Part shown: positions 1 through 48,446 of the stretch, one piece after another | How the letters are laid out: every line of letters starts with the position of its first letter | How positions within the stretch are numbered: position 1 is the stretch's first letter | Assembly (NCBI GenBank): GCA_964631755.1 | Contig: CAZVYI010000004.1 | Coordinates: 1-48,446 of the forward strand | From: an uncultured Sphingobacterium sp. | GTDB lineage: Bacteria > Bacteroidota > Bacteroidia > Chitinophagales > Chitinophagaceae | Direction of reading: 5' to 3' | DNA: 48,446 nucleotides | Notes under the pieces: generated by a model | Seen by the model: only the letters and a program-made list of their open reading frames with translations | Databases searched by the model: none | What the model was told of the DNA's origin: nothing | Made by a program: the position numbers and the translations under genes

Positions 1-811
1 CATCCAATGGAACCAATGGTCTCAATTCTGGTGGAATAACAGGGATATATTGCATAACCATCCACTCAGGGCGGTTATTGATTCTGCTGTTGGCATCACG
101 GAAAGATTCAACTACACTCAAACGCTTTAGTGCATCCGCTTTACGTTGCTGAGAAGTTTCAGTAGCAGCAGCATTTCTAAGTGTATAACTCAATGAATCT
201 AAGTCGATTCTGAGCAATAAATCATGTACAGCTTCAGCGCCCATCTTGGCGATGAACTTATTTGGATCCTCATCAGGAAGATACTGATTCTCTTTTGGAA
301 GAGTATCCAACAAGTCTAAATATTCTTCTTCAGTAAGCAAGTCACCTTGCTTCTTTCCTTTCTCTTCAACAATACCTGGTTGAATTACTACGAAACGCTC
401 ATAGTAAATTATGCTCTCCAGCTTCTTCGAACTGATCCCCAACAGGTATCCAATCTTGTTTGGCAGACTCTTGAAGTACCAGATATGTACCACGGGAACC
501 ACCAACTTGATGTGGCCCATTCTCTCTCTTCTTACTTTCTTTTCAGTTACTTCTACACCGCATCTGTCGCAGACAATGCCTTTGTAGCGTATTCTTTTAT
601 ACTTTCCACAAGCACATTCATAATCTTTCACCGGACCAAAGATCTTTTCACAGAACAAACCGTCGCGCTCTGGCTTGTATGTTCTGTAGTTAATGGTCTC
701 TGGTTTCAGCACTTCACCAAAAGATCTATCAAGGATAGAATCCGGAGAAGCAAGGCTGATGGTAATCTTTGAAAATGAAGATTTCGGGCGATTGTCTTTT
801 TTGATAGCCAT
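1..811 (-). CDS. rpoC: DNA-directed RNA polymerase beta' subunit, N-terminal part (runs off the window start; missing from the ORF track)
   Basis: Manual translation from ATG at 811: [88 protein letters not shown]...RRERMGHI...[14 protein letters not shown]. This is the classic beta' zinc-binding N-terminus. Confidence 0.98.
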
Positions 812-953
812 AATAAGTTATCTGTTTTTACAATTTTCTAGCGCCGCAAATACCTATCTGTCCGACTCTATCGACGGATAAATGTTATTGAATATCAATA
901 ACTTATATTAGAACAGATTTGGAAAAATACGGGCATGCCAAATTTAAGGATGG

Positions 954-984
954 CAAAGGTAGTCAAAATGGCTGAATTTACAAT
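954..984 (-). promoter_or_regulatory. Bacteroidota sigma-A-type promoter for rpoC
   Basis: Minus strand: ATTG (981-984), a 19-nt spacer, then TACCTTTG (954-961), matching TTTG-N19-21-TAnnTTTG. Confidence 0.7.
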
Positions 985-1011
985 AAATTTCTTCTTAGAA
1001 ATGAGAGTACT

Positions 1012-2571
1012 TCACCCTTCCGTTTCCTCTGGCATTCTGTTGCGAAAGTGAGCCGCTATGATTTCCTGAACAGGCACCCCTTTTATTTTGCTTTCAAGCC
1101 AGGAAAGGATGTCCAGGTACATGAATGAGCGACTTTCTGTTGGGCTACCCTCTAACTTTTTCAATTTCTCGAAAAGAGCCTCAAATCCAACTCTTATTTC
1201 CTTTTTTGAATAGCTGAAAGAGCTTTTGATAAATGCAAAAATCTCATTTTCCACTGTTGTCAGGTTCTTGAGCTTAGACATGAATCGGTAAACTGACCTA
1301 ACCTGACTTTCCAGAATTGCATCATTACCAAGCTCATAATGGGAAATCAGGTGTAATAATCTCGCATAACATTGTAGATCAGATCGTAAATCTGCTTTCC
1401 AATGGATGATTTTATTGAGATAAGTAACTGCATTATCAAAATCTCCGCAACCAAAAAACAGGCAAGCAAATTTGTAGTAAAAAACTAAAGTACGGTGTCT
1501 ATCCAGCTGCATTTCAAAACTGGAAAGTTTTTCTTCAATTTCAGGAATGAGTTTCAGTCCTTCAGAAAAACTTCCTTCCAAAAAATGATGATTCAACTTG
1601 GCCAAATAGAGGTATACAAACGACTGTACCTGATTATTGATATTGGCCATCCCCTCCTTAGAAGTGTAAAATGCTTCAAAACGCTCAATGTCTTTTACAA
1701 ATTTTTTATCGTTCCTCAACATGAAATGAGCATTCAAAAGATTGTGCATTCCTTTGATAAAATGTTGAGGTTCAACTTTGATCATTTGAGGTTCTTTGTC
1801 GAACAAATCCACCCAACGCTGACAGTTTCGATAATACGTAAGGAAGTCCTGTAGAATAAATCCATACCAGGCTTGACTTTGATAGTAATAAAGTCTTTCA
1901 TAAAAACCTGAATATTCCTGGGCTTCTGAAGGCATATTGGCATTGTAAAATTGCTTTAACGCCACAATTTCTTCTTCATCCCTAACATGCCCATTTTTTA
2001 TATACCATCCATACAATTGCAGAGCGAGGTTACTGAGCTTGCCAACCATAGTCAATCGCTCATTAAGTTCATTGACTTCATTTGCAAGTTCTTCTGCTCG
2101 GTGTTCAAAACTTCTGGTAATATGAAGTGTTTCAATTTTCTTTTCAAAGAAAAGAGCCTGCACCCAGAAAGTAATTTGGTTGTAACTCTTGGCTAGGTCC
2201 TTTGTCCTTTGCAACAATTTAAGACTTTGGTGGTAAAGACCTTTGTTGTAGAGGATTCTGGCATGTTCAAGTTGTTCGTGCAATTGTATGTCGACTGCCT
2301 GTTCAGATTTGATGAGGCTCAGGCTGACTAAAATTTGCTTATACAAATGGGCTTTTAAGTTAGAGAGTTGCTGTTTTTGAATAGCTGGATTTTTCTTCAG
2401 CAACACATCCTCATCATAAGCCTCCATTTTATCCAATGCATCAAAAAGCAAGGTGATTTTGAGGTCTTCTGCACCTGCATTACGACTCACATACAGCTTA
2501 AAATTGCGTTTTTCCCCTTTTTCAAGAGTTTTTATCAGTTGAAACAATTCATCAGCAGTTCTGTTGGGCAT
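1012..2571 (-). CDS. Conserved hypothetical all-helical/TPR-like protein; candidate transcriptional regulator
   Basis: 519-aa ORF. Basic helical N-terminal domain (LFQLIKTLEKGEKRNFKLY...LSNLKAHLYKQIL) followed by TPR-like repeats (ARILYNKGLYHQSLKLL, ACLFFGCGDFDNAVTYLNKI, LISHYELGND). No signal peptide or TM segment; divergent from leuA. Confidence 0.8.
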   Translation of the reverse strand: MPNRTADELFQLIKTLEKGEKRNFKLYVSRNAGAEDLKITLLFDALDKMEAYDEDVLLKKNPAIQKQQLSNLKAHLYKQILVSLSLIKSEQAVDIQLHEQLEHARILYNKGLYHQSLKLLQRTKDLAKSYNQITFWVQALFFEKKIETLHITRSFEHRAEELANEVNELNERLTMVGKLSNLALQLYGWYIKNGHVRDEEEIVALKQFYNANMPSEAQEYSGFYERLYYYQSQAWYGFILQDFLTYYRNCQRWVDLFDKEPQMIKVEPQHFIKGMHNLLNAHFMLRNDKKFVKDIERFEAFYTSKEGMANINNQVQSFVYLYLAKLNHHFLEGSFSEGLKLIPEIEEKLSSFEMQLDRHRTLVFYYKFACLFFGCGDFDNAVTYLNKIIHWKADLRSDLQCYARLLHLISHYELGNDAILESQVRSVYRFMSKLKNLTTVENEIFAFIKSSFSYSKKEIRVGFEALFEKLKKLEGSPTESRSFMYLDILSWLESKIKGVPVQEIIAAHFRNRMPEETEG

Positions 2572-2692
2572 CGTAATTATCTTTCTTTAAAAACCGCTAC
2601 AGCACTGAATTTCATGTAAATAACAAGCGGTTACAAAGCGTAAATTACGACCCATTTTGGGTAAATCCGAAAAAATGATTGGTTTAAATTAG
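2572..2692. promoter_or_regulatory. Divergent control region with palindromic and phased operator-like motifs
   Basis: Perfect palindrome CGTAA-A-TTACG (2639-2649), variant TGTAAATAACA (2615-2625), GTAAAT (2661-2666), CGTAATTAT (2572-2580), and inverted repeat AACCGCT (2592-2598)/AGCGGTT (2626-2632). Confidence 0.5.
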
Positions 2693-2738
2693 CCTAGGGG
2701 TTTATGTGTTTAAGATTCAATCCCTTAAAAAGTTGTTT

Positions 2739-3905
2739 ATGGCTGAGAACCGAATTTTCATTTTTGATACTACCCTCAGAGATGGAGAACAAGTACCTGG
2801 ATGCAAATTGAATACAAAAGAAAAAATTGAATTGGCATTGGCATTGGAAGACCTTGGTGTAGATATTATAGAAGCAGGCTTTCCCATTTCAAGTCCGGGT
2901 GACTATGAATCAGTGGAAGCCATCGCAAAAATTATTAAAAATGCGACGGTCTGTGGATTGAGCCGTGCCGTAGAAAAAGATATTGAAGTGGCTGGCGCAG
3001 CTCTAAAACATGCACAAAGGGGAAGAATTCATACCGGAATAGGTACATCAGATTCTCATATCAAAAGTAAATTCAACAGCAACAGAGAAGACATCTTAAC
3101 CAGGGCTGTACAGGCTGTAAAGTGGGCCAGAAATTATACAGATGATGTTGAGTTTTATGCTGAAGATGCAGGAAGAACTGACAATGATTATTTAGCCCGT
3201 GTTGTAGAAGCAGTGATAGCAGCAGGAGCAACTACAGTTAATATACCCGATACAACTGGCTACTGTCTGCCTACACAATATGGCGAGAAGATTGCCTTTT
3301 TAATGAACAATGTGCCGAATATAGATAAAGCAATTATATCCTGTCATTGTCACAATGATCTTGGTTTAGCAACAGCAAATTCTATTTATGGTGCTATCAA
3401 TGGTGCAAGGCAAATAGAATGCACAATTAATGGTTTAGGAGAAAGAGCTGGTAATACATCTTTGGAGGAAGTAGTTATGGTTTTAAAACAACACGCTCAT
3501 CTTGCTTTAACTACAGGAATTGATGCAACTAAACTGAACCCAGTCAGTCAGCTCGTATCCGATACCATGCGCATGCCAGTCCAACCGAATAAAGCAATCG
3601 TTGGAGCCAACGCCTTTTCACATTCATCAGGTATCCACCAAGATGGATTTTTGAAAGATGCACAAACCTATGAAATCATCAGACCAGAAGAAGTTGGTGC
3701 TGAAACATCAAAAATTGTTTTAACAGCAAGAAGCGGAAGATCAGCGCTGGCCTATCGATTTAAAAATCTCGGATTTATATTCGACAGAAATGATATTGAT
3801 GAACTCTATGAGCAATTTTTAAATCTGGCTGATTCATTAAAAGCCGTGGAAGATGAAAACCTCAGTCAACTGGCCAATACGTATCTCAATAAAAAATCCG
3901 CCTAA
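2739..3905 (+). CDS. leuA: 2-isopropylmalate synthase, short form lacking the C-terminal regulatory domain
   Basis: [28 protein letters not shown] and GERAGN motifs; about 388 aa. Start placed at ATG 2739 (MAENRIF) rather than the ORF-track GTG at 2706. Confidence 0.92.
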
Positions 3906-5026
3906 TGATTGTAAACCTCAATATAGCAGTTTTACCCGGAGATGGTATTGGACCAGAAGTTATCCATCAAACAACCCGTGTTCTAGATACTGTAGCTAAA
4001 AAATATGGCCATGTATTCAATTTTGAATTTGGCGATATCGGAGCTGCAGCAATTGAAAAATATGGTGAGCCGCTCACGAAAGAAGTATTGGACAGCTGCT
4101 TGAAGAGTGATGCAATTTTATTTGGAGCCGTAGGTGAACCTCAATACGACCAGAACCCTAATGTTGCAATAAGACCAGAACAAGGCTTGTTTAAGCTGAG
4201 AAAATCACTCGGATTATTCGCCAATGTTCGTCCTGTTAAAGCATACCCCTCTCTTCATTATTTATCTCCACTGAAATCAAAAAACCTGGAAAATGTAGAT
4301 ATCATGATTCTCAGGGAATTAACCGGGGGAATATATTTTGGCAAAAAGGAATTGAGTAATGAAAAGCAAGAAGCATCAGATGTTTGCATCTACAATACAG
4401 ATGAAATCACTCGTGTTACCCATATTGCTTTTAAATATGCTTTGCAAAGAAAACGCAAACTCACACTGGTTGACAAAGCCAATGTGATGGAAACATCAAG
4501 GCTCTGGAGAAAAACTGTTGGAGAAATTGCATTGAACTATCCGGAGGTACAGTTAGAATACATGTACATCGACAACGCAGCAATTCAATTGATCACTAAT
4601 CCAAAGCAATTTGATGTGATTCTTACGGAAAATTTATTTGGCGATATACTAAGCGATGAATCCAGTGCTCTTGCTGGTTCACTAGGATTGCTGCCATCTG
4701 CATCTTTTGGTGAAGGCCCTCCCCTTTTTGAGCCCATCCATGGCTCATTCAATGATGCAAAAGGTAAAGATCTTGCCAACCCCATTGGAGCAATTTTGTC
4801 AGCAGCTATGCTGCTATCACATTTTGGATTAACCGATGAAGCTGATCATGTGAAAGATGCAATTGCCTGGACAATCGAAAATGCATTTGTAACAAAAGAT
4901 CTGGATCCAGTCAATTTTTACTTTACCTCAACGATTGGCGAATTGATATGCGACCACATCATGAACAAAAGCAATGTTTCAATAAATAAAGAAAATATAC
5001 AAATCAGAAAATCAACAATCATTTAA
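3905..5026 (+). CDS. leuB: 3-isopropylmalate dehydrogenase
   Basis: [35 protein letters not shown] and EPIHGS motifs; TAATG overlap with leuA. Confidence 0.96.
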
Positions 5027-5030
5027 AAAT

Positions 5031-6731
5031 ATGGAACTGAATAAATATAGTAAAACAATCACCCAGGATCCGACACAACCTGCTGCACAAGCAATGTTGT
5101 ATGGCATCGGTTTAACAGATGATGATTTGAAAAAACCACAGGTTGGAGTATGTAGTATGGGGTATGATGGAAACACCTGCAACATGCACTTAAACGATCT
5201 TGCAAAAATTGTTAAAGAAAGTGTTTGGGCAAATGAGATGGTGGGTTTAATATTTAATACGATAGGCGTAAGCGACGGAATAAGCAATGGGACAGACGGC
5301 ATGAGATATTCACTGGTTAGCCGCGATTTAATTGCAGATAGTATTGAAGCAGTATGTGGTGCACACTACTATGATGGCATTATTGCAGTACCAGGTTGCG
5401 ATAAAAATATGCCAGGTTCAATCATTGCTATGGGAAGATTGAACCGGCCGTCTATCATGGTATACGGAGGTACAATCGCGCCAGGTCATTACAAAGGAGA
5501 GGAACTCAATATTGTATCAGCGTTTGAAGCTCTGGGTAAAAAAATTGCAGGTAATTTGGATGAAGCAGATTTCAAAGGCATCATCATGAACGCTTGCCCT
5601 GGACCAGGTGCTTGTGGTGGAATGTACACTGCCAATACAATGGCAAGTGCAATCGAAGCCTTAGGAATGAGTTTACCCTACTCATCATCCAATCCAGCGT
5701 TGAGTGATGAAAAAAAACACGAATGCAAGCGCGCGGGAGAAGCTATTAAAATTTTGCTGGAAAAAGATATCAAGCCTTCAGACATCATGACTTACAAGGC
5801 ATTTGAAAATGCAGTAACAGTGATCATGAGCCTGGGTGGGTCAACCAATGCTGTTCTTCATTTAATTGCTATGGCGTGGAGTATCGATATACCATGGACC
5901 CAAGATGATATTCAGCGCATCAGCGATAAGGTACCAGTACTTGCTGACTTAAAACCCAGTGGAAAATATTTAATGGAAGATGTACATAAGATTGGAGGCG
6001 TACCAGCTGTAATGAAATATTTATTAAAACATGGATTCATCCATGGTGATTGTTTAACTGTAACGGGCAAGACTATAGCCGAAAATTTAGCTGATGTACC
6101 GGACCTTGAATTTGAAAATCAGAAAGTCATTCATCCGTTGCAAGAACCTATCAAAGCAACAGGGCATCTACAGATATTATATGGTAACCTTGCTGAAAAA
6201 GGAAGTGTTGCAAAAATCAGTGGTAAAGAAGGAGAGTTTTTTGAAGGACCAGCTCGTGTTTTTGATGGAGAACAAGAATTAATCGCAGGCATTCAAAACG
6301 GCAGAGTAAAGGCCGGAGATGTTGTTGTAATCAGATATGTTGGCCCACGCGGAGGTCCGGGCATGCCTGAAATGCTGAAGCCAACATCAGCAATTATTGG
6401 AGCTGGATTGGGCAAATCTGTTGCTTTGATCACAGATGGACGTTTCAGCGGCGGTACACATGGATTTGTAGTAGGACATATCACACCAGAAGCCTATGAC
6501 GGTGGTTTAATTGCAATGGTTCAGGATGGTGATGCAATTGAATTAGATGTTAAAGAAAGAACCATAACACTTAAGGTTGCTGATGAAGAACTTGCAAAAC
6601 GAAAAGCAGCATGGAAAAAACCACCACTAAATGCGAAGAAAGGATTGCTTTTCAAATTTGCACAGCGTACCACAACGGCAGCTCAAGGATGTGTAACGGA
6701 TGCATTACCGGAAGGCAAGAACCTGAAATAA
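5031..6731 (+). CDS. ilvD: Dihydroxy-acid dehydratase
   Basis: [32 protein letters not shown] and [11 protein letters not shown] motifs. Confidence 0.97.
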
Positions 6732-6743
6732 TAAGTTATTTGT

Positions 6744-8498
6744 ATGAATACAACAATTGATAAGCAATCAAAAATTGATAGCAATAGATATCCGGACGAT
6801 GTTCAAATACAAGAACTTTCTGGTGCTCAAGCAGTATTAAAAGCTTGTATAGCTGAGGGTGTTGACACCATTTTTGGATACCCAGGAGGAGCCATTATGC
6901 CAATTTATGATGCTCTTTACGATTACCGTGATCAGCTGGAACATATTCTTGTTAGACACGAACAAGGTGGTATTCATGCCGGTCAGGGTTATGCAAGAAC
7001 CTCAGGCCGAACAGGTGTTGTTTTTGCCACAAGTGGTCCTGGTGCAACCAATCTAGTGACTGGACTTGCCGATGCATTAATTGACTCAACACCATTGGTA
7101 TGCATCACAGGTCAGGTGTTCGCGCATTTATTGGGGACTGATGCATTTCAGGAAACTGATGTAATCAACATCACCACACCCGTAACCAAATGGAATTATC
7201 AGGTGACAGATGCCAATGAAATTCCAGAAGCACTTGCCAAGGCATTTTACATTGCCAATAGCGGAAGACCTGGTCCGGTTTTAATCGATATCACCAAAAA
7301 CGCACAACTCCAAAAGTTTAATTTTACTGGATACACAACTTGCAATCACATCAGAAGCTACAGACCGAAGCCTGTTGTGAGAAAAGAATATACTGAAGCT
7401 GCTGCAGCCATGATCAACAAGGCAGAGCGACCACTAGTCATTTTTGGGCAGGGTGTAATACTTGGACGTGCTGAAAGTGAATTCAAAGCCTTTATTGAAA
7501 AATCTGGCATGCCTGCAGCCTGGACCATACTGGGCTTGAGTGCATTATCTACAGACCATCCTTTGAATGTTGGTATGCTGGGTATGCATGGTAATTACGG
7601 CCCCAATGTACTCACCAACGAATGTGATGTGTTGATTGCAGTGGGAATGCGTTTTGATGATCGCGTTACAGGTAGACTTGACCGATATGCAAAACAGGCT
7701 AAAGTAATTCATCTGGACATAGACCCTTCAGAAATCGACAAAAACGTAAAAGCAGATGTGCCAGTTTGGGGAGACTGTAAAGAAACACTTCCCATGATTA
7801 CGGATTTACTGGAGAAAAAAGACCACAGCCAATGGTTACAAAAATTCAACGAGTGTACACAAAAAGAGATGGAGGCGGTCATTAATGAAGAACTTCACCC
7901 GTCAACCGATATACTTACCATGGGAGAGGTCATCGAGCAGCTTAATCTGCTCACTAAAGGGGATGCCGTTATCGTTACCGATGTAGGTCAACACCAAATG
8001 GTAGCCTGTCGCTATTCAAAATTTAACCAGTCCAAGAGTAATGTTACTTCTGGCGGCTTAGGTACAATGGGCTTTGCTTTGCCTGCTGCGATTGGCGCAA
8101 AATATGGTGCCAAAGACAGAACTGTTATTGCGGTTATAGGCGATGGCGGTATTCAAATGACCATTCAGGAATTGGGGACCATTATGCAGAACAACATCAA
8201 CGTAAAAATCCTCATCCTGAACAACCGTTTCTTGGGTATGGTAAGGCAATGGCAGGATCTGTTCCATGAAAAAAGATACTCTTTTGTAGACATTGCCAGT
8301 CCTGACTATGTAACTGTAGCAAAAGGATATAAGATTGAAGGAAATTCCGTAGAGAAAAGAAAAGACCTTTTCAGTGCATTGGAAACCATGCTCAATCATG
8401 ATGGGCCATACTTGCTGGAAGTCTTTGTAGGAAAAGAAAACAATGTTTTCCCAATGGTTCCCCAAGGTTGTGGTGTTGGCGAAATCAGACTTAAATAA
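6744..8498 (+). CDS. ilvB: Acetolactate synthase large subunit
   Basis: IFGYPGGAI, RHEQG, TSGPGATN, GMRFDDRVTG, TDVGQHQM and the ThDP motif GDGG...NN; GMVRQWQ. Confidence 0.96.
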   Translation: MNTTIDKQSKIDSNRYPDDVQIQELSGAQAVLKACIAEGVDTIFGYPGGAIMPIYDALYDYRDQLEHILVRHEQGGIHAGQGYARTSGRTGVVFATSGPGATNLVTGLADALIDSTPLVCITGQVFAHLLGTDAFQETDVINITTPVTKWNYQVTDANEIPEALAKAFYIANSGRPGPVLIDITKNAQLQKFNFTGYTTCNHIRSYRPKPVVRKEYTEAAAAMINKAERPLVIFGQGVILGRAESEFKAFIEKSGMPAAWTILGLSALSTDHPLNVGMLGMHGNYGPNVLTNECDVLIAVGMRFDDRVTGRLDRYAKQAKVIHLDIDPSEIDKNVKADVPVWGDCKETLPMITDLLEKKDHSQWLQKFNECTQKEMEAVINEELHPSTDILTMGEVIEQLNLLTKGDAVIVTDVGQHQMVACRYSKFNQSKSNVTSGGLGTMGFALPAAIGAKYGAKDRTVIAVIGDGGIQMTIQELGTIMQNNINVKILILNNRFLGMVRQWQDLFHEKRYSFVDIASPDYVTVAKGYKIEGNSVEKRKDLFSALETMLNHDGPYLLEVFVGKENNVFPMVPQGCGVGEIRLK

Positions 8499-9092
8499 AT
8501 GACGATGAAACAGGAATATACACTGACCATTTATACAGAACACCAGGTGGGTCTATTAAATAGAATCGCCATCATGTTCTCGAGAAGAAAAATAAATATT
8601 GAAAGCCTCAATACCTCCCCATCAGAAGTTGAAGGAATACACCGATTTAACATTGTCATCAATGAAACAGAAGAAACTGTTAGAAAAATCGTAAGGCAAA
8701 TAGAAAAGCAAGTAGATGTATTGAAAGCCTATTTCAATACCAATGAAAATATTATTTGGCAGGAACTTGCCTTATACAAAGTACCTACCGATATTATTGC
8801 AGAAAAAGTAAAAGTGGAGAGGTTATTAAGAACCTATGGTGCAAGAGTTGTTGCTATTCGAAAAGATTATACCATTTTTGAAACAACTGGACAAAGAGAG
8901 GAAACCGACAGGTTAATAAAAGTTTTAGAACCCTATGGCTTAATTGAATTTGTAAGAAGTGCAAGAGTTGCAATCATCAAAGACAGCAAAGGCTTTCATG
9001 AAAAGCTAAAAGAATTTGAAATAACTGAACATCAGGAACATATCATTGACGAACCCATTTCAGCAGAAGAAGCAAATTCAAAAATCGTATAA
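8499..9092 (+). CDS. ilvN: Acetolactate synthase small (regulatory, ACT) subunit
   Basis: GLLNRIAIMFSRRKINIESL ACT domain and QELALYKV; abuts ilvB. Confidence 0.92.
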   Translation: MTMKQEYTLTIYTEHQVGLLNRIAIMFSRRKINIESLNTSPSEVEGIHRFNIVINETEETVRKIVRQIEKQVDVLKAYFNTNENIIWQELALYKVPTDIIAEKVKVERLLRTYGARVVAIRKDYTIFETTGQREETDRLIKVLEPYGLIEFVRSARVAIIKDSKGFHEKLKEFEITEHQEHIIDEPISAEEANSKIV

Positions 9093-9131
9093 CAACCAAA
9101 AAAATACAATTAAAACAACTAAACAAAAGTT

Positions 9132-10184
9132 ATGGCAAAATTAAATTTTGGAGGCACAGAAGAAAATGTAGTCACGCGTGAAGAATTTCCACTGGCAAAA
9201 GCACAGCGGGTACTCAAAGATGAAATTGTGGCAGTAATAGGATATGGCGTTCAAGGACCTGGCCAAGCATTGAACCAAAAAGAAAATGGAATCAATGTTA
9301 TTGTTGGTCAGCGCAAAAATTCAAAGACATGGGACAAAGCAATAGCAGACGGTTTTGTACCAGGAGAAACACTTTTTGAAATTGAAGAAGCATTGGAAAG
9401 AGGAACAATCATTTGCTACCTGCTGAGTGATGCTGCACAGATTGCTATGTGGCCAACTGTAAAGAAGCATTTAACACCCGGAAAAGCATTGTACTTTTCT
9501 CATGGCTTTGGTATCACCTATAATAATCAAACAGGTATCATCCCACCTGCAGATGTAGATGTTTTTCTTGTTGCTCCAAAAGGATCAGGAACATCACTAA
9601 GAAGAATGTTCTTACAAGGTAGAGGACTCAACTCCAGTTATGCCATCTTCCAGGATGCTACTGGCAGAGCAAAAGAAAGAGTTGTCGCACTTGGAATTGC
9701 AATTGGAAGTGGCTACTTATTTGAAACTGATTTCAAAAAAGAAGTATTTAGTGATCTTACTGGCGAAAGAGGAACTTTGATGGGTGCCATTCAGGGTATT
9801 TTCGCAGCGCAATATCAGGTACTAAGAGAAAGAGGCCACTCTCCTTCTGAAGCCTTCAATGAAACTGTTGAAGAATTAACACAATCACTCATGCCATTGG
9901 TTGCTGAAAATGGTATGGATTGGATGTATGCCAACTGCTCTACAACAGCTCAAAGAGGTGCTTTGGATTGGTGGAAAAAGTTCAAAGACGCTACCCTTCC
10001 AGTTTTTAATGACTTGTACGATAGTGTTGCCGCAGGTAAAGAAAGTCAGAGAAGTATTGACAGCAATTCACAGCCCGACTACAGAGAGAAACTTGAAGTT
10101 GAGCTAAAAGAATTGAGAGAGAGCGAAATGTGGCAAGCAGGTAAAACTGTGCGTAGCCTAAGACCTGAAAACCAGGGAAAATAA
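9132..10184 (+). CDS. ilvC: Ketol-acid reductoisomerase (Bacteroidota/fungal Ilv5-like type)
   Basis: VIGYGVQG, FSHGF, VAPKGSG, SDLTGERG, EAFNETVEE and CSTTAQRG motifs. Confidence 0.96.
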   Translation: MAKLNFGGTEENVVTREEFPLAKAQRVLKDEIVAVIGYGVQGPGQALNQKENGINVIVGQRKNSKTWDKAIADGFVPGETLFEIEEALERGTIICYLLSDAAQIAMWPTVKKHLTPGKALYFSHGFGITYNNQTGIIPPADVDVFLVAPKGSGTSLRRMFLQGRGLNSSYAIFQDATGRAKERVVALGIAIGSGYLFETDFKKEVFSDLTGERGTLMGAIQGIFAAQYQVLRERGHSPSEAFNETVEELTQSLMPLVAENGMDWMYANCSTTAQRGALDWWKKFKDATLPVFNDLYDSVAAGKESQRSIDSNSQPDYREKLEVELKELRESEMWQAGKTVRSLRPENQGK

Positions 10185-10212
10185 GCTTTTTGATTAACCC
10201 TTATAGCCTCCT

Positions 10213-10241
10213 GAGCAGTAAGAAATTACTGCTCTTTTTTT
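10213..10241 (+). terminator. Rho-independent terminator of the leu-ilv operon
   Basis: GAGCAGTAA-GAAA-TTACTGCTC (9-bp stem, GNRA loop) followed by T7. Confidence 0.9.
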
Positions 10242-10266
10242 ATGCCTAAAAATCGAACAGCTGCAC

Positions 10267-10274
10267 TATATTTG
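10267..10274 (+). promoter_or_regulatory. -7 promoter element of sucC
   Basis: TATATTTG (TAnnTTTG), ending 16 nt before the ATG. Confidence 0.65.
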
Positions 10275-10290
10275 CGTAAATTTTTATCAG

Positions 10291-11502
10291 ATGAATCTGC
10301 ACGAATACCAAGCTAAAGAATTGCTCAAAAAATACAATGTTCCAGTACAGGAAGGATTTGCTTGCAGCACAGTTGAAGAAGCATTGGCTGCTTACGAACA
10401 AATCAAAGAGAAATCAGGTAGCAAATTTGCAGTTGTAAAAGCGCAAATTCATGCAGGTGGAAGAGGTAAGGGATCAGTTAAAGAAACTGGCATCAATGGC
10501 GTTAAAGTTGGAAAGAGTTCAGAAGATATTCAAGAATATGCTCAAAAAATTTTGGGTGGAACGCTTGTTACCATTCAAACGGGACCATCCGGTAAAGTAG
10601 TGAATAAAATACTAGTAGCACAAGACATGTACTACGATGGACCAACAGAAAGAAAAGAATTCTATTTATCCATTTTGTTAGACAGGTCAAAGGGACAAAA
10701 TGTAATCATGTATAGCACAGAAGGTGGTATGAACATTGAAGATGTGGCGCATGATACACCTGAAAAAATACACAGAGAATTGGTTCACCCTTCAGGTGGA
10801 TTACTTCCTTTCCAGGCAAGGAAAATTGCTTTCAATTTGGGGTTGTCTGGTGATGCTTTCAAAAACATGGTAAAATTTGTTACCAATCTTTATAATGCAT
10901 ACGTTGGTCTTGATTGCTCTATGCTTGAGATCAATCCATTGTTCAAAGCAGCTGATGATAAAATCATTGCAGTCGACTGCAAAATGAATTTGGATGAAAA
11001 CGCTTTAGGCAGACATCCAGATTTAGCTGCTATGCGTGACCTTACTGAAGAGGATCCAACTGAAGTTGAAGCTGGAAAATACAACTTAAACTTTGTAAAG
11101 CTCGATGGAAACGTAGGATGCATGGTAAACGGCGCTGGTTTGGCCATGGCAACGATGGATATGATCAAGTTAAGTGGTGGCGAGCCTGCTAACTTCCTAG
11201 ATGTTGGTGGAACTGCAAATGCACAAACAGTAGAAGCTGGATTTAAAATCATCATGCAAGATCCAAATGTAAAAGCAATTCTCATTAACATTTTTGGTGG
11301 CATTGTACGATGCGACAGAGTAGCTGCTGGTGTAATTGAAGCTTACAAAAATCTGGGCAATATCAACATCCCTATTATTGTTAGATTACAGGGCACCAAT
11401 GCAGTAGAAGCCAAAAAATTAATTGATGAAAGTGGATTAAAAGTTCAAAGTGCTATTCTTTTAAGTGAAGCTGCTGATTTAGTTAAAAAAGCTGTAGCTT
11501 AA
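10291..11502 (+). CDS. sucC: Succinyl-CoA ligase (ADP-forming) beta subunit
   Basis: [44 protein letters not shown] and [10 protein letters not shown] motifs. Confidence 0.97.
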
Positions 11503-11522
11503 TTGATAGAAACTTTCACTTC

Positions 11523-13697
11523 TTGATATCACCATATAAATTATTGCTTGTTCTTTTTCTAATTGCACCTTCATTACTACTGGCGCAAAGAAAAAATCTT
11601 GATTTCAGATACAATATCAAAAAGGCTAGTGCTCCTATTTTGGTTGATGGAGTTATTGAAGACGCTTGGCTAGATACTGAGACAGCTACTGATTTCAATA
11701 TGGTGCTTCCCATGGATACCAGCAAAGCCATGGTGAAGACTGAAGTCAAGATGTCATACGACAATAACCATCTCTATATTATTGCTATCTGTTATTTCAA
11801 AGAGGATCAACCTTATATGGTTGAATCACTTAAAAGGGATTTTAACTTTGGAAAGAACGATAATTTCCTCCTGTTTATGGACCCCTTTGATGATCAGATC
11901 AATGGGTTTACCTTCGGATCCAATGCAGCAGGTGCTCAATGGGATGGACTACTTTTTGACGGAGGAAAGGCGGATTTGAATTGGGATAATAAATGGACAT
12001 CCCACGTGAAAACCTACAAAGACAAATGGATATGGGAAGCATCCATTCCATTTAAAACAATCAGGTATAAAAATGGGATTACCACCTGGGGGATTAATTT
12101 CAGCAGACTGGATATTTCTGTTGCTGAAAAATCTAGCTGGGCACCTGTACCCCGTCAGTTTCCAACTGCCTCACTTGCTTATACGGGTCAGTTGATATGG
12201 GACCAACCCCCACCAAAAGCAGGAACAAATGTTTCAATCATTCCTTATGTACTGGGAGGAATTTCCAAAAACCATCTTGCCGGAACACCAGCATCAACAA
12301 AACAACAAGTTGGACTTGAAGCAAAAGTAGCTGTCACTTCTTCGCTCAATCTAGACCTTACTGTTAATCCCGACTTCTCACAGGTAGAAGTTGACCGACA
12401 AGTTACCAATCTGGATCGCTTTGAACTTTTTTTTCCTGAAAGAAGGCAATTTTTTCTGGAAAATGGAGACCAGGTAAACAACTTTGGATACAACAACATA
12501 AGACCATTTTTTTCAAGAAGAATTGGTTTAAACGCCCCTATTCAATTTGGTGCGCGACTGAGCGGAAAATTAAACAAGGATTGGCGAATCGGTTTTATGA
12601 ATATGCAGACCGACAGGGTACTTGATACAAAAACAGCTTCTCAAAACTATACCGTTTTTGCGTTGCAAAGAAGGGTGTTTTCAAGATCAAATATTGGACT
12701 CATTTTTGTTAACCGCGATCAGGTACTGAGACCAGATGAAAAAGATGCTTCCTATTTTACAAATCCCTACAACAGAAATATTGGAGTTGAATATAATCTT
12801 GCTTCAGCAAATAATCATTGGACAGGCAAAGCAATTTTACTAAAATCATTTTCAAAACAAACCTCAAGCGAAGATTGGGTGCATGCAGCCAACCTTCAAT
12901 ATGCTACAAGAAAATGGTTGATTTCATGGCAACAGGAATATGTTGGAAAGAATTATACTGCAGATGTGGGATTTGTTCCTCGCAAAGATTATTTCCGATT
13001 GGCGCCGGGTATAACCCGATTATTCTTTGTTAAGAATCCGAAAATCGCATCACATTCACTTAAACTGGAATCATTTAATTTCTTCGATAAAAATTTCAAC
13101 TTCACTGAAAACACCACTTATCTCGCCTATACTTTATCACTCAGAGATCAGTCCACTTTTACACAATGGATCGCACGAGACAACATTTTATTACTGCAAC
13201 CATTTGATCCAACAAATTTTGGAAAGGACACATTGGGAAGAGGAACCAAGCACCAATGGAGTGCAATTGGCACAACCTATAACTCTAAACCTCAACAACT
13301 ATTCACCTATAGCATTTCAACCAGATTTGGCGGTTATTACAACAATGGCAAAAGGAGTTTTATCAGTGCTGAAATTGGATACCGTTATCAGCCTTATGTG
13401 AGCTTAACCATGGCCGCTAGTATGAATCATATTTCTTTACCAAGCCCATGGAATCAAACGACATTCTGGTTAGTTGGACCAAGACTGGATATTACATTCA
13501 CGAATAATTTGTTCCTTACCACCTTTGCTCAATACAACAATCAGCAAAACAACATCAATATCAACTCAAGATTACAATGGCGTTATAAGCCAGCATCCGA
13601 CTTATTCATCGTTTATACTGATAACTACTTCCCCGCCCCATTTAATGTTAAAAACAGGGCTGTTGTATTGAAGTTCAATTATTGGTGGAACTTGTAA
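11523..13697 (+). CDS. Exported CBM9-like plus DUF5916-type outer-membrane protein
   Basis: Signal peptide; CBM9-like N-terminus (PILVDGVIEDAW, WEASIPF); TVNPDFSQVEVD...FPERRQFFLE motif; beta-strand-rich C-terminus ending KFNYWWNL. TTG start. Confidence 0.75.
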   Translation: MISPYKLLLVLFLIAPSLLLAQRKNLDFRYNIKKASAPILVDGVIEDAWLDTETATDFNMVLPMDTSKAMVKTEVKMSYDNNHLYIIAICYFKEDQPYMVESLKRDFNFGKNDNFLLFMDPFDDQINGFTFGSNAAGAQWDGLLFDGGKADLNWDNKWTSHVKTYKDKWIWEASIPFKTIRYKNGITTWGINFSRLDISVAEKSSWAPVPRQFPTASLAYTGQLIWDQPPPKAGTNVSIIPYVLGGISKNHLAGTPASTKQQVGLEAKVAVTSSLNLDLTVNPDFSQVEVDRQVTNLDRFELFFPERRQFFLENGDQVNNFGYNNIRPFFSRRIGLNAPIQFGARLSGKLNKDWRIGFMNMQTDRVLDTKTASQNYTVFALQRRVFSRSNIGLIFVNRDQVLRPDEKDASYFTNPYNRNIGVEYNLASANNHWTGKAILLKSFSKQTSSEDWVHAANLQYATRKWLISWQQEYVGKNYTADVGFVPRKDYFRLAPGITRLFFVKNPKIASHSLKLESFNFFDKNFNFTENTTYLAYTLSLRDQSTFTQWIARDNILLLQPFDPTNFGKDTLGRGTKHQWSAIGTTYNSKPQQLFTYSISTRFGGYYNNGKRSFISAEIGYRYQPYVSLTMAASMNHISLPSPWNQTTFWLVGPRLDITFTNNLFLTTFAQYNNQQNNININSRLQWRYKPASDLFIVYTDNYFPAPFNVKNRAVVLKFNYWWNL

Positions 13698-13704
13698 TTT
13701 TAAA

Positions 13705-14355
13705 TTACATTTTTTTAGCGTCCTCAATAAATTTGGCCAACCCAAGATCAGTTAATGGATGCTTCAGCAAACCAAGAATTGAATCTAATGGGCAAGTACA
13801 AATATCAGCACCAGCTTCAGCAGAACGAACAATATGAAGTGGATTTCTGATGGATGCTGCAAGAATTTCAGTCTTGAAACCTTGAACCTGATAAATATGG
13901 GCGATTTGAGCAATCAATTCAATACCATCCCAGCTGCTATCATCTATTCTTCCAATAAAAGGTGAAACATAAGCAGCGCCAGCTTTAGCAGCAAGTATCG
14001 CTTGACCCGCAGAAAATATTAAAGTACAATTGGTACGGATGCCATGATCGGTAAACCATTTAATTGCCTTGATACCATCTTTTATCATTGGCACTTTAAC
14101 CACAATATTTGGATGAATTTCAGATAAAGCTTTACCTTCTTTAACCATTGACTCAAAATCAGTCGACAATACCTCTGCACTCACATCACCATCAACAATA
14201 GCACATATATCAGCATAATGTTTAAGAATATTATCATTTCCTTTTATACCTTCTTTTGCCATCAACGAGGGATTGGTGGTAACTCCGTCAAGGATTCCAA
14301 GATCAGCTGCTTCTTTAATGTGTGCGAGATTGGCGGTATCAATAAAAAATTTCAT
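13705..14355 (-). CDS. tal: Transaldolase (small FSA/TalC family)
   Basis: FFIDTAN, GVTTNPSL and the Schiff-base Lys in VVKVP. SAEV (Glu) and SPFIGR (Phe) are the transaldolase-type rather than FSA-type residues. Confidence 0.88.
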   Translation of the reverse strand: MKFFIDTANLAHIKEAADLGILDGVTTNPSLMAKEGIKGNDNILKHYADICAIVDGDVSAEVLSTDFESMVKEGKALSEIHPNIVVKVPMIKDGIKAIKWFTDHGIRTNCTLIFSAGQAILAAKAGAAYVSPFIGRIDDSSWDGIELIAQIAHIYQVQGFKTEILAASIRNPLHIVRSAEAGADICTCPLDSILGLLKHPLTDLGLAKFIEDAKKM

Positions 14356-14426
14356 GTGATTGAATTTGAGGCAGCAAGGTAATTAAAAGAGAAGAAAAGG
14401 AATTACCGAATTATTCACATAAAAAA

Positions 14427-14523
14427 TGGCAGGTTGCTTACATCGCACCGCTCAACCGCCTACCCTTGCTACCTTCCGGTCCTGGGGGAGTTCAGCAGGA
14501 GCTGGTCGTGTAAGACCTGCCGG
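14427..14523 (-). ncRNA. ffs: Signal recognition particle RNA (4.5S)
   Basis: Minus strand reads GGCAGGTCTTACA...CCCCCAGGACCGGAAGGTAGCAAGGG...TGTAAGCAACCTGCC followed by a T-run: a long hairpin with the helix-8 CAGG/GGAA/AGCA signature. Ends are approximate. Confidence 0.93.
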
Positions 14524-14525
14524 CG

Positions 14526-14533
14526 CAAAGATA
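14526..14533 (-). promoter_or_regulatory. -7 promoter element of the SRP RNA
   Basis: TATCTTTG immediately upstream of the RNA 5' end. Confidence 0.8.
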
Positions 14534-14540
14534 ATAGAAA

Positions 14541-15827
14541 TTAACGAAGAGAAGAATTGAATTGGCTGCTAATTTGTCGGACTGCTACAAGTTCATCATA
14601 ACGTCCTCCCAATGGTCTATAGTAAACTAAAATCAAATACTGGTTTTCTGTCTCCCATGCATTTTGTTCTGTAAGGGTTTCATCAAATAATTCTTTTCCT
14701 GCAAAATATTTATTCAGGCTATACTGATAATCATAATAGCCTTGTTTTAAAAAAAGTGTAGTCTCATAAATACCCTTTTCAGCATTAAAAACCATTTTCG
14801 CGTCAGGATCTTTACCATAATTTGTCATTTCACCCATGATCACAAGTTCTGCATCTGGATAAACCATTGAACCAGGAGGCTTGAACCTAAAATGCACTTT
14901 AGCATAATCCGCATTCCAAAAAGGATTTATATTCTCAATTGTTTCATTGATAAACAAACCATTTAAATCACGGTAATAAAAATACTGGCGAGGTAGTCTT
15001 GGTACATCTTCTTTCACAAAAAGCTCAAAACCTTTATCTGTATTTTCCTGCCGCTGCACTCTATCCCCCAGCAGCCTGAAACTGCGGAGATTCAACCACC
15101 TGTACTCTTTACCTGCAGGCATTGTCATTTCAGTCTCATTGCTGAATTGAAGCTGATCCTGGCGAATAAATGTCGGGTTGTTTAAAAACAATGAATTATC
15201 CCAGCGCAAATTTTGAAGTACCCTGATTTTTATTTGTTGTTGAGGATAACGCACATCAAAATTTCTTGTATCCAGTTGAAATTGCAAACGATGATGGGTT
15301 AAAAACAATTGCTGATTACTGGGTTGTAAAACCTGAGCAGACATAGAAAGTTTCGCATCAACTACTAAAAAACGCTTTGTAAATACCAGCTTACTGGTAT
15401 CCCCATTTACAAAAACTTTGAGCATGTAATTACCCGATTTGGTAGGCTGTAAATTGCGATCAGGGAAACTTGCCTGATAATGCGTGTAACGGGTTAATGC
15501 TATTGCTGAATTACGGTAAGTAGAAATTCTAACTTGTGTAAATCCTTTGGCAAAATCAAAATAACTCATTTGCGCGGGCTTCCAATCGGCATTACAGAGA
15601 ACAATTGAATAGAAATAGTTCTTAACACCCCCCTCCATATCATCAAAATGCAGCTCTAGTAGATCGCTAGAATTTAAAGATATAACGGGATATGAGAGCT
15701 GATCACCAAATTTTGTAAGTTTAACAGATTTAATAGCTTGATTGTAAATCATATCTGGTTCTCTTTGTGCAAAGAGTTCTGATACAAAAAGGCCTAAGAA
15801 AAGTAAAAAGAAAATAAGCTTATTCAT
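14541..15827 (-). CDS. DUF5103 / type IX secretion system plug-like protein
   Basis: Signal peptide; LELHFDD, CNADW, YTHY, SGNY, LKQGYYDYQY and ETENQY...LVYYR motifs recalled for this family. Confidence 0.75.
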   Translation of the reverse strand: MNKLIFFLLFLGLFVSELFAQREPDMIYNQAIKSVKLTKFGDQLSYPVISLNSSDLLELHFDDMEGGVKNYFYSIVLCNADWKPAQMSYFDFAKGFTQVRISTYRNSAIALTRYTHYQASFPDRNLQPTKSGNYMLKVFVNGDTSKLVFTKRFLVVDAKLSMSAQVLQPSNQQLFLTHHRLQFQLDTRNFDVRYPQQQIKIRVLQNLRWDNSLFLNNPTFIRQDQLQFSNETEMTMPAGKEYRWLNLRSFRLLGDRVQRQENTDKGFELFVKEDVPRLPRQYFYYRDLNGLFINETIENINPFWNADYAKVHFRFKPPGSMVYPDAELVIMGEMTNYGKDPDAKMVFNAEKGIYETTLFLKQGYYDYQYSLNKYFAGKELFDETLTEQNAWETENQYLILVYYRPLGGRYDELVAVRQISSQFNSSLR

Positions 15828-15892
15828 TTCAAGTAATGATTACCGAAATTAATCAAATATTGATTTGTAATTTTACCCAACAAGAAATCTAG

Positions 15893-17125
15893 TTGAACCT
15901 TCCTGTATATATAGCTAAAAATCTGATCAAGGGGAATAAAAAAGCATTTTCCACCTTCATTTTGCGCGTATCCATACTTGCAACCACGATTAGTGTTGCT
16001 GCAATGATAATAGCCCTTTCATTTATCAATGGATTTCAGCAAGTAGTAGCTGAAAAGATATTTCATTTTTGGGGACATATCAGGGTACAGCACTACGAAC
16101 CTCTTAAGTCCACTATAGCAGAAGCATCCCCTATTTACCGCGTAGATTCAGTTGAAAATAATCTAAGGAAAAATAAATCAATTAAATCATTTGCACCTTA
16201 TGCAAATAAATCTGCAATCTTAAAAAATGGAGGATTGATTGAGGGTGTTTTGGTAAAAGGTATAGATCCTTCCTATCCACTGCAGAAAATTGACCGATTT
16301 CTTGTTAAAGGAAAATGGCCTTCTTTAATACAAGATGATACCAGCAACGAAATAGCACTTTCTTCATTTACTGCAAATCAATTGAACATCGATGTTGGAG
16401 CATCGATTCTCATTTACTTTATACAAGAAAATGGGGAACTTCCAAAAACACGAAAACTTACCATCAGTGGAATATTTAAAACAGGCATAGATGTATACGA
16501 TAAAGTGTATGCGATTGGTAATTTGTCGATGATTCAAAAATTAAATGATTGGGATTCAAGTACAGTTGGAGGCTACGAAATTGATCTATTTGATGTACAG
16601 CAGATGGAAAACAAGGCTGAAGAAATTTACAATCAACTTCCTTCAGGATGGAATGCCATTTCCCTCAAACAACTTTCGCCAGAAATTTTCGACTGGCTGG
16701 AACTGCAAAATACCAATAAAGCAATCTTGATCATTGTTATGATTGTCATTGCAGTCATTAACCTTATCACTTGTTTATTGATTTTAATACTAGAACGTAC
16801 AAATATGATTGCCATGCTCAAGGCAATGGGAGCAAAAGAAAATGCCATTCAGCAAATATTCATTTATTATGGAGCCTGGATTTCATTCAGAGGTATTGGG
16901 TATGGTACAATTTTGGGGCTTGGTATTTGTTATTTGCAGCAATACACCAAATTCATCAAATTAAATGAAGAAGCATATTATATTGATGCTGCTCCTGTTG
17001 CCGTTGATTATACACAAGTATTTTTAATTGCATTGGCTACACTTGCTCTTTCTATGCTGATTCTAGTATTGCCATCCATCATCAGCAGAAAAATAAACCC
17101 CTCTAAAGCCTTGCAGTTCAGGTAA
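15893..17125 (+). CDS. LolC/E-family ABC transporter permease (MacB/FtsX-like)
   Basis: N-terminal TM followed by NGFQ, a periplasmic domain, ILERTNMIAMLKAMGA and three C-terminal TMs ending NPSKALQF. TTG start. Confidence 0.85.
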   Translation: MNLPVYIAKNLIKGNKKAFSTFILRVSILATTISVAAMIIALSFINGFQQVVAEKIFHFWGHIRVQHYEPLKSTIAEASPIYRVDSVENNLRKNKSIKSFAPYANKSAILKNGGLIEGVLVKGIDPSYPLQKIDRFLVKGKWPSLIQDDTSNEIALSSFTANQLNIDVGASILIYFIQENGELPKTRKLTISGIFKTGIDVYDKVYAIGNLSMIQKLNDWDSSTVGGYEIDLFDVQQMENKAEEIYNQLPSGWNAISLKQLSPEIFDWLELQNTNKAILIIVMIVIAVINLITCLLILILERTNMIAMLKAMGAKENAIQQIFIYYGAWISFRGIGYGTILGLGICYLQQYTKFIKLNEEAYYIDAAPVAVDYTQVFLIALATLALSMLILVLPSIISRKINPSKALQFR

Positions 17126-17126
17126 C

Positions 17127-17867
17127 CTATTTTAGCATCCAAGATAAAATAATTGAGGTTGCAATAGCCGCATTTAATGATTCGGCCTTCCCTTTTTGGG
17201 GTATGGTAATTTTTTCAGTAGCGAAATTCATTACTGTTTCAGAAATACCATTTGCTTCATTACCAATGACAAGTAAAGAAGGTAGCTGAAAACTGACTTC
17301 ATACATAGAATTCCCCCCCAATACGGCTGCATATACAGGCAGAGTATTTTGCATTGATAGAAAAGCACTTAAATCAGTATATCCAATATTAACCCTAAGT
17401 AAGCTTCCTTTTGCAGATTGGACTGTTTTATGATTAAATGCATTAACTGTATCAGACGAACAAACAATATTTTCAACTCCAAACCAATCACAGGTCCTAA
17501 TGATGGTCCCAAGATTCCCAGGATCCTGCAACTGATCCAAAACTACAGTCAATCCATTTTTCACCATCCCAACTTCCATTTGCTGAGGCAACTTAACCAA
17601 AGCCAATACTTCATTGGGGGTTTTCAACTGTGATATCCTGTTTAACATCTTCTCTTCTATTACAGAAACAGGACATTGAAAAGTCCGATCCTGAGTTAAA
17701 CGATCTATCCATGGTTGGGTTCCATACAGGTGAATAATTTTTTCAGGATACTCAACAAGAAGCTCCTCTACCATTTTTACACCTTCAACAACAAAAAGCC
17801 CCTCTTCTTCCCTGAATTTTTTATGGGCTAAACTTTGAATATATTTGACATCTGATTTAGAGATCAA
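17127..17867 (-). CDS. TrmH/SpoU-family RNA methyltransferase
   Basis: FVVEG, LDQLQDPGNLGTIIRT, IGNEANGIS and ESLNAAIA SPOUT motifs. TTG start. Confidence 0.92.
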   Translation of the reverse strand: MISKSDVKYIQSLAHKKFREEEGLFVVEGVKMVEELLVEYPEKIIHLYGTQPWIDRLTQDRTFQCPVSVIEEKMLNRISQLKTPNEVLALVKLPQQMEVGMVKNGLTVVLDQLQDPGNLGTIIRTCDWFGVENIVCSSDTVNAFNHKTVQSAKGSLLRVNIGYTDLSAFLSMQNTLPVYAAVLGGNSMYEVSFQLPSLLVIGNEANGISETVMNFATEKITIPQKGKAESLNAAIATSIILSWMLK

Positions 17868-17894
17868 AGCTTTACATTTTTAAGATTAAACGAT

Positions 17895-20288
17895 TTGCAC
17901 AAAACTATTTCACATAGAACAGCTGTACTTTTTGTATTTCTTCTATCGGTTGTTTCGTGCACAGTAGTTAGAAAATATCCCAAAAACACCCCATTCCATT
18001 TCGAAAATAACATAAAAATCGTTGGAGAGGAGAATAAAGAGAAATTGTCTTCTATCAAAGCCAATCTTATCGCACAGATAGAAGATAGTGCCCAAATAAG
18101 GGTGGCGTCAAAAATTCCCTGGCCTTCATTTCCATGGTTCATTCCCTCTTCAGTAATGGAATATCCCACTGTTTACAATGCCCAACCCATTGAGCAGTCA
18201 ATAGTGAATATGAGGAATATGTTGAGCAGCCTGGGGTACAGAAAAAGTGAAATACGATATGATACCACAGTACAGGTAAAAAAAGAACAGCAAAGAGTGA
18301 AAGTCAATTTTCTGGTCAACACAGGCCCTTTGTACAAAATTGACACCGTCATCTATTTATTTTCAGATAGCGTATTACAATCTATTGTATCTGCTTCATC
18401 AAAAAAATCTCTGCTATCTGAACATGCCCCATTCAGCTATGAAAGAATTGATCAGGAGATCAATAGAATAACTGACCTCTACCAAAACAATGGATATGTA
18501 AAAATTTCTAAAGAAGATATTATTGCTGAAGTCGATACAGTTAATACAGCATTACTAAACGGGAAAGAGAACCCATTTCAATTCTCATCAACTTTAGCAG
18601 AAGCGCAATCAAAGGAAAAACAATCTGCTGTAAAACTTTATTTCAGACTCAGGGCAAACAGAGATAGTACGCATGTGCAGCAATATACAATTGGCAGATT
18701 AACCATATACTCAGATCTTAAATCTGAGGATAGAGATACTACAATTAAATTGAATGAATCGGATACATCAAAAATCACCATACATTCTTTGTATAACACC
18801 TTTAATACAAATTTTATAAAGGACAATATTCAATTACAGCCTGGCAGTTTGTATAAACGAGAAGACTACAATAAAACCCTGAACAATTTCAACAAGTTAG
18901 GGACCTGGCAGAGCATTAATATGATTTCAGAAACGAATGATAAAGAGAAAAAAATCGACTACGTTTTAAAATTACAGCCAGCAAAACGTCAGTATTTTAG
19001 TATTGACCTTGAGGGCAGCAGTATTCTCAATACATCTCAATTGGTTCAGGTGGGGAGCGGCAGGGTTGGTATAGCCAACAACTTTACACTCAGGAACAGA
19101 AATATTGGTAAACGAGGTATTCAGCTGGAAAACAGTTTGCGAACCGGAATCGAGTTCAACAATTTTCAGAAAATACTGTCGGGTGAAATCACACTTACCA
19201 ACCGACTCACTTTTCCACGAATGGTGGCACCAGTTAGCGATAAATTCAAAACTAAATTTCAGCAAGCCAAAACAGTTTTCTCTGCTGATATCTCTTATAT
19301 TGATCGTTTCCGCTTCTTCAGGCTCAATACATTCAACACATTTGTAGGATACGAATGGAAACCCAATTCACATACCACCTGGCAATTCAAACCTTTAAAC
19401 CTTGAATTCACTCAATTCAGACCTGATAGTTTATTTATTGAATCTATCAAAAATTTTCCATTGTTGTTATATACCTACAACAATGGACTGATCATAGGGA
19501 TGAATGCTTTGTACAATAAGAATTTAACACCAAACAGTACAAAAAACTTAAGCCTTTTAAAAATTTATGCAGAAGAAAGTGGCTTGGTCACAGGTGCTTT
19601 ATTTTATGAACAAACCAGAAACGGAAAATACCTCAGCAACTTATACCGTTTTGTGAAACTCGATGCAGAATTTAAACATATTGCCAATCTCAAAAAGAGC
19701 AGCTTACACTTCAGAGCATTTGCAGGAATTGGACTAGCACTTTCTACTGCTTCTAGAAGAGGACAAGTAACCTTACCTTTTTTCAAAAGCTATATGGCTG
19801 GTGGTCCAAATAGCATGAGGGGTTGGGCACTGAGAAAACTAGGTATTGGTTCAAATATTTTCTATGATACAGTTGCCGCAGGAACCTTTAATGATAAATA
19901 TGCTGACATGCAGCTGGAAGCAAATCTGGAATACCGTTTCAACCTCTTTCAATTCTATGGCTTTTGGATGAGAGGTGCTGTATTTACTGATGTTGGAAAC
20001 ATTTGGTTCAGAAATGATTTGGATGGTACTTTAAAAAATGCAGGATTTAAATTCAATAGATTGGGTAGAGACTTAGCAATTGCAAGTGGATTTGGTGCAC
20101 GTGTGGACTTTAACTATTTCCTTTTAAGATTTGATCTTGGGTTTCCAATTAAAGATCCCCGGTATGGACCTTCTAACTTGGGCAATAGCAATGTTGAACG
20201 TTTTTATTCACCCAGGCCTGGAGGATGGTTTGTTGACAACCATTGGTCAAAGCCAGTTTTTCAATTTGCTATTGGCTATCCATTCTAA
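17895..20288 (+). CDS. tamL: Omp85/BamA-TamA family lipoprotein (TamL-like)
   Basis: Lipobox-like VVSC, POTRA-like region, GGPNSMRGW loop-6 motif, AVFTDVGNIW and C-terminal AIGYPF; divergent from the TrmH-family gene. Confidence 0.8.
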   Translation: MHKTISHRTAVLFVFLLSVVSCTVVRKYPKNTPFHFENNIKIVGEENKEKLSSIKANLIAQIEDSAQIRVASKIPWPSFPWFIPSSVMEYPTVYNAQPIEQSIVNMRNMLSSLGYRKSEIRYDTTVQVKKEQQRVKVNFLVNTGPLYKIDTVIYLFSDSVLQSIVSASSKKSLLSEHAPFSYERIDQEINRITDLYQNNGYVKISKEDIIAEVDTVNTALLNGKENPFQFSSTLAEAQSKEKQSAVKLYFRLRANRDSTHVQQYTIGRLTIYSDLKSEDRDTTIKLNESDTSKITIHSLYNTFNTNFIKDNIQLQPGSLYKREDYNKTLNNFNKLGTWQSINMISETNDKEKKIDYVLKLQPAKRQYFSIDLEGSSILNTSQLVQVGSGRVGIANNFTLRNRNIGKRGIQLENSLRTGIEFNNFQKILSGEITLTNRLTFPRMVAPVSDKFKTKFQQAKTVFSADISYIDRFRFFRLNTFNTFVGYEWKPNSHTTWQFKPLNLEFTQFRPDSLFIESIKNFPLLLYTYNNGLIIGMNALYNKNLTPNSTKNLSLLKIYAEESGLVTGALFYEQTRNGKYLSNLYRFVKLDAEFKHIANLKKSSLHFRAFAGIGLALSTASRRGQVTLPFFKSYMAGGPNSMRGWALRKLGIGSNIFYDTVAAGTFNDKYADMQLEANLEYRFNLFQFYGFWMRGAVFTDVGNIWFRNDLDGTLKNAGFKFNRLGRDLAIASGFGARVDFNYFLLRFDLGFPIKDPRYGPSNLGNSNVERFYSPRPGGWFVDNHWSKPVFQFAIGYPF

Positions 20289-20794
20289 GCATTTGATTTG
20301 AAGAGCAATTGATCCAATTTTTCTACCATTGTGTAGGTAGCAGGACAATACTCAATATTTTGTTTGTGCACGTGTAAGTAATCCACCATTTTCTTTTTTG
20401 CTAAATGTGGGAATCCACTACAATCGGCTGGACGGATTTCATATATCTTACACATATTGGTTTTGAGGTCTAAAAACTGACAAGGATTGATTTTATTCGT
20501 CCAGTCCTCGTTCTTGTCTTTAACCAACCACTGATCTCGAAACTCCTTAGGAGTTTGTCCAAAATGTGGTGCAATTCTTTTAACATCTTCCATTGTAAAT
20601 GTTGGCGTCATCACTTTGCAGCAATTGGCACAAGTCAAGCAGCCTACTTCCTTCCACACCTCTTGATCTATTTTTTTTGCAAGTTGATCCAATCCACGTG
20701 GAGGTTTTCTTTCAATCTTGGTCAAAACCATTCTTAATCTCCTTTTGTTCTTGTCGACTTTCTTCTTGAAACTTTTAAGATTTATTCTCTCCAT
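20285..20794 (-). CDS. YkgJ-family cysteine-cluster (CxxCxxCC) protein
   Basis: CLTCANCC, PCQFL, CKIYEIRPADC and CPA motifs. Start placed at ATG 20794 (MERINL). Confidence 0.85.
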   Translation of the reverse strand: MERINLKSFKKKVDKNKRRLRMVLTKIERKPPRGLDQLAKKIDQEVWKEVGCLTCANCCKVMTPTFTMEDVKRIAPHFGQTPKEFRDQWLVKDKNEDWTNKINPCQFLDLKTNMCKIYEIRPADCSGFPHLAKKKMVDYLHVHKQNIEYCPATYTMVEKLDQLLFKSNA

Positions 20795-20888
20795 TATATA
20801 CAATAAATAACTTGAATTATCACTAATTTGAGTTACGAATTTAACGGAATAAATCATTCATAACAGAATGAGTTGAAAATAAACATGC

Positions 20889-21794
20889 ATGTGGGAACCC
20901 TATAAAAAAGGCTTTTTGATGTATCTCCAATTGGAGAAATCGGTTTCCCCTAATACTATTGAGGCCTATACACTTGATTTAGATAAATTGATTCAATTTC
21001 TTCAGTTCAAGGAATTGAAATATGGACCAAATGACATCAATTTAGTACTACTACAAGAATACATCAAATGGATTGCTGAATTAGGAATGAGTGAACGCTC
21101 GCAAGCCAGAATTATATCAGGCATAAAAGCATTTTACAAATATTGTGTGCAAGAGCAAATCGTTCAACAGGATCCTACTGAATTGCTTGTAGCACCAAAA
21201 CTGAAGAAAAAACTACCTGATACACTAACATTTGAAGAAATAGAACTACTGATTGCACAAATTGATCTGAGCAAGCCAGAAGGCACAAGAAACAAAGCTA
21301 TGCTTGAGACCTTATACAGTTGTGGTTTACGCGTTTCCGAGCTCATCAACATCAGACGTTCACACCTTTACTTGGATATTGGATTCATTAGGGTAATTGG
21401 AAAAGGCGATAAAGAAAGACTGATACCAATTGGTGCTGAAGCCATTAAACATCTTCAAATTTACTTACAGGAAATACGATCTAAAATGAACGAAAAGAAG
21501 GGCAATGAAGACATTGCTTTTCTGAACAGAAGAGGTGGAAAGTTATCAAGGACAATGGTTTTTTACATCATAAAAGACCTTACTATTCAAGCAGATCTCA
21601 AAAAAAATATATCTCCACATACTTTCCGGCATTCTTTTGCCACACATTTGGTAGAAGGTGGTGCAGACCTCAGAGCAGTACAGGAAATGCTTGGTCATGA
21701 AAGCATTACTACAACAGAGATATACACCCATCTGGATAGAAATTTTTTAAGAGATACCCTAAACAGATACCATCCAGGATTCAAAAACAAATAA
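20889..21794 (+). CDS. xerD: Site-specific tyrosine recombinase XerD
   Basis: SAM-like N-domain; GLRVSEL, GKGDKERL, SPHTFRHSFATH and LGHESITTTEIY catalytic R-K-H-R-H-Y set; housekeeping context. Confidence 0.88.
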   Translation: MWEPYKKGFLMYLQLEKSVSPNTIEAYTLDLDKLIQFLQFKELKYGPNDINLVLLQEYIKWIAELGMSERSQARIISGIKAFYKYCVQEQIVQQDPTELLVAPKLKKKLPDTLTFEEIELLIAQIDLSKPEGTRNKAMLETLYSCGLRVSELINIRRSHLYLDIGFIRVIGKGDKERLIPIGAEAIKHLQIYLQEIRSKMNEKKGNEDIAFLNRRGGKLSRTMVFYIIKDLTIQADLKKNISPHTFRHSFATHLVEGGADLRAVQEMLGHESITTTEIYTHLDRNFLRDTLNRYHPGFKNK

Positions 21795-21819
21795 CTTCGC
21801 AATTCGAAATACAAAAAGT

Positions 21820-22128
21820 ATGAATACATCAACGTTGAGTCTATTAAGAAAAGTAGGAATTGCAGAAGGTCTATCCTTCCTCATTCTTCTGCTAATTGCA
21901 ATGCCCTTGAAATATTTCATGGGTATGCCAATGGCAGTCAAAATAACAGGATCAGCTCATGGAGCGCTTTTTGTACTTTATATTGGATTGGCCTATTATG
22001 CAAAAGAGGTTTATCAATGGCCATTCAAGAAATTTATCATGGCCTTTTGGGCAGCCTGGCTTCCATTAGGTACTTTTTTCTTTGACGCCAGACTCAAAAA
22101 AGACCAGGAAATTTTATCTAAGAAATAA
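21820..22128 (+). CDS. DUF3817-type small membrane protein
   Basis: AEGLSFLILLLIAMPLKY, HGALF and PLGTFF motifs; 102 aa, hydrophobic. Confidence 0.8.
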   Translation: MNTSTLSLLRKVGIAEGLSFLILLLIAMPLKYFMGMPMAVKITGSAHGALFVLYIGLAYYAKEVYQWPFKKFIMAFWAAWLPLGTFFFDARLKKDQEILSKK

Positions 22129-22162
22129 TTCAATCCATTTACAGACTACAAAAAACATAAAA

Positions 22163-22996
22163 ATGAAAAAAATTGTACTCGGTCTTGCAACATTGGCAAT
22201 GATCAGCTTCACTCAGGCGCAGGGATTAAAAACACCTTCTGCTTCTACATCTCAATCAGTTAAACAGGAATTTGGGCTTGGCAGTATTGAACTTTCTTAC
22301 TCAAGACCCAATACTAAAGGTAGAACCATTTTTGGCGATTTAGTCCCTTTTGGTGCTGTTTGGCGTACAGGTGCCAACAATGCCACAACACTTGCTTTTT
22401 CTGAAGAAGTAATTATTGGCGGCAAAAAAATACCTGCCGGTAAATATGGTTTATTGTCAATTCCAGGAGCAGCTGAGTGGACCCTCATCATTACAAAACA
22501 GCTCGATGTAACATCTCCTTCCGCATATAAGCAGGATATGGATGTTGTTAGGGTAACTGTTCCAACAGTCGCGCTCCCCTTCTCAATTGAGTCATTTATG
22601 ATTCTTTTCGACAAAGTAACCAGCACCTCACTAGAGTTGATGATTGTATGGGAACAGACTTCAGTTAGTCTTCCAATTAAAGTCGACATTGAAACTAAGA
22701 TCATGGCTCAGATTGATAATCTGATGAATGCCGATAACAGACCTTATTTCAATGCCGCAATGTATTACCTGGACAACAACAAAGATTTGAACAAAGCAGC
22801 TGAATGGCTTGAAAAAGCTACAGCACAATCCCCAAATGCCTACTGGGTATGGTACCAAAAAGCAAGATGTCTTGCTCTATTAGGCAAGAAATCTGAAGCA
22901 ATGACAGCTTCAAAGAAATCATTGGAACTGGCAATTGCAGGTAAAAATCCAGATTATGTAACACTGAATGAAAAACTTCAGTCAAGCTTAAAATAA
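22163..22996 (+). CDS. DUF2911-type exported protein with C-terminal TPR
   Basis: Signal peptide from ATG 22163 (MKKIVLG); YSRP..KGR..FG.LVP.G.VWRTGAN motif; TPR-like tail. Confidence 0.82.
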   Translation: MKKIVLGLATLAMISFTQAQGLKTPSASTSQSVKQEFGLGSIELSYSRPNTKGRTIFGDLVPFGAVWRTGANNATTLAFSEEVIIGGKKIPAGKYGLLSIPGAAEWTLIITKQLDVTSPSAYKQDMDVVRVTVPTVALPFSIESFMILFDKVTSTSLELMIVWEQTSVSLPIKVDIETKIMAQIDNLMNADNRPYFNAAMYYLDNNKDLNKAAEWLEKATAQSPNAYWVWYQKARCLALLGKKSEAMTASKKSLELAIAGKNPDYVTLNEKLQSSLK

Positions 22997-23016
22997 ATTC
23001 AACCGTATAATTTACG

Positions 23017-23046
23017 AACGCTCACTCTAATCGAGTGGGCGTTTTT
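23017..23046 (+). terminator. Rho-independent terminator
   Basis: AACGCTCACTC-TAATC-GAGTGGGCGTT stem followed by T's, between convergent genes. Confidence 0.8.
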
Positions 23047-23659
23047 ATTTGGCCATATACGTAATCCAATGTTGCTGAAGCTGAAAACTTGAAACGTTCA
23101 AAATCTCACCTGTTTGAGCAAATCGTACACTTGTATTTTCTAAGTCGAGATTTGAGGGCACAATCAAAATATCATTGGCAAAATCAATACCACCCCTTCC
23201 CCACCATTTGTAAACTGCTTCTTTAATTGTCCAATATAAAGTCAGCCTGGATATTTTCTCGATTTCTGACAATGCCGTTAATGATGATCTTTCTTTATGA
23301 TTTAAAAACTTATGCTCAATTTTTAAAACACGTTTATCAATTTTTTCAGCATCTATACCCACACCACTTAAATCACTGATTATGGCTGCTGCCAAATCAG
23401 TTGTATGCGTTATATTGAACTGCAAATCATGAGCTGGAAGAAAAGGCTTTCCTCCTTCATGCGCAATTATTGCTTCAATTGGAAAATCTTGATTGAGCTG
23501 TTTTAGCAGAAATCTAGTCGCAAGTTGTTGTAACCTTCTTCCAGGATGCGATGCAGGTGATGTATATTGAATAGCATTTTCAAAAAAACTGGCTTGTTCT
23601 TCAATTTTCCATACTGCTAACTTAAATGCAGCTGTTTCATTTAACATCAACAATCCCAT
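23045..23659 (-). CDS. 4'-phosphopantetheinyl transferase (Sfp/EntD-like)
   Basis: GKP, FNITHT, VGIDAE and WTIKEAVYK motifs. Confidence 0.88.
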   Translation of the reverse strand: MGLLMLNETAAFKLAVWKIEEQASFFENAIQYTSPASHPGRRLQQLATRFLLKQLNQDFPIEAIIAHEGGKPFLPAHDLQFNITHTTDLAAAIISDLSGVGIDAEKIDKRVLKIEHKFLNHKERSSLTALSEIEKISRLTLYWTIKEAVYKWWGRGGIDFANDILIVPSNLDLENTSVRFAQTGEILNVSSFQLQQHWITYMAK

Positions 23660-23769
23660 TGTGTAAAGTTAAGGGAATGACCAAATCTTGCCCTTGTTCA
23701 CAGTTTGTTGAAAAAAAATATTTCACAACTAACAAGCTATGACGAATTTACATCCGCAAAATACATGTG

Positions 23770-24306
23770 ATGATTTTATCTGATAAACGCATTCTGGAAG
23801 AAATGGAAAAAGGGAGTATAAAAATCACTCCATTCGATAAATCTTGTTTGGGTAGCAACTCCTATGATGTGCATTTGGGAAAATGTCTAGCTACTTACAA
23901 AAACCATATCCTGGATGCCAAAGAACACAATCAAATTGAATATTTCGACATCCCGGATGAAGGATTTGTTCTTTACCCGCATATCTTTTATTTGGGTGTA
24001 ACACTAGAATATACTGAAACGCATGAACATGTACCTTTCCTGGAAGGTAAATCCTCTACCGGCAGATTGGGTATTGATATTCATGCAACTGCAGGCAAAG
24101 GTGATGTGGGTTTTTGTGGCAACTGGACACTGGAAATTTCCGTAAAGCAGCCTGTAAGAATTTATCATGGTATGCCAATTGGACAGTTGATATATTTCCC
24201 TGTCGAAGGTGAAATTGAAGTAAAGTATAACCAGAAGTCAAATGCCAAGTACAGTGGACAACCTGATCGTCCAATTGAAAGCATGATGTGGAAAAACAAA
24301 TTTTAA
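23770..24306 (+). CDS. dcd: dCTP deaminase
   Basis: MILSD, SYDVHLG, TLE, EGKSSTGRLG, AGKGDVGFCG.WTLE, IGQL and KYSGQ motifs. Confidence 0.92.
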   Translation: MILSDKRILEEMEKGSIKITPFDKSCLGSNSYDVHLGKCLATYKNHILDAKEHNQIEYFDIPDEGFVLYPHIFYLGVTLEYTETHEHVPFLEGKSSTGRLGIDIHATAGKGDVGFCGNWTLEISVKQPVRIYHGMPIGQLIYFPVEGEIEVKYNQKSNAKYSGQPDRPIESMMWKNKF

Positions 24307-25043
24307 ACACAAATACCCCTAACCAATCTCCGGATATTTCCTATAGAAGTTTCCTGGTTGTTATTCGTTATCCCAAGCTGTTTTCGTTTTTTGGGTTTTT
24401 ATCGATGGCTCTATTTCACCTGCCCTTGGCTATGAACAAGGATATTGCTTTTTATAAATTGATGGGAACGGGTAAAAATGGAAGTTTTGATATCTGGCCA
24501 GACTTATCGCAATGGTCGGTGATGGTTTTCTACAGAAAAGACAACTATTCGACAACTGACTTTCAAAAGATTACCCATAAATTACTTGGGGGATTTATTT
24601 TAACCTGGCTAAAGTTATTTAGAGCAAATACCAGATTTTTTCACCTGGAACCCTATGCAGGTCATGGTACCTGGGACAAGCGAAGTTTCATTACACAACG
24701 AAAAACACCAGAAGAGCCTGTCGGGAAAATAGCAGTTTTAACTAGAGCAACCATCAGCATTAAAGGCTTAATCCCCTTCTGGAAAGCTGTCCCTTCAACC
24801 TCCCTTCATCTGAATCAACAACCAGGATTCGTCTATTCCATCGGAGTTGGAGAAGTCCCCTTGATCAAACAAGCCACATTTAGTATTTGGGAATCAGAGG
24901 CTGAAATGAAATCCTATGCCTACAAGATGAGGGCCCACCAGGAAGTAATAAAAAGAACAAGGTCAGAAAAATGGTATGCCGAGGAAATGTTTTTACGTTT
25001 CAAGTTATTGGAAGAATATTCGAATCAAAAAAGTCTCTCGTAA
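24288..25043 (+). CDS. Spheroidene monooxygenase (CrtA)-like protein
   Basis: F.KLMGTG, HGTW, AVLTRATI, FWKAVP, IGVGEVP..QATFSIW, YAY...H and W..E.MF.RF motifs recalled from CrtA. The start codon is uncertain. Confidence 0.72.
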   Translation: MEKQILNTNTPNQSPDISYRSFLVVIRYPKLFSFFGFLSMALFHLPLAMNKDIAFYKLMGTGKNGSFDIWPDLSQWSVMVFYRKDNYSTTDFQKITHKLLGGFILTWLKLFRANTRFFHLEPYAGHGTWDKRSFITQRKTPEEPVGKIAVLTRATISIKGLIPFWKAVPSTSLHLNQQPGFVYSIGVGEVPLIKQATFSIWESEAEMKSYAYKMRAHQEVIKRTRSEKWYAEEMFLRFKLLEEYSNQKSLS

Positions 25044-25934
25044 ATGAAAATTCTACTTACAGGCTGCAATGGTATGCTGGGTTCCAGTTTGTCTGAAAAG
25101 CTGTCAAGCACTAATCATACAACTTTGGCTACCGGCCAAACAACATGCAGACTTCCTTCCCATTTTTTCCATGATCATTTCATCTACCATAGTCTAGATA
25201 TAACCAACTCCGAAAAGACTTCTAAATTAATTCATTCATTCAAACCAGATCTCATCATTCATGGTGCTGCAATAACGCAAGTAGATGATTGTGAGTATAA
25301 TAAAAGTTTTTGCTATAGTGTTAATGTAGATGGAACCAATAATTTAATTGCTGCAGCAAAAGAGATAAATGCAAGATTTTGCCTGATTTCAACAGACTTT
25401 GTTTTTAGTGGAGAAGAAGGGCCATATAGTGAACCAGACCTAACAGGACCTGTCAATTATTATGGAGAGACTAAAGTACTGGCAGAGCAGCAGGTTATGT
25501 CCTCTGGGCTTAATTGGAGCATTGTAAGGACAATTCTATTGTATGGAAAAGCAGATCCCTGTAAAAGATCAAACTTCATTTATTGGGTTAAAAACAACCT
25601 GGAAGCTGGAGTAAAAATTAAGGTTGTCAATGATCAGATTCGGACCCCCACTTTTATTCCTGATCTGGTGGAAGGCATTTCTCTTATTGCAGAAAAAGGC
25701 GCCAGAGGTATTTTTCATATTTCAGGAAATGATATTATGACTCCTTATCAAATGGCTCTTGAGGTAGCTGATTTTTTAAAGCTGGACAAAAATCTCTTGG
25801 AACCAGTGGACGCTTCTACTTTTACACAAATTGGAAAGAGGCCACAAAAAACTGGATTCAAAATTGAAAAGGCAATTGAGGAATTGGGATATCAACCAAC
25901 TTCATTTAAAAATGCCCTGTCGCTGATTTTCTAA
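25044..25934 (+). CDS. RmlD-like (dTDP-4-dehydrorhamnose reductase family) SDR oxidoreductase
   Basis: TGCNGMLG, STDFVF, YGETK and DQIRTPT motifs. Confidence 0.85.
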   Translation: MKILLTGCNGMLGSSLSEKLSSTNHTTLATGQTTCRLPSHFFHDHFIYHSLDITNSEKTSKLIHSFKPDLIIHGAAITQVDDCEYNKSFCYSVNVDGTNNLIAAAKEINARFCLISTDFVFSGEEGPYSEPDLTGPVNYYGETKVLAEQQVMSSGLNWSIVRTILLYGKADPCKRSNFIYWVKNNLEAGVKIKVVNDQIRTPTFIPDLVEGISLIAEKGARGIFHISGNDIMTPYQMALEVADFLKLDKNLLEPVDASTFTQIGKRPQKTGFKIEKAIEELGYQPTSFKNALSLIF

Positions 25935-26018
25935 ACCCTTGAAAATCATACTCTTTACAATGTGGAAAAGACTTCTCAAATCATGGCCCGATTTACACTT
26001 CATATAACATTAAATTAT

Positions 26019-26026
26019 TAAATTTG
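26019..26026 (+). promoter_or_regulatory. -7 promoter element of pfkA
   Basis: TAAATTTG (TAnnTTTG) in the intergenic region. Confidence 0.65.
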
Positions 26027-26092
26027 CGACCGCCGCCCTATGGAATTCCTCAACGAAAGATTGCACATTATTAACCAGACCAACAACCCCCT

Positions 26093-27076
26093 ATGCCAAA
26101 AAAAGTAACAAAAATTGGTGTAATGACCTCGGGTGGAGATGCCCCTGGCATGAATGCCTGCATTAGAGCCGTTGTAAGAACAGGAATCTTTCACAATCTT
26201 GAAGTTTATGGGATTACCAGAGGGTATTCAGGGCTGATTGACAATGATATCCAGAAAATGGATTCCAGAAGTGTTGCCAACATCATTCAAAGAGGTGGCA
26301 CCATTTTAAAAACAGCAAGATGTAAAGAATTTCTTACGCCAGAAGGAAGAAAGAAGGCTTACAATAACCTCAAGAAACTTGGCATCAACGGATTGGTAAT
26401 CATTGGAGGTGATGGATCTTTTAAAGGTGCGCAAATTTTCTCTAACGAATTTGATATCCCCTGCATTGGAATTCCGGGAACTATTGATAAAGATATTGCA
26501 GGTACTGATTTTACAATTGGTTTTGACACAGCAGTCAATACTGCGATTGAAGCAATAGATAAGATAAGAGATACTGCAGATGCACACGATAGGTTGTTTA
26601 TTGTAGAAGTCATGGGTAGAGATGCAGGATATATCGCCTTGCACTCTGGAATTGGAACAGGAGCTGAACACATTTTGATTCCTGAACGCAAAACCGATGT
26701 TGAAGCCGTTTTGGCTTCACTTCAGGAAAAAGAAAAAAGAAAAAAACTGGTCAATATCGTAGTCGTTGCCGAAGGAGATGATTTTGGAGGAGGAACGGAT
26801 TTGGCAAATTTGATTAAAGAAAGAATTCCAAATTTTGATATTCGAGTAGCAATTCTTGGTCATATTCAACGAGGTGGGTCTCCTAGCAGTATGGACAGGT
26901 TAATCGCAAGTAGAATGGGATATTCTGCAGTTGAATGTCTTATAGAAGGCAGGTACAACCAAATGGTAGGTATCATGAACAACAAAATGCATTATACACC
27001 ACTTGACAAAGCCATAAAAGCAAAACAAAAAATCAGTGATGAATGGCTAAAAATTGTAAAAATTTTGGCAAGCTAA
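26093..27076 (+). CDS. pfkA: ATP-dependent 6-phosphofructokinase
   Basis: TSGGDAPGMN, GGTIL, GGDGS, PGTIDKD, EVMGR and LGHIQRGG motifs. Confidence 0.97.
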   Translation: MPKKVTKIGVMTSGGDAPGMNACIRAVVRTGIFHNLEVYGITRGYSGLIDNDIQKMDSRSVANIIQRGGTILKTARCKEFLTPEGRKKAYNNLKKLGINGLVIIGGDGSFKGAQIFSNEFDIPCIGIPGTIDKDIAGTDFTIGFDTAVNTAIEAIDKIRDTADAHDRLFIVEVMGRDAGYIALHSGIGTGAEHILIPERKTDVEAVLASLQEKEKRKKLVNIVVVAEGDDFGGGTDLANLIKERIPNFDIRVAILGHIQRGGSPSSMDRLIASRMGYSAVECLIEGRYNQMVGIMNNKMHYTPLDKAIKAKQKISDEWLKIVKILAS

Positions 27077-27087
27077 TTATACCATAC

Positions 27088-27110
27088 AGCAGAGTAAGAT
27101 CTGCTTTTTT
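27088..27110 (+). terminator. Terminator-like hairpin between pfkA and pyk
   Basis: AGCAGA-GTAAGA-TCTGCT followed by TTTTT. Confidence 0.55.
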
Positions 27111-27132
27111 ATTTTAACCATAACTTAAAACA

Positions 27133-28623
27133 ATGAGCAATAAAATAGATAAATACCTGCATCAGCAAATGGATAATAATGCTGGACATGAACATGCTAT
27201 CCACAGAACTAAAATTGTGGCCACTGTTGGACCAGCTTGTGACACCTATGAAAAACTTTTAGAACTGGTAAAAGCTGGTGTAAATGTGTTCAGGTTAAAC
27301 TTCTCCCATGGTTCACATGAGGATAAGAAAAGAATAATTGAGCATATCAGAAAAATCAATTCAACAGAGCCCTATAATATTGCCATTCTAGGAGATTTAC
27401 AGGGGCCAAAGCTCAGGGTTGGAGAAATAGAAAATAATGCTTTACACGTGAAGGAAGGTGACATCCTAACCTTAACAAATGAAAAAGTCGTAGGCACAAT
27501 GGAGAAGATTTATGTCTCCTACCCTAATCTTGCAGGAGATGTAGTGGTAGGCAATACCATTATGATCGACGACGGAAAGATTGAGGTAATGGTTGATGAA
27601 ATAACACCAACCAATGATGTAAAAGTAAAGGTTAAGCTTGGAGGTATCATTTCATCAAAAAAAGGACTCAATTTACCTGATACAAAAATTTCTCTTCCAG
27701 CACTGACTGAAAAAGATTTACATGATCTTGATTTCATCATGAAAGAAAATCTGGATTGGGTTGCCTTATCATTTGTGAGAAGAGTTGCAGACATCATTGG
27801 TATCAAGCAAATTTTGCAAGAGAACCAAAGTACTTCTAAGGTTATTGCAAAAATTGAAATGCCAGAAGCATTAGATAACCTTCAGGATATCATTGCTGCT
27901 TCACATGGTGTGATGGTTGCTAGAGGCGACTTGGGTGTAGAAGTACCTATTGAAAGAGTGCCCTTGATACAAAGACAAATCATCAGAGAGTGCATGAAGA
28001 GAGGAAAGCCTGTTATTGTCGCTACTCAAATGATGGAAAGCATGATTGATAAAGTAAAGCCTAACAGAAGCGAAAGCACAGACGTTGCAAACGCTGTGTT
28101 GGAGGGAACAGATGCAGTGATGCTCAGTGGTGAAACTGCAACTGGAAATCATCCCGCTTTGGTGGTTGAAACCATGCGTAAAATTATCATGGAAGCTGAA
28201 AGAACTGAGTACCGCTACAACAGAGAGGAAGACATTAGGCCTTTACCTGATTCCGCAACCTATATCAGCGATGCTGTTTGTTTAACTGCTTGCAGACTTG
28301 CTGACAGCACAAATGCAGACGCGCTGATAGGAATGACACAAACTGGTTATACAGGATTTGTACTCAGTAGTTATCGCCCAAAATCAAATCTATTCGTCTT
28401 TACAAAAGAAAGAAGTCTTGTTAATCAACTCAGCCTAAGCTGGGGAGTTAGGGCTTTCTATTATGATGAAGAAGAGGGATACGATCAAATCATTGCAGAT
28501 CAAATCAAGATTTTGCAAGAAAGAGGATTTATTAAAAAGGGACAAGTAGTAGTCAATACTGGTAGTACACCAGTAGAACTTCATTTACCAACCAATACCA
28601 TAAAGGTTTCAGTAGTTGAATGA
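27133..28623 (+). CDS. pyk: Pyruvate kinase
   Basis: RTKIVATVGP, RLNFSHG, DLQGPKLR, IAKIE, MVARGDLG, ATQMMESM and MLSGETA motifs. Confidence 0.97.
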   Translation: MSNKIDKYLHQQMDNNAGHEHAIHRTKIVATVGPACDTYEKLLELVKAGVNVFRLNFSHGSHEDKKRIIEHIRKINSTEPYNIAILGDLQGPKLRVGEIENNALHVKEGDILTLTNEKVVGTMEKIYVSYPNLAGDVVVGNTIMIDDGKIEVMVDEITPTNDVKVKVKLGGIISSKKGLNLPDTKISLPALTEKDLHDLDFIMKENLDWVALSFVRRVADIIGIKQILQENQSTSKVIAKIEMPEALDNLQDIIAASHGVMVARGDLGVEVPIERVPLIQRQIIRECMKRGKPVIVATQMMESMIDKVKPNRSESTDVANAVLEGTDAVMLSGETATGNHPALVVETMRKIIMEAERTEYRYNREEDIRPLPDSATYISDAVCLTACRLADSTNADALIGMTQTGYTGFVLSSYRPKSNLFVFTKERSLVNQLSLSWGVRAFYYDEEEGYDQIIADQIKILQERGFIKKGQVVVNTGSTPVELHLPTNTIKVSVVE

Positions 28624-29084
28624 TCAACACCAAGGGCTTAACCATCTATACTGACGGATCTTCCAGAGGCAACCCTGGCAGAGGTGGGTATGGTGCAATC
28701 CTCATGTGGAAAGGTGAAGTCAGGGAAATCTCGCAAGGCTATAAGTACACCACCAATAACAGGATGGAGCTTATGTCTGTCCTGGCTGCATTGGAAAATC
28801 TTAAGCGACCTGGATTATACATAGAAATTTATTCCGACAGTAAATATGTGGTTCAGGCAGTAATGGAAAAATGGCTGGACAAATGGATTGCAACTGATTT
28901 TAAGGGAGGTAAAAAGAATAGCGACCTGTGGAAAAGGTATTATGAATTAGCCAAGCTCCACCAAATAAAATTCATATGGGTTAAAGGACATGCAAGTAAC
29001 CCTTACAACCAAAGATGTGATGAGTTAGCCACTGCAGCAGCAGATGGAAATAATTTGATAGAAGATACTGGATTTATGCCTTAG
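28620..29084 (+). CDS. rnhA: Ribonuclease HI
   Basis: IYTDGSSRGNPG, TTNNRMEL, DSKY, WVKGH and N.RCD motifs; ATGA overlap with pyk. Confidence 0.96.
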   Translation: MINTKGLTIYTDGSSRGNPGRGGYGAILMWKGEVREISQGYKYTTNNRMELMSVLAALENLKRPGLYIEIYSDSKYVVQAVMEKWLDKWIATDFKGGKKNSDLWKRYYELAKLHQIKFIWVKGHASNPYNQRCDELATAAADGNNLIEDTGFMP

Positions 29085-29631
29085 CTTTAACCAGCTTACT
29101 TACCAATAGATTGTAAGTGCCAAACAAGAATAAACTAAATACTGCGGTTGCAACTAAACTGTTGTTGTAAAAAGGAATACCATCGATATAGGTTTGAATT
29201 AAACCACTAAATGTCATTCCTCGTTGGTAGCCACCATTACCTGCCCATGTGATGAAGTTTGAAGTCAGGAAAAACAAAGTAGGTGCTGCAATTACTCCTT
29301 TAGCAATAGATGAAATTTTTCCTGGTTGAATATAAAAACCAATGATGGTTAATGAGCCAAACAACAAATAGTTCACCCACATTCCATCATAAAAACCTTT
29401 TATTTCAAAGAGACCATTGATGTATAATAACTCATAGATGACATCTGATATCAACAATGAAAGTAATGGCAAAACGAATGATAGTTTTTTATCGGCAATA
29501 ACTGCACCTCCAAAAATAGCCATGGCAAATTGAGGAGCAAAGCCCCATGGTCTTCCGGGTATTGCCCTATACAATGCTGCGAGAAGGACTAACATGGAAA
29601 ACGAAAGCAAAGTATATTTATTCAACTTCAT
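29074..29631 (-). CDS. DUF6580-type putative transport membrane protein (S-component-like)
   Basis: About six TM segments; R.IP...FAP..AMA.FGGA, SD, FFL.SNF..W and Y..G.PF motifs. Confidence 0.72.
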   Translation of the reverse strand: MKLNKYTLLSFSMLVLLAALYRAIPGRPWGFAPQFAMAIFGGAVIADKKLSFVLPLLSLLISDVIYELLYINGLFEIKGFYDGMWVNYLLFGSLTIIGFYIQPGKISSIAKGVIAAPTLFFLTSNFITWAGNGGYQRGMTFSGLIQTYIDGIPFYNNSLVATAVFSLFLFGTYNLLVSKLVKAKA

Positions 29632-29720
29632 AATCAGAATTTGGACAAAAATAGGTATTTATAGCAGTTCAAATCATGATTCACGCAGAACAGTTTTCCT
29701 CATGATGTGCATAGCTTCAT

Positions 29721-30908
29721 TCAAACTGGTACAGTTGCAATAAATATTTCAATTGTGGTCTTCGCTTTGATCAATACTTCCTCCATTGGATCAATAAAAA
29801 CTGATTCCAATCCAGCAGAATGAAACTTGGTAGCGCCCACCCAATCTGCCTCCCCTGTTAAAACAAGTGCAATGGTAGGACCTTTGTAGCTCAACGCTTT
29901 CTCTTCACCTGCCCGAATGATCATTTTTTGAATTTGGAAGTCATTTGTATCACAGGGGTAGTCGCAGCAATTACTGTTTAATATTTCCCGTACAATTACA
30001 GGATTTGTTATAACAAAAGAAGTTTGAGCTAGTAGTTCCGGGATGTCAATATATTTATTCGTCAATCCTGCCCTTAAGACATTATCAGAATTGGCCATCA
30101 ATTCTATATTCTGCCCTTCCAGGTAAGCATGTAGAATTCCTGCTCCCTGAAAAATTCCATCTCCTTTTTTCAAGTTGAGGATGTTCATGAGGTAGATGGA
30201 AAAAATACCTTTATCGTATTGTCCCTCACTACATAAGTTCAATATGGCTCTGGCTGCCCAGAAATCGGGACTATCTTTTTCCAGCTGACCCGCCTGATAC
30301 ATTGGAACAATTTGTTTGGCCTGAACAGAAATAATCTCATTTACCTTTTCTTGTGGCATTGACAATAAAAACTCAAATAAGCCTTTGATACCTCCACTTT
30401 GAAAATGAGGAAGAAATGCGCTCAAGAATGAAAATCGATTTAGTCGCTCTTCTATATCTGCCGAAAACCCATGAAGCAACCAAAAATCACTCAATGCAAT
30501 CATTACTTCCGGCTTATGATTCTGATCTTTATAATTTCGATTGGGAGCTGACAAAGAAATGCCTTTCTTTTCTTCTTCAGCGAATCCCAGTTTTGCCATT
30601 TCTCTGCTAGGATGCACCTGTATGCTGAGCATATCCTTAACATCAAGAATTTTAAGCAAAAAAGGTAACTCATTAAATGCTCTAGTGGTTTCAGGTCCAA
30701 GGTGCTTTAATTTATCTGAACCAATAAGATTAAGCAATGTAGTAGAGGCACCATTACCTAAATGCACAACTCCTGGCCCGCCTGGATGTACTCCCAACCA
30801 ATATTCAGCAAAAGGATTCCCATCAGTATTAAGCTGGTTCAATAACCCAGGAAGAAAAGTTTTTCCTCCCCATGAATAGTGTTGTATTCGCCCTTGTAAT
30901 CTGTACAT
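29721..30908 (-). CDS. manA: Mannose-6-phosphate isomerase, type I
   Basis: YSWGG, AEYWLGVHP, LPFLLK, LSIQVHP, YKDQNHKPE, HAY and MANSDNVLRAGLT motifs. Confidence 0.93.
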   Translation of the reverse strand: MYRLQGRIQHYSWGGKTFLPGLLNQLNTDGNPFAEYWLGVHPGGPGVVHLGNGASTTLLNLIGSDKLKHLGPETTRAFNELPFLLKILDVKDMLSIQVHPSREMAKLGFAEEEKKGISLSAPNRNYKDQNHKPEVMIALSDFWLLHGFSADIEERLNRFSFLSAFLPHFQSGGIKGLFEFLLSMPQEKVNEIISVQAKQIVPMYQAGQLEKDSPDFWAARAILNLCSEGQYDKGIFSIYLMNILNLKKGDGIFQGAGILHAYLEGQNIELMANSDNVLRAGLTNKYIDIPELLAQTSFVITNPVIVREILNSNCCDYPCDTNDFQIQKMIIRAGEEKALSYKGPTIALVLTGEADWVGATKFHSAGLESVFIDPMEEVLIKAKTTIEIFIATVPV

Positions 30909-30965
30909 TTCACATGTGTTTATGCTAGCTCATGAATATTTTCAAAGTTAAATATTTGATTGCTC

Positions 30966-31322
30966 ATGGCAAGACATAATGAAACTGGAAAACTCGGAGA
31001 ATTTTTGGCAAGAGAATGGTTTATCAAAAAAGACTATACCATTATTGAAACCAACTGGCGATACGGAAAATGGGAAATTGATATCATAGTCATGAAAGAG
31101 GATAAACTTCATTTCATTGAAGTAAAAACAAGAAGAAATAGTAATTATGGCTACCCAGAAGATTTAGTAGACAAAAACAAATTGCGGTATTTTATATCTG
31201 CAGGCACGGCCTACATCAGAAAAAACAAAGGTTTCAGATGGATTAGATTTGACATATTAGCCATCACGCTTGATGAATATGATAATCCAAGCTTTTTCCT
31301 TATCGAGGATGTATATTTTTAA
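30966..31322 (+). CDS. YraN-family (UPF0102) PD-(D/E)XK protein
   Basis: G..GE, NWR...EIDII, FIEVKTR and RFD motifs. Confidence 0.9.
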   Translation: MARHNETGKLGEFLAREWFIKKDYTIIETNWRYGKWEIDIIVMKEDKLHFIEVKTRRNSNYGYPEDLVDKNKLRYFISAGTAYIRKNKGFRWIRFDILAITLDEYDNPSFFLIEDVYF

Positions 31323-31323
31323 A

Positions 31324-32406
31324 CTACTTTGATAATAATGCAGCTAATCGAGTTTGTAAATCTTCCCCACGAAGGTTTTTAGCTATGATTATACCATTTG
31401 GATCTATCAGGAAGTTTTGAGGAATACTTTGAATTTTATATTGAACAGCAACAGCATTGTTCCAAAACTTTAAATCACTCACTTGCGCCCAGGTTAGATT
31501 ATCATCTTTAATGGCTTTCAACCAAGGTTCTTTTGCCCTGTCCAGCGATACACCAAAAACAGTAAAGTTCTTATCCTTAAACTTGTTATAAGCATTTACA
31601 ACATTAGGATTTTCCTGTCGGCAAGGACCACACCAGCTTGCCCAAAAATCAACTAAAACATATTTACCACGAAAAGATGACAACTTCAGATCCTTCCCAT
31701 TTTGATCCTGTTGAACAAAATCTGGTGCTTCAGTTCCAATTGCTGCAAACTTTGCATCTTCAACAAGCTTCAAAGCGGTCTTTCCAAAATAATTGGCTTT
31801 TGCCTGATCGGTCATTTTTGATAAACGTTGTTCCATCACAGCAGGATCATCATTCAATTGCATCATCACCAGCAATACAAAAGGAGCAACTGGAGAGTTT
31901 GAATGACTTGAAATAAACTCATCAGTCTTCAAATTAACATCTGCTACTACCTCGTTATATGCTTTACGAATCGAGCCATCAGTATCCTTATCACCACCAT
32001 TTAGTTTTTGCGCAAAAGCTGAAAGCTTTGCAAAAAGAGGATTAAAGGTTGCGTTGAAGGCTACGAAATCATCATGTGATTTAGATCCTGATACTTTTGC
32101 ATTTTGAATTGTTTGTAAATCACCTTCAATTGTAATAGCAGAAGCATCTAAAAAAATCATCAATTTTTGTTGAGATCCTTTTACTGTAAGTTGATACAAA
32201 CCTGGTTCAGCTATTTCCCCTTTGGTTTCAAATTTATCACCGACAGAAATAAAGGTGGCCAATGGTTCTGGATTGACTTCATCATTCTTTAATACCATCT
32301 CCGACTTATCCTTCAATCCTTTGAGACTACCCTTCAAACTAAAATTTTGTACTTGTGAAAAGGCCAAAACCGGAAGGGCAAACAATAGTCCAATTAAATA
32401 TTTCAT
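31324..32406 (-). CDS. TlpA/ResA-like thiol-disulfide oxidoreductase with DUF4369-like N-terminal domain
   Basis: Signal peptide; DFWASWCGPC and cis-Pro loop SIP; ATGA overlap with hisIE. Confidence 0.88.
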   Translation of the reverse strand: MKYLIGLLFALPVLAFSQVQNFSLKGSLKGLKDKSEMVLKNDEVNPEPLATFISVGDKFETKGEIAEPGLYQLTVKGSQQKLMIFLDASAITIEGDLQTIQNAKVSGSKSHDDFVAFNATFNPLFAKLSAFAQKLNGGDKDTDGSIRKAYNEVVADVNLKTDEFISSHSNSPVAPFVLLVMMQLNDDPAVMEQRLSKMTDQAKANYFGKTALKLVEDAKFAAIGTEAPDFVQQDQNGKDLKLSSFRGKYVLVDFWASWCGPCRQENPNVVNAYNKFKDKNFTVFGVSLDRAKEPWLKAIKDDNLTWAQVSDLKFWNNAVAVQYKIQSIPQNFLIDPNGIIIAKNLRGEDLQTRLAALLSK

Positions 32407-32999
32407 TTTTGATGTCTTTGTTTTAAAATCGCAATAACCTCTTCTAAAGTATAGCCTTTACTGTTAAGTAAAAGCAAATAATGAAAAAGAAGGTCAGCTG
32501 CTTCGTTTAAAAATTTATCCTTGTCGTTGTCTTTAGCTTCAATAATTAATTCAACTGCCTCTTCCCCAACTTTTTGCGCTATTTTATTGATTCCCTTATC
32601 AAATAAAGATCTTACATATGAATTGCCCTCCTGAAGGGATTTTCTCGTTTCTATGATTCGTTCTAAATAGTTGAGGAAATTTTCACTTTGATTGACCTCG
32701 TTCCAACATGTATCCGAACCTGTATGACAAACAGGTCCAACAGGATTTACTTTGAACAAAATAGTGTCACTATCACAATCCACTGAATATGACACAAGAT
32801 TCAAAAAGTTCCCACTCTCCTCTCCTTTGGTCCACAACCTTGATTTAGACCTGCTGTAAAAAGTCACTTTTCCTGTTTCCAGGGTTTGATCAAAGGCCAT
32901 TTGATTCATGTACCCTAACATCAATACTTTCTGCGTCAAGTGATCTTGAATAATAGCCGGAACTAGTCCATCTGCAAACTTATCAAATGCAATTTTCAT
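32403..32999 (-). CDS. hisIE: Bifunctional phosphoribosyl-AMP cyclohydrolase / phosphoribosyl-ATP pyrophosphatase
   Basis: LWTKGEESG, DCDSD, CHTG..C, KVGEEAVE and EAADL motifs. Start placed at ATG 32999. Confidence 0.95.
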   Translation of the reverse strand: MKIAFDKFADGLVPAIIQDHLTQKVLMLGYMNQMAFDQTLETGKVTFYSRSKSRLWTKGEESGNFLNLVSYSVDCDSDTILFKVNPVGPVCHTGSDTCWNEVNQSENFLNYLERIIETRKSLQEGNSYVRSLFDKGINKIAQKVGEEAVELIIEAKDNDKDKFLNEAADLLFHYLLLLNSKGYTLEEVIAILKQRHQK

Positions 33000-33019
33000 T
33001 GATGTAAAATTAGTGATTT

Positions 33020-33772
33020 CTAACGGACAGGAATATGCTGGCTGCGTAAATAGGCCTTTAATTCCGGTATTTTGATCTCTCCAAAATGAAAAACACTGGC
33101 CGCAAGCGCTGCATCTGCACACCCATTTAAAACATCATAAAAATGCACTGGCAAGCCACCACCACCAGAGGCAATAACTGGAACAGAAACTGCATTCGTA
33201 ATTTGTTTTGTTATTCCTAATGCAAAACCTTCTTTTGTACCATCATTATCCATTGAAGTAAGTAGAATTTCACCTGCTCCTCTTTTAACAACTTCTGTTG
33301 ACCAATCAATTGCTTTTGTAACTGTGGCCGTTCTACCACCATTCAAATAAACATACCATTGTCCATCTTCATGTTGCTTTATATCAATTGCAACAACTAT
33401 ACATTGGCTACCAAATTCAGCAGCCAATTGATCAACCAGCTGAGGATTTTTAAAGGCTGCTGTATTGATTGATATTTTATCAGCTCCACAATCCAGTAAA
33501 TGCCTTACATCTTCAACAGAAGAAATACCCCCTCCCACAGTAAAGGGAATATTGATTTCATGAGCTACTTTTTCTACTAATGCAGTTAGTGTTTTACGTT
33601 TTTCATTGGTTGCTGTAATATCCAAAAACACCAATTCATCAGCACCTTGTTGAGCATACAATGATGCTAATGCAACAGGATCACCAGCATCACGCAGATC
33701 TACAAAATTTGTGCCTTTTACAGTTCTCCCATCTTTAATATCCAAACAAGGTATTATTCTTTTTGCCAACAT
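33020..33772 (-). CDS. hisF: Imidazole glycerol phosphate synthase cyclase subunit
   Basis: [29 protein letters not shown] and TSMD.DGT motifs. Confidence 0.97.
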
Positions 33773-33783
33773 AATTGTAGTTG

Positions 33784-34503
33784 TTATTGGACAAACCTTA
33801 CAAGGTCTTGTAAAGCTATTTTCCCTTCATAAATTGCTTTTCCCACTATTGCACCTGAACATCCAATCTCCTTTAACTCCTTTAAATCTGTTAAAGACGA
33901 AACTCCACCACTGGCAACTAAATTGATGTCAGGAAAAGATTCAATCATTTGTTTGTACAATGCTGTAGCAGGTCCCATGAGTTGACCATCTTTACTAATA
34001 TCGGTACAAAAAAAATGATTGACTCCCAAATTCATGTATTGCTCTATGAATTCGGATAAATCTATATCTGTACGTTCCAACCAACCAGCAGTCATGATTT
34101 TTTGATCTCGCACATCTGCTCCCAGAAAGAACTTCTCAGCTCCAAATATTTCTAACCAACTTTTAAATTCATTAGGCTGCTTGGCAGCAATACTGCCAAC
34201 AGTTACATATGATACGCCAAGGTCAAGAATTCGTTGTACTTCAGCAATGGTCTTTACGCCTCCCCCAAAATCAATGGATAGATTAGTTTCTGATGCAATT
34301 TCCTCAACGATTTTCCAATTTTTAACACTTCCAGATTTTGCACCATCTAAATCAACCAGATGAACTCTTTTAAAACCGAGCTCTTCATATTGTTTGGCCA
34401 TTTCGAGTGGACTAAATGCATATTCAGTTTTACTGGAATAATCCCCTTCAGTAAGACGAACACATTTCCCTTCAATTATATCGATTGCTGGAATGATTTC
34501 CAT
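33784..34503 (-). CDS. hisA: ProFAR isomerase
   Basis: [31 protein letters not shown] and GKAIYEG motifs. Confidence 0.96.
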
Positions 34504-34505
34504 TA

Positions 34506-35099
34506 TCAAGTTAATTTTAAAAAATTTTCTAAAATTCTCATGCCGACCTCCGCACTTTTTTCAGGATGAAATTGAACACCATAATATTGATTCCGCTGAA
34601 GTGCTGAACTATATTCTCCACAATAGGATGTAACAGCTACTGTATGTTCACCCTTATCAGCATAATAGCCATGAACAAAATAACAATAAGCTCCAGATTG
34701 AATTCCATCAAACAAAGAAGAATTTAAGTCGGTTATGTTATTCCAACCCATTTGAGGGATTTTTTCATTAGCTGCTGTAGGATTAAACCGCCTAACCCTT
34801 TCTTTAAAAATTCCTAAACAATTTGTGTTATTCTCTTCACTGTAAGCACACATCAATTGCATTCCCAGGCAAATTCCTAAAACAGGTTGTTTACAAGAAA
34901 GCAGTACCTTATCCAAATTTCTATCTCTGAGATATGCCATAGCAGAACTTGCTTCGCCAACGCCTGGAAAAATTATTCTGTCGGCCGACAACAATGCAGC
35001 ATGATCATCTGTAAGAACAGCATCGATACCAATACGTTCGAGTGCAATTTGAACAGATCGCACATTTCCAGCATTGTACTTTAAAATAGCAACATTCAT
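34506..35099 (-). CDS. hisH: Imidazole glycerol phosphate synthase glutaminase subunit
   Basis: PGVG, GICLGMQ, P.MGWN, YFVH and QFHPEKS motifs. Confidence 0.95.
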   Translation of the reverse strand: MNVAILKYNAGNVRSVQIALERIGIDAVLTDDHAALLSADRIIFPGVGEASSAMAYLRDRNLDKVLLSCKQPVLGICLGMQLMCAYSEENNTNCLGIFKERVRRFNPTAANEKIPQMGWNNITDLNSSLFDGIQSGAYCYFVHGYYADKGEHTVAVTSYCGEYSSALQRNQYYGVQFHPEKSAEVGMRILENFLKLT

Positions 35100-35104
35100 A
35101 GACT

Positions 35105-35875
35105 TCAATTAAGCACGGATTTTACAAAATTTGAAGCAGTAACTCCTGCATCTTCAGACCCTGCTAATGATTTTATAAATGCAGAACCAATAATGGCGCC
35201 ATTGGCATGGGGACTAACAGTTTCAAAAGTTTGTTTATCGTTTATACCAAAACCTACCAAAATTGGATTTTTCAAATTATACGACTTTATCCTGTTCAAA
35301 TATTTAATCACCTGGTCAAAATCTTTTTCTTTTCCAGTTGTTGATGAAGAAGAAACGGCATATAGGAAACCACTTGAGAGATTATCCAATTGTTTTACAC
35401 GTGACTCAGGTGTTTCTGGTGTAACTAAAAAAATAAAATCAAGATCATATTTTTTTAAAATTTCTCCATACTTATTTTCAAATTCATATACAGGCAAATC
35501 AGGAAGAATTAATCCATCAATTCCAATTGCTGCAGCATTTTGACAAAAACGCTCAAATCCATATTGTAAGACAGGATTCATATAGCCCATCAATACTACT
35601 GGTATATGAATTGATTTTCTAAATTCCGATAATTGATGAAATAAATAATCAATTGACATTCCATTATTTAAAGCTACCCCACTGCTTTCTTGTATAACAG
35701 GTCCATCTGCCAAAGGATCGCTATAAGGCATGCCAATTTCAATTAGATCTGCACCTCCACTTTGAATACCTTCCATTATAGGAATCGTACTATCTCGCTT
35801 AGGGTATCCTGCAGTGAAATAAACATTCAATACTCCTGAAGTTTTACCAGCAAACAACTGTTCTATTCTTTTCAT
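35105..35875 (-). CDS. trpA: Tryptophan synthase alpha subunit
   Basis: TAGYP, EIGMPYSDPLADGPVIQ, PDLP, VGFGI and IGSA motifs. Confidence 0.96.
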   Translation of the reverse strand: MKRIEQLFAGKTSGVLNVYFTAGYPKRDSTIPIMEGIQSGGADLIEIGMPYSDPLADGPVIQESSGVALNNGMSIDYLFHQLSEFRKSIHIPVVLMGYMNPVLQYGFERFCQNAAAIGIDGLILPDLPVYEFENKYGEILKKYDLDFIFLVTPETPESRVKQLDNLSSGFLYAVSSSSTTGKEKDFDQVIKYLNRIKSYNLKNPILVGFGINDKQTFETVSPHANGAIIGSAFIKSLAGSEDAGVTASNFVKSVLN

Positions 35876-35884
35876 ATTAGCACA

Positions 35885-37075
35885 TTAAATACTATCCATG
35901 ACTTTCATATAAGTTCCAAGATCTTTATCTCCACGCCCACTTAGACAAATCACATTAATATCATCTTTATTAAATTTCATATGATGCAATACTGCAAATG
36001 CATGTGCAGTTTCTAAAGCTGGAATTATACCTTCAATTTTAGAAAGTTCAAATGCAGCATCAAGTGCTTCGTCATCGGTGGCGCTTAAAAAGCGCCCACG
36101 CCCTGAACTATATAAATGCGCATGCATCGGACCAATGCCTGGATAATCTAACCCTGCAGAGATACTATGAGGTTCAACCACTTGTCCATCTGAAGTTTGC
36201 ATGACAATACTCTTGCTACCATGCAAAACACCTGTTAAACCCAGTTGAGTAGTAGCAGCACTCATTCCACTGTTAACGCCATGACCAGCAGCCTCAACTG
36301 CAACAATCTCTACATCTGGTTCATTCAAAAAATGAAAATAGGCTCCTGCAGCATTGCTTCCACCACCTACGCATGCTATGACTCGAGTAGGAAGTTCTAC
36401 CCCTTCCTTTTCAAACAATTGAACTTTAATTTCCTGACTGATGACCGACTGAAATCTCGCAACCATATCTGGATATGGATGTGGACCAACTACAGAGCCA
36501 ATGATATAATGTGTATCAGAAGGATTATTGATCCAATCTCGTATTGCTTCATTGGTAGCATCTTTAAGTGTTTTACTACCGCTTGTAGCAGGTACAACTT
36601 TTGCTCCTAACATTTTCATCCTCGCCACATTTGGAGCCTGTCTTTCAATATCCTTCTCTCCCATGTACACTATACACTCTAACCCCTTCAAGGCACAAAC
36701 AGTTGCTGTTGCTACTCCATGTTGACCAGCACCTGTTTCAGCAATAATTCGTTTTTTCCCTAATCGAATAGCCAACAGGATTTGACCAATTGTATTGTTG
36801 ATTTTATGCGCACCAGTATGACAAAGATCTTCACGCTTCAAATATATTTTTGTATTGAACTTTTTACTGAGACGCTCGGCGTAGAAGAGTGGAGTTGGTC
36901 TTCCTACATAATCCGACAACAATTGCTGGAACTCATCCTGAAAAGCAGGATCATGAAAAATCTCTAAATATGCACTTTTTAATTGTTCTACGTTTTGGTA
37001 GAGCATTTCAGGAATATATGCACCCCCAAAATCACCATAATAACCCTCTAGACTAGGTGTGGCAAAATTTTTCAT
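35885..37075 (-). CDS. trpB: Tryptophan synthase beta subunit
   Basis: KREDL.HTGAHKINN, AETGAGQHG, GGGSNA, SAGLDYPG and LSGRGDKD motifs. Confidence 0.98.
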   Translation of the reverse strand: MKNFATPSLEGYYGDFGGAYIPEMLYQNVEQLKSAYLEIFHDPAFQDEFQQLLSDYVGRPTPLFYAERLSKKFNTKIYLKREDLCHTGAHKINNTIGQILLAIRLGKKRIIAETGAGQHGVATATVCALKGLECIVYMGEKDIERQAPNVARMKMLGAKVVPATSGSKTLKDATNEAIRDWINNPSDTHYIIGSVVGPHPYPDMVARFQSVISQEIKVQLFEKEGVELPTRVIACVGGGSNAAGAYFHFLNEPDVEIVAVEAAGHGVNSGMSAATTQLGLTGVLHGSKSIVMQTSDGQVVEPHSISAGLDYPGIGPMHAHLYSSGRGRFLSATDDEALDAAFELSKIEGIIPALETAHAFAVLHHMKFNKDDINVICLSGRGDKDLGTYMKVMDSI

Positions 37076-37716
37076 CGCATCATTGATTTAATTAAACTAC
37101 CATGGAAACTCTTAACCAAATTCATATCTTTCTTTCCTGGCTCTAACTCAAACTTACTGTTTACGTCCACTGCAAAACAATTCTTGTTAAATGCCGCAAA
37201 AGAAAAAATTGAGGAGATGTCATTTGGACCAATACCTCCACTTAAAAAAAAGGGTTTTGAAATATTTGCTGAAACAACTACATCCCAATTAAATTGATTA
37301 CCCGTACCCCCATATTGTTTCCCCATTGCATCAAACAAAAAGTAATCTACAGCATTCTGATAAGGTATGATCTTATAAGATAGCGACTCCTGATCACTCA
37401 CCCGAAATGCTTTAATTGTCTTCACATGGTTAGAGATTTTTTCACAAAAAACCGGAGACTCCTCACCATGCAACTGCACCATATCCAATCCCCACTCATC
37501 AACTATTTGAATAATTTGCTCTTCACCAGCATTTACAAATACCCCAATCTTATGAATCGACAAACCAGCTTTTTTAACTTGATCACTCGTCATTAAATGA
37601 GACCCAACAAACCTTGGTGATTTTTCATAAAATATAAATCCTGCATAATCAACTCCAATCTCTTGAAGCTCTTTTAATTGTTCAGCACTTGTTATCCCAC
37701 AAACTTTGACTTTCAT
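37072..37716 (-). CDS. trpF: Phosphoribosylanthranilate isomerase
   Basis: KVCGIT, GF.FY..SPR, GVFVN, QLHGEE, GGTG and DVNS.FE motifs. Start placed at ATG 37716. Confidence 0.94.
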   Translation of the reverse strand: MKVKVCGITSAEQLKELQEIGVDYAGFIFYEKSPRFVGSHLMTSDQVKKAGLSIHKIGVFVNAGEEQIIQIVDEWGLDMVQLHGEESPVFCEKISNHVKTIKAFRVSDQESLSYKIIPYQNAVDYFLFDAMGKQYGGTGNQFNWDVVVSANISKPFFLSGGIGPNDISSIFSFAAFNKNCFAVDVNSKFELEPGKKDMNLVKSFHGSLIKSMMR

Positions 37717-37720
37717 TGAT

Positions 37721-38500
37721 TTAAATTTGTTGAATAAGTTTTTCCAATGCAACTCCTGGTTGATGGGTTTTCATAAAGTACTCTCCTATCAAAAAGACTT
37801 CAAATCCATTAGATTTAAATAACCTAATTTGTTCAGGATCGTTGATACCACTTTCAGCAACTTTACAGAATGAATCTGGGATTGCGGCAGCCATTTTTAA
37901 GCTTCTCGCTATATCAACATCAAAGGTTTTGAGACTTCGATTGTTGATGCCAACAAAATCAACAGTGCTGCAAATATGCCCAATCTCTTCCTCATCATGT
38001 AATTCAAGCAAAACTTCTAAGCCAAGCGACTTCGCCAATTTAGAAAATAATTTTACTTCCTCAACTGAAAGGCATGCTGCAATAAGCAAAATAAGATCAG
38101 CACCCAAGGCTTTTGCTTCGTGGACTTGATATTCATCAATAATAAAATCCTTTCTTAGAATAGGAATTGATAAATGGGCTCTTGCATCAGTTAAATCCTG
38201 ATCAGAACCTCCGAAAAATTCATGATCAGTGAGAATAGAAACTGCAGCAGCACCGGATTTTTGATAGGACGTTGTTACTTGAACAACATCTGCCTGTTCA
38301 AATATATTTCCTTTTGAAGGAGACTTCCTTTTGAATTCTGCTATAATAGCAGCAGCATTTGAAGATCTTACTTTCGTTAACAAAGAAAATGTTGAACGGC
38401 AATAATCAGATCTCTGCATTAGATTCTCTAATGGATTCTTTTCTTTTTGTTGAGCAATCCATTCTCGCTTCCTTAGAACTATTTTTTCAAGGATATTCAT
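37721..38500 (-). CDS. trpC: Indole-3-glycerol-phosphate synthase
   Basis: IIAEFKRKSPSKG, SILTD, LRKDF, GINNR and ESGI motifs. Confidence 0.96.
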   Translation of the reverse strand: MNILEKIVLRKREWIAQQKEKNPLENLMQRSDYCRSTFSLLTKVRSSNAAAIIAEFKRKSPSKGNIFEQADVVQVTTSYQKSGAAAVSILTDHEFFGGSDQDLTDARAHLSIPILRKDFIIDEYQVHEAKALGADLILLIAACLSVEEVKLFSKLAKSLGLEVLLELHDEEEIGHICSTVDFVGINNRSLKTFDVDIARSLKMAAAIPDSFCKVAESGINDPEQIRLFKSNGFEVFLIGEYFMKTHQPGVALEKLIQQI

Positions 38501-39498
38501 CACTTTGTTTGTAGAGAGATTAATTTATTTAATACACTAAGTGCCTTACCGCTTTTCAAACTTTCCTTTGCTGCGTCAAACGCAGAAGAGTAATCGCTAT
38601 ATCCATCAGTTAACAACAAAGCTAACGCTGAATTTGCAAGAACAACATTTTGTTGAGCAGTTGTGCCTTCCCCTCTTAAAATACGCATGAAAAGTTCTGC
38701 TGAAGACTGAACAGTATCCCCACCATATATTTCAGCCTGTGTAATATAGTTTCCTCCCAACTGCAGTGGAGACAGCATTGATTCACCATCACGTGTAATC
38801 AGTTTAACATCCGAAGTAAGGGATACTTCATCATATCCATCCATGGAATGCACGATGGCATATTTCCTGTTTTCCTGCTGAAGCAGATAATTATAAAATC
38901 TGGAAACTTCAAGATTATACACTCCCACCAATTGATAAGAAGGATCAGAAGGATTAACCATAGGTCCAAGCAAATTGAAGAAAGTACGAATACCTAAATT
39001 CTTACGAATAGGCGCTACTGTCTTCAATGCTGGGTGAAATACAGGTGCATGCAGAAAACACATATTGGTTTCATCCAATTCCAGTTTTAATTGATTGGCA
39101 TCTGACTTAAATTGATAACCTAGCGATTCCATGAGGTTAGAGGCCCCACTGACAGAACTTGCTCCATAACTTCCGTGTTTGGCAACAGGCTGACCAGCGC
39201 CTGCAACAATAAAGCAGGATAAGGTAGAAATATTAAAAGTGTTTTTACCATCACCTCCAGTACCAACAATATCCATCACCTTACGCTCTTCAAAATCAAT
39301 TTTTACACACATTTCAAGTAGTGCCTCACGAAACCCAATCAACTCATCCATTGTAATTGTTCTCATCAAATAAACAGTCATGAAGGCGCTTAATTCATGA
39401 TCATTGTATATCCCTTTGCCAATATCCAGTAAAACCTGCTTAGCTATAGATTTAGATAAAGACTGATGCTCAAACAAGAAATTCAAAATCTGTTTCAT
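38500..39498 (-). CDS. trpD: Anthranilate phosphoribosyltransferase
   Basis: DIVGTGGDG..TFNIST, KHG, RT.FNLLGP and DGYDE motifs. Confidence 0.96.
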   Translation of the reverse strand: MKQILNFLFEHQSLSKSIAKQVLLDIGKGIYNDHELSAFMTVYLMRTITMDELIGFREALLEMCVKIDFEERKVMDIVGTGGDGKNTFNISTLSCFIVAGAGQPVAKHGSYGASSVSGASNLMESLGYQFKSDANQLKLELDETNMCFLHAPVFHPALKTVAPIRKNLGIRTFFNLLGPMVNPSDPSYQLVGVYNLEVSRFYNYLLQQENRKYAIVHSMDGYDEVSLTSDVKLITRDGESMLSPLQLGGNYITQAEIYGGDTVQSSAELFMRILRGEGTTAQQNVVLANSALALLLTDGYSDYSSAFDAAKESLKSGKALSVLNKLISLQTK

Positions 39499-39517
39499 TA
39501 GGTTTACATTTTATTAT

Positions 39518-40108
39518 TCACTTTCCCAACCAATTCTCCATCATTTTTCTCCCCAAGGGCGTCAATACACTTTCAGGATGAAATTGTACGCCTTGTACAT
39601 CATACTGTCGGTGTCTTAATGCCATTATTAAATTAGATTCATCAACAGCAGTCACCTCGATTTCTGCTGGAACAGACTTTTCGTTCAGTACCCAGCTATG
39701 GTATCGACCAACCTCAATTTCATGATCTAAGTTTTTAAACCAATCGTTTTGAAAATGTGAAGGTGCAACAGATGGCACCAGTTTTATTTGGTTGCTTACA
39801 CCATGATAAACACGACTAAGATTAATTAGTTCAGCCCCAAAAACCTCACCAATTGCTTGATGCCCCAAACAGACGCCAAAAATTGACTTTGTTGAAGCAT
39901 AGTGCTTAATTAGAGGCAATAAAATTCCTGCTTCGCTCGGTATTCCTGGTCCGGGCGACAAGATGATTTTATCAAAAGCTGCAACCTGTTCAAGACTGAT
40001 TTCATCATTTCTGCACACATCTACAGTTCTATTACTAATTTCTTCTACCATTTGAACAAGGTTGTAGGTAAAAGAATCATAGTTATCAAGTATCAATATT
40101 TTATTCAC
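39518..40108 (-). CDS. trpG: Anthranilate synthase component II
   Basis: DNYDSFTYNL, SPGPG, GVCLGHQ, RYHS and QFHPES motifs. GTG start. Confidence 0.95.
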   Translation of the reverse strand: MNKILILDNYDSFTYNLVQMVEEISNRTVDVCRNDEISLEQVAAFDKIILSPGPGIPSEAGILLPLIKHYASTKSIFGVCLGHQAIGEVFGAELINLSRVYHGVSNQIKLVPSVAPSHFQNDWFKNLDHEIEVGRYHSWVLNEKSVPAEIEVTAVDESNLIMALRHRQYDVQGVQFHPESVLTPLGRKMMENWLGK

Positions 40109-40118
40109 GTAAATGATT

Positions 40119-41573
40119 TTATTTTCTATTCAATACTGTAGCATAAGCCACTGCCTTTTTCAATGCCCCAAGCTTATTGTTAACTTCCTGTAATTCAAGC
40201 TCAGGAACACTTGAAGCAACTATACCAGCACCCGCCTGGTAAAACAATGTATTTCCTTTACTTAAAAAACTTCTGATCATAATCGCTTGATTGGAGTTCC
40301 CATCAAAACCAATATATCCAATTGCTCCGCCATAAAAGGATCTTGCGGTTTTTTCATATGTTTCAATCAGTTGCATGGCTTTGTACTTTGGAGCACCGCT
40401 TAATGTTCCAGCTGGAAATGTTTTCGCCATCAACAAAAAGGGATTGGCATTTTCTTCTACTTCGCCAGTAACTTCACTTACGAGGTGTATTACATGAGAA
40501 AAGTACTTTACTTTTCTATATTGAGTTACACCAACATTTTTACATACCCTACTCAAATCATTTCTAGCTAAATCAACAAGCATTACGTGTTCTGCATTTT
40601 CTTTTGGATCAAGCAATAACCGTTCGGCTTCGAGAGCATCTGTAACATCATCTCCTGTCCTTTTAAATGTACCTGCAATAGGATGTACAATAGCTTTCCC
40701 GTTGGAAACAATCAGCTGACTTTCTGGTGAGGAGCCCATTAATTTATATTCGCCATAATCAAAATAGAACAAATAAGGAGAAGGGTTAACCATTCTAAGT
40801 GCCCTGTAAACATTGAATTCATCCCCTTTGAATTTTTGCTCGAATCTCCTGCTCAATACAATTTGAAAAACATCTCCCCTAAAACAATGGGAAATCCCTT
40901 TTCCTACCATAGACAGGTATTCCTCATCAATTAAATTAGATTTTTCATCTCCATCCAATTCAAACGGAAACTGAGGTAAATCTCGACTATATATTAAATT
41001 TTCTACAATTTGCTTATTCCCTTCAATTCCATCAACATGATTTTCAATCAAGAACAACTCATCTCTAAAATGATCAATTGCAATTACATATTGATACAGA
41101 CGATACCTCATTAAAGGAATAGCCTGAGATGAGCTCTCGAAATAATTCTTTTTATCAGATACTTTACTATAGGGTTTTAGAGAAAAAGGAATTGTTTCAA
41201 AAAAAGGAATTGCATCATATGCAGTATAACCAAAAAGTCTTTGTGCAAACTTCATCTGCTGATCTGCTTCCTCAACTTCAAATGCCTGCATATATTCCCA
41301 TAGCAAAGTGGAGACTACATGTTCTGACAGAGATTCACGAACAGGCAATTTTCCTGGCAATTTATATTCAACATAATTTTGATCAAGAATTTCAACACCA
41401 CCGATTGCATTGATAGCAATAAATGAAAAGCTGTTTTCAGCCGTATGATGATCTGTACTTTCCAGCAAGATGGTATCCCGGAATTTATCTCTCAACCTCA
41501 AATAGATACCTACAGGGGTGTACAGATCTGAAGACATTTTCTTAACTGTTGTACTGAGTTTAATTTTCTCCAT
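40119..41573 (-). CDS. trpE: Anthranilate synthase component I
   Basis: LLES, GDVFQIVLS, NPSPY, SSPE, PIAGT, EHVMLVDLARND and FPAGTLSGAPK motifs. Start is ATG 41573 (MEKIKL); the ORF-track extension to 41672 runs through the attenuator. Confidence 0.95.
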   Translation of the reverse strand: MEKIKLSTTVKKMSSDLYTPVGIYLRLRDKFRDTILLESTDHHTAENSFSFIAINAIGGVEILDQNYVEYKLPGKLPVRESLSEHVVSTLLWEYMQAFEVEEADQQMKFAQRLFGYTAYDAIPFFETIPFSLKPYSKVSDKKNYFESSSQAIPLMRYRLYQYVIAIDHFRDELFLIENHVDGIEGNKQIVENLIYSRDLPQFPFELDGDEKSNLIDEEYLSMVGKGISHCFRGDVFQIVLSRRFEQKFKGDEFNVYRALRMVNPSPYLFYFDYGEYKLMGSSPESQLIVSNGKAIVHPIAGTFKRTGDDVTDALEAERLLLDPKENAEHVMLVDLARNDLSRVCKNVGVTQYRKVKYFSHVIHLVSEVTGEVEENANPFLLMAKTFPAGTLSGAPKYKAMQLIETYEKTARSFYGGAIGYIGFDGNSNQAIMIRSFLSKGNTLFYQAGAGIVASSVPELELQEVNNKLGALKKAVAYATVLNRK

Positions 41574-41588
41574 AATCACTATCAGTTT

Positions 41589-41618
41589 AAAAAAAAAGCC
41601 CCGAATATTCGGGGCTTT
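41589..41618 (-). terminator. Attenuator terminator upstream of trpE
   Basis: Perfect inverted repeat AAAGCCCCGAAT/ATTCGGGGCTTT (41595-41618) running into a U9 tract (A 41589-41597), 15 nt before the trpE ATG. Confidence 0.92.
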
Positions 41619-41644
41619 AACTATGCTGACAAACAACAAGGTAG

Positions 41645-41698
41645 CTACCCCAGCGAAGGGATAACATGCCAACCGTTATTTGTATAATTTCTGCTCAT
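41645..41698 (-). CDS. trpL: Leader peptide of the trp-his operon, MSRNYTNNGWHVIPSLG
   Basis: ATG 41698 to TAG 41645; Trp codon 41669-41671 and His codon 41666-41668. Overlaps mutually exclusive hairpins leading to the terminator. Confidence 0.8.
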   Translation of the reverse strand: MSRNYTNNGWHVIPSLG

Positions 41699-41703
41699 TT
41701 GAT

Positions 41704-41735
41704 CAAAATTCAAATATTCTTTCAACAATACCAAA
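41704..41735 (-). promoter_or_regulatory. Putative trp-his operon promoter
   Basis: TTTG (41732-41735)-N20-GAATTTTG (41704-41711), one mismatch to TAnnTTTG and 5 nt upstream of the leader ATG. Confidence 0.55.
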
Positions 41736-41748
41736 AATAATTTTAAGC

Positions 41749-42183
41749 CTATTTAAGATATCGCTTTATCTCGCGATCAGACTCTCTTTGCTTAATTGTT
41801 TCACGTTTATCATGCAATTTTTTACCCCTGCCCAGACCAATTTGAATTTTTGCATAACCACGTTCATTGAAATAGATTTTTAATGGAATAATTGTAAACC
41901 CTTTATCCTTTAACTTTTGTATAAGCCTGTTTAATTCCTTTTTTTTCAACAAAAGTTTTCTATCTCTTGTTGGCACATGATTGGCGTAGCTACCAAAAGA
42001 ATAATGTGAGATATGCAGTCCTTTGATGTATAGCTCACCATGATCCAATAAACAATAACTATCATTGAAGCTGGCACTTCCCGAGCGCAATGCTTTTACC
42101 TCTGTACCAGTCAAAACCATACCTGCATCGAACTTTTCTTCGATAAAATACTCGAACGTAGCAGATTTGTTTCTAATCTCCAT
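41749..42183 (-). CDS. smpB: SsrA-binding protein
   Basis: N..A.FEY, AGMVLTGTEVKALR, RDRKLLL.K.E and GKKLHDKRE motifs. Confidence 0.97.
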   Translation of the reverse strand: MEIRNKSATFEYFIEEKFDAGMVLTGTEVKALRSGSASFNDSYCLLDHGELYIKGLHISHYSFGSYANHVPTRDRKLLLKKKELNRLIQKLKDKGFTIIPLKIYFNERGYAKIQIGLGRGKKLHDKRETIKQRESDREIKRYLK

Positions 42184-42219
42184 GATACAAAAATGAGGAC
42201 AATTGAATTTGCCTGCAAA

Positions 42220-43137
42220 CTAACTTGCAAACAAGCTCAACAATACAGAAAGTCTTTCTTTGAGCATTTTCCTGTTTACAATCATGTCTAAAAACCCATG
42301 TTCCATTACGAATTCAGAAGTTTGAAATCCTTCCGGAAGGTCTTTTTTGATTGTTTCTTTAATTACACGTGGACCTGCAAAACCAATCATAGCCCCAGGC
42401 TCACCAATATTGATGTCACCTACCATAGCAAATGAAGCGGTAGTACCACCGTATGTAGGATCTGTACAAAGTGAAATATAAGGAATACCAGCAACAGACA
42501 ACTTGCCAATTTTACCTAGTGTTTTGGGCAATTGCATCAATGAAAATGCACTTTCCATCATTCTGGCACCACCACTTTTACTGATGATCATTAGTGGAAT
42601 CTTATGCTCTAGACAGTAGTCTGCTGATCTGGCAATTTTTTCTCCCATCACACTTCCTAAGGAACCACCAATAAAATTAAAGTCCATACACGAAACCAAT
42701 AAAGGTTGTCCCCCTACCATACCCACTGCCGATGAAATGGAGTCATTCAATCCGGTTTTAGCATATGCTTCATCCAGCCTTTTTTTGTATGGTTTCAGGT
42801 CGTTGAATCCCAGAAAGTCAATTGATTTAACTTCGGTAAACAACTCTGTATATTCATGTCCATCGAAAAGTATTTCAAAATACTCAGTACTCCCTATTCG
42901 ATGATGATGATCGCATTTTGGACAAACAGAAAGATTTTCTTTAAGCTCTACAGTTGTACAGGTATACTTACAAGAAGGGCACATGGTCCAAAGGCCATCT
43001 GGCACTTCTTTCTTTTCAGCTGTAGAGGTATTAATGCCCTTTTTTCTCCTTTTGAACCAACTATTTGAAGTAGACTCTTGCTCAGGAAAGGAGCCAGACA
43101 ACTGATTATTAAAATCTTCTTCTCGTTTTAAAGGCAT
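42220..43137 (-). CDS. accD: Acetyl-CoA carboxylase carboxyltransferase beta subunit
   Basis: CPSC...CPKC zinc finger; F.GGSLGSV.GE, SGGARMME, PTYGG..ASFA and GFAGPRV motifs. Confidence 0.96.
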   Translation of the reverse strand: MPLKREEDFNNQLSGSFPEQESTSNSWFKRRKKGINTSTAEKKEVPDGLWTMCPSCKYTCTTVELKENLSVCPKCDHHHRIGSTEYFEILFDGHEYTELFTEVKSIDFLGFNDLKPYKKRLDEAYAKTGLNDSISSAVGMVGGQPLLVSCMDFNFIGGSLGSVMGEKIARSADYCLEHKIPLMIISKSGGARMMESAFSLMQLPKTLGKIGKLSVAGIPYISLCTDPTYGGTTASFAMVGDINIGEPGAMIGFAGPRVIKETIKKDLPEGFQTSEFVMEHGFLDMIVNRKMLKERLSVLLSLFAS

Positions 43138-43221
43138 TTTGATGAATTAATGTTCAGATGCAAATATAACTCTTCTTAAATTATCATTTTTTTGCTACCA
43201 GAATTACCCGTCTCTCCTCAA

Positions 43222-45732
43222 TTAAAAAAGTTGTGCTTGTTTTTTATCCCCTTCTTGTTCCTGCCAGGCTATCTCAGTACTTTTTGTGTAATCTGTCAGC
43301 TTATTACCAATGGCCTTCCATCCCATAATCTCTACAAAATCAGCTACTTTTACCTTAGATGTTCTGCTCTGCGCACCTCTGCCTGATGTAATCACAGCTA
43401 TAGGCTTCTCATCAGTACTAACAGCCTCCAAATAATTCCCCTCACCCTCTTTGATAAAATTGAATTTAGTATTGAGGGTGGTAGTCTCAATTTTAAATCG
43501 TTTTACATTGAATTGCAGTTTTTCGTTATCCAAATAAATAGCTGTTACAATTCTTTTAGGATCGAATTTTTCAATTTTTATCAAAGATTCACTATCAAAC
43601 CGCTGTGTCAGTTCCGTCGTTGCAATTTGATAACTACCATCCTGATACACCACAAAAATCAAATCCTCAGGTTGAAAGCTCCCAAGATAAGTACCCTTTT
43701 CCTCTGTGTTTAACCTGCCAAAAACATCATCAAACCAAAGTGTTCTGCCACCTAAGGTCGACTTTCCTGCTTCTTTGAGTTTTATATTTTTTATGGGGTA
43801 CTTGGTAACCTGATTACCGATAGAGTTTCTGCCCTTAATGTCAAGCTCTGCAAAATCAAAATCAATCTGCTTAATTCGGGCACTACAATTTGGGCTCAAT
43901 ACAACAACAACTGACTCAGCTTCACCGTTGGCATTCGCAGTAAAGTAATTAACTTTTGACTTATCAGAACCTTTGGTTAAATCGTATTCCTTGTCACGTG
44001 TAATACCTGTAACGTTAAACCGCTTGGAATAAGAAACACCAGTTTCTCCATCGGTATATATCATGTTATAGGTAAGTCGCTCTTCAGATTTTTGGAAGAT
44101 GGCTGCATGAATAATGTCTTTACCAATATATACTTTATCATCAACCTTAACCACCTTCATGATTCCTCTTCTGGTAAATACAATAATATCATCCAGGTCA
44201 GAACATTCTGTAATAAATTCATCCTTCTTCAAACTGGTTCCAATAAATCCTTCAGAACGATTCATGTACAACCTGACATTAGCAATAGCTACTTGTCTGG
44301 CCTGAATTACATCGAAAGGCTTGATCTCGCTCTTCCTTTCTTTATCCTTTCCGTATTTCTCTTTTAATCCTTCGAAATAGGCAATAGCATAATCATTGAG
44401 ATTGGCCAAATTGTGATTGACCTGCTTCATTTCAGATTCAATGTTCTTGATCTGAATATTGAGTTCATCAATGTCAAGCTTGTAAATTCTTCGAACTGGC
44501 TTTTCTGTCAGTTTGATGATATCATCGCGTGTTATATCCCTTTTAAACAATTTTTTGAAAGGATCAAATCCCTTTTGTATGGCCACAAGGACCTTTTCCC
44601 AATCTTCATGTTTTTTCTCTAACTCTTTGTATATTTTTTCTTCAAAAAAGATTCTTTCCAAAGATGTAAAATGCCATTTTTCCTGCAACTCACTTAATCT
44701 TATTTCTAGCTCTTGTTTTAGCAAATCTTTTGTGTTATCAGTAGATAATTTTAAAAGATCAGAAACAGCAATAAACTGAGGTTTATGGTCAACAATTACA
44801 CATGCATTTGGCGCAATGCTCACTTCACAATCTGTAAATGCATATAAGGCATCAATGGTGAGGTCTGCAGAAATACCCGCTGCCAATTCAACCAGTATTT
44901 CTACATCTGCAGCAGTATTATCAGTCACTTTTTTAATCTTGATTTTACCCTGGTCGTTTGCCTTAACAATAGATTCCATTAATTGGGTAGTTGTTACACC
45001 GTATGGAACATCTTTAATAGAAATACATTTCTTATCAACTTCCTGTATATGGGCTCTGCACCTGATTCTTCCCCCTCTCTTTCCATCGTTATAATTTGAA
45101 ACATCTATCATTCCCCCTGTTTGAAAATCAGGGAATAATTCAAACTTTTTACCTTTTAAATATTTAATAGAAGCCTCAATCAGTTCAATAAAATTGTGTG
45201 GCAAAATTTTGGTCGACAAACCAACAGCGATGCCTTCCGCACCTTGAGCCAGCAACAATGGGAACTTAACCGGCAGATGAACAGGTTCTTTTTTTCTGCC
45301 GTCATAACTCAATTGCCACTGTGTTGTTTTTGCATTGAACGCGACTTCCAAACCAAACTTACTTAGTCTTGCTTCAATATACCTGGCAGCAGCAGCATCA
45401 TCACCAGTCCTGATATCACCCCAGTTACCCTGGGTATCAATCATGATATCTTTTTGTCCCAGGTTCACCATAGCATCTTGAATACTCGCATCACCATGTG
45501 GATGATACTGCATAGTTTGGCCGATGATATTAGCAGCCTTGTTCAAACGACCATCATCCATTTCTTTCATTGCATGCAAAATTCTCCTTTGCACTGGCTT
45601 TAAACCATCTGCTACATCCGGTACGGCTCTTTCAAGAATAACATATGATGCATAGTCGAGAAACCAGTTTTTATACTGTCCTGAAACGCCAGCATCACTT
45701 TCAGTTTCTACATTGAATTTTGATTTTGCCAT
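43222..45732 (-). CDS. parC: DNA topoisomerase IV subunit A
   Basis: ERAVPD..DGLKPVQRRIL, YHPHGD and catalytic AARYIE motifs; no GyrA-box seen; Bacteroidota ParC-type sequence. Confidence 0.88.
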   Translation of the reverse strand: MAKSKFNVETESDAGVSGQYKNWFLDYASYVILERAVPDVADGLKPVQRRILHAMKEMDDGRLNKAANIIGQTMQYHPHGDASIQDAMVNLGQKDIMIDTQGNWGDIRTGDDAAAARYIEARLSKFGLEVAFNAKTTQWQLSYDGRKKEPVHLPVKFPLLLAQGAEGIAVGLSTKILPHNFIELIEASIKYLKGKKFELFPDFQTGGMIDVSNYNDGKRGGRIRCRAHIQEVDKKCISIKDVPYGVTTTQLMESIVKANDQGKIKIKKVTDNTAADVEILVELAAGISADLTIDALYAFTDCEVSIAPNACVIVDHKPQFIAVSDLLKLSTDNTKDLLKQELEIRLSELQEKWHFTSLERIFFEEKIYKELEKKHEDWEKVLVAIQKGFDPFKKLFKRDITRDDIIKLTEKPVRRIYKLDIDELNIQIKNIESEMKQVNHNLANLNDYAIAYFEGLKEKYGKDKERKSEIKPFDVIQARQVAIANVRLYMNRSEGFIGTSLKKDEFITECSDLDDIIVFTRRGIMKVVKVDDKVYIGKDIIHAAIFQKSEERLTYNMIYTDGETGVSYSKRFNVTGITRDKEYDLTKGSDKSKVNYFTANANGEAESVVVVLSPNCSARIKQIDFDFAELDIKGRNSIGNQVTKYPIKNIKLKEAGKSTLGGRTLWFDDVFGRLNTEEKGTYLGSFQPEDLIFVVYQDGSYQIATTELTQRFDSESLIKIEKFDPKRIVTAIYLDNEKLQFNVKRFKIETTTLNTKFNFIKEGEGNYLEAVSTDEKPIAVITSGRGAQSRTSKVKVADFVEIMGWKAIGNKLTDYTKSTEIAWQEQEGDKKQAQLF

Positions 45733-45742
45733 TGTTCACTTT

Positions 45743-46567
45743 TTATGCTCCTGCTGCAGACGACTTTCTTTTAATTTCAAAATCTTTCATTCCTTTCAAT
45801 TCACCTTGAAACTCAAATTGCTCATTTTGTGCAATTAATTTCAATCGCCAGAAAACGAACCCATCGCCTGTAGTCTCTTTACTTTTTGTCAAGAATGCAT
45901 TGACAATTTTATTGGCTTTTTGAAAATCATTTGTGATGTATTTTGAAATCTCATTATCATAAAATACAACATCTTTTTGCACGATCTTTTTTCCTCCTTC
46001 AAGCAATCTTACTAACCTTTCATCTTGTGTGATTTTATTCCACTCATCACTATCCACTTCAAATTCACTAACCGTAACAGGTCTGGCAAGCTTCTTCGCC
46101 TTTAAAAATTCTTTGGGTTGAATCTGACTCAACCAATCGGGATAGAAAATATTCCCTTTCTCATTGATAAAAGGAAGGTTATTCAGGTATAATATATGAA
46201 CCCTGCCCTGATAATCCACCAGCTGACTAATCAGCCAATAATAACCACAAATATCGTGTTTATTTTGAGCAGCCCAGATCCACAAAACTTCATTTTCATC
46301 ATTGGCAAGTGCCTCCTTGATTTTTATTACAACAGCTGGGTCATTCACCTTGCCTTCATCTACTAAACTTTCATGGTCCCCACCTTGAAAAACCATCCTC
46401 CACCAGTCTTTTCTTTGCTCTTGACCTTCTGGCGTATAAATATTTGTTAATGGTCCCACAGCATAATCATCTCTAACCAATACTACTTCACCTGCCATGG
46501 ACTCGTCCATCTCAATGGCCTGTTTCAAAATCTCAACATCGGGTTCATTAAAAACTACATGTATCAT
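45743..46567 (-). CDS. DUF1835/DUF3658-like hypothetical protein
   Basis: IHVVF, DDYAVGPL, R..WW, WAAQN.HD and D.F..WRL pattern; acidic. Start at ATG 46567 or TTG 46576, the latter overlapping the parE stop. Confidence 0.72.
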   Translation of the reverse strand: MIHVVFNEPDVEILKQAIEMDESMAGEVVLVRDDYAVGPLTNIYTPEGQEQRKDWWRMVFQGGDHESLVDEGKVNDPAVVIKIKEALANDENEVLWIWAAQNKHDICGYYWLISQLVDYQGRVHILYLNNLPFINEKGNIFYPDWLSQIQPKEFLKAKKLARPVTVSEFEVDSDEWNKITQDERLVRLLEGGKKIVQKDVVFYDNEISKYITNDFQKANKIVNAFLTKSKETTGDGFVFWRLKLIAQNEQFEFQGELKGMKDFEIKRKSSAAGA

Positions 46568-46572
46568 ATCTA

Positions 46573-48446
46573 TCAAATTGAATCATCTACCGTGTCTAAT
46601 TCAACACGAAGATTTGAAACGATAAAATCTTGTCTCTCCTGGGTGTTCTTTCCCATATAATACTCCAGCAACTGCTGAATATGAATCTGACTCTCTAAAA
46701 TAACTGGAGTTTTTCTCATATCTGGACCAATAAACCTTTTAAACTCATCAGGTGAAATTTCACCTAAACCTTTAAAACGTGTTATCTCTGCTTTTGCCCC
46801 AATTTTCTTAATTGCCTCTGAACGCTCAATGTCTGAATAACAATATATGGTCTCTTGTTTATTTCTTACCCTGAACAAAGGAGTTTCAAGAATATAAACA
46901 TGCCCATCTCTAACCAGATCAGGAAAGAACTGCAAAAAGAAAGTCATCAATAACAATCGAATGTGCATACCATCCACATCGGCGTCTGTTGCAATAATGA
47001 TATTATTGTAACGCAAATCATCCATCCCCTCCTCAATATTTAATGCATGCTGAAGAAGATTGAATTCTTCGTTTTCATAAACCACTTTTTTTGTCAGTCC
47101 AAAACTGTTTAGCGGTTTACCACGCAAACTAAATACAGCCTGTGTTTCTACATCTCTTGATTTGGTTATAGAACCACTCGCAGAATCTCCCTCAGTAATA
47201 AAGATTGTACTTTGTAACTGTCTGGCGATAAACTCTTCTTTGCCTTTTGCCGGAGGTTCTGCATTCAGATGAATTCTGCAATCCCTCAATTTTCTATTGT
47301 GCAGATTGGCTTTCTTTGCACGCTCATTTGCCAGCTTTTTTATACCAGCAAGCTCTTTTCTTTCACGTTCACTTTGCTCAATCCTTTTCTTCATTGCTTC
47401 AGCTACTGCTGAATTCTTATGCAAAAAATTATCCAGCTCCTTCGAAAAGAAATCAATCATGAAATTCTTCATGGAAGGACCACCTTCATACAAATACTGT
47501 GAACCTAATTTAGTTTTGGTTTGCGACTCAAAAACAGGTTCTTGAACACGAACAGCTACAGCAGCAACAATACTTTGCCGGATATCAGAGGTATCATAAT
47601 CCTTTTTAAAGAAGTCGCGTATGGTTTTTACAAATGCCTCTCTGAATGCCACCACATGGGTTCCACCTTGTGTAGTATACTGACCATTTACAAAGCTGTA
47701 AATATCTTCCCCATATTCATTATTATGTGATATCGCTACCTCGATATCTTCACCTTTCAAATGAATTACAGGATACCTCAATTCATCCTCATTGGCATTT
47801 CTGTGCAACAGGTCTAACAAACCATTTTTACTAACAAACTTTCTCCCATTATAATTGATGACCAGCCCTGCATTGAGGTAACAATAATTCCAAAGCTGTT
47901 TGTCGATATAATCAGAAATAAAATGAAAGTTCCTGAATATTGAATCATCTGGAATGAAGACTACCTGCGTTCCATTTTGTTCGGTTGAATTCACCTCCTT
48001 GTGTTCCTTGATCAGCTCCCCTCTTTTGAATTCAGCAGTTTTTTCCTTTCCCTCACGAAAGGCCGTCACCTTAAAATACTCACTTAATGCATTTACAGCC
48101 TTTGTACCCACACCATTCAAACCCACACTCTTCTGAAAAACTTTACTGTCATATTTTGCACCAGTATTGATCTTACTCACTACATCCACCAGCTTTCCCA
48201 ATGGAATTCCACGCCCGTAATCCCTGATCATCACCTCTTTGTTGTTCAACACCAGATCAATCTGTTTACCATGACCCATCATGTGCTCATCAATACAGTT
48301 GTCCATCACTTCTTTTAACAGGACATAAATTCCATCATCCTGACTACTTCCATCTCCCAACTTACCAATATACATTCCCGGTCTTAACCGTATATGCTCT
48401 TTCCAATCCAAACTCTTTATCGAGTCCTCATTGTATTCAAAAACTT
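46573..48446 (-). CDS. parE: DNA topoisomerase IV subunit B (5' end outside the window)
   Basis: [49 protein letters not shown] and RFKGLGE motifs. The frame stays open to the window edge (..[14 protein letters not shown]). Confidence 0.9.

What the first reader, a model, noticed from the sequence alone, without database searches (positions are those of the whole stretch)
1012..2571. 519-aa 'basic helical head + TPR-like body' protein: candidate new regulator family for branched-chain amino acid genes
Seen: a soluble, apparently all-helical protein with no enzyme motif, transcribed divergently from leuA-leuB-ilvD-ilvB-ilvN-ilvC across 167 bp. The roughly 90-aa basic N-terminal domain ends in a recognition-helix-like segment (QQLSNLKAHLYKQI), followed by TPR-like repeats. 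The leu-ilv leader shows no terminator or attenuator, and this LeuA lacks its leucine-feedback domain, so the usual controls are missing. Established: HTH+TPR is the layout of ligand- or peptide-sensing RRNPP-type regulators, and divergent placement is typical of local regulators. Unverified recall: similar Bacteroidota proteins sit next to branched-chain 2-oxoacid dehydrogenase genes. Inference: a sensor of BCAAs, keto acids or acyl-CoA that is unrelated to Lrp, CodY or IlvY.
Basis: partly seen in the sequence, partly recalled or inferred. Interest (0 to 1): 0.8.

Follow-up and report, generated by a model that had tools for sequence, protein, structure and literature searches.

The report
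RusR-like regulator of leucine genes
This gene encodes a distant relative of the Bacteroides ribose-locus activator RusR that sits head-to-head with the leucine-making genes across many Bacteroidota, beside two conserved DNA boxes, and is likely the untested switch that controls branched-chain amino acid synthesis in these bacteria.

Summary
The ORF is real (519 aa, minus strand, 167 bp from leuA) but is not a wholly new family. It matches the RusR/BT2802 family end to end (E 1e-43, 150 bits, cut-off 550), so it is a distant, uncharacterised branch of it. The branch is tied to leucine genes: 45 of 48 close loci face leuA or leuC. In 201 genomes, 46 of 52 with a short LeuA (no feedback domain) carry it, 45 adjacent, against 2 of 73 with full-length LeuA. 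The gap holds two copies of a conserved box, 67, 78 or 89 nt apart, one about 60 nt before the predicted leuA start site and one over the gene's own start codon. The model is all-helical, with a Rap/NprR/MalT-like repeat body and a predicted homodimer (0.70, best control 0.01). A helix-turn-helix, DNA binding and the ligand were not shown. Best reading: a dimeric activator of leu-ilv that represses itself and is likely switched off by leucine or a related metabolite. This scan reported the same system three times before on other genomes. Three targeted paper searches found no description.

The parts
1012..2571 (-). Gene for the 519-aa RusR-like protein (P0001)
   Evidence: NF058569 E 1e-43 over residues 6-504; single copy in the assembly
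2302..2571 (-). N-terminal five-helix head (residues 1-90), predicted DNA-binding part. Family-wide motif E20-K21-R22-x-F24-K25; clade-specific K66, Q68, N71, K73 on helix 66-90
   Evidence: helices; conservation; DNA binding inferred, no HTH match
1996..2298 (-). Residues 92-192, predicted homodimer interface directly behind the head
   Evidence: score 0.70, best control 0.01
1033..2064 (-). Residues 170-513, TPR-like superhelix, predicted sensor domain
   Evidence: Rap Z 19.9, NprR 18.2, MalT domain III 17.4; weak Pfam TPR_8 at 364-392
2564..2576 (+). Box A (TTGGGCATCGTAA), overlapping the gene's own start codon; predicted autoregulation site
   Evidence: top site in the region for a matrix trained on other families' central boxes (16.4 bits); 1 of 1166 genome starts reaches 10 bits
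2631..2643 (+). Box B (TTACAAAGCGTAA, near-palindrome TTACR-N3-YGTAA), centred about -60 from the predicted leuA start site; predicted activation site
2685..2692 (+). -7-like promoter element TAAATTAG (Bacteroidota consensus TAnnTTTG), 46 nt after box B; predicted start site about 2697
   Evidence: 44-47 nt in 48 of 79 leu-linked loci; consensus from PMC6847099
2739..3905 (+). leuA, short form without the allosteric domain
3905..5026 (+). leuB
5031..6731 (+). ilvD
6744..8498 (+). ilvB
8499..9092 (+). ilvN (ilvH)
9132..10184 (+). ilvC
   Evidence: ORF; name from my own knowledge of the sequence

Best explanation
The gene is a distant RusR/BT2802-family member that sits head-to-head with leuA beside two conserved DNA boxes, and it likely encodes a predicted homodimeric transcription activator of the leuA-leuB-ilvD-ilvB-ilvN-ilvC operon that would be switched off by leucine or a closely related metabolite. 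Proposed working: two subunits pair through residues 92-192 (predicted), which would bring the two heads together to read a 13-bp near-palindrome (inferred). A dimer on box B, about 60 nt before the predicted start site, would recruit the housekeeping polymerase (inferred from position and from RusR's positive role). A dimer on box A, over its own start codon, would limit its own synthesis (inferred). Spacings of 67, 78 and 89 nt keep both boxes on one face of the helix, which suggests contact between the two dimers (inferred). The repeat body would bind the signal, as MalT domain III binds maltotriose (recalled). Because this LeuA lacks its leucine-binding domain, transcription would take over the control that feedback gives elsewhere (inferred). 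My odds by step: local transcription regulator of this operon 0.8; activator given that, 0.75. Ligand: leucine or another BCAA about 0.45, a keto acid or isopropylmalate about 0.3, something else about 0.25.
For: Homology: full-length match to NF058569; 27% identity over 507 columns, E 1e-23, to a RusR-like protein that lies upstream of a pfkB kinase and a permease. RusR deletion abolished growth on ribose and left about 10% of rus activation (10.1101/574913, passages). Linkage: 44 of 48 close loci face leuA and 1 faces leuC. The same holds in seven families, one of them outside the window's class by the tool's kinship label, while the downstream side changes. In family f28 the gene lies between leuB-leuD-leuC-leuA and ilvD-ilvB-ilvN-ilvC in 10 of 10 loci fetched. 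All 46 leu-linked sequences in the tree fall in one clade of 67 (support 1.0); none of the 30 outside it is leu-linked. Short LeuA: 46 of 52 genomes carry the gene, 45 adjacent; long LeuA: 2 of 73. Boxes: start-codon box >=6 bits in 71 of 79 leu-linked loci against 4 of 44 others; central box >=10 bits in 70 of 79 against 1 of 44; spacing 66-68 nt in 61, 77-79 in 6, 89-90 in 5. In the own genome, 1 of 878 sites >=8 bits has both a partner box and a -7 element, and it is this one. Structure. Dimer: score 0.70, best of 3 controls 0.01, runs agree in at least 73% of contacts, pLDDT at least 79; the mark was reached by 20 of 30 solved homodimers and 1 of 23 solved monomers.
Against: No HTH or other known DNA-binding fold was matched (uninformative). 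No binding, expression or knockout data exist for this clade in what I read. [quoted passage not shown] Box B alone is weak in this window against a matrix from other families: 7.4 bits, reached by 174 of 2000 shuffles. Central-box scores are circular for the 35 training loci, and 38 of the 79 loci are close freshwater kin. Seven of the 35 more distant leu-linked loci score under 10 bits. The own leuC-leuD operon on contig C77 has no box, here or in the same-genus loci of the same type. Six of 52 short-LeuA genomes lack the gene. Physical linkage alone would produce the co-occurrence, and kin are not independent. Lack of the regulatory domain need not mean lack of feedback: homocitrate synthase is inhibited at its active site (PMC9860122, passage). 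The dimer pass could reflect likeness to solved RRNPP dimers.
Confidence: 0.6

Rival explanations
1. Same protein and boxes, but it is a repressor: with leucine bound it occupies both boxes, loops the DNA and shuts both promoters.
For: Two in-phase boxes flank the divergent promoters, as in looping repressors. End-product repression is the usual logic for biosynthetic operons.
Against: Box B lies upstream of the promoter core (about -66 to -54), not over it. The one tested relative acts positively.
Confidence: 0.15
2. It is a wider amino-acid or nitrogen-status regulator. The boxes serve mostly its own control, and the leu operon is one target or a long-inherited neighbour.
For: Three clade members face glnK-amtB or gltB and one lies just upstream of gltB. 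Twelve Chitinophagaceae-type copies have lost the leu link, and three of them (L083, L156, L157) keep the box-to-promoter spacing in front of unrelated genes.
Against: Only one full site architecture in the own genome. The nitrogen-linked copies lack the boxes. Box B keeps a fixed distance to the leuA-side promoter while its distance to the gene's own start changes in helical steps.
Confidence: 0.1
3. It is not a DNA-binding protein but a separate regulatory subunit that binds short LeuA and restores leucine feedback at the protein level.
For: Near one-to-one co-occurrence with short LeuA; TPR-like folds bind proteins; no HTH match.
Against: It does not explain the conserved paired boxes or RusR's effect on transcription. 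The gene also occurs with long LeuA (2 genomes) and in genomes without a LeuA match (3 genomes). The head is among the most conserved parts of the whole family.
Confidence: 0.07
4. It is an RRNPP-type quorum sensor that binds a re-imported peptide.
For: The best structural matches are Rap, NprR, PlcR and AimR.
Against: Identity to these is 8-13%, and LGN and proteasome repeats score nearly as well. The small ORFs in the flanking gaps do not look like signal-peptide genes (by eye). The targets are housekeeping biosynthesis genes.
Confidence: 0.03

Closest known systems
RusR (BT2802) of Bacteroides thetaiotaomicron; NCBIfam NF058569 BT_2802_fam
   Same: Full-length homology (residues 6-504 against profile 4-501 of 502, E 1e-43). 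Shared head motif LxxSLxKxEKRxFK. About 500 aa and adjacent to a metabolic operon.
   Different: 150 bits against a cut-off of 550. 20-22% identity in the multiple alignment to RusR-like proteins. It is divergent from amino-acid biosynthesis genes, not upstream of ribokinase genes. Helix 66-90 and the polar residues of the body differ.
RRNPP regulators (Rap, NprR, PlcR, AimR)
   Same: Small helical head plus TPR-like superhelix (Z 19.9, rmsd 4.2, 295 aligned for Rap; 18.2, 5.7, 302 for NprR; AimR 14.1 over residues 18-499); predicted dimer.
   Different: No sequence match to any PDB chain with the single protein. No HTH matched. About 100 extra residues form the predicted dimer interface. No peptide gene seen. 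Bacteroidota, not Firmicutes.
MalT domain III
   Same: Repeat superhelix of a bacterial activator (Z 17.4, rmsd 4.7, 301 aligned); that it senses a small molecule is recalled.
   Different: No STAND ATPase domain and no C-terminal LuxR-type HTH in this protein.
Lrp, CodY, IlvY, and yeast Leu3 (all recalled)
   Same: Proposed role: metabolite-responsive control of branched-chain amino acid genes. IlvY is also divergent from its target.
   Different: No Pfam or NCBIfam match to these families. An all-helical model does not fit their alpha/beta sensor domains.

Membership tests
NF058569 BT2802 family (strict, ribose utilisation) | Score above the curated cut-off of 550 bits | tested here: not met
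   150.1 bits; 0 of 201 and 0 of 251 genomes over the cut-off; B. thetaiotaomicron control over it
NF058569 BT2802 family (strict, ribose utilisation) | Lies upstream of ribokinase and permease genes | tested here: not met
   Neighbours are leuA and rpoC; the ribokinase context appears only for L175-L177
RusR-like superfamily (broad) | Full-length homology to BT2802-like proteins | tested here: met
RusR-like superfamily (broad) | Conserved head motif EKRxFK | tested here: met
   E20, K21, R22 and F24 invariant in 20 of 20 rows of A2
RusR-like superfamily (broad) | Needed for expression of the adjacent operon | not testable with these tools
   Shown for RusR only
RRNPP | TPR-like superhelical sensor domain | tested here: met
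RRNPP | N-terminal HTH (or Rap-type three-helix bundle) | tested here: inconclusive
   No profile match; stand-alone head model pLDDT 66, matches generic
RRNPP | Adjacent gene for a secreted signalling peptide | tested here: inconclusive
   Small ORFs of 20 aa or more listed in both gaps; none looks like a signal-peptide precursor by eye; no predictor run
RRNPP | Peptide binding in the TPR groove | not testable with these tools
   none
Lrp / CodY / LysR (IlvY) | Family HTH and sensor domains | tested here: not met
   No match at E<=1 in Pfam or NCBIfam; model has no strands

The most novel reading that the evidence does not exclude
RusR is the one tested member of a large Bacteroidota family of one-component metabolite sensors with a DNA-binding head unlike catalogued HTH families. 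One ancient branch took over leucine control when LeuA lost its allosteric domain, replacing enzyme feedback and attenuation by a looped two-box switch, and offshoots were re-used for ammonium assimilation genes.
Probability: 0.4. Interest if true: 0.8.

Novelty: new variant of a known kind. Interest (0 to 1): 0.62.

Why it matters
My searches found no transcription factor described for branched-chain amino acid synthesis in environmental Bacteroidota. This locus names a candidate, its target operon and a predicted 13-bp site with coordinates, so one binding assay and one deletion can settle it. It would also give the RusR family (6677 representatives at 50% identity with E<=0.001) its first operator and a route to its first ligand and DNA-binding structure. 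It further suggests how a biosynthetic enzyme can lose its feedback domain without losing control.

Tried and rejected
HTH identification: Pfam and PDB profile searches with the head alignment A2 gave nothing relevant. A resemblance by eye to sigma region 4 scored no better than five control slices in hhalign. The single-sequence model of residues 1-95 was poor and its fold search returned generic hairpins. The Atlas gave only unnamed or TPR clusters for a homologue, and 0.77 for its head.

Function tied to rpoC: rejected. rpoC follows directly in 38 of 48 close loci but in none of the other families, and the 200-bp gap has its own TAnnTTTG at 954-961 on the minus strand.

Box A as translation context: rejected. 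Only 1 of 1166 starts reaches 10 bits.

Box B as the gene's own -7 element: disfavoured. It mismatches the consensus, and a second copy overlaps the start codon.

Regulon extension to the second leuC-leuD operon: no box found.

Attenuator: none.

Fitness data: Mucilaginibacter YX-36 has a nicotinate phosphoribosyltransferase row, not such a gene, before ilvD in the part of Table S2 read, so it is uninformative. No paper held my recalled Echinicola tags for this locus (the tags are from memory).

RNA runs: none was listed.

Two family-level searches for true RusR found none (0 of 1; 0 of 66). The tree holds no RusR-like row, is midpoint-rooted, and left out 32 of the 38 freshwater loci and all proteins under 440 aa, so no order of events is claimed as tested.

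Full report
OBSERVATION. The ORF at 1012-2571 (-) encodes 519 aa and lies 167 bp from the leuA start at 2739. leuA, leuB, ilvD, ilvB and ilvN pass family cut-offs; ilvC and rpoC are named from my knowledge of their sequences. LeuA is 388 aa with no allosteric domain. The leuA leader has no terminator, no unusual fold and no conserved leader peptide. The assembly is 1.87 Mb, 92% complete, and holds one copy of the gene. Close relatives are mostly labelled Chitinophagaceae or Bacteroidota.

FAMILY. Pfam gives only a sub-threshold TPR_8 at 364-392, and the single protein has no sequence match in the PDB. NCBIfam gives an end-to-end match to NF058569, the BT2802 family, at E 1e-43 and 150 bits against a cut-off of 550. 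BT2802 is RusR. [quoted passage not shown] PMC12596196 (passages) recovers a RusR module by expression analysis. Three RusR-like proteins found here (400-430 bits) lie upstream of a pfkB kinase and a permease, and one aligns with the query at 27% over 507 columns. The wider family is large: 6677 representatives at E<=0.001 and matches in 84 of 301 Bacteroidota genomes. Of 14 control genomes, only B. thetaiotaomicron rings. The protein is therefore a distant, uncharacterised branch of a barely known family, not a new family.

NEIGHBOURHOOD. Of 48 loci, 44 face leuA, 1 faces leuC, 1 has no upstream DNA, 1 faces glnK-amtB-glutamine synthetase III and 1 is unrelated. I fetched 80 further regions around matches, chosen by hand to cover best hits, second copies and weak hits. 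The link to leuA or leuC holds in families f1, f2, f5, f7, f10, f12 and f28, the last outside the window's class by the tool's label, while the downstream gene changes. In f28 the gene sits inside the cluster leuB-leuD-leuC-leuA / ilvD-ilvB-ilvN-ilvC in 10 of 10 loci, one with a 164-aa ORF between it and ilvD. In a tree of 97 proteins, one clade of 67 (support 1.0) holds all 46 leu-linked rows, one row facing ilvE-leuD-leuB, three nitrogen-linked rows, 13 unlinked copies and four named reference proteins; none of the 30 rows outside is leu-linked. In 201 genomes, 125 have LeuA. Of 52 with the short form, 46 carry a clade member (E<=1e-80) and 45 of these are adjacent; of 73 with the long form, 2 do. 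These genomes are kin and the genes are physically linked, so this is a pattern, not a statistical test.

DNA BOXES. The gaps share one layout. De novo sampling on 35 loci, with the start-codon region excluded, found TT[AG]nAnAn[CT]GTAA[AT]. In the freshwater clade it reads as the near-palindrome TTACR-N3-YGTAA. A second copy overlaps the gene's own start codon: at least 6 bits in 71 of 79 leu-linked loci against 4 of 44 other loci. The central copy reaches 10 bits in 70 of 79 against 1 of 44, which is circular for the training loci. Spacing is 66-68 nt in 61 loci, 77-79 in 6, 89-90 in 5 and other in 7, which are steps of one helical turn. A TAnnTT[C/T/A]G element follows the central box by 44-47 nt in 48 of 79; the phylum's -7 consensus is TAnnTTTG (PMC6847099 and PMC9723704, passages). 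In the window, box A is 2564-2576, box B 2631-2643 and the -7-like element 2685-2692, which places box B near -60. A matrix trained on 22 loci from other families ranks box A first (16.4 bits) and box B second (7.4 bits) in the region, but box B alone is reached by 174 of 2000 shuffles. Box A is not general start-codon context: 1 of 1166 starts reaches 10 bits. Genome-wide, 1 of 878 sites has both a partner and a -7 element, this one. The second operon on contig C77 (leuC-leuD-a 507-aa LeuA-family enzyme with allosteric domain-leuB) has no box here or in the same-genus loci of that type. The three nitrogen-linked copies also lack the boxes.

STRUCTURE. AlphaFold2 with 128 sequences gives pLDDT 94.7, pTM 0.92 and helices only. 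Residues 170-513 match Rap (Z 19.9, rmsd 4.2, 295 aligned), LGN (18.2), NprR (18.2), MalT domain III (17.4), PlcR (15.5) and AimR (14.1, residues 18-499), all at 8-13% identity (Foldseek agrees weakly). This shows a shared repeat fold, not a function. Two copies of residues 3-500 score 0.70 as a dimer against 0.01 for the best of three controls, with at least 73% contact agreement and pLDDT at least 79. The mark was reached by 20 of 30 solved homodimers and 1 of 23 monomers, and likeness to solved dimers may contribute. The interface is residues 92-192 plus 269-273, 310-316 and 355-359, directly behind the heads. The head (residues 6-32 and 65-90) is the most conserved part across the family. 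It carries a family-wide EKRxFK patch and clade-specific K66, Q68, N71, and its helices 54-60 and 66-90 are arranged as an HTH could be, but no search confirmed one. Clade-specific polar and aromatic residues in the body (E147, R158, W235, W253, D357, H359, K367, R481, Y485) are candidates for a ligand site; several also fall in the predicted interface.

MECHANISM. Shown: homology to RusR, conserved divergent linkage, co-occurrence with short LeuA, and paired boxes at fixed distances. Predicted: fold and homodimer. Inferred: DNA binding, activation from box B, autorepression at box A, contact between dimers, and the ligand. I favour activation because box B lies upstream of the promoter core and the one tested relative is positive. 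I favour leucine or another BCAA as an off signal because an enzyme without its allosteric domain would not let isopropylmalate report leucine levels. That step is weak: homocitrate synthase lacks the domain yet is inhibited at its active site (PMC9860122, passage). Rivals are a looping repressor (0.15), a wider nitrogen or amino-acid regulator (0.10), a protein-level subunit of LeuA (0.07) and a peptide sensor (0.03).

NOVELTY. Searches for this regulator in print returned nothing relevant: 7 listed; PMC13440311 read as passages, outline and one part of its supplement; 0 papers; 0 papers. led to PMC13759103 (passages, nothing on it). Subscription journals are largely outside the library. This scan noted the same system three times on other genomes; those are unchecked notes, seen after my own linkage and motif results, and are not counted as evidence. 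Verdict: a new variant of a known kind, with a specific and cheap test. Interest 0.62.

Noticed in passing
window 2-811 (-) and 954-961 (-): rpoC is preceded by this gene rather than by rpoB, as in 38 of 48 close loci, and has a perfect TAnnTTTG (TACCTTTG) in the 200-bp gap, so it likely has its own promoter.
   Followed up: partly
L185:1604-6315 (G000:C77): The window's operon lacks leuC-leuD. They lie in a second operon, leuC-leuD-(507-aa LeuA-family enzyme with allosteric domain, probably citramalate synthase)-leuB, whose upstream region has a different conserved stretch (TTTTTCGGAAATTTGC-like) in same-genus genomes.
   Followed up: partly
L046:1-4474; L094:6570-8391; L096:6596-11256; L097: Members of the same clade face glnK-amtB-(glutamine synthetase III or gltB) or gltB and lack the leu boxes; L097 faces ilvE-leuD-leuB-asnA and precedes gltB. 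Possible nitrogen-assimilation offshoot.
   Followed up: partly
L079, L081-L089, L156, L157: Many family-f1 genomes carry a second copy (50-56% identical) nested in the leu clade but with unrelated neighbours; all 10 in the main subgroup change Y365 to N or D. L083, L156 and L157 keep the 66-67 nt and 46 nt spacings.
   Followed up: partly
L175:2974-3066; L177:2962-3059: In two RusR-like loci a TG[TC]AAAAA stretch lies 36 nt before a TAnnTTTG in front of the kinase gene, one helical turn closer than in leu loci. Seen by eye in two loci only.
   Followed up: no
L047:6001-7515: A copy in two ORF pieces between leuC and a carboxyl-transferase gene; may be a sequencing frameshift or a decayed gene.
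   Followed up: no
window 11523-13697 (+): 724-aa protein with CBM9-like and DUF5916 domains, convergent with a transaldolase-like gene.
   Followed up: no

Follow-up and report, generated by a model that had tools for sequence, protein, structure and literature searches.

A candidate dual Trp/His attenuator at the head of a trp-his operon in the Chitinophagaceae

In the genome of an uncultured Sphingobacterium sp., a short leader ORF whose only Trp codon is followed directly by its only His codon precedes an operon with genes of both the Trp and the His pathway. This raises the question of whether one attenuator could respond to the supply of two amino acids from two unrelated pathways. We examined this question in the window (the whole stretch of 48,446 nt that was analysed) and in the corresponding loci of relatives.

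Operon, leader ORF and promoter

The leader heads a run of minus-strand genes in the order trpEGDCFBA-hisHAF(IE)-tlpA with short junctions, and the closest named TrpE records are those of Chitinophagaceae. Profile matches identified trpG (39518..40108), trpD (38500..39498), trpC (37721..38503), trpB (35885..37075), trpA (35105..35875), hisA (33784..34503), hisF (33020..33772) and hisIE (32403..32999). The best family for trpE (40119..41573) was TIGR00564, with a score under its curated cut-off, and the match of trpF (37072..37716) also lay under the curated cut-off. The ATG of hisH (34506..35099) lies 5 nt past the trpA stop, a gap which suggests that the two genes would be co-transcribed. The last gene of the run (31324..32406) was assigned as a TlpA/ResA-like thiol-disulfide oxidoreductase from a weak match under the cut-off and from its position in relatives. 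The preliminary description of this DNA had the operon encoding both pathways, and all of the trp genes were indeed found, whereas the his set is limited to hisH, hisA, hisF and hisIE.

A hisG-D-C-B operon is located on another contig (G000:C24:15549-20024, plus strand) behind its own His-run leader and terminator. Its hisG and hisD were identified by Pfam, and the other two genes, which we take to be hisC and hisB, were named from motifs and gene order. Thus, the His pathway is split into one operon under a His leader and one under the trp leader. A separate His leader was also present at all 30 hisG loci checked in relatives (L022 and L023 among the loci noted). In genomes where no his gene follows the trp genes (hereafter unlinked) or where only hisH does, 53 of which were searched, the coordinates place hisF some 6 kb behind hisG in 31, so that hisF would there be under the His leader. 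At 24 of 46 unlinked loci a TlpA-like redoxin gene stands directly after trpA, as if hisHAF(IE) had moved out. In many relatives (L104-L203), insertions of unrelated genes separate trpF, trpB and trpA or interrupt the his genes.

The leader ORF, MSRNYTNNGWHVIPSLG, occupies 41645..41698 on the minus strand and comprises 17 codons from the ATG at 41698 to the TAG at 41645; it is kept in relatives and contains codons for the end products of the operon. As previously described, its sole Trp codon, UGG (Trp10, 41669..41671), is immediately followed by its sole His codon, CAU (His11, 41666..41668). We predict Trp10, which is the same in 30 of 30 distinct leaders, as a control codon and His11, unpaired in the predicted fold, as a second one. 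Among the 14,710 short ORFs of this genome, 137 (0.9%) contain the W-H dicodon, so that the dicodon alone is weak proof, and it is position and conservation that carry the case.

A predicted sigma-A promoter of the Bacteroidota type, matching the consensus given in PMC7366714, was found ahead of the ORF on the minus strand, with a -33 element TTTG at 41732..41735 and a -7 box GAATTTTG (consensus TAnnTTTG) at 41704..41711, ending 5 nt before the leader ATG. Of 221 trp leaders examined, 168 have a box of this type whose end lies 4-8 nt ahead of the leader start, against 2.5% of shuffles, and the -33 TTG was mostly positioned 19-20 nt upstream. The same motif ends 4 nt before the his leader of the window's genome. 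Given a box position of -12..-5 (PMC9723704), the leader AUG should lie at about +2, and with a box so near the leader start both the trp and the his leader mRNAs are predicted to be near-leaderless. Upstream on the same strand lies smpB (41749..42183, profile match), and we found no terminator-like site on the minus strand between smpB and the leader (41699-41748), which means that a topoisomerase-accD-smpB transcript arriving from upstream may likewise end at the terminator of the attenuator (the genes ahead of smpB are named from motifs).

Predicted folding of the leader RNA

The fold of the leader region was better than that of 200 of 200 shuffles (z -4.1), and the three structures previously drawn by hand all reappeared in the calculated folds. 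The 1:2 hairpin, in which GUUAUCCC (41665-41658) pairs with GGGGUAGC (41651-41644) at -10.6 kcal/mol, is the inner helix of a longer anti-antiterminator stem spanning 41683-41629 (-21.8 kcal/mol) on the minus strand, a stem indicated by both fold and covariation. The predicted antiterminator (41610..41653, minus strand) pairs UGGGGU (41652-41647) with GCCCCG (41615-41610), so that the GGGG at the end of the ORF pairs with the CCCC arm of the terminator. In the form first proposed it reached -8.9 kcal/mol alone and -14.9 kcal/mol with an inner hairpin, and the best antiterminator fold (-15.8 kcal/mol) shares the same GGGG/CCCC core. The intrinsic terminator (41589..41618, minus strand) consists of a hairpin at 41618-41595 followed by U9, has a predicted energy of -16.9 kcal/mol, and ends 15 nt before trpE. 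By sequence and fold, an intrinsic terminator is thus placed between the leader and the first gene, and the predicted 1:2, 2:3 and 3:4 structures are mutually exclusive.

In the terminated fold (1:2 and 3:4), two-sided changes were observed in 9 of 25 pairs, which is above shuffles, with the scored structures drawn from the window's own fold, a choice that favours them over slid controls. No covariation was found for the antiterminator (2:3), whose core is invariant and hence uninformative, and RNAalifold on 25 leaders recovered the terminator only. Overall, the region very likely acts as a classical ribosome-mediated attenuator.

In the mechanism that we propose, the transcript would begin 0-2 nt ahead of the leader AUG. 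When a ribosome reaches S15-G17, it would cover the GGGG strand and the terminator would form at about 41590, while a ribosome held at W10 or H11 would cover segment 1, leaving GGGG free for the CCCC arm and allowing RNA polymerase to read on. The folding under ribosome masking that had been suggested was carried out with a crude model, in which 12 nt were masked from the A-site codon and the nascent RNA was folded. Both codons gave the antiterminator, with probabilities of 0.92 at W10 and 0.91 at H11 (0.91 also at V12), against 0.13 at P14 and 0.01-0.06 at S15-G17. Masks of 9 or 15 nt shifted the profile by one codon, and with all three masks the control codons of this crude model are placed where a stall frees segment 2. 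The model also returned high values at R3-N4, G9 and V12 and a value of 0.53 for the stop codon, and unlinked leaders gave the same profile; with high values at other codons too, the model shows only that the geometry permits both codons to act.

The His codon in relatives

The consensus leader of the Chitinophagaceae is M..N.WWWH(T/S)N, with three Trp codons in most members, whereas the window's clade, which has smpB upstream, has a single Trp codon. Given that the relatives carry WWWH, it appears that two Trp codons disappeared from this clade while His stayed. Within the clade, W-H was found in 30 of 30 distinct leaders (CAT in 25, CAC in 5), counts that leave out 11 further clade loci, while the residue after W-H takes nine identities. 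One locus of this clade was re-read on the opposite strand and likewise showed W-H. Among 34 clade genomes searched, 11 have hisF on the same contig and strand, about 8 kb downstream; in the others hisF either fell on a different contig, the assembly being fragmented, or escaped detection.

When all relatives were compared, the Trp run was followed directly by His in 97 of 98 his-linked loci, the exception being WWWQH, as against 27 of 42 unlinked loci, where the 27 include L154, possibly a broken contig, and 9 of 45 unlinked outgroup loci. These linkage classes were hand-curated for about 20 loci, and the counts were made after dropping 11 loci in which no leader could be identified, 6 duplicates, loci whose upstream DNA was insufficient, and 26 loci that could not be assigned to a class because of their short contigs (20 in-family, of which 17 have His, and 6 outgroup). 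Of the five hisH-only loci, one has His after the Trp run and the other four (L074, L184, L185 and L186) have HWWWQ. All loci that carry at least one his gene downstream have a His beside the Trp run (103 of 103). An additional His ahead of the run was present in 27 of these 103 loci against 1 of the 42 unlinked ones. The preliminary description had regarded a His codon that varies among relatives with the same operon as evidence against its proposal, and the codon proved to be conserved. Of the pattern it had expected across Chitinophagaceae, conservation of W-H and its association with his linkage were borne out, but the contrast of WH in linked with WW in unlinked loci was not, as the relatives have WWWH. 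We also observed a locus of another family (L267, G347:C4) in which trpA is followed by two genes, presumably DAHP-synthase-like and phenylalanine-hydroxylase-like judging from motifs, and then by hisHAF(IE); its leader is WWWH, as are those of two unlinked genomes of the same family. Trp runs broken by Cys or Arg codons (WCW, WRW) were noted at L055, L063, L096, L279 and L282-L284.

We then analyzed loss of the His codon along a FastTree phylogeny of one gene (TrpE) with 145 loci, from which 4 unlinked loci with divergent TrpE, none of them with His, were left out. The fitted loss rate was 0.045 in linked and 2.19 in unlinked lineages (LR 26.8), that is, loss is about 50-fold lower while the locus is his-linked. 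The four neighbouring residues gave loss-rate ratios of 1.2-3.0 (LR 0.15-5.3), 16 single nucleotide positions gave LR values of 0-9.3, and 12 label shuffles gave at most 1.9. The LR was 16.7 for CAY versus CAR and 0.9 for CAT versus CAC. Parsimony placed 8 synonymous changes and 1 His loss on linked branches against 1-2 synonymous changes and 11 His losses on unlinked branches (Fisher p 0.0015); unlinked lineages change the codon to Gln, Leu, Pro or Tyr, while linked ones change it synonymously. An independent-pairs test, which had only 6 well-supported pairs, too few to reach significance, gave 2.1 in the same direction and 0.0 in the opposite one (median p 0.5). The tree tests and the clade comparisons both tie selection on the second codon to the genes of the second pathway.

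Here, we need to consider that this codon is also part of an RNA structure. Across the family, CAY sits in the 1:2 helix with mean pairing of 0.87, 0.70 and 0.92 at its three positions, CAC mostly faces G, and the outgroup codons at the His place begin with C in 38 of 45 cases, which indicates that structure shapes this position. Structure thus favours CAN here and probably accounts for how the codon arose. A His to Gln change has the same predicted folding cost as a synonymous change (median about 1.6 kcal/mol), and the His to Gln cost was no different for 90 linked leaders than for 27 unlinked ones (p 0.65). Because the costs are equal in both groups, structure fails to explain the difference between them. 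In the single-Trp clade the His codon is mostly unpaired (mean pairing 0.55, 0.26 and 0.41), and the predicted cost of a change to Gln is below 0.5 kcal/mol in 24 of 30 leaders.

Alternative readings and known leaders

Based on these observations, we suggest that the leader is probably a dual attenuator, in which shortage of charged tRNA-Trp or of charged tRNA-His would open the operon. The strongest competitor, which we consider unlikely, is an ordinary Bacteroidota attenuator reading Trp only, in which the His codon is kept by 1:2 pairing and descent and hisHAF(IE) depend on basal read-through or an internal promoter. It draws on the pairing of the codon in most family members, on the dominance of C-initial codons in the outgroups, where His occurs in 9 of 45 loci without linkage, and on the 27 of 42 unlinked genomes that keep His, but it leaves unexplained the roughly 50-fold difference in loss rate, the restriction to synonymous change while linked, and the fact that the mostly unpaired codon of the single-Trp clade does not vary. 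The internal promoter that it could call on was sought before hisH, and a promoter-like motif turned up at 17 of 96 linked loci, within trpA at 16 of these. This motif tracks a coding motif of TrpA, with similar use of TTT for Phe in unlinked loci, and in the window its spacer is 16 nt; we therefore regard it as a doubtful promoter.

A correlation with linkage would also be expected if selection acted on the His codon not as a sensor of His supply but as a fixed tuner, in which slow decoding or an effect of the peptide would increase basal read-through for the his genes, and theory holds that a single codon should sense weakly (PMC1183508). We regard this as improbable, because CAT and CAC are both accepted, extra His codons gather beside the Trp run in linked loci, and the position of His can move by one codon (WWWQH) or to the opposite side of the run (HWWWQ), as expected if His supply is read. 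Least probable of all, in our judgement very much so, is that there is no attenuation and the hairpin is the constitutive terminator of the smpB transcript with an incidental short ORF. The position of the smpB end, 50 nt upstream on this strand and not separated from the leader by any terminator-like site, the single Trp codon, and the lack of an Rfam family at cut-off are all compatible with such a terminator. Against it, the ORF, its start and W-H are conserved, the leader is continuous with WWWH leaders in genomes that lack smpB upstream, 168 of 221 leaders have a promoter motif ahead of their start, and the 15 nt left before trpE give no room for a separate promoter.

Multivalent leaders are known from thrL (Thr/Ile) and ilvGMEDA (Ile/Leu/Val), where the codons match the operon products. 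As in the window, one leader carries codons for more than one amino acid; those leaders, however, use codon runs and serve branches of one pathway, whereas the window has one codon each for two separate pathways. The trpL and hisL leaders of E. coli and Salmonella, as described in PMC1183508 and PMC9413887, resemble the window in having a leader ORF, the 1:2, 2:3 and 3:4 logic and a terminator before the first gene, but each of them reads one amino acid. Background on attenuation is given in PMC9413887 and PMC4833913, and according to the theory in PMC1183508 few regulatory codons result in low sensitivity. The trp, his, ilv and phe leaders of Flavobacterium psychrophilum are each single-pathway as annotated in PMC9723704.

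No Rfam family reached its cut-off for the leader. The RF00513 Trp_leader model gave 23.6 bits on the window, under its cut-off of 41, and no T-box riboswitch was among the 32 matches at E<=10. The RF01692 Bacteroid-trp model (cut-off 49 bits) had no match to the window at E<=10 and exceeded its cut-off in 0 of 5 genomes and at 0 of 20 loci. The Bacteroid-trp ORF has two or more Trp codons, in agreement with the supplementary alignment; two Trp codons were found neither in the window nor in any of the 30 clade leaders (30/30), while the location upstream of trp genes in Bacteroidota is shared. As far as described by Weinberg et al. 2010 (PMC2864571), Bacteroid-trp also shares the short ORF with an Asn-rich start, the Trp codons, the terminator and the position upstream of trpE, and a note in its alignment file names a His codon CAY. 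The window differs in its one Trp codon, in the his genes downstream and in the absence of a covariance-model match.

The gene order, too, has precedent. Del Duca et al. 2021 (PMC8305728) described trp genes that interrupt the his operon in Thermoflavifilum thermophilum and Filimonas lacunae and proposed a single transcription unit. This is the same trp-his linkage as in the window, where, in contrast, hisGDCB has moved away and smpB is upstream; the word 'leader' does not appear in the main text of that article, whose authors note a lack of expression data. Their nested order, with hisB within 900 nt upstream, was found in 27 of 97 linked loci. Both the gene order and Bacteroidota trp leaders are thus already published, and in the open-access PMC and bioRxiv literature we found no description of a Trp+His leader.

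With regard to history, trp genes would have come between hisB and hisH, placing hisHAF(IE) behind a Trp attenuator; the CAY codon, first favoured by RNA pairing, would later have been selected as a His sensor; and the loss of two of three Trp codons in the window's clade would have produced a 1:1 Trp:His sensor. On balance we lean towards a minimal OR-gate, with one Trp and one His codon on a near-leaderless mRNA serving two unrelated pathways, in which a structural codon was turned into a sensor by operon rearrangement and which decays whenever the his genes leave. If this is true, a regulatory RNA would have gained a second input after gene shuffling by one codon changing its job, a change that could be traced through many independent gains and losses of linkage. 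It would then be testable whether one codon per amino acid suffices for useful attenuation and how attenuation works on the near-leaderless mRNAs of Bacteroidota, and the leader would represent a naturally occurring sensor with two amino-acid inputs in about 110 nt.
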